Shown: positions 1 to 20,000 of the stretch, one piece after another
Position numbering within the stretch: the stretch's first letter is position 1
Layout: each line of letters begins with the position of its first letter
Source of the DNA: an uncultured virus (IMG/VR IMGVR_UViG_3300008114_000018)
Taxonomy: Duplodnaviria > Heunggongvirae > Uroviricota > Caudoviricetes
Strand: one strand, 5' to 3'
Virus record (IMG/VR): IMGVR_UViG_3300008114_000018
DNA length: 20,000 nucleotides
Made by a program: the position numbers and the translations under genes
The notes under the pieces: generated by a model
What the model was told of the DNA's origin: nothing
The model's database searches: none
Seen by the model: only the letters and a program-made list of their open reading frames with translations

Positions 1-1
1 T

Positions 2-364
2 GACATTATGTATAAATTAGATATTGATGGTTATTGGCATAGTATGAATGCAGGAAAACTACATGTAGCCGCTAACTTTGGTGAGATACCAAGAGTACAA
101 TTAGTTGTAAGACAATTACTAAAACAACCTAAATATACATCAGATTTTGTTCAATTAAAAATAATTCCAGCTATAGAAAGATTTGATAGTAGGTACCAAT
201 TTGATAAAACAATTAGTCCATGGTTAAATCAACATATTAAGACAGGTGATATCAGCGATTTATCAGTAGAGAATGGAATCGTTAGTATGAAACTATTTGA
301 TGGTTTTCTGATTAAATTAAATGAAATTGTGAAACCTTATTTTAAGGTAGTTCTTTCCAACTAG
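2..364 (+). CDS. C-terminal part of a 2OG-Fe(II) oxygenase-like protein (Asp/Asn beta-hydroxylase-like DSBH) with a C-terminal extension; 5' truncated
   Basis: Frame is open from position 2 (GAC ATT ATG), so the gene likely starts upstream. 'LHVAANFGEIPRVQLVV' fits the distal His...N.G...R motif of DSBH oxygenases and resembles 'WHGSANFG' in 3039..3575. The HxD motif would lie outside the window. Confidence 0.6.
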   Translation, partial: DIMYKLDIDGYWHSMNAGKLHVAANFGEIPRVQLVVRQLLKQPKYTSDFVQLKIIPAIERFDSRYQFDKTISPWLNQHIKTGDISDLSVENGIVSMKLFDGFLIKLNEIVKPYFKVVLSN

Positions 365-911
365 GGTATTTACTTAAACTCTCGTAAAACTTGTCAGGGA
401 ATATCTGCCATACAGTCTGATCTATTCCCCTATAGAATACATCTTTGACTTTCTTAGCGATACCCATTTCTTGCAAAGTAGGAAAGTAAACTTTATGTAC
501 TAAACTTTGTTTACCTACTTTACTATCATTACTTGTAGCATATAACCTGTCCGTATCAGCCCACTCAATACACTGTGGCATATAATACTGATCTGTAACA
601 TGTTGATGCGTTTGTATTCTTTTATAAGGACTTATTAATCCTTTTTCCAATGCTGTAATCTCAGGAAACACACAAACTCTACTTAGTATCCTATAACTAC
701 CATCGCCCATAACATCGTCAAATGTATGTGCTGCTACTGATCCAACTGCTTTATCATCTTGATATAGTACCCAAACATTCCATCGTTCTTCTTTGCGGAA
801 GCAATCAACCATAACATGTTGACTGCTATTGTTTAGAAAGCCTTTACTTTCAGCAGTTCTATAAAAATCATTAAGATTGAGCTTAGGATCCCATTCTACA
901 AGTTTAAGCAT
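342..911 (-). CDS. GNAT-fold (acyltransferase-like) hypothetical protein
   Basis: 189 aa; 'WNVWVLYQDDKAVGSVAAH...YRILSRVCVFPE' follows the GNAT beta2-beta4 pattern; no clear R/QxxGxG acetyl-CoA loop. Start overlaps the stop of the upstream kinase-like gene. Confidence 0.45.
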   Translation of the reverse strand: MLKLVEWDPKLNLNDFYRTAESKGFLNNSSQHVMVDCFRKEERWNVWVLYQDDKAVGSVAAHTFDDVMGDGSYRILSRVCVFPEITALEKGLISPYKRIQTHQHVTDQYYMPQCIEWADTDRLYATSNDSKVGKQSLVHKVYFPTLQEMGIAKKVKDVFYRGIDQTVWQIFPDKFYESLSKYPSWKELP

Positions 912-1593
912 ATATCTCTTTAGCCTTGTTTATAAAATCTATAGGATAGTTGTTACTAAAACTATCAAAGCATAATATCTGTGCTTTTTGTAGGGGTGTA
1001 GGTTCGTCCCAACTTATACCTTTACTTTCACTGTATTTTTGTAACTCTAGTCTACGGTTACTACTAATATGACTTAGTACATCACTTATCTTTATTGTTT
1101 CTTCATCACCGCTGTATGTGAAAAAATAATTGATGCTTTTTAATTTACCATCAACAATAAAGTAACTACTAGGATGCATACTAAATTTATATAAGTTTAA
1201 ACTTCTGTGTGCTTTGATTATCTCTAGCATTTGTTCTTGCCAGTCGGGTAATATATTATTATAGTTTTCTTCCAAACAGCCTGATTGTTCCCAAAAATCA
1301 TCACCATCTACTTCTAAGTAAATCTTCTTATTAATTAAATCTATTTCTCTAATATTAGGAACTAAATCAGGAAACTCTTTACTCATAAGATAAATGTATT
1401 GTAGTTCTCTATCCCACTTCTCTTGCATCTTTTCGGGATCAACGACTTCATTCATACCCTTATGATAGTCTGTATCATTGTGATACCATTTTACAAATGT
1501 TTTCTTGTCATCAGACATTAAACTTGTATAGATTAAATTATTTCTGCACTGACCAATACCAGGCACATTATTGTAATAGTAAGAATAGCTCAT
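904..1593 (-). CDS. Protein-kinase-like fold protein with degenerate catalytic motifs (pseudokinase-like)
   Basis: 229 aa with ordered kinase landmarks: 'TFVKWY' (beta3 Lys), 'WDRELQY' (alphaC Glu), 'VPNIREID...KIYLEV', 'LYKFSMHPSSYFI' (catalytic-loop position), 'KSINYFF' (DFG position). Paralogous to 3572..4195. Confidence 0.6.
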   Translation of the reverse strand: MSYSYYYNNVPGIGQCRNNLIYTSLMSDDKKTFVKWYHNDTDYHKGMNEVVDPEKMQEKWDRELQYIYLMSKEFPDLVPNIREIDLINKKIYLEVDGDDFWEQSGCLEENYNNILPDWQEQMLEIIKAHRSLNLYKFSMHPSSYFIVDGKLKSINYFFTYSGDEETIKISDVLSHISSNRRLELQKYSESKGISWDEPTPLQKAQILCFDSFSNNYPIDFINKAKEIYA

Positions 1594-1606
1594 ATAAATA
1601 CTTATA
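1593..1606. promoter_or_regulatory. Overlapping divergent T4-late-type promoter boxes: TATAAATA (+, 1593-1600) and TATAAGTA (-, 1606-1599)
   Basis: Exact T4 late consensus TATAAATA upstream of the + strand ORF at 1630, and a one-mismatch box on the - strand ending 5 nt before the ATG at 1593. The region is AT-rich, so chance is possible. Confidence 0.5.
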
Positions 1607-1629
1607 ATTCAAAATAGGGAACCAAAAAA

Positions 1630-2439
1630 ATGATCAGAGGTATCGGTGGCAGACCATATGTAAACTTAGATGAATTTATTGATATTGAAAAATTTAAAAG
1701 TTTACATCCAGAAATAATGCATGGATTTGCTACAGCAAGACAATTCGCTAAAGAAGGCACTTGGATGAAGCCAGGCTTTGATACTGCAAAAGGCAGTTAT
1801 CAATATTTTTGGAAACCTATTTACAAAGCAGTTGAAGAATATCTAGCATTACCCGATGACGATCCAATTAAAGTAGGTGGTTGGGATTTATATACAAGCA
1901 TTAAAGATCATCATACTAGAAATATATTCACACGATATTTAAAAATGGCAATGGGTGCATATGACCCATACATTTATTATTTCTTATGGGAAGAAGGTAG
2001 TTGGGACGATAGAACTGCACCTAGAAAATTAACAGAAGAAGCTGTACACTTTCCTAATGTTGTGCAATGGATTGAAAGCATGGTAGGAACAGTCTTTGAA
2101 GATGTGGGTAGAGTTATTTTCTTTCATTGTGAAGCAGATGGCATACCTTTTGAACACAGAGACCTAGATGCCAAGAACGGCGTTATGGATGAAAACATGT
2201 ATAGCCCACATAGAAATGAATTCATACATCTAAGAGCAAACACAAAGAAAGGATTCTATGTATGGGATCCTGATGCTAAAAACAAATATTTCTTAAACTG
2301 TCACGCAGCTTGGTGGAACGACCAAGACTGGCATGGTGGCGAAAGAATAATGGAACAGAGTTATAGTTTACGAATAGACGGAAAGTTTACTGAGGATTTT
2401 AGAAAACAGATTGGTGTTGATCACTTAGAATACTATTGA
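1630..2439 (+). CDS. 2OG-Fe(II) oxygenase-like protein (DSBH)
   Basis: 269 aa; 'GRVIFF...PFEHRD' (HxD), 'WWNDQDWHGG' (distal His), 'SYSLRIDG' (basic 2OG-binding position). Confidence 0.65.
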   Translation: MIRGIGGRPYVNLDEFIDIEKFKSLHPEIMHGFATARQFAKEGTWMKPGFDTAKGSYQYFWKPIYKAVEEYLALPDDDPIKVGGWDLYTSIKDHHTRNIFTRYLKMAMGAYDPYIYYFLWEEGSWDDRTAPRKLTEEAVHFPNVVQWIESMVGTVFEDVGRVIFFHCEADGIPFEHRDLDAKNGVMDENMYSPHRNEFIHLRANTKKGFYVWDPDAKNKYFLNCHAAWWNDQDWHGGERIMEQSYSLRIDGKFTEDFRKQIGVDHLEYY

Positions 2440-3042
2440 TTTAGCTTCTTCTAACACTGTTTCTATTTTGTCGCTACCTGTAATTCTTTTTATTTCATTG
2501 ATTGTTTTTTCAGTTAATTTAACTTTGTATTCAATCTGATGAATTTTAGGGTGTTGTAGCCAAAATTCAATACTATCTATAATATCTTTGTAGGTAATGC
2601 TGTAATCACTATCAATTCTAGCAGGACTATGATCACTGAGTGTTGATTCAGCAAATGCTATTTTTAATAGCAAGATATTAGCGATTCGTTCATCATCAAT
2701 TATACCAATTTTTCTACTAGTTTCTTCTAATTCTAATTTATTAATTATATTTTTTCTACCTAATACTTCTTCATAATCTGTAACAGCACTGCCCATAACA
2801 ACAATATTAGGTGTAATAGTTGATGCCTTAATTAATAAATCTATTTGACTTGATAAGCCATCAAATGCGTTATTGATGAATAAATCTGCTGTCATTACAT
2901 GATCTAATATTTTATCAATATCAGCTTTTATATCGTAGCCGTTACTACGTGATAATCCTATTACTTCATGTCCGACATTCTCAAAATAATCGTAACATGC
3001 TTTACCTATACCCTTTGTGTGTCCTGTAATTACTATTTTCAT
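2425..3042 (-). CDS. Short-chain dehydrogenase/reductase (SDR)-like protein, atypical active site
   Basis: 'KIVITGHTKGIGKA' (TGxxxGxG), 'GLSRS', 'LFINNA', 'VVMGS'; the YxxxK position reads NIINK. Confidence 0.8.
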   Translation of the reverse strand: MKIVITGHTKGIGKACYDYFENVGHEVIGLSRSNGYDIKADIDKILDHVMTADLFINNAFDGLSSQIDLLIKASTITPNIVVMGSAVTDYEEVLGRKNIINKLELEETSRKIGIIDDERIANILLLKIAFAESTLSDHSPARIDSDYSITYKDIIDSIEFWLQHPKIHQIEYKVKLTEKTINEIKRITGSDKIETVLEEAKSIVF

Positions 3043-3575
3043 TCGTATGCCAAATAATTAAATTGATATTTTACTGTGTATCCGAAGTTAGCACTACCAT
3101 GCCAATCTTTGTAACTATGCCAACGATACACATCCCCTTGTTGCCCACCTACTATGGCATAGTTACTGACTACTGCAACTTGCCCAGTTCCATCTTTGTT
3201 GATTCTTGCTGTATATCTCACTAATGAGCCTTTGTTTTCATACTCATCCGCAAAATCATCTATGTCCCAATGCCATGGTGCAGTACAACCAGGATTGATT
3301 CTGCTTATCCATGCTCTTGCATAATTAGTATTACCTACAAACTCTCCAAATAGCTTATCTATATTTGAATCATAATCTTTGTTTGGATAGTAATTAATCC
3401 ACTCTGCACTTTCTTTTAGATAGTTACTGTCGATTGATAGTTGTTTAATTTTTATAAACTCAGGGTGATCCCAATCCCAACGTGGTAGTGCAACACCTGG
3501 TTTGTTTTCTATACTGTTGATGACTTCATCCCAGTTGATTATATTACTACAATTTCCTATGTGGGTTGGACTCAT
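3039..3575 (-). CDS. 2OG-Fe(II) oxygenase (Asp/Asn beta-hydroxylase-like)
   Basis: 178 aa; 'WISRINPGCTAPWHWD' (HxD) and 'WHGSANFGYTVKY' (distal His, Lys at the Arg position). ATGA overlaps with both neighbours. Confidence 0.75.
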   Translation of the reverse strand: MSPTHIGNCSNIINWDEVINSIENKPGVALPRWDWDHPEFIKIKQLSIDSNYLKESAEWINYYPNKDYDSNIDKLFGEFVGNTNYARAWISRINPGCTAPWHWDIDDFADEYENKGSLVRYTARINKDGTGQVAVVSNYAIVGGQQGDVYRWHSYKDWHGSANFGYTVKYQFNYLAYE

Positions 3576-4195
3576 AGAATTTCAGTAAGCATAACACCCC
3601 ATTCAGTGATATGCTTTTTAACGCCTTGTTCGTAAAACACAGTAAGGTCTACATTGTCACCGAATGTACTTTCAAGCCAACGGTCTTGACTTTTTTGACC
3701 TATTACATGTTTCAATATATGCACGGGGACAGTTGCTTGCGCTTTGTCAACGCAAGCATACATATCAAAGGTATGTAATGTATTATCTTTGATATAAAAA
3801 CTATGCGGTTGTATAGTAAGTTTAATAAAATTATTTGATTCTAAATCTTGTATAATTTGTTTTAATTGTGATTTCCAATCTATACAATGATCTTCTAAAG
3901 CACGATTGGTAAACAATACATTGTTACAAGATTCTGTAAATTCTATAAAAATTTTCTTAGTTGAAGTATCAACATGTTTAACTACTGGTGCCCAAGAATA
4001 ATTTTTAAATTGCTCTAAGTATTTTAATTCACGATCCCAATAAAATGAATTATCAAAATCTATTCTAGCATTTCCGTAATCCATGCATAATGTGCCACTA
4101 TCTTTATCTAACAATGGCACATATACATGATTAGTATAACTGGGTACATCAAAATCTAATCTAAAAACTTCTTCCCAATTATCTGTGTTATACAT
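3572..4195 (-). CDS. Protein-kinase-like fold protein with degenerate catalytic motifs (pseudokinase-like)
   Basis: 207 aa; 'WDRELKYL...WAPVVKHVD...KKIFIEF...DWKSQLKQII...FIKLTIQPHSFYI...LHTFDMY' aligns motif by motif with 904..1593. Confidence 0.6.
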   Translation of the reverse strand: MYNTDNWEEVFRLDFDVPSYTNHVYVPLLDKDSGTLCMDYGNARIDFDNSFYWDRELKYLEQFKNYSWAPVVKHVDTSTKKIFIEFTESCNNVLFTNRALEDHCIDWKSQLKQIIQDLESNNFIKLTIQPHSFYIKDNTLHTFDMYACVDKAQATVPVHILKHVIGQKSQDRWLESTFGDNVDLTVFYEQGVKKHITEWGVMLTEIL

Positions 4196-4317
4196 TATTT
4201 CTCCGTTTTAGAAATCATTGCTCTGATTTTTGTTTCAAGCATTTTAGCCCAAAATGGTTGTGGGAAGTTCCAACCTATAAATGCTCCTACTAATATCCAT
4301 AAAAGTGTATCTAACAT
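4195..4317 (-). CDS. 40-aa small membrane protein (not in ORF track)
   Basis: Manual translation MLDTLLWILVGAFIGWNFPQPFWAKMLETKIRAMISKTEK*; AAGGAG Shine-Dalgarno upstream; TAATG stop/start overlap with the next gene; fills the gap exactly. Confidence 0.85.
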   Translation of the reverse strand: MLDTLLWILVGAFIGWNFPQPFWAKMLETKIRAMISKTEK

Positions 4318-4328
4318 AATATAGCTCC

Positions 4329-4712
4329 TTATTGTAAGTTATGTTTTTGTTTATAATCGTTCACTGCTGCTTTGATAGCATCCTCCGCCAGTATTGAACA
4401 GTGAATTTTGACTGGCGGTAAAGCCAACTCCTCTGCAATTTCCGTGTTCTTAATTTCTGTAGCTTCCGTAAGTGTTTTGCCTTTAAGCCATGTCGTGACC
4501 AACGACGAACTAGCAATCGCCGAACCACACCCATAGGTTTTGAATTTTGCATCGGTGATAGTTTCATTTTCTACCTTTATCTGAAGTTGTAGGACGTCTC
4601 CGCAAGCCGGGGCTCCAACTAAGCCTGTTCCTACACTAGGATCATTTTTATCTAACTTACCTACATTTCTAGGATTTTCATAATGATCTAATACTTGACC
4701 TGAATATGCCAT
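4329..4712 (-). CDS. iscU: Fe-S cluster scaffold protein IscU
   Basis: 'DHYENPRNVG', 'GAPACGDV', 'FKTYGCGSAIASSS', 'LPPVKIHCS': three Cys ligands, conserved Asp and the HscA-binding LPPVK motif. Confidence 0.97.
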   Translation of the reverse strand: MAYSGQVLDHYENPRNVGKLDKNDPSVGTGLVGAPACGDVLQLQIKVENETITDAKFKTYGCGSAIASSSLVTTWLKGKTLTEATEIKNTEIAEELALPPVKIHCSILAEDAIKAAVNDYKQKHNLQ

Positions 4713-5231
4713 TTAAAACGTTCCTTCCTTTGTTTCTACAACTAACCAACCTAATTTAAATAAATCTTCTTTTACTTCATCAGTGACTTCACCTTCACCA
4801 ACATAATGTTTAGTTAAGTCACCATCATCGTGACGTATGCCACTACAGTACCAATCCATGTAATCACCTTCTCCAGTAAGGTCAGCGACAATGCCGCCTG
4901 CATAACGCCAACTGCAAGTCCATACTTCATCTTTTAAAATAGGCATAACATCATTGCGTTGGAACTCATTATTGCATAATGCTGCGTAAATATTTTGTGC
5001 GTAGGCTCTATTTTTGCATTTTTCTACGATAAGTTCACTACTACGCAAATCGTATTCTAAGTTATTCTTTTGCCATTCTGGATCATTCTCTAAAGCCATT
5101 TTATCTGCTTCAAAGTTAATGTAAAAGTCTGCTAGTTTTTCCTTCATATCATCTTCATAGGTATCAGGAATTCTAGCAATTCTATTTTGTAGAGTTTGCT
5201 CTCTGTGTTTACTTATAGCTAACTTCTTCAT
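4713..5231 (-). CDS. Hypothetical protein with Trp/Cys motifs
   Basis: 172 aa, abuts iscU; motif-like 'YAALCNN', 'WTCSWRYAGG', 'GDYMDWYCSG'. Function not recognised. Confidence 0.7.
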   Translation of the reverse strand: MKKLAISKHREQTLQNRIARIPDTYEDDMKEKLADFYINFEADKMALENDPEWQKNNLEYDLRSSELIVEKCKNRAYAQNIYAALCNNEFQRNDVMPILKDEVWTCSWRYAGGIVADLTGEGDYMDWYCSGIRHDDGDLTKHYVGEGEVTDEVKEDLFKLGWLVVETKEGTF

Positions 5232-5646
5232 TGTTGACTTCTATCCAAGTATGATCACCTAAATATTGCACCTGTGTTATATACTCATAACTATCAGGTA
5301 CCCCTGTTGTCCAATCATTCGGTCCCATTGGTATAAGAATATTTTTCTGTATCTTGTTATCAAATGCTAACCAATATGTTTTACCGTGAAACAATTGAAA
5401 TTTATATTCCGCAGCATGTACCATATCGGTTATATCAAGTCTGCGCTTTAACTGCTCTGCTTGTTTTTGTAATACAGTAACAAGCTCCATAATTCTGTTG
5501 TATTCTTGCTGAGCATACATTCTTGCTGTATTCAGCATTAAATCTTTTTGTTGTTTTACTGGGACAAGCTCAAACTTCGGAGCCCCAATATCCATAGGAT
5601 ATGTTAGGCTATGATGTTTATCGGGGTCCGAAGGTTTTAGTCTCAT
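5209..5646 (-). CDS. DUF2452-like protein
   Basis: 'SLTYPMDIGAPKF...QQEYNRIMELVTVLQKQAEQLKRR...AEYKF...GKTYWL...PNDW...LGDHTW' matches my recollection of DUF2452. Start moved from 5700 to the ATG at 5646, which forms an ATGA overlap with the upstream gene. Confidence 0.7.
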   Translation of the reverse strand: MRLKPSDPDKHHSLTYPMDIGAPKFELVPVKQQKDLMLNTARMYAQQEYNRIMELVTVLQKQAEQLKRRLDITDMVHAAEYKFQLFHGKTYWLAFDNKIQKNILIPMGPNDWTTGVPDSYEYITQVQYLGDHTWIEVNNEEVSYK

Positions 5647-5882
5647 TGTCTGTAACAAATAACGTGAAGTATTCCGCCTAGTGAAACAAAGGCTACCCAC
5701 GTATTTAGTGTGTATGGTATAGCAAGACTTGGGAACAATGTGTTAATTGCCCAAATGCCTACTATTGGACTAAGAATAAAAAAGCCCAATATTAATAACA
5801 TAGTAACTACAGTGCCCAAAAGCGGACCAAACATTGCTCTTGTTCTTACTGCGTTTCTTTTCATACTAATACCTTTAAGCAT
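5643..5882 (-). CDS. Small membrane protein (about 2 TM segments)
   Basis: Hydrophobic stretches 'LLGTVVTMLLILGFFILSPIVGIWAI' and 'WVAFVSLGGIL'; overlaps both neighbours. Start could be 5882 or 5864. Confidence 0.7.
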   Translation of the reverse strand: MLKGISMKRNAVRTRAMFGPLLGTVVTMLLILGFFILSPIVGIWAINTLFPSLAIPYTLNTWVAFVSLGGILHVICYRQ

Positions 5883-6534
5883 CTTTCACCCCCTTTACTT
5901 GATTAGGTTTTTTACTACGATGTTTTTCGTAGAAAATATGGTTTCCAATTTTCACTACCTTTCTATAAGGCCACATCGGATTTACCCATAAATTATGAAA
6001 GAATAAAACTGTGCTTGGCACTACGTCTTTATATGAATCATATGCTAGTACATTATATGCAATTCTTTCACTTTGTTTGTATCTTGGATCGTTGACATTC
6101 AATGGTCTTCTATCACTTTCACATACCCAACTAAATTGGCACAATTTTACCTTTTTATGACCTTCATCATCAATATATGGATCATCGTCCACTGGCATTA
6201 ACTTTGTGCTAACTTGATAAACCACTGAGCAAGGATTAGCTGCGAATCCATGTGCTACACGATTCATTACTACCCTAGCAACTGCTTGTTTGCCCTTTTC
6301 AGACTCACTGCCTGCTTCATAAAAAATATTTGTAGCCAAACATTTTAGTTGCTTTGCATCAACATATTTTGGTTTAACCGGTACTTGTACGACCTCTTCT
6401 TCTTCAGCAAGAATTTCAGGAATAACAAGCAACGTTTCTCTATTAATAATTAAAAACATACCCAAAAATAAGACGCCGAGGGTAGTTAAAAACTTCTTAA
6501 TACTAATAATACGTAGGTTTGGTAGGTAACTCAT
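5875..6534 (-). CDS. SleB/CwlJ-like cell wall hydrolase (Hydrolase_2) with N-terminal membrane anchor
   Basis: 'CLATNIFYEAGSE...AVARVVMNRV...CSVVYQ...CQFSW...FFHN...NPMW...IGNHIFY' with catalytic Glu; TM segment 'FLTTLGVLFLGMFLII'. Start set at 6534 because AAAGGAG directly precedes it. Confidence 0.9.
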   Translation of the reverse strand: MSYLPNLRIISIKKFLTTLGVLFLGMFLIINRETLLVIPEILAEEEEVVQVPVKPKYVDAKQLKCLATNIFYEAGSESEKGKQAVARVVMNRVAHGFAANPCSVVYQVSTKLMPVDDDPYIDDEGHKKVKLCQFSWVCESDRRPLNVNDPRYKQSERIAYNVLAYDSYKDVVPSTVLFFHNLWVNPMWPYRKVVKIGNHIFYEKHRSKKPNQVKGVKDA

Positions 6535-6553
6535 AAATCTCCTTTCCACCCAT

Positions 6554-6582
6554 AGTATACACTACAAGCTTAAAAAAAACAA
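6554..6582 (-). promoter_or_regulatory. sigma70-type promoter TTGTTT-N17-TATACT
   Basis: -35 at 6582-6577, 17-nt spacer, -10 at 6559-6554, in an intergenic gap just upstream of the hydrolase SD. Confidence 0.65.
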
Positions 6583-6607
6583 GAATTTTGGATATAACTT
6601 AACTAAG

Positions 6608-8827
6608 TTATAAATTCTCTAAGTCGTCCCAACAATCACAGTTACAGTCTATAACCTCTTGAGCCGCTGCTTCTACTGTGTTGATATGGACAATTACATT
6701 TGAAGATATATCAAATATATCTAAATTTGAAGGGATAAGCGAAGTTTCGTTAGATCCTGCGAAACTACCTGGTTCCAATGCTGCACCTGTAACCTTTGGT
6801 ACACTTAAATTCCCTGAGGGCACAATTGGTTTATCGTCTGGTACATCATTATCCAGAACACCTCCTGCTAACCCTAACCTTTTTGCGTTGCGTGCCTCTC
6901 GCATCGCCGCAATTATACTTTTTCCTCCTATAGTTGTGTCGCTTATTTTCTCAAGTGTGGCTGCAGCCATTCCATACCCGGTATCTTCAGCATAATTATC
7001 TAAATTCTCAGCAAATGAGTACAAGTCTAATTGATTTGCACTGTCATTCGCCGTTATAAAGCTATTTCTAGCATTTATCTCTATAACTAATTGTGAACCT
7101 AAATTTCTCCACAATGTATTTAACTCTTGTGCTAAGGCTGACTTAGCGTTTCTTATATTTGTTATCTCTGTGTTTGCCTGTGTAATTAAAGTAGTCAAAA
7201 CACTGTCGTTGTTTCTTGCTACATTTAATTCTGTAACCATGTTTGTATAAATTTGCTTTAACGTAGATGTTTGTAATTCCAAAACCAATGCATTTATTCT
7301 TGCAATCTTATAAGGTATTCCACTCATTGAACCAAAAAAGTCGTTGAATATATAACTACCGTCAACTCCACTTCCTTTAGCAACGTTCTGTATGATTGAA
7401 TTTACGTATGCAGGATCGTTTGGTGTTGTTGTACCATTTATACCTGTTATGTCGCTAATTGATTCCATGTTAGTCACAACCTGCGCAAACTTTTCAATAT
7501 CCATTGTAGTGATGTTTTTAATTTGTAGCATACTACGTTTGAATGCGTCATTTGCAACTGCTATGTTTTCTGGTAAAATAACTTTTAAATCTGTGCCATA
7601 ATCTTTATTTAATAAAGCACCGTTAGTTCCCTTACCAGAAAATATAAATTGATATATCTTACTGTTCGCTCTTGCTGTTGTAGTATTATAGATTGGAGTA
7701 GTTAATGAATTTCTACTGACTGGAAATAATTTAGCAACATCAAGTAAATCAACTAAACTATTTAAATTTTGTGTTTGAGTATTGAGTGGTATTAGTACCT
7801 CATTTAATTCTTCACCCATAACTAATTTAAATGCCTCATAGATTTTCTTTTCTTGTTCTATAGTAGGATTAACTGTTTCTTGAGTTAGGTCTAAAATTTC
7901 CTCTGTGGTTAATCCAGCTGAGACTAAAGCAATGTTTACTGATTCAGTAATAGCATTGTTCTCTTGTAATGTAATCAATAAACTATATGGACTACCAAAA
8001 CTATCTAATTTCTTTAAATCTAATGCTTTACCTAATCTTATTAAGTCTTGACCAAAAGACAAAGTAGCTAATGACACGCCGGTAACATCACCAGTAATCA
8101 AATCATTCATGTTGCTGTAAGTGCCATTAAGAAAGCCAACTGAGTTAGTTATGCTATTGATAGTTTTATTCAACTGCTTAATCATACCATTAGCTTGTGT
8201 AAAGCTTGATATAAAATGAGGATAAGTGCCTCTATAATAATAAAACTCTTTACTCGCTTGTAAAGCTAAAATTCTTAAAAAGCCATAACTAGAACCTTCA
8301 TCAGTAAATATTTCTACTTTACTTCCTTTAGGCGGAGATACAGTAAAACTCAAAAGATTATTATTTACATTATATGTTGATGTAGCTTGTGTTACGCCAT
8401 CTATCTTGACTGTATAAGGTGATCTTCCTGTACTAGGAGTTATTGTATTATTAGTTGGTGCTAGATGATTAAATCTGAAAACATTTTGTTCGCCTAATAG
8501 CAACCAGCTATCATAGAAAAAAGGATTGTATGAAATCGTAAACGTATCTGGTGGGCTATTACCCAATGCAGGTATTGTAGTTGAACCAATAGAAATTAAA
8601 TTATTATAAACACTTTGACTTACATTACCGCCTATCTTAGTCCATGCCAATCTTATTGCATCAGACAACGAATTACTAGTAGCGAACCCACCTTTCACGT
8701 AATGGTTAGGTGAGTTACTCACACCAGCACCGTCAGTGATACCAGGATTAATTCTAAATCCTTCGTTTTTTATTAATCCTGTTACTGCGTTGATGCTTAG
8801 GGGAGTATGTTTACCTTGAAGGCTCAT
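6608..8827 (-). CDS. Large hypothetical protein, probably virion/baseplate-associated
   Basis: About 739 aa from the ATG at 8827 (ATGA overlap with the PAAR stop); N/T/S-rich; beta-sandwich-like insert; helical C-terminal half; ends 'VIDCNCDCWDDLENL'. Confidence 0.6.
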   Translation of the reverse strand: MSLQGKHTPLSINAVTGLIKNEGFRINPGITDGAGVSNSPNHYVKGGFATSNSLSDAIRLAWTKIGGNVSQSVYNNLISIGSTTIPALGNSPPDTFTISYNPFFYDSWLLLGEQNVFRFNHLAPTNNTITPSTGRSPYTVKIDGVTQATSTYNVNNNLLSFTVSPPKGSKVEIFTDEGSSYGFLRILALQASKEFYYYRGTYPHFISSFTQANGMIKQLNKTINSITNSVGFLNGTYSNMNDLITGDVTGVSLATLSFGQDLIRLGKALDLKKLDSFGSPYSLLITLQENNAITESVNIALVSAGLTTEEILDLTQETVNPTIEQEKKIYEAFKLVMGEELNEVLIPLNTQTQNLNSLVDLLDVAKLFPVSRNSLTTPIYNTTTARANSKIYQFIFSGKGTNGALLNKDYGTDLKVILPENIAVANDAFKRSMLQIKNITTMDIEKFAQVVTNMESISDITGINGTTTPNDPAYVNSIIQNVAKGSGVDGSYIFNDFFGSMSGIPYKIARINALVLELQTSTLKQIYTNMVTELNVARNNDSVLTTLITQANTEITNIRNAKSALAQELNTLWRNLGSQLVIEINARNSFITANDSANQLDLYSFAENLDNYAEDTGYGMAAATLEKISDTTIGGKSIIAAMREARNAKRLGLAGGVLDNDVPDDKPIVPSGNLSVPKVTGAALEPGSFAGSNETSLIPSNLDIFDISSNVIVHINTVEAAAQEVIDCNCDCWDDLENL

Positions 8828-9105
8828 GGGCAAAAGACGTTTGGACTTCCAGTAACAATGCTATGACCGCAACTGTTACCTGATCCAACACGTAAGACTG
8901 GACAATTCTCTGCAAACACAGTTGGGCTACCATCTGTGGTTGTTGCTGCTGCATGTGGGGGATGTGGTTTTCCAAAGGGTGCGTGTGGTGTTATCTGACT
9001 TACATGTAATCCTACAGGAATTCCATTGGCAAAAACTGTGCCGGCTCCACGCATAATGGCTCCACCCGGTTGATCTGTATCTCCTTTTCTGCTTAGTTGT
9101 GGCAT
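8824..9105 (-). CDS. PAAR-domain spike tip protein (T4 gp5.4-like)
   Basis: 93 aa; 'SRKGD', 'GAGTVFANGIPVG', 'GSPTVFAENCPVLRVG...CGH...GSPNVF'; His/Cys ligand candidates; GAGAGGT SD. Confidence 0.9.
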   Translation of the reverse strand: MPQLSRKGDTDQPGGAIMRGAGTVFANGIPVGLHVSQITPHAPFGKPHPPHAAATTTDGSPTVFAENCPVLRVGSGNSCGHSIVTGSPNVFCP

Positions 9106-9119
9106 AACACCTCTCTAAC

Positions 9120-9127
9120 TATTTACC
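9120..9127 (-). promoter_or_regulatory. Possible late promoter box GGTAAATA upstream of PAAR
   Basis: TAAATA core of the T4 late consensus, intergenic, 14 nt before a structural gene start; analogous to 19613-19620. Confidence 0.4.
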
Positions 9128-9148
9128 TAATATTTTACTTACAATCTA

Positions 9149-9448
9149 TTACCCAAGTACTATCTTTTTCTCAGGGACTTTAATCCCTGTAGTAGCTTCT
9201 ATATACTTAACTTTAACTTGCTCGTTAGTATCTCCAACGACAGCAATGCTATTAGTATTTAGTCTAAATTTACCCTCCATATCAGTAGTAAACATGCTTG
9301 GAATCATGCCTATACCGTTTTGATTAGGAGCAATGCTCACAGGCTCAGTAATTTCAATGATATTATCATTGAGATTTACCACTTTTGCCACCATTTCTTC
9401 GCCACTGTTTAATTTGAACGAATATACTTCATTTATACTAAGATTCAT
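9149..9448 (-). CDS. Phage hypothetical protein, Sm-like fold candidate
   Basis: 'SFKLNSGEEMVAKV...ITEPV' pattern typical of small beta-barrel proteins in T4-like phages. Confidence 0.55.
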   Translation of the reverse strand: MNLSINEVYSFKLNSGEEMVAKVVNLNDNIIEITEPVSIAPNQNGIGMIPSMFTTDMEGKFRLNTNSIAVVGDTNEQVKVKYIEATTGIKVPEKKIVLG

Positions 9449-9450
9449 GT

Positions 9451-9675
9451 TTATCCCATTAATTTTTTCTGTAATTCTGTGTATCCACCGACTAACTCAT
9501 CATCTAAGAATATCTGCGGAACTGTACGTGCGTTTGGTACTGCTTCTAATAATTGCTCTTTAGTATACTCTTTATTGATGTTTCTTTCTTCATACTGTAT
9601 GCCCTTTAATTTCAACAGGGCTTTTGCTTTATCACAGAAAGGACACATGTCCTTACTCCATACTATTGCTTTCAT
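9451..9675 (-). CDS. grx: Glutaredoxin
   Basis: CPFC active site and 'RTVPQIF...VGGY'; directly downstream of nrdB. Confidence 0.95.
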   Translation of the reverse strand: MKAIVWSKDMCPFCDKAKALLKLKGIQYEERNINKEYTKEQLLEAVPNARTVPQIFLDDELVGGYTELQKKLMG

Positions 9676-9688
9676 CTATTTCACCTTA

Positions 9689-10789
9689 TTATAATGTTGG
9701 CAATTCTTCAAAGTCTACAACGTCACTCATAACTCCAATGACATAGTTAGTACTTTCGTTTTCTTGCAGTGCTGTTTGTTTTTTGTTTATATTGACATGT
9801 TTATTGAACCATGGAATAGGACTTGTTTTAGGATGATTTTCTAAATACTTTATACCAATATCTTTTAATCTGTTAAACGCAGTCCAGTCAACAAAATCTT
9901 TCAATATATCAGCATTTAGTCCTATAACAACACCTTTACTAAAAAGATAGTCGGCCCAAAGTTTTTCTTCACGAATAACTTCTAAGTATAAATCGTAAAC
10001 TTCTTTTTCGCATTCAATTTTTGCTTGTACAAATCGTGGGTCATCTTTGACTACGTTATTGATTAGCCAGGCTGTCCATTCTGTATGCAATAATTCATCT
10101 TGTAAGATAAGGCTAATAATGTTGCCATTACCAATATAAATCTTATTCTCAACCATCGCAAGACTTGTAGCGAACGATACCATAAAGCGCAATGCTTCCA
10201 GTGCATAGCTAGCATTTAATGCTAACCATATTGCCTTTACATGCTCCATTTCAGGTATTACTTCACCTGTTTCTTTACGGCAATTAAGTTGATGCAAATC
10301 TTCATAGTAACGACCGATGTTAGCAGCCATGTCTATAATTTCTTTTGTATCATGTATCTTGTTAAATTCTTCTTTAGGTACACCATACACATTACGAATA
10401 ATATGACTATATGATTTGCTATGTATATTTGTTTCAAAGAAACTCCAGTTATTAACTAATGCTTCTAGTTCTGGAATACTAATAACAGGACCAAATACTT
10501 GTGCTGGTGCACGACCTTGAATACTATCTAATGCTGTTTGTCTTAGTAAATTACTAGTAAAAATATGTTTTACTGCTTCAGTTGCTTCTTTATGGTCTAT
10601 CTTATCTTTTGTCAATGTAACTTCTTCAGGCACCCAAAAGAAACCACGTGCGGTTTCTTCATACTTTGCAACTTTCGGGTACTTGACTTCTTCAAATCTT
10701 TGTACAGTTACAGGTCCTTCAGGATCTAAAAACATCGTGCGTTTTAGATAGTTTACTTGCTTGTTTAAATTATATTGTTCTCTACTCAT
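9689..10789 (-). CDS. nrdB: Class Ia ribonucleotide reductase beta subunit
   Basis: 'FFWVPEE', 'QTALDSIQGR', 'ETNIHSKSY' (His ligand, radical Tyr), 'LEALRFMVSF', 'QDELLH', C-terminal 'QENESTNY'. Confidence 0.97.
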   Translation of the reverse strand: MSREQYNLNKQVNYLKRTMFLDPEGPVTVQRFEEVKYPKVAKYEETARGFFWVPEEVTLTKDKIDHKEATEAVKHIFTSNLLRQTALDSIQGRAPAQVFGPVISIPELEALVNNWSFFETNIHSKSYSHIIRNVYGVPKEEFNKIHDTKEIIDMAANIGRYYEDLHQLNCRKETGEVIPEMEHVKAIWLALNASYALEALRFMVSFATSLAMVENKIYIGNGNIISLILQDELLHTEWTAWLINNVVKDDPRFVQAKIECEKEVYDLYLEVIREEKLWADYLFSKGVVIGLNADILKDFVDWTAFNRLKDIGIKYLENHPKTSPIPWFNKHVNINKKQTALQENESTNYVIGVMSDVVDFEELPTL

Positions 10790-10988
10790 CTGTTTCTTCT
10801 TTAGAAGATTCTATAATCAAATCTCCATTCTCCACGTAAACGCTATCTATATCTGTTTCTGACAACAACATCAGAACCATTTCCTTTTCTATTTCTGGTA
10901 TATTAACTTCTTCAGTAATCCCATGTAAAAATAAAAATGATTTTATTTTCTCATCAATTGTGAGATCATTATTACTAATTAATTTCAT
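10782..10988 (-). CDS. Small acidic hypothetical protein
   Basis: 68 aa filling the aceA-nrdB gap; starts 2 nt after the aceA stop and overlaps the nrdB start. Confidence 0.65.
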   Translation of the reverse strand: MKLISNNDLTIDEKIKSFLFLHGITEEVNIPEIEKEMVLMLLSETDIDSVYVENGDLIIESSKEETDE

Positions 10989-10990
10989 AA

Positions 10991-12196
10991 TTAGAATTGA
11001 TCGTGTTCGGTTGAAGTTTTGTTTGCTACGGTTGACGTTGCACCAACAGCTTCACTAATTAAGTCAAAATAACTAACACCTACTTCACGTTGATGTTTGA
11101 CTGTAGTAAATCCTCTGCTTTGTGCCGCAAACTCACGTTCTTGCATTTCACTGTAGCCAGCCATACCTCTTTCTTTGTATGCTTCTGCTAATTCGAATGT
11201 GGCGAGATTTACACTGTGGAAGCCTGCAAGTGTAATGAATTGGAACTTATAACCCATAGCACCCAATTCACGTTGGAATGTTTCGCACTCATCTTCACTT
11301 AAGAATTTACGCCAATTAAAACTTGGGCTGCAATTATATGCAAGCATTTGATCTGGATATACTGCATGTATTGCGTCAGCAAACTTCTTAGCCTGTTTCA
11401 AATCAGGTGTAGAAGTTTCAAACCACAATAAATCTGCAAAAGGAGCATATGCAAGGCCACGACTGATGCAAGCATCAATTCCATTTCTGAATCTGTAGAA
11501 TCCTTCTTCTGTTCTTTCATTAGTGACAAACTCCTTATCTAAAGGATCATGATCGCTTGTAATTAATGTAGCTGCCTCTGCATCTGTTCTTGCCATAATC
11601 ACAGTGTCAACACCTGCAACATCTGCTGCTAGTCTTGCTGCATTAAGTGTACGAATCATTTGACTTGTTGGTACTAATACTTTACCACCAAGATGTCCGC
11701 ATTTCTTTTCGCTTGCTAACTGATCTTCAAAGTGTACTCCTGCTGCACCTGCCTCAATCATGTGCATCATTAATTCATATGCATTTAATGCACCACCGAA
11801 GCCTGCTTCAGCATCAGCAACGATTGGCAAGAAGTAATCTACATCAGTCTTACCTTCGCTATAATCAATTTGGTCTGCTCTACGAAAAGCATTGTTAATA
11901 CCTTTTACTACTCTAGGAACACTATCAACTGGATATAAACTTTGATCTGGATAGGTAGTATTACTTGTGTTGTTTGCTGCTGCTACTTGCCATCCACTCA
12001 AGTAAATTGCTTTTAATCCTGCTTTAGCATGTTGTACTGCCATTTGACCATTATAAGCACCCAATGTGTTAATGTATGGTTCTTTGTGAAGCAAATATCT
12101 TAATTTTTCTGCGCCTCTTTTTGCAAGGGTGTGTTCAATCTGTACTGTACCTTGTAACTTTCTTACTGTGTCCTGTGTGTAATTACGCTTAGTCAT
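10991..12196 (-). CDS. aceA: Isocitrate lyase
   Basis: '[10 protein letters not shown]', 'YPDQSLYP', '[12 protein letters not shown]', 'HFEDQ', signature 'KKCGHLGGK', 'ARTDA', '[10 protein letters not shown]', '[10 protein letters not shown]', 'HQREVG'; AAGGAG SD. Confidence 0.97.
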
Positions 12197-12205
12197 AAAT
12201 TCTCC

Positions 12206-14524
12206 TTAAAGTACGCAAGCTTCACATGCTTCTTCATCTTCCAATTGTTCTAACTTAAATTCAATAATATTATCATCTTTTAATGCTGCTTTTGAACCCA
12301 TTTTGTTTATTAGGCTATAGTAAATGGTCTTTAGTCCCCATTTATATCCTAGCATTAAATTTTTGGCAATTAATGTGCCACTTACTTTACCATCAGCAAA
12401 GTAGGCAGGATTATAGAAAGTATTAGTACTAATACTTTGATCTATATATGCTGCTAAAACTGCTGCCGTTTTTAAATAATCTACACAATCACTTTGCTCC
12501 CACATCAATTGATAACGGTTCTTTAATCGTTTGTATTCTGGAACAACTTGTACAAAACTACCAGCTTTACTTTCTTTGACACTAATAAGTTCCATTGGTA
12601 ATTCAATACCATTCGTAGAATTTAATACTACACTAGAACTTTCTACGGGTGCGATAGCCATTAATGTACCATTACGAATACCATACTTTTTTAGTTTCTC
12701 TCTTAGAGGTTCCCAATCTAGGCTAGGATTAAAGTCAGTGAGTTCATTGACACCTTCTGCTCTACGCTCCCATGGGAAAATACCTTTACCATAATATGTA
12801 TGTTCGCTTCTCTTACATGGTCCTCGTTCTTGTGCAAGTTCAACACTTATTTCAGTTAGATAGTATGCCTGATGCTCCATCCAACGTTTTACTTCTGCAA
12901 GTCCTTCTGGTGTGCCATATCGTAAATGACGCTTTGCATGCCAATATGCAAGATTAGTAATGCCTACGCCCAATGGCTCAAAATCTTCATTAGCTAGTTT
13001 GCTTTGTACGCTTAAGAAATCCTGATAACCTAATAGATTACTTAGACTACGCACTAATACTCTACACGCCTTACGCATATCTTGTGGCGATTTAAAAGCT
13101 CCCCAATTAATGCTACCTAATGTGCAAAGTGCTATGCGACCATTTATATCTTCAATACGCTGAAATGGTTTTGTAGGTAATAGAATTTCTTGGCAGAGAT
13201 TACTCTGATAGATAGGATCTGTTTTAGTATCAAATGGTCCTTGATTAATAACATTATCAATGTTAACCATATAGATACGACCTGTATCTGTTCTTTCTTT
13301 TAGTATACCATTCTTAAATATCTCAACTGCTGGTAATACTTTCTTTTTTATATTTTTATCTTTTTCATATTTGGTATACAATTCTTCAAATAGTTCTGTA
13401 TCACTATAATATGCTTCATATAAATCAGACACTTCATGTGGATCAAATAGTGATATGTTTTCGTTATTCTTATAACGATTCCAAAACATCTTGTTGACTA
13501 CTACACTGTAGTCTAATTGTCTAACACGTGTTTCTTCTGTGCCCTGATTATTTTTTAATACAATTAAATCTTCAAACTGATAATGCCAAATTGGAAATGT
13601 TACAGTGCAACTTGCATTACGAACACCACCTTGACTGCAACTACGAAGGTCAGCGAACCATTTCTTTAAGAAAGGTATCATGCCTGTATGTTTAATTTCA
13701 CCATTGCGAATAGGTGCGCCTAATGGGCGAATACGACCTATTTCTAAACCTATGCCAGCTCGTTTGCTAGCATACTTTGCCATCATCTCACCGGCTGCAA
13801 ATATACTATCTAACGTATCATCAGAACTAATAAGCACACAAGAACTAAATTGCTTAGTAGTAGTACCGAGACCGGCAAGTACAGGAGTAGCAAGAGTAAA
13901 ATGCCCATCACTAGCACACTCATAATATTCTTTAACATACTTTAATCTTTTATCTTTTGGTTCGTTGTGAAACGCAGTGGCGGCAGCTATAGCATATCTT
14001 ACTTGTGGTGTTTCAAATATTTGACCAGTGGCACGATTTTGTACAAGGTATTTCTCTGCTAATTGTGCGATAGCAGCATATGTATAATTCTCGTCTTTAC
14101 TATGGTCAATGAATAAATCAATTACATTCCACTCATCTTCTGTATACCATTCTAGTAATTCACTAGTATACATACCTAACTCTACATTTTTCTTTACAAT
14201 TTCATATATAGGAGGAGGTGTATATCTACCATACACTTCTTTGCGTAGCATACTTACCTTTTGTCTGCCTGCAACGTACTGATAATTTACATTGTGTATG
14301 TCTGGATTTTCTGTTTCATCAATTAAATCAACCATTGCCTTAAGCAATAATTCATCAATTGTATTTGTTGTCATGCCATCAGTAAATTGTATCTGAGCAT
14401 TAATCTCAATCATACTTGCACTGACGTTATCTATGCCTGCTGTAGCGTATGCTACTTGTCTTTGAATCTTGGATATATCTAAGGGTACTACTTCCCCGCT
14501 TCTTTTCTTTACGTGTATATTCAT
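12206..14524 (-). CDS. nrdA: Class Ia ribonucleotide reductase alpha subunit with N-terminal ATP cone
   Basis: 'VKKRSG' ATP-cone start, 'FSSCVL', 'CSQGGVR', 'SNLCQEI', 'ALCTL', 'APVESSS', 'KTIYY', C-terminal 'CEAC'. Confidence 0.98.
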   Translation of the reverse strand: MNIHVKKRSGEVVPLDISKIQRQVAYATAGIDNVSASMIEINAQIQFTDGMTTNTIDELLLKAMVDLIDETENPDIHNVNYQYVAGRQKVSMLRKEVYGRYTPPPIYEIVKKNVELGMYTSELLEWYTEDEWNVIDLFIDHSKDENYTYAAIAQLAEKYLVQNRATGQIFETPQVRYAIAAATAFHNEPKDKRLKYVKEYYECASDGHFTLATPVLAGLGTTTKQFSSCVLISSDDTLDSIFAAGEMMAKYASKRAGIGLEIGRIRPLGAPIRNGEIKHTGMIPFLKKWFADLRSCSQGGVRNASCTVTFPIWHYQFEDLIVLKNNQGTEETRVRQLDYSVVVNKMFWNRYKNNENISLFDPHEVSDLYEAYYSDTELFEELYTKYEKDKNIKKKVLPAVEIFKNGILKERTDTGRIYMVNIDNVINQGPFDTKTDPIYQSNLCQEILLPTKPFQRIEDINGRIALCTLGSINWGAFKSPQDMRKACRVLVRSLSNLLGYQDFLSVQSKLANEDFEPLGVGITNLAYWHAKRHLRYGTPEGLAEVKRWMEHQAYYLTEISVELAQERGPCKRSEHTYYGKGIFPWERRAEGVNELTDFNPSLDWEPLREKLKKYGIRNGTLMAIAPVESSSVVLNSTNGIELPMELISVKESKAGSFVQVVPEYKRLKNRYQLMWEQSDCVDYLKTAAVLAAYIDQSISTNTFYNPAYFADGKVSGTLIAKNLMLGYKWGLKTIYYSLINKMGSKAALKDDNIIEFKLEQLEDEEACEACVL

Positions 14525-14536
14525 TTTCTGCCTAAA

Positions 14537-14971
14537 TTATAGTTTTTCTAGTAATCTGTTAAGATTAATACTGCGAGTGATGGTAAAGTCTTGTAGACAG
14601 TTATTTACTACGGTGTTGGGCCAGTAATTAAGTATATATTTTGCGTCATCAACTAGGACTAATACTACATCGTTACCCATATTGTCTACTGCTTCTACCA
14701 ATTCAAATTTTTTCTCTCCGATCATATGTAAAGTATAACAAATTCCCAATGCTCTTGCTACATAACAATATTGATTTTCAACCAATAATTCCCATGGGTT
14801 GGGCCAATTGTCTATATCAAATGTATGCAAATAGTGATTAACTAATGGAGTTTTTTGCCAAAAATCATCTATCTGTATACATTTTTCAAGTAAGGGTAAA
14901 TCAATTACCGATTCTTTTAAATCACGCCAAGCCTTTAATCTTATCTCATACGATAATTGAAATATATTCAT
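14537..14971 (-). CDS. Hypothetical protein, possible transglutaminase-like (BTLCP/LapG-type) fold
   Basis: 'WPNPWELLVENQYCYVARALGICYTL...VLVLVD...YILNY' resembles W.TP.E.....GDC...A....Y.TL...H.VL....vLD. Confidence 0.45.
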   Translation of the reverse strand: MNIFQLSYEIRLKAWRDLKESVIDLPLLEKCIQIDDFWQKTPLVNHYLHTFDIDNWPNPWELLVENQYCYVARALGICYTLHMIGEKKFELVEAVDNMGNDVVLVLVDDAKYILNYWPNTVVNNCLQDFTITRSINLNRLLEKL

Positions 14972-14998
14972 TTTTATTATTATAGAATGTGTTAACCT

Positions 14999-15027
14999 AT
15001 TATAGTATTAAAAAGTTAACCTGTCAA
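14999..15027 (-). promoter_or_regulatory. Perfect-consensus sigma70 promoter TTGACA-N17-TATAAT
   Basis: -35 TTGACA at 15027-15022, 17-nt spacer, -10 TATAAT at 15004-14999, heading the nrd operon. Confidence 0.9.
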
Positions 15028-15094
15028 AAGTAAAGGTAAAGTTATGAATAATTAAGATTACTAAATTGTAAGTATATAGTAACCATTTAAATTT

Positions 15095-16039
15095 TCAAAA
15101 TGTTATTGAGCCATTACCTGTAAACCGATAAGTTCTCGTTCCTGCTACGTTACCCACAGTAGGTGACCCTGTAGTTGAAGATGCTAAACTGTGAGCATTT
15201 GGATATGCAATAATAACTACTCCGGAACCACCTGCAGCATTTGTTGCCCCGCCACCACCACCAGTGTTTGCTGTGCCTGCTGTTCCTGCAGCAGATATTG
15301 AACCATTGCCACCGCCTCCTGCACCACCTGTAGGTGCTGTGCCTGATCTTGAGGATCCTCCGCCGCCCCCCGCGTAAGTTACAGCAGAACCTGTCAGAAA
15401 TGAAGTAGCTCTCCCGGCACCTCCTGTATATGAACCACCAAATCCGCTTCCGGCTCCCCCACCGCCCGATCCACCTGGGGATCCATTAACAACACCGTTT
15501 GCATTAATGCCGCCAGCTCCTCCACCTGCAGCAACTATTCCCGGAGACGCAAAAGTTCCAACTGACCCCCCTACGATTAAAGAAGCCACCCCAGTACCAC
15601 CTTGTGTGCCGCCTGCACCTACAGTAATTGTATATGTAGTTCCGGGAACTATGTTTACCGCCGGTCCTGTTCTAAACCCGCCTCCGCCTCCGCCTCCGCT
15701 ACTACTACCACCTCCGCCACCAACGACTAAATAAGTTACCAACGTTGGGGGCTGAGAAGGTGAAAATGATAACCAAGCTGTATTGTTATAAACTTCAAAT
15801 CTTAAAGTATCAGTGTTGAATCCTATTTGACCTAAAACAGGCCTAGTAGGTCTATCCACATTAGACCATGTAGGAGTTGATACTCTACCAAAACTAGGCA
15901 TTGCTAACCATTGAGGTAAGCCATTATAGGCTATGTATTTGTATAATATTGAGACAGTAGGATTGTACCATTCATCTCCAACATTAGGAGATACTGGTTG
16001 ATTAGTATCCTGTGTAAATTGTTTAAATGTAGTGAACAT
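15095..16039 (-). CDS. Glycine-rich tail-fibre/virion decoration protein
   Basis: N-terminal anchor-like module, then 'YLVVGGGGG...GGGGGGGF...YTITVGAGG...YAGGGGG...NTGGGGG...GGSGVVIIAY...YRFTGNGSITF'. Start placed at 16039 by alignment with 16041..16340. Confidence 0.75.
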   Translation of the reverse strand: MFTTFKQFTQDTNQPVSPNVGDEWYNPTVSILYKYIAYNGLPQWLAMPSFGRVSTPTWSNVDRPTRPVLGQIGFNTDTLRFEVYNNTAWLSFSPSQPPTLVTYLVVGGGGGSSSGGGGGGGFRTGPAVNIVPGTTYTITVGAGGTQGGTGVASLIVGGSVGTFASPGIVAAGGGAGGINANGVVNGSPGGSGGGGAGSGFGGSYTGGAGRATSFLTGSAVTYAGGGGGSSRSGTAPTGGAGGGGNGSISAAGTAGTANTGGGGGATNAAGGSGVVIIAYPNAHSLASSTTGSPTVGNVAGTRTYRFTGNGSITF

Positions 16040-16040
16040 T

Positions 16041-16340
16041 TTATGACGTTGGGAACGCAACCCATGCGTTTGATATGAACGCTTCAACTACGTTAGTAGT
16101 AGTGTTGAGTCCCAATGTTCCTGCTGCGGGAGTGGTAGGTCTTGTTGCTGTTGTCCAAGAAGGTAATACTACTGTAGCAAAGCTAGGTGTTTCTGCCCAC
16201 TGAGTGGTATTATTAAAATTAGCAAACCTATACAATTTATTTGTAGTAGGATTATACCATTCATCACCTAATGATGGATTCGGAGGTGCAGATACGTCTT
16301 GAGTAAATCTGACACCGCCCTTTGTTTGTCTTGTTGGCAT
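16041..16340 (-). CDS. Small virion/fibre-associated protein, paralogue of the N-terminus of the downstream gene
   Basis: 'FTQD...P..P..GDEWYNPT...LY...QW...PSF...P.W....RPT.P..G..G.NT.T...E.....AW..F' shared with 15095..16039. Confidence 0.75.
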   Translation of the reverse strand: MPTRQTKGGVRFTQDVSAPPNPSLGDEWYNPTTNKLYRFANFNNTTQWAETPSFATVVLPSWTTATRPTTPAAGTLGLNTTTNVVEAFISNAWVAFPTS

Positions 16341-16344
16341 AACT

Positions 16345-19161
16345 TTACGCCTGTGCTTCTGTCCAACTAATCCTAGTATTAATACTGTTTGATGCTGTTG
16401 AAGTTACATTTCTAGCAACAATTGTAATAATATCAGGGCCATCTGGATATTTGTTTAACGACCCTGTTGGGAATGCCAATGCTGTTCCACCACCAAGAAT
16501 ACTTGTACCCAAATCACGAACAAGAGTCAATTCTTGTTGAGTAACACCTGGTGTTGTTGTGAAGAATCCAAAAATAGCTTCACCACCTGTTACTGTACCT
16601 GTACCATTGTGGAAGCACACTTGTGCTAAACTACTACCGCCGGCAGCAGCAAAATTTCCTGAACTTACTGAGGCATTCAGTAACACTGTGATTAAGAAAC
16701 AACAGTTAGTTCCTGTAGTGTAGGCATCAATCTGTCGTAAAACCAACTGCATTCGATTAATAATTTCTCTAGCACCAAGTAATCCAGTTAAACCACTATC
16801 TACGCTTGGTGCTACACGAATACTTAGTAACGGTACTGTTGCATTTTGAGCAATATTAGTAGCAGCAGTTGTTTGACCTGCAACGAAAACAAGTGATTTA
16901 TCGTCATCATATCTACCATCCATAACTACTGCACTACCCCAGTGACTTAACGTACTTGAAATTTGCGGGGAATACAATTGTACTCTGATTGGTGCTGTAG
17001 CACTGTAAGTGAAGGTTTGTGCTGATGTGGCGCCACCTGTCACTGCACGACTAGTAATTGTCAGCGTAGTATTTGTTCTCGCACTATAACTAATAAATTC
17101 AATAGCTGCACCAGTAGCACCGCTAGCAGTTAACACACATGTACCTGAACTAGGCCATAGTGAAACGTCACTTACACTTATAGTTGCGCCTGTTGTTGCA
17201 CCACTTGCTAAGGTAGCAGTTAAATGAGTATAATACGGTAGTGTGTTCACTTCATATCTAGCGCACATATTACCTGAACGCATCCAAGCTTCAGTGTTCA
17301 ATAGTAAGTTGTTATTGGTAATTCTATGTGCGTATATAACTTCACCACGATTGTTTTTAAATCCAAATCTTATTGCACCTGCACCATACCAGGCATAATC
17401 AATATAAAACATTTGAATTTTTGTTAAATCAAGACTAAATCCACTTGCTCCCGTACCATCACACTTGTCAATATTCCATTCACTTTGCGGAAATCTAAAA
17501 TCTCTAGTGACGCTTAATTGACAGTTAGTAGCAGTTGTGCCTCTGAATTCAGGATAAATATGCATGGATGTGTCACTAATAATAGTTTGCACCAAATAGG
17601 TCATGCCTCGTATTACAATTGAATCACCTGGTTTAAGTTGACTGCTGAATACTGTCCCAGTACCTGTTACGGCAGCTGCGCCGTTAGTTACTGCAATAGT
17701 ACCAGTTAGCTGTAACGTTGAATTGCGCTTTACTGCATATAGTTGCTGTCCATCAAATTCAAAGAAAGCACCGTTCTGATTATCAAATAACCCTACACGG
17801 CTTCTACTACCATGCCAACTAGTTGGCGCGGCTATTACTGGGGCACCTGTAGCAGGACTTGCACTTGGCGTACTTAATGCTGTGTAAGTAAATGTTTTTG
17901 GTGTGGGAGTTGTTGCTATAGTAAATGTACCGTTATATGCAGCTTGAGCAGCATTTTGTACAGTTATAGTTGCACCTGATATCATACCATGTGGCCATTT
18001 CGTTGTTACTGTTACTGTTGTACCACTACTTGTAACAGTATCAAGCTGAAACGGTGGTTTCATCATTGTACCAGTACTAAATTGTGTACCTTTACCAGAT
18101 TGATAACGGAAGTAACGACGGGTTTGGCGAATAGTTTGATAGCCATGATAACCATTACCTGCAGTAAATTGTACTCCACCATCAAATGCACGGTGTGTGA
18201 TATAACCTAATGCTCTTGTGTATATACTTGCATTTAACACTGCTGTAATTGTACCTGTTGCTGTACAAGCAAAAGTAAATGTGTTATTAGTTGGTGTACT
18301 TGCGACTACCCAACTACCATTCAATGTGCCAGTTGCCCCAGTTGTACCAACAATATAGATACCATTACCTACTTGTAAACCATGACCATTAGTTGTTGTT
18401 ACTGTTGCTACTGTACCGCTTAGTGAGATTGCATTAGTAGCTGCTGGAATAGCAGCACCAGTGTAGAATGTAGCTGCATTAACATATGATTTAGTGGCAT
18501 CATATAATGCAGCAGCAGGAGCTGTTGTTACTCTATAAGTAAAACTTGTGTTTGTTGTTACCGTCTCACATACCCACCATCCATCTGCATATGCAGAATC
18601 TAATGTACCTTGAACGAATATAGGAGTACCTGCTGCTAGACCGGTCGTACTTGATGTAGTGACTGTTACCAATGTACCCGAAGCAGTAATGTTAGAAATA
18701 CCAGTTATTGGAGTAGTAACATCGAAAAACGCACTAGGACGATTGTTTAATAATGTAATACTTTCCCACTTAGTTGGTTGTGTACCATATTCAAAGTCAG
18801 TATCAATTAACGCTTGCGGAGTTGATACACGCATTTTGCCAACTGGATCCATAAACGTTTCTGCTGGAATCATTTCAATGTAAGTTTCTTCAACTAAAAT
18901 GGCAAGTTTATCTGTGCTTGCGTGTGCTGCTGTATTATAATTCAACACGATGGATGTAGTTTCTAATCCTGAACTTGTATTAACAGAATTTGTGAAACTA
19001 CTTGCCGCTAATGACGGGTCACTGAAATTATAAATTACTGTGTTTCTAGTAACATTCGTAATCAACATTAATTGTTCACGGCGTATATATTTTCCGTTAA
19101 CAACTATTGTACTTGTACTTGGGGTGAAAGTATAACTTTCTAAAATTACATGCTTTGCCAT
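16345..19161 (-). CDS. Large virion structural protein with three internal beta repeats
   Basis: 938 aa, T/G/S/A-rich; three copies of 'SGT.[VA]TVTT....G...G..I............G.......T....FT[YF]'; located among fibre genes. Confidence 0.7.
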   Translation of the reverse strand: MAKHVILESYTFTPSTSTIVVNGKYIRREQLMLITNVTRNTVIYNFSDPSLAASSFTNSVNTSSGLETTSIVLNYNTAAHASTDKLAILVEETYIEMIPAETFMDPVGKMRVSTPQALIDTDFEYGTQPTKWESITLLNNRPSAFFDVTTPITGISNITASGTLVTVTTSSTTGLAAGTPIFVQGTLDSAYADGWWVCETVTTNTSFTYRVTTAPAAALYDATKSYVNAATFYTGAAIPAATNAISLSGTVATVTTTNGHGLQVGNGIYIVGTTGATGTLNGSWVVASTPTNNTFTFACTATGTITAVLNASIYTRALGYITHRAFDGGVQFTAGNGYHGYQTIRQTRRYFRYQSGKGTQFSTGTMMKPPFQLDTVTSSGTTVTVTTKWPHGMISGATITVQNAAQAAYNGTFTIATTPTPKTFTYTALSTPSASPATGAPVIAAPTSWHGSRSRVGLFDNQNGAFFEFDGQQLYAVKRNSTLQLTGTIAVTNGAAAVTGTGTVFSSQLKPGDSIVIRGMTYLVQTIISDTSMHIYPEFRGTTATNCQLSVTRDFRFPQSEWNIDKCDGTGASGFSLDLTKIQMFYIDYAWYGAGAIRFGFKNNRGEVIYAHRITNNNLLLNTEAWMRSGNMCARYEVNTLPYYTHLTATLASGATTGATISVSDVSLWPSSGTCVLTASGATGAAIEFISYSARTNTTLTITSRAVTGGATSAQTFTYSATAPIRVQLYSPQISSTLSHWGSAVVMDGRYDDDKSLVFVAGQTTAATNIAQNATVPLLSIRVAPSVDSGLTGLLGAREIINRMQLVLRQIDAYTTGTNCCFLITVLLNASVSSGNFAAAGGSSLAQVCFHNGTGTVTGGEAIFGFFTTTPGVTQQELTLVRDLGTSILGGGTALAFPTGSLNKYPDGPDIITIVARNVTSTASNSINTRISWTEAQA

Positions 19162-19165
19162 TTAA

Positions 19166-19594
19166 TTAATCTCCTAATGCGATGGTAGTGGCTGAAAATG
19201 GGTATCTTCTTGTTTGTTTATTTGCGCTTGTGTTTGTAATGGTTACAACTGCTTGATCGCCTACACCAGGCGCATTATAAATTATCAAATTGCTACCACT
19301 CACTTTATATCCTCTAAAACTATCATAATCTACGATCCAAGGCCATGTGTACTGTGTAACATATGGGCTTAGAATTTGTCCGTTTATTATTACTTGAACA
19401 TCTCTTGAATCAACTACATTACTTATACTGTTATAGTCTACTGCTAAAGTAAAGACTGCTTTTGATCCGTCAAAATATAAGCTTATGTCGTTACAAGAAA
19501 TAGGCGGAATAAGGCCATTATATAAATTAGCCACATCGAAGGATACATTTCCTACAAAGTTAGTTCCGCTTGATTTTATTACTGTAAGTGCCAT
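19166..19594 (-). CDS. Virion structural protein (beta-sandwich module)
   Basis: 'DISLYFDGSKAVFTL...QVIINGQILSP...SGSNLIIYNAPGVGD' pattern typical of structural proteins of T4-like phages. Confidence 0.6.
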   Translation of the reverse strand: MALTVIKSSGTNFVGNVSFDVANLYNGLIPPISCNDISLYFDGSKAVFTLAVDYNSISNVVDSRDVQVIINGQILSPYVTQYTWPWIVDYDSFRGYKVSGSNLIIYNAPGVGDQAVVTITNTSANKQTRRYPFSATTIALGD

Positions 19595-19612
19595 AATTTG
19601 TCTCTAATATTA

Positions 19613-19620
19613 TATTTATC
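19613..19620 (-). promoter_or_regulatory. Probable late promoter box GATAAATA
   Basis: 7/8 match to T4 late TATAAATA, intergenic, 18 nt upstream of a structural-gene run. Confidence 0.5.
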
Positions 19621-19657
19621 AAGAAATTGATATCAACTGTCTTGAATTCCTAATTTT

Positions 19658-20000
19658 TTATAATGTGATAGTTCCGGTACCGGTGAATGTATAAATTTTA
19701 TAGCCAGCAGCAGCAGTAAATGTGGGAGACCCACTAGTAAAAAATGCGTCACCCAATGTATCTGAATATCTTAATATAACCAATCCAGAACCACCATTAC
19801 CTCCTAAATCAGTGGCGCCGCCGCCAGAACCACCGCCACCGCCACCCGATCCTGTGTTGGTAGTTCCTGCCACTCCTGGTGAACCTGAATTTCCTCCTCC
19901 GCCTGTTCCACCTGTTCCGGCAGAAGAGCCTCCCCCACCGCCTGCTCTTGTAGTTGCGGTACCAGTAATACTGGATGATGATCCTGCGCCGCCGGAAGTA
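19658..20000 (-). CDS. C-terminal part of a glycine-rich tail-fibre/decoration protein (5' truncated)
   Basis: Frame is open to the window edge (TSGGAGSSSSITGTATTRAGGGGG...); ends 'NTGSGGGG...GGSGLVILRY...YTFTGTGTITL', paralogous to 15095..16039. Confidence 0.8.
   Translation of the reverse strand, partial: TSGGAGSSSSITGTATTRAGGGGGSSAGTGGTGGGGNSGSPGVAGTTNTGSGGGGGGSGGGATDLGGNGGSGLVILRYSDTLGDAFFTSGSPTFTAAAGYKIYTFTGTGTITL

Follow-up and report, generated by a model that had tools for sequence, protein, structure and literature searches.

Two rewired kinase-fold proteins in a phage tailoring island belong to separate branches of an unannotated family

What might a phage do with two proteins that resemble protein kinases in fold and have lost residues with which kinases work? 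The question is raised by an uncultured member of the Caudoviricetes (IMG/VR IMGVR_UViG_3300008114_000018), of which we analysed a stretch of 20,000 nucleotides, hereafter the window. Two of its genes, A and B, had been picked out in a sequence-only reading as paralogous kinase-fold proteins with a rewired catalytic loop. Reading the translations directly, we found both open reading frames on the minus strand, together with every motif that had been quoted: WDRELQY (A 60-66) and WDRELKY (B 53-59), P-x5-D-x3-KKI-x2-E (A 79-94, B 70-85), DW..Q...II (A 117-126, B 106-115), FVKW (A 33-36) and LCMD (B 36-39), and the loop segments KFSMHPSS...INYF (A 136-157) and KLTIQPHS...FDMY (B 125-146). The two proteins are paralogues by BLASTP (48.1 bits, E 1e-11, identities 37/140). 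The features concerned are as follows.

904..1593, minus strand: ORF A, 229 aa, an A-type minimal kinase-fold protein with Asn at the DFG-Asp position
1126..1188, minus strand: catalytic-loop and DFG-equivalent segment of A, K136 to Y156 (KFSMHPSS...INY), from the translation and the TTK alignment
3572..4195, minus strand: ORF B, 207 aa, a B-type (ancestral-type) minimal kinase-fold protein that keeps the DFG-position Asp
3761..3823, minus strand: catalytic-loop and DFG-equivalent segment of B, K125 to M145 (KLTIQPHS...FDM), from the translation

That these are kinase folds is borne out by both structure and sequence. AlphaFold2 gave confident bilobal models spanning each protein (pLDDT 94.2 and pTM 0.91 for A, 94.4 and 0.90 for B). 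Among the matches listed, every one found by Foldseek or VIA is a kinase-fold protein, the latter with Z 12.6-13.8 over 165-190 aligned residues. Foldseek matched A to TTK (1.6e-6) and Bud32 (2.1e-6), and B to Bud32 (1.2e-6), Ark1 (4.8e-6) and WbdD (1e-5); VIA aligned A with Rio1 (1zp9; Z 12.6, 165 residues, rmsd 3.0) and B with IRAK3 (6ruu; Z 13.6, 187 residues, rmsd 3.4) as well as with RET (2ivt; Z 13.8). At the level of sequence, a family profile built without any canonical member matched PknB (4eqm, 1.3e-6) and Bud32 (8.6e-5), and a 20-row family profile matched TTK (2.8e-4), whilst the neighbours in a protein language model were small bacterial RIO1, ABC1, APH and Kdo kinases (score 0.96-0.97). 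A Pfam search of A and B returned no family at E<=0.1, neither protein scoring above the curated gathering threshold of Pkinase (PF00069), RIO1, APH, Kdo or ABC1, and among 73 family members there were matches to Pkinase in three, ABC1 in two, and APH and RIO1 in one each. With a bilobal fold over the whole protein and sequence homology to real kinases, A and B belong to the protein kinase-like (PKL) fold superfamily.

To place the loop on the canonical H-x-D-x-x-x-x-N and DFG motifs, we aligned family profiles with HMMER to TTK and S. aureus PknB; both alignments gave the placement that had been proposed from the letters alone. In A and B respectively, K136/K125 aligns with the His of HRD, S138/T127 with the catalytic Asp, H140/Q129 with the loop Lys, P141/P130 with the Pro, S143/S132 with the Asn, and N155/D144 with the DFG Asp, so that the canonical motif is absent and replaced by K-F-S-M-H-P-S-S in A and K-L-T-I-Q-P-H-S in B. 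Across 61 family rows (A numbering), the Lys at the HRD-His position is kept in 55 and the Pro in 56, as are E63, the αC Glu, in 57 and Y22 in 54; position 140 is Tyr in 42, position 142 His in 43, and position 155 Asp in 49 or Asn in 8. A canonical H-x-D...N with D-[FY]-G occurs in only 3/61 rows, so that the refuting case named beforehand, homologues with mostly canonical motifs, does not arise. The family consensus reads K-x-x-x-Y-P-H-[CST]-F...D-[FY]-Y, with Cys, Ser or Thr at the Mg-binding Asn position, and B carries Gln where Tyr stands in 30/31 Asp-type genes of the loci. Judging by their alignment to kinase positions, the conserved residues would line one cleft.

Not all of the proposed motif, nor the idea of complementary losses, survives this comparison. 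The Ser or Thr read into the loop falls on the catalytic-Asp position, which varies freely (S21, N17, T14, A6 and D3 of 61 rows). The β3 Lys of the VAIK motif is missing from both proteins: its column holds W36 in A and, as had been said of B, no Lys (D39), with N17, D14, H8 and S5 across the 61 rows. K35, which had been taken for a retained β3 Lys in A, adjoins that column and lies outside it, and is Lys in only 5/54 A-type genes and Gln in 48. A glycine-rich GxGxxG loop was found neither in A and B nor in the family consensus, A-type proteins having only a P-[GN]-x-G turn. The contrast at the DFG position is real (N155 in A versus D144 in B), although Asp is the family norm and Asn a mark of the A-type clade, where it occurs in 54/54 genes. 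With a kinase fold and the loss of one or more of the canonical Lys, Asp and Asp residues, A and B are pseudokinases by definition.

A and B each represent one of the two branches of a family of minimal (~185-235 aa) protein-kinase-fold proteins that has no annotation in Pfam, PHROGs, NCBIfam or PADLOC. With A as query, 2757 relatives (clusters at 90% identity) were found at E<=0.001, and the family has 132 representatives at 50% identity. It seems to be confined to phages: a scan of 185,579 cellular genomes returned one locus, a 4.9-kb MAG contig with the same module, although, being made with one peptide pattern only, it does not prove absence from cells. Both branches share the loop, in which the Lys is followed by Tyr (His in A-type), Pro, His (Ser in A-type) and Cys/Ser/Thr, and the DFG position by an aromatic residue and then Tyr or Phe. 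All 57 non-canonical rows of a quick tree have this loop in common, which argues that it was inherited rather than gained twice; the parallel substitutions once suggested for A and B are on this tree older than the split between them. Selection rather than decay is supported by the conserved Lys and Pro and by the uniformity of the A-type branch, where all 54 distinct genes from related loci carry K-[YF]-S-M-H-P-S-S-Y-F...N-Y-F, the Tyr or Phe at 137 being the sole variation in the loop. We infer that the A-type arose later, as a highly uniform specialisation in which the metal-binding Asp was given up too.

The neighbouring genes give these proteins a setting.

2..364, plus strand: C-terminal part of a Cpz10-like Fe/2OG beta-hydroxylase homologue (full gene 224 aa), cut by the window start
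342..911, minus strand: 189-aa gene from the ORF list, without family match, its start sharing 8 nt with the end of A
1630..2439, plus strand: 269-aa gene, divergent from A, with an invariant H176-x-D178...H235 among its conserved columns
2425..3042, minus strand: 205-aa SDR-like protein, its sub-threshold Pfam and NCBIfam match confined to the N-terminal Rossmann part
3039..3575, minus strand: 178-aa cupin/2OG-oxygenase-like protein (by its triad and hhalign), its start sharing 4 nt with the end of B

An oxygenase gene had been proposed next to each of the two. Beside B this is reasonable: the 178-aa family has an invariant H102, D104 and H159, matches the Cpz10-like family by hhalign (85%) and Cpz10 itself (7v4f) by PDB profile (E 0.035), and shows weak Pfam matches among 45 members to Asp_Arg_Hydrox, Cupin_2 and WelO5 (two each). 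Beside A the gene is at most a candidate oxygenase, the 269-aa family having the invariant H-x-D...H only, with no PDB or Pfam match and an hhalign probability of just 0.3-2.5% against cupin families. The Cpz10-like gene is present in full in a related locus (L003:4779-5450), and its family profile (A7) matches Cpz10 (7v4f) at E 5.3e-16. For the 189-aa protein, Pfam, PHROG, NCBIfam and PDB gave no match, a weak GNAT lead being all that emerged, and the 205-aa protein matched Pfam Epimerase below cut-off (4.1e-4, residues 3-73) and NCBIfam SDR models far under theirs (best 1e-5).

These arrangements recur. In 39/60 dereplicated loci the A homologue is followed immediately, on its own strand, by a homologue of the 189-aa gene, and the 269-aa gene is found in 59 of the 60, adjacent to A in 23. 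Cupin hydroxylase-like genes flank the B-type genes on both sides, with the 178-aa gene directly downstream in 25/36 cases and, in other phages, the Cpz10-like gene directly upstream in 13/36. Members of the family are fixed parts of a widespread tailoring island of myophage-like aquatic phages, which adjoins tail-fibre genes and contains radical-SAM, SPASM, B12-rSAM, Asp_Arg_Hydrox and TauD proteins, cupins and an Mtd_N fibre.

What, then, would such proteins do? With about even confidence, we favour a non-phosphotransfer role for the A/B-type family, in holding a ligand or serving a partner. The sequence comparisons show the phosphotransfer residues swapped for another fixed set before the branches split; protein phosphorylation, we infer, is not what these proteins do. 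Most likely their conserved polar cleft would bind the island's own substrate, or else a ligand of anionic or nucleotide type, for, or jointly with, the neighbouring hydroxylase-like enzymes. The DFG Asp, αC Glu and conserved Lys of B-type proteins would also suit a rewired ATP-using enzyme, a point against this role.

It is possible, if on balance rather unlikely, that the family, or at least its B-type, is still ATP-dependent with a relocated active site, whether as a kinase of small molecules or as an ATPase of the Bud32 or COQ8 kind. Here Lys136/125 would replace the β3 Lys, the DFG Asp bind metal and the loop His or Tyr act as base, with a phosphorylated intermediate feeding the neighbouring hydroxylases. 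The retention of the DFG Asp, αC Glu and Lys (49, 57 and 55 of 61 rows) speaks for such an enzyme, as do the three distant members that are canonical kinases (Pfam Pkinase matches 3/73), the small bacterial kinases among the language-model neighbours, and the Cpz10-like hydroxylases flanking B-type genes, since, according to PMC9814697, the kinase Cpz27 adds a phosphate to one of the intermediates in the Cpz10 pathway. However, the GxGxxG loop and β3 Lys are both absent, Cys, Ser or Thr replaces the Mg-binding Asn, the base position is variable to the point of Ala in 6/61 rows, and all 54 A-type genes lack the DFG Asp too. Unlikely as well, in our view, is a fuller proposal in which Lys, Tyr/His, Pro, His, Cys/Ser/Thr and Asp make up a new active site on a minimal kinase scaffold, for a non-phosphotransfer or unusual nucleotide-dependent step on a sugar-, nucleoside- or peptide-type island product; the A-type would then be a second form without the Asp, either catalytic or regulatory.

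Quite improbable, we think, is an obligate heterodimer on the model of pseudokinase-kinase pairs such as STRAD-LKB1, the more degenerate A-type partnering the B-type allosterically. Two family members occur in 4/5 viral records searched, a B-type gene lies within the examined flanks of 36/60 dereplicated A loci, and the top structural matches include the pseudokinases IRAK3 and STRAD-alpha; yet the genes are non-adjacent, typically 3-15 kb apart, each translationally coupled to a different neighbour, and one 69-kb record, estimated at 19% complete, has the A-type alone. That A and B are decaying, functionless kinase relics we regard as most improbable: the canonical catalytic residues are gone, but the conservation data contradict decay, with intact frames, an A-type loop invariant in 54/54 genes, conserved synteny and the thousands of relatives counted above.

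Conserved kinase folds without kinase chemistry have repeatedly been a source of new enzymology, and here is a large, unannotated and seemingly phage-confined family, fixed in a widespread enzyme island. Its cleft offers a defined handle on the substrate of that island, and the few cleft residues that differ between A-type and B-type provide a natural comparison.

Among known systems, SelO (an AMPylase) and SidJ (a glutamylase) perform non-kinase chemistry on kinase folds, and both retain nucleotide-binding Lys and Asp residues that are missing in the phage family. The likeness is one of concept only, that of a kinase scaffold with a conserved non-canonical site; neither appears among the structural matches listed for A and B, and kinship may exist beyond that listing. 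The eukaryotic pseudokinases IRAK3 (6ruu), STRAD-alpha (2wtk) and CASK (7oai) likewise pair a kinase fold with lost catalytic residues, and in the VIA listings IRAK3 ranks first for B (Z 13.6) and second for A (Z 12.4). Matches within 1 Z unit tie with many active kinases, however, so no specific kinship follows, and these animal signalling scaffolds differ from 200-aa proteins of an enzyme island.

The setting itself has precedents in pelagimyophages and cyanomyophages, with their host recognition cluster and tailoring islands (PMC7029224), and in the tandem dioxygenase arrays of cyanophages (PMC2938197): here as there, hypervariable islands lie beside fibre genes and carry radical-SAM cassettes and many dioxygenases. 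The portions of these two papers considered here make no mention of a kinase-fold family. Caprazamycin biosynthesis, with its kinase Cpz27 and Fe/2OG beta-hydroxylase Cpz10, may be likened to the phage island by pathway logic alone: a kinase acts there in one pathway with Cpz10, which the family flanking B-type genes matches at 5.3e-16.

Closest in build is Bud32/PRPK, the minimal kinase-fold ATPase of KEOPS (PDB 3en9, 2vwb, 8unk), alike in its ~200 aa, bilobal form and lack of a long activation segment, and the best or near-best Foldseek match of both models, with the profile match noted above. Unlike the phage family, with its K-x-[SNTA]-x-[YH]-P-[HS]-[CST], Bud32 keeps the loop His and Asp (H-N-D) and the DFG Asp, and no Kae1-like partner stands beside the phage genes. 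Bud32 does not act as a signalling kinase but partners a second enzyme, Kae1; by analogy, the phage proteins may serve their neighbours as Bud32 serves Kae1, only without canonical ATP chemistry.

A (904-1593, minus strand) and B (3572-4195, minus strand) are open frames of 229 aa and 207 aa, and the peptide strings by which a sequence-only reading had picked them out were all found where it had placed them, in the translations and in loop segments translated again. The two are paralogous (BLASTP 48.1 bits, E 1e-11, 37/140 identities), and neither is matched by any model in Pfam, PHROGs, NCBIfam or PADLOC. Their family numbers 132 members at E<=0.001 in an exhaustive HMM search covering 1.84 billion representatives, and 85 of these reach E<=1e-10. 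Among the source names seen, all but one are 'hypothetical protein', the exception being 'calcineurin-like phosphoesterase family protein'. The A-type, the subfamily with Asn at the position of the DFG Asp, comprises 2757 clusters at E<=0.001 (59-100% identity in the best 120 of the 2757), and B, which keeps the Asp, has four close relatives only. No relative was found by tblastn of A and B against 50,697 cultured-phage records; BFVD holds, among the matches listed, only giant-virus and other viral kinases and no annotated close phage relative; and a literature search on pseudokinases and kinase-like proteins in bacteriophages returned no paper that, by title or abstract, deals with the family. 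Across 185,579 bacterial and archaeal genomes, one per species, a scan with a single peptide pattern, K-x-[SAT]-[LI]-Y-P-H-C-F-[FY], returned a single locus, a 4.9-kb MAG contig carrying SPASM radical SAM, Cpz10-like, B-type and cupin-like genes, which is the same module. A and B are a real, well-observed pair from a minimal kinase-fold family which is large, unannotated and apparently phage-restricted.

By prediction along three independent routes – profiles, predicted structure and a Foldseek-independent search – A and B are indeed kinase folds, as had been proposed. When 15 A-type and 5 B-type sequences are combined in one profile, human TTK/Mps1 is hit at E 2.8e-4 (A residues 27-167). A 70-row family profile, from which three canonical-looking members had been taken out, picks up S. 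aureus PknB (4eqm; 1.3e-6), Bud32 (8.6e-5) and the archaeal kinase Ark1 (1.7e-3); once the three canonical rows are put into the profile, TTK is matched at 5.1e-9. AlphaFold2 models built on 73-row alignments have a pLDDT of 94.2 and pTM of 0.91 for A, and 94.4 and 0.90 for B. Every Foldseek match listed for either model is a kinase-fold protein, with TTK (1.6e-6), Bud32 (2.1e-6) and IRAK3 (5.4e-6) for A, and Bud32-Kae1 (1.2e-6), Ark1 (4.8e-6) and WbdD (1e-5) for B. The VIA structure search, which is independent of Foldseek, paired A with Rio1 (Z 12.6, 165 aligned, rmsd 3.0) and B with IRAK3 (Z 13.6, 187 aligned, rmsd 3.4) or, in a second run, RET (Z 13.8, 185 aligned). Since many kinases tie within 1 Z unit, no kinase subfamily is singled out. 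Outside its own clusters, the protein-language-model neighbours of A are small bacterial RIO1/ABC1/APH/Kdo kinases (score 0.96-0.97).

The roles of the positions at issue, among them the HRD His, the catalytic Asp and the Mg-binding Asn, are textbook kinase biochemistry.

Residues of A and B at kinase positions (HMMER alignments to TTK and PknB), with counts in the family alignment (A numbering; 61 rows, namely 59 members of 185-400 aa plus A and B)
Position 136, HRD His: A K136, B K125; Lys 55, His 3, Arg 2
Position 138, catalytic Asp: A S138, B T127; Ser 21, Asn 17, Thr 14, Ala 6, Asp 3
Position 140, catalytic-loop Lys: A H140, B Q129; Tyr 42, His 9
Position 141, loop Pro: A P141, B P130; Pro 56
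Position 142: His 43
Position 143, Mg-binding Asn: A S143, B S132; Cys 27, Ser 15, Thr 12
Position 155, DFG Asp: A N155, B D144; Asp 49, Asn 8
Position 157: Tyr 48, Phe 9
Position 63, alphaC Glu: A E63, B E56; Glu 57
Position 22: Tyr 54
beta3 Lys: A W36, B D39

The TTK and PknB alignments reproduce the residue pairing of the sequence-only reading, except in the beta3 Lys column, which is W36 in A. From the column counts, the family motif is K-x-x-x-[YH]-P-[HS]-[CST]-[FY]...[DN]-x-[YF]. Conservation holds for both the Lys (55/61) and the Pro (56/61) of the loop but not for the Ser/Thr that the loop as first described has in place of the catalytic Asp, as that column is mixed. Nor are the homologues mostly canonical: an H-N-D-[IM]-[KH]-[PE]...[ND] loop together with D-[YF]-G occurs in only three of the 61 rows (P0234, P0245 and P0248), the most distant members (E 2.6e-6 to 1.8e-4), and for P0245 and P0234 no locus was found among viral or metagenome contigs.

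The 82 related viral loci hold 124 family genes, and removal of 34 identical copies leaves 90 distinct ones. Fifty-four of these are A-type, and all 54 carry K-[YF]-S-M-H-P-S-S-Y-F...N-Y-F and W36; position 35 is Gln in 48 and Lys in five. A further 31 have Asp at the DFG position, with the Lys and Pro in all 31, the Tyr in 30, the His in 26 and the Cys in 25, and the remaining five have another residue there. The idea that A and B had suffered complementary losses does not survive these counts: the beta3 Lys is absent from both, K35 of A being a non-conserved neighbour of the column, and the Asp is lost in the A-type only. Selection rather than decay is borne out by the conserved loop Lys and Pro and by the single A-type loop.

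In a tree computed from 60 rows by quick maximum likelihood (P0207 left out), the six A-type representatives group together as a clade with a long stem (SH-aLRT 99), B sits within a large Asp-type group and the three canonical rows stay outside the remaining 57 (support 97). The midpoint root falls on the canonical branch and, provided that this is the root, the rewired loop, common to the 57 rows, was inherited and not acquired in parallel. The rewired loop is best read as ancestral and held by selection, the B-type as the older and more diverse form, and the A-type as a later offshoot, very uniform and very abundant. Of the earlier interpretation, then, the fold and the argument for selection stand, and the 'complementary' and 'parallel' parts fall. 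An Asp-to-Asn change at the DFG position is also seen in P0156 and P0174, elsewhere in the tree from the A-type clade.

Genes around A and B and elsewhere in the window
2-364: C-terminal part of a 224-aa family protein
342-911, minus: 189-aa protein
1630-2439, plus: 269-aa protein
2425-3042, minus: SDR-like protein
3039-3575, minus: 178-aa protein
4329-4712, minus: IscU/NifU-like Fe-S scaffold (Pfam NifU_N 2.5e-51)
5209-5700, minus: DUF2452 protein (E 1.3e-5, just above cut-off)
8824-9105, minus: PAAR-motif protein (phrog_281, 8.3e-16)

The 82 loci were found with B alone and alignment A1 as queries, alignment A3 having no conserved stretch, and their ORFs were labelled by BLASTP with the window proteins. 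Dereplication by the kinase-fold protein left 60 A loci (22 duplicates removed) and 36 distinct B-type genes. The 269-aa family is present in 59 of the 60 A loci and adjacent in 23, of which 16 have it divergent, as in the window, and seven have it right after the A-type gene on the same strand. In 39/60 the next gene after the A-type gene, on the same strand, is a member of the 189-aa family, whose start in the window overlaps the end of A by 8 nt. Directly after the B-type gene, on the same strand, comes a 178-aa family member in 25/36 (an overlap of 4 nt in the window), and directly before it a 224-aa family member in 13/36. A B-type gene falls within the available flanks in 36/60 A loci; where none lies within 8 kb of the A-type gene, searches of the whole record turned up another family member at a distance of 9-15 kb in three of four records; of all five whole records searched, four have two members.

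What are these neighbours? The 224-aa family matches PDB 7v4f at 5.3e-16, the Fe/2OG beta-hydroxylase identified as Cpz10 in PMC9814697. The 178-aa family, with H102, D104 and H159 invariant, is probably of cupin-type oxygenases: hhalign gives 85% probability against the Cpz10-like family, Cpz10 itself is matched at E 0.035, and the Pfam models Asp_Arg_Hydrox, Cupin_2 and WelO5 are each touched by two of the 45 family members. The 269-aa family also has an invariant triad (H176, D178, H235), and to call it an oxygenase would be a guess, its homology being undetectable in PDB, in Pfam (30 members, and 120 relatives listed) and by hhalign to cupin families. An oxygenase beside each kinase-fold gene is therefore probable for B, but for A comes down to the triad. 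For the 189-aa family there is no match in Pfam, PHROGs, NCBIfam or by PDB profile, and one weak lead, a GNAT family in 20% of one rank-16 Atlas cluster. SDR and epimerase models match only the first ~70-100 residues of the SDR-like protein, all below cut-offs; at its 3' end, the gene shares 15 nt with the convergent 269-aa gene. The divergent A and 269-aa genes are separated by 36 nt, and within this gap TATAAATA, the T4-type late promoter consensus, stands at 1594-1601 on the plus strand, 28 nt upstream of the 269-aa ATG. Upstream of B is a 40-codon ORF (4195-4317, minus) with a hydrophobic N-terminal half, GGAG 8 nt upstream and a stop overlapping the B ATG (TAATG). A 58%-identical copy adjoins the IscU homologue in two other loci (L009 and L010); the ORF is ruled out as a precursor peptide since it accompanies the IscU gene and not the kinase-fold genes.

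The window is phage DNA, of 31-46% GC, encoding both ribonucleotide reductase subunits, a large virion structural protein (phrog_5838) and a SleB-type cell-wall hydrolase. Of 50,697 deposited phage genomes, just one, a Pelagibacter myophage, gives a DNA match (135 bases, 72.6% identity), so the phage is an uncultured one. A full-length isocitrate lyase gene (10991-12196, minus; NCBIfam NF011645, 1.1e-207, above cut-off) lies between the two reductase subunit genes and may serve the glyoxylate shunt as an auxiliary metabolic gene, and the DUF2452 and PAAR-motif genes flank the lysis and structural genes. Across the 82 loci, radical SAM enzymes of three kinds recur (72, 48 and 35 loci), as do oxygenases (Asp_Arg_Hydrox, TauD, 2OG-FeII_Oxy_5) and SDR, metallophosphoesterase, dual-specificity phosphatase, fatty-acid desaturase and Mtd_N fibre proteins. 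Past the window start, the same phage (L001:6269-9468) carries one SPASM radical SAM gene and two of the 337-aa type, so the island extends outside the window. The IscU/NifU-like gene adjoins this island rich in radical-SAM enzymes and has a homologue in 6/82 related loci.

Considering that the GxGxxG loop, beta3 Lys, catalytic Asp and Asn are all missing, canonical Mg-ATP phosphotransfer is unlikely for the family. The A-type, where the DFG Asp is gone too and Trp occupies the Lys column, is the least likely to perform it. Polar and fixed residues stand at the replaced positions, which suggests that the cleft is still used. We favour, at about even confidence, a role in which these proteins would hold a ligand for, or partner, the adjacent hydroxylase-like enzymes. 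The main rival, a rewired ATP-dependent enzyme, at least for the B-type, is possible at a distinctly lower probability: Asp, Glu and a conserved Lys are retained, and a kinase next to Cpz10 offers a pathway precedent. Were A and B an obligate heterodimer, two copies per genome would make sense, but this fits poorly with genes that are separately placed and differently coupled, and we consider it improbable. Decay of the genes is excluded by their conservation and deserves next to no weight. Paralogy, fold, kinase homology, residue replacements with their conservation, and gene linkage are already established; the remainder of the mechanism we infer.

Such islands are not without counterparts. 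In pelagimyophages, islands with radical-SAM cassettes have been assigned to a 'host recognition cluster' (PMC7029224), and the surroundings of A and B resemble the dioxygenase arrays of cyanophages (PMC2938197); the available text of these two papers mentions no kinase-fold protein of this sort in such islands. For the favoured role as ligand holder or partner of adjacent hydroxylase-like enzymes, we propose Bud32 with Kae1 as the analogue, in which a minimal kinase fold serves as a subunit of another enzyme.
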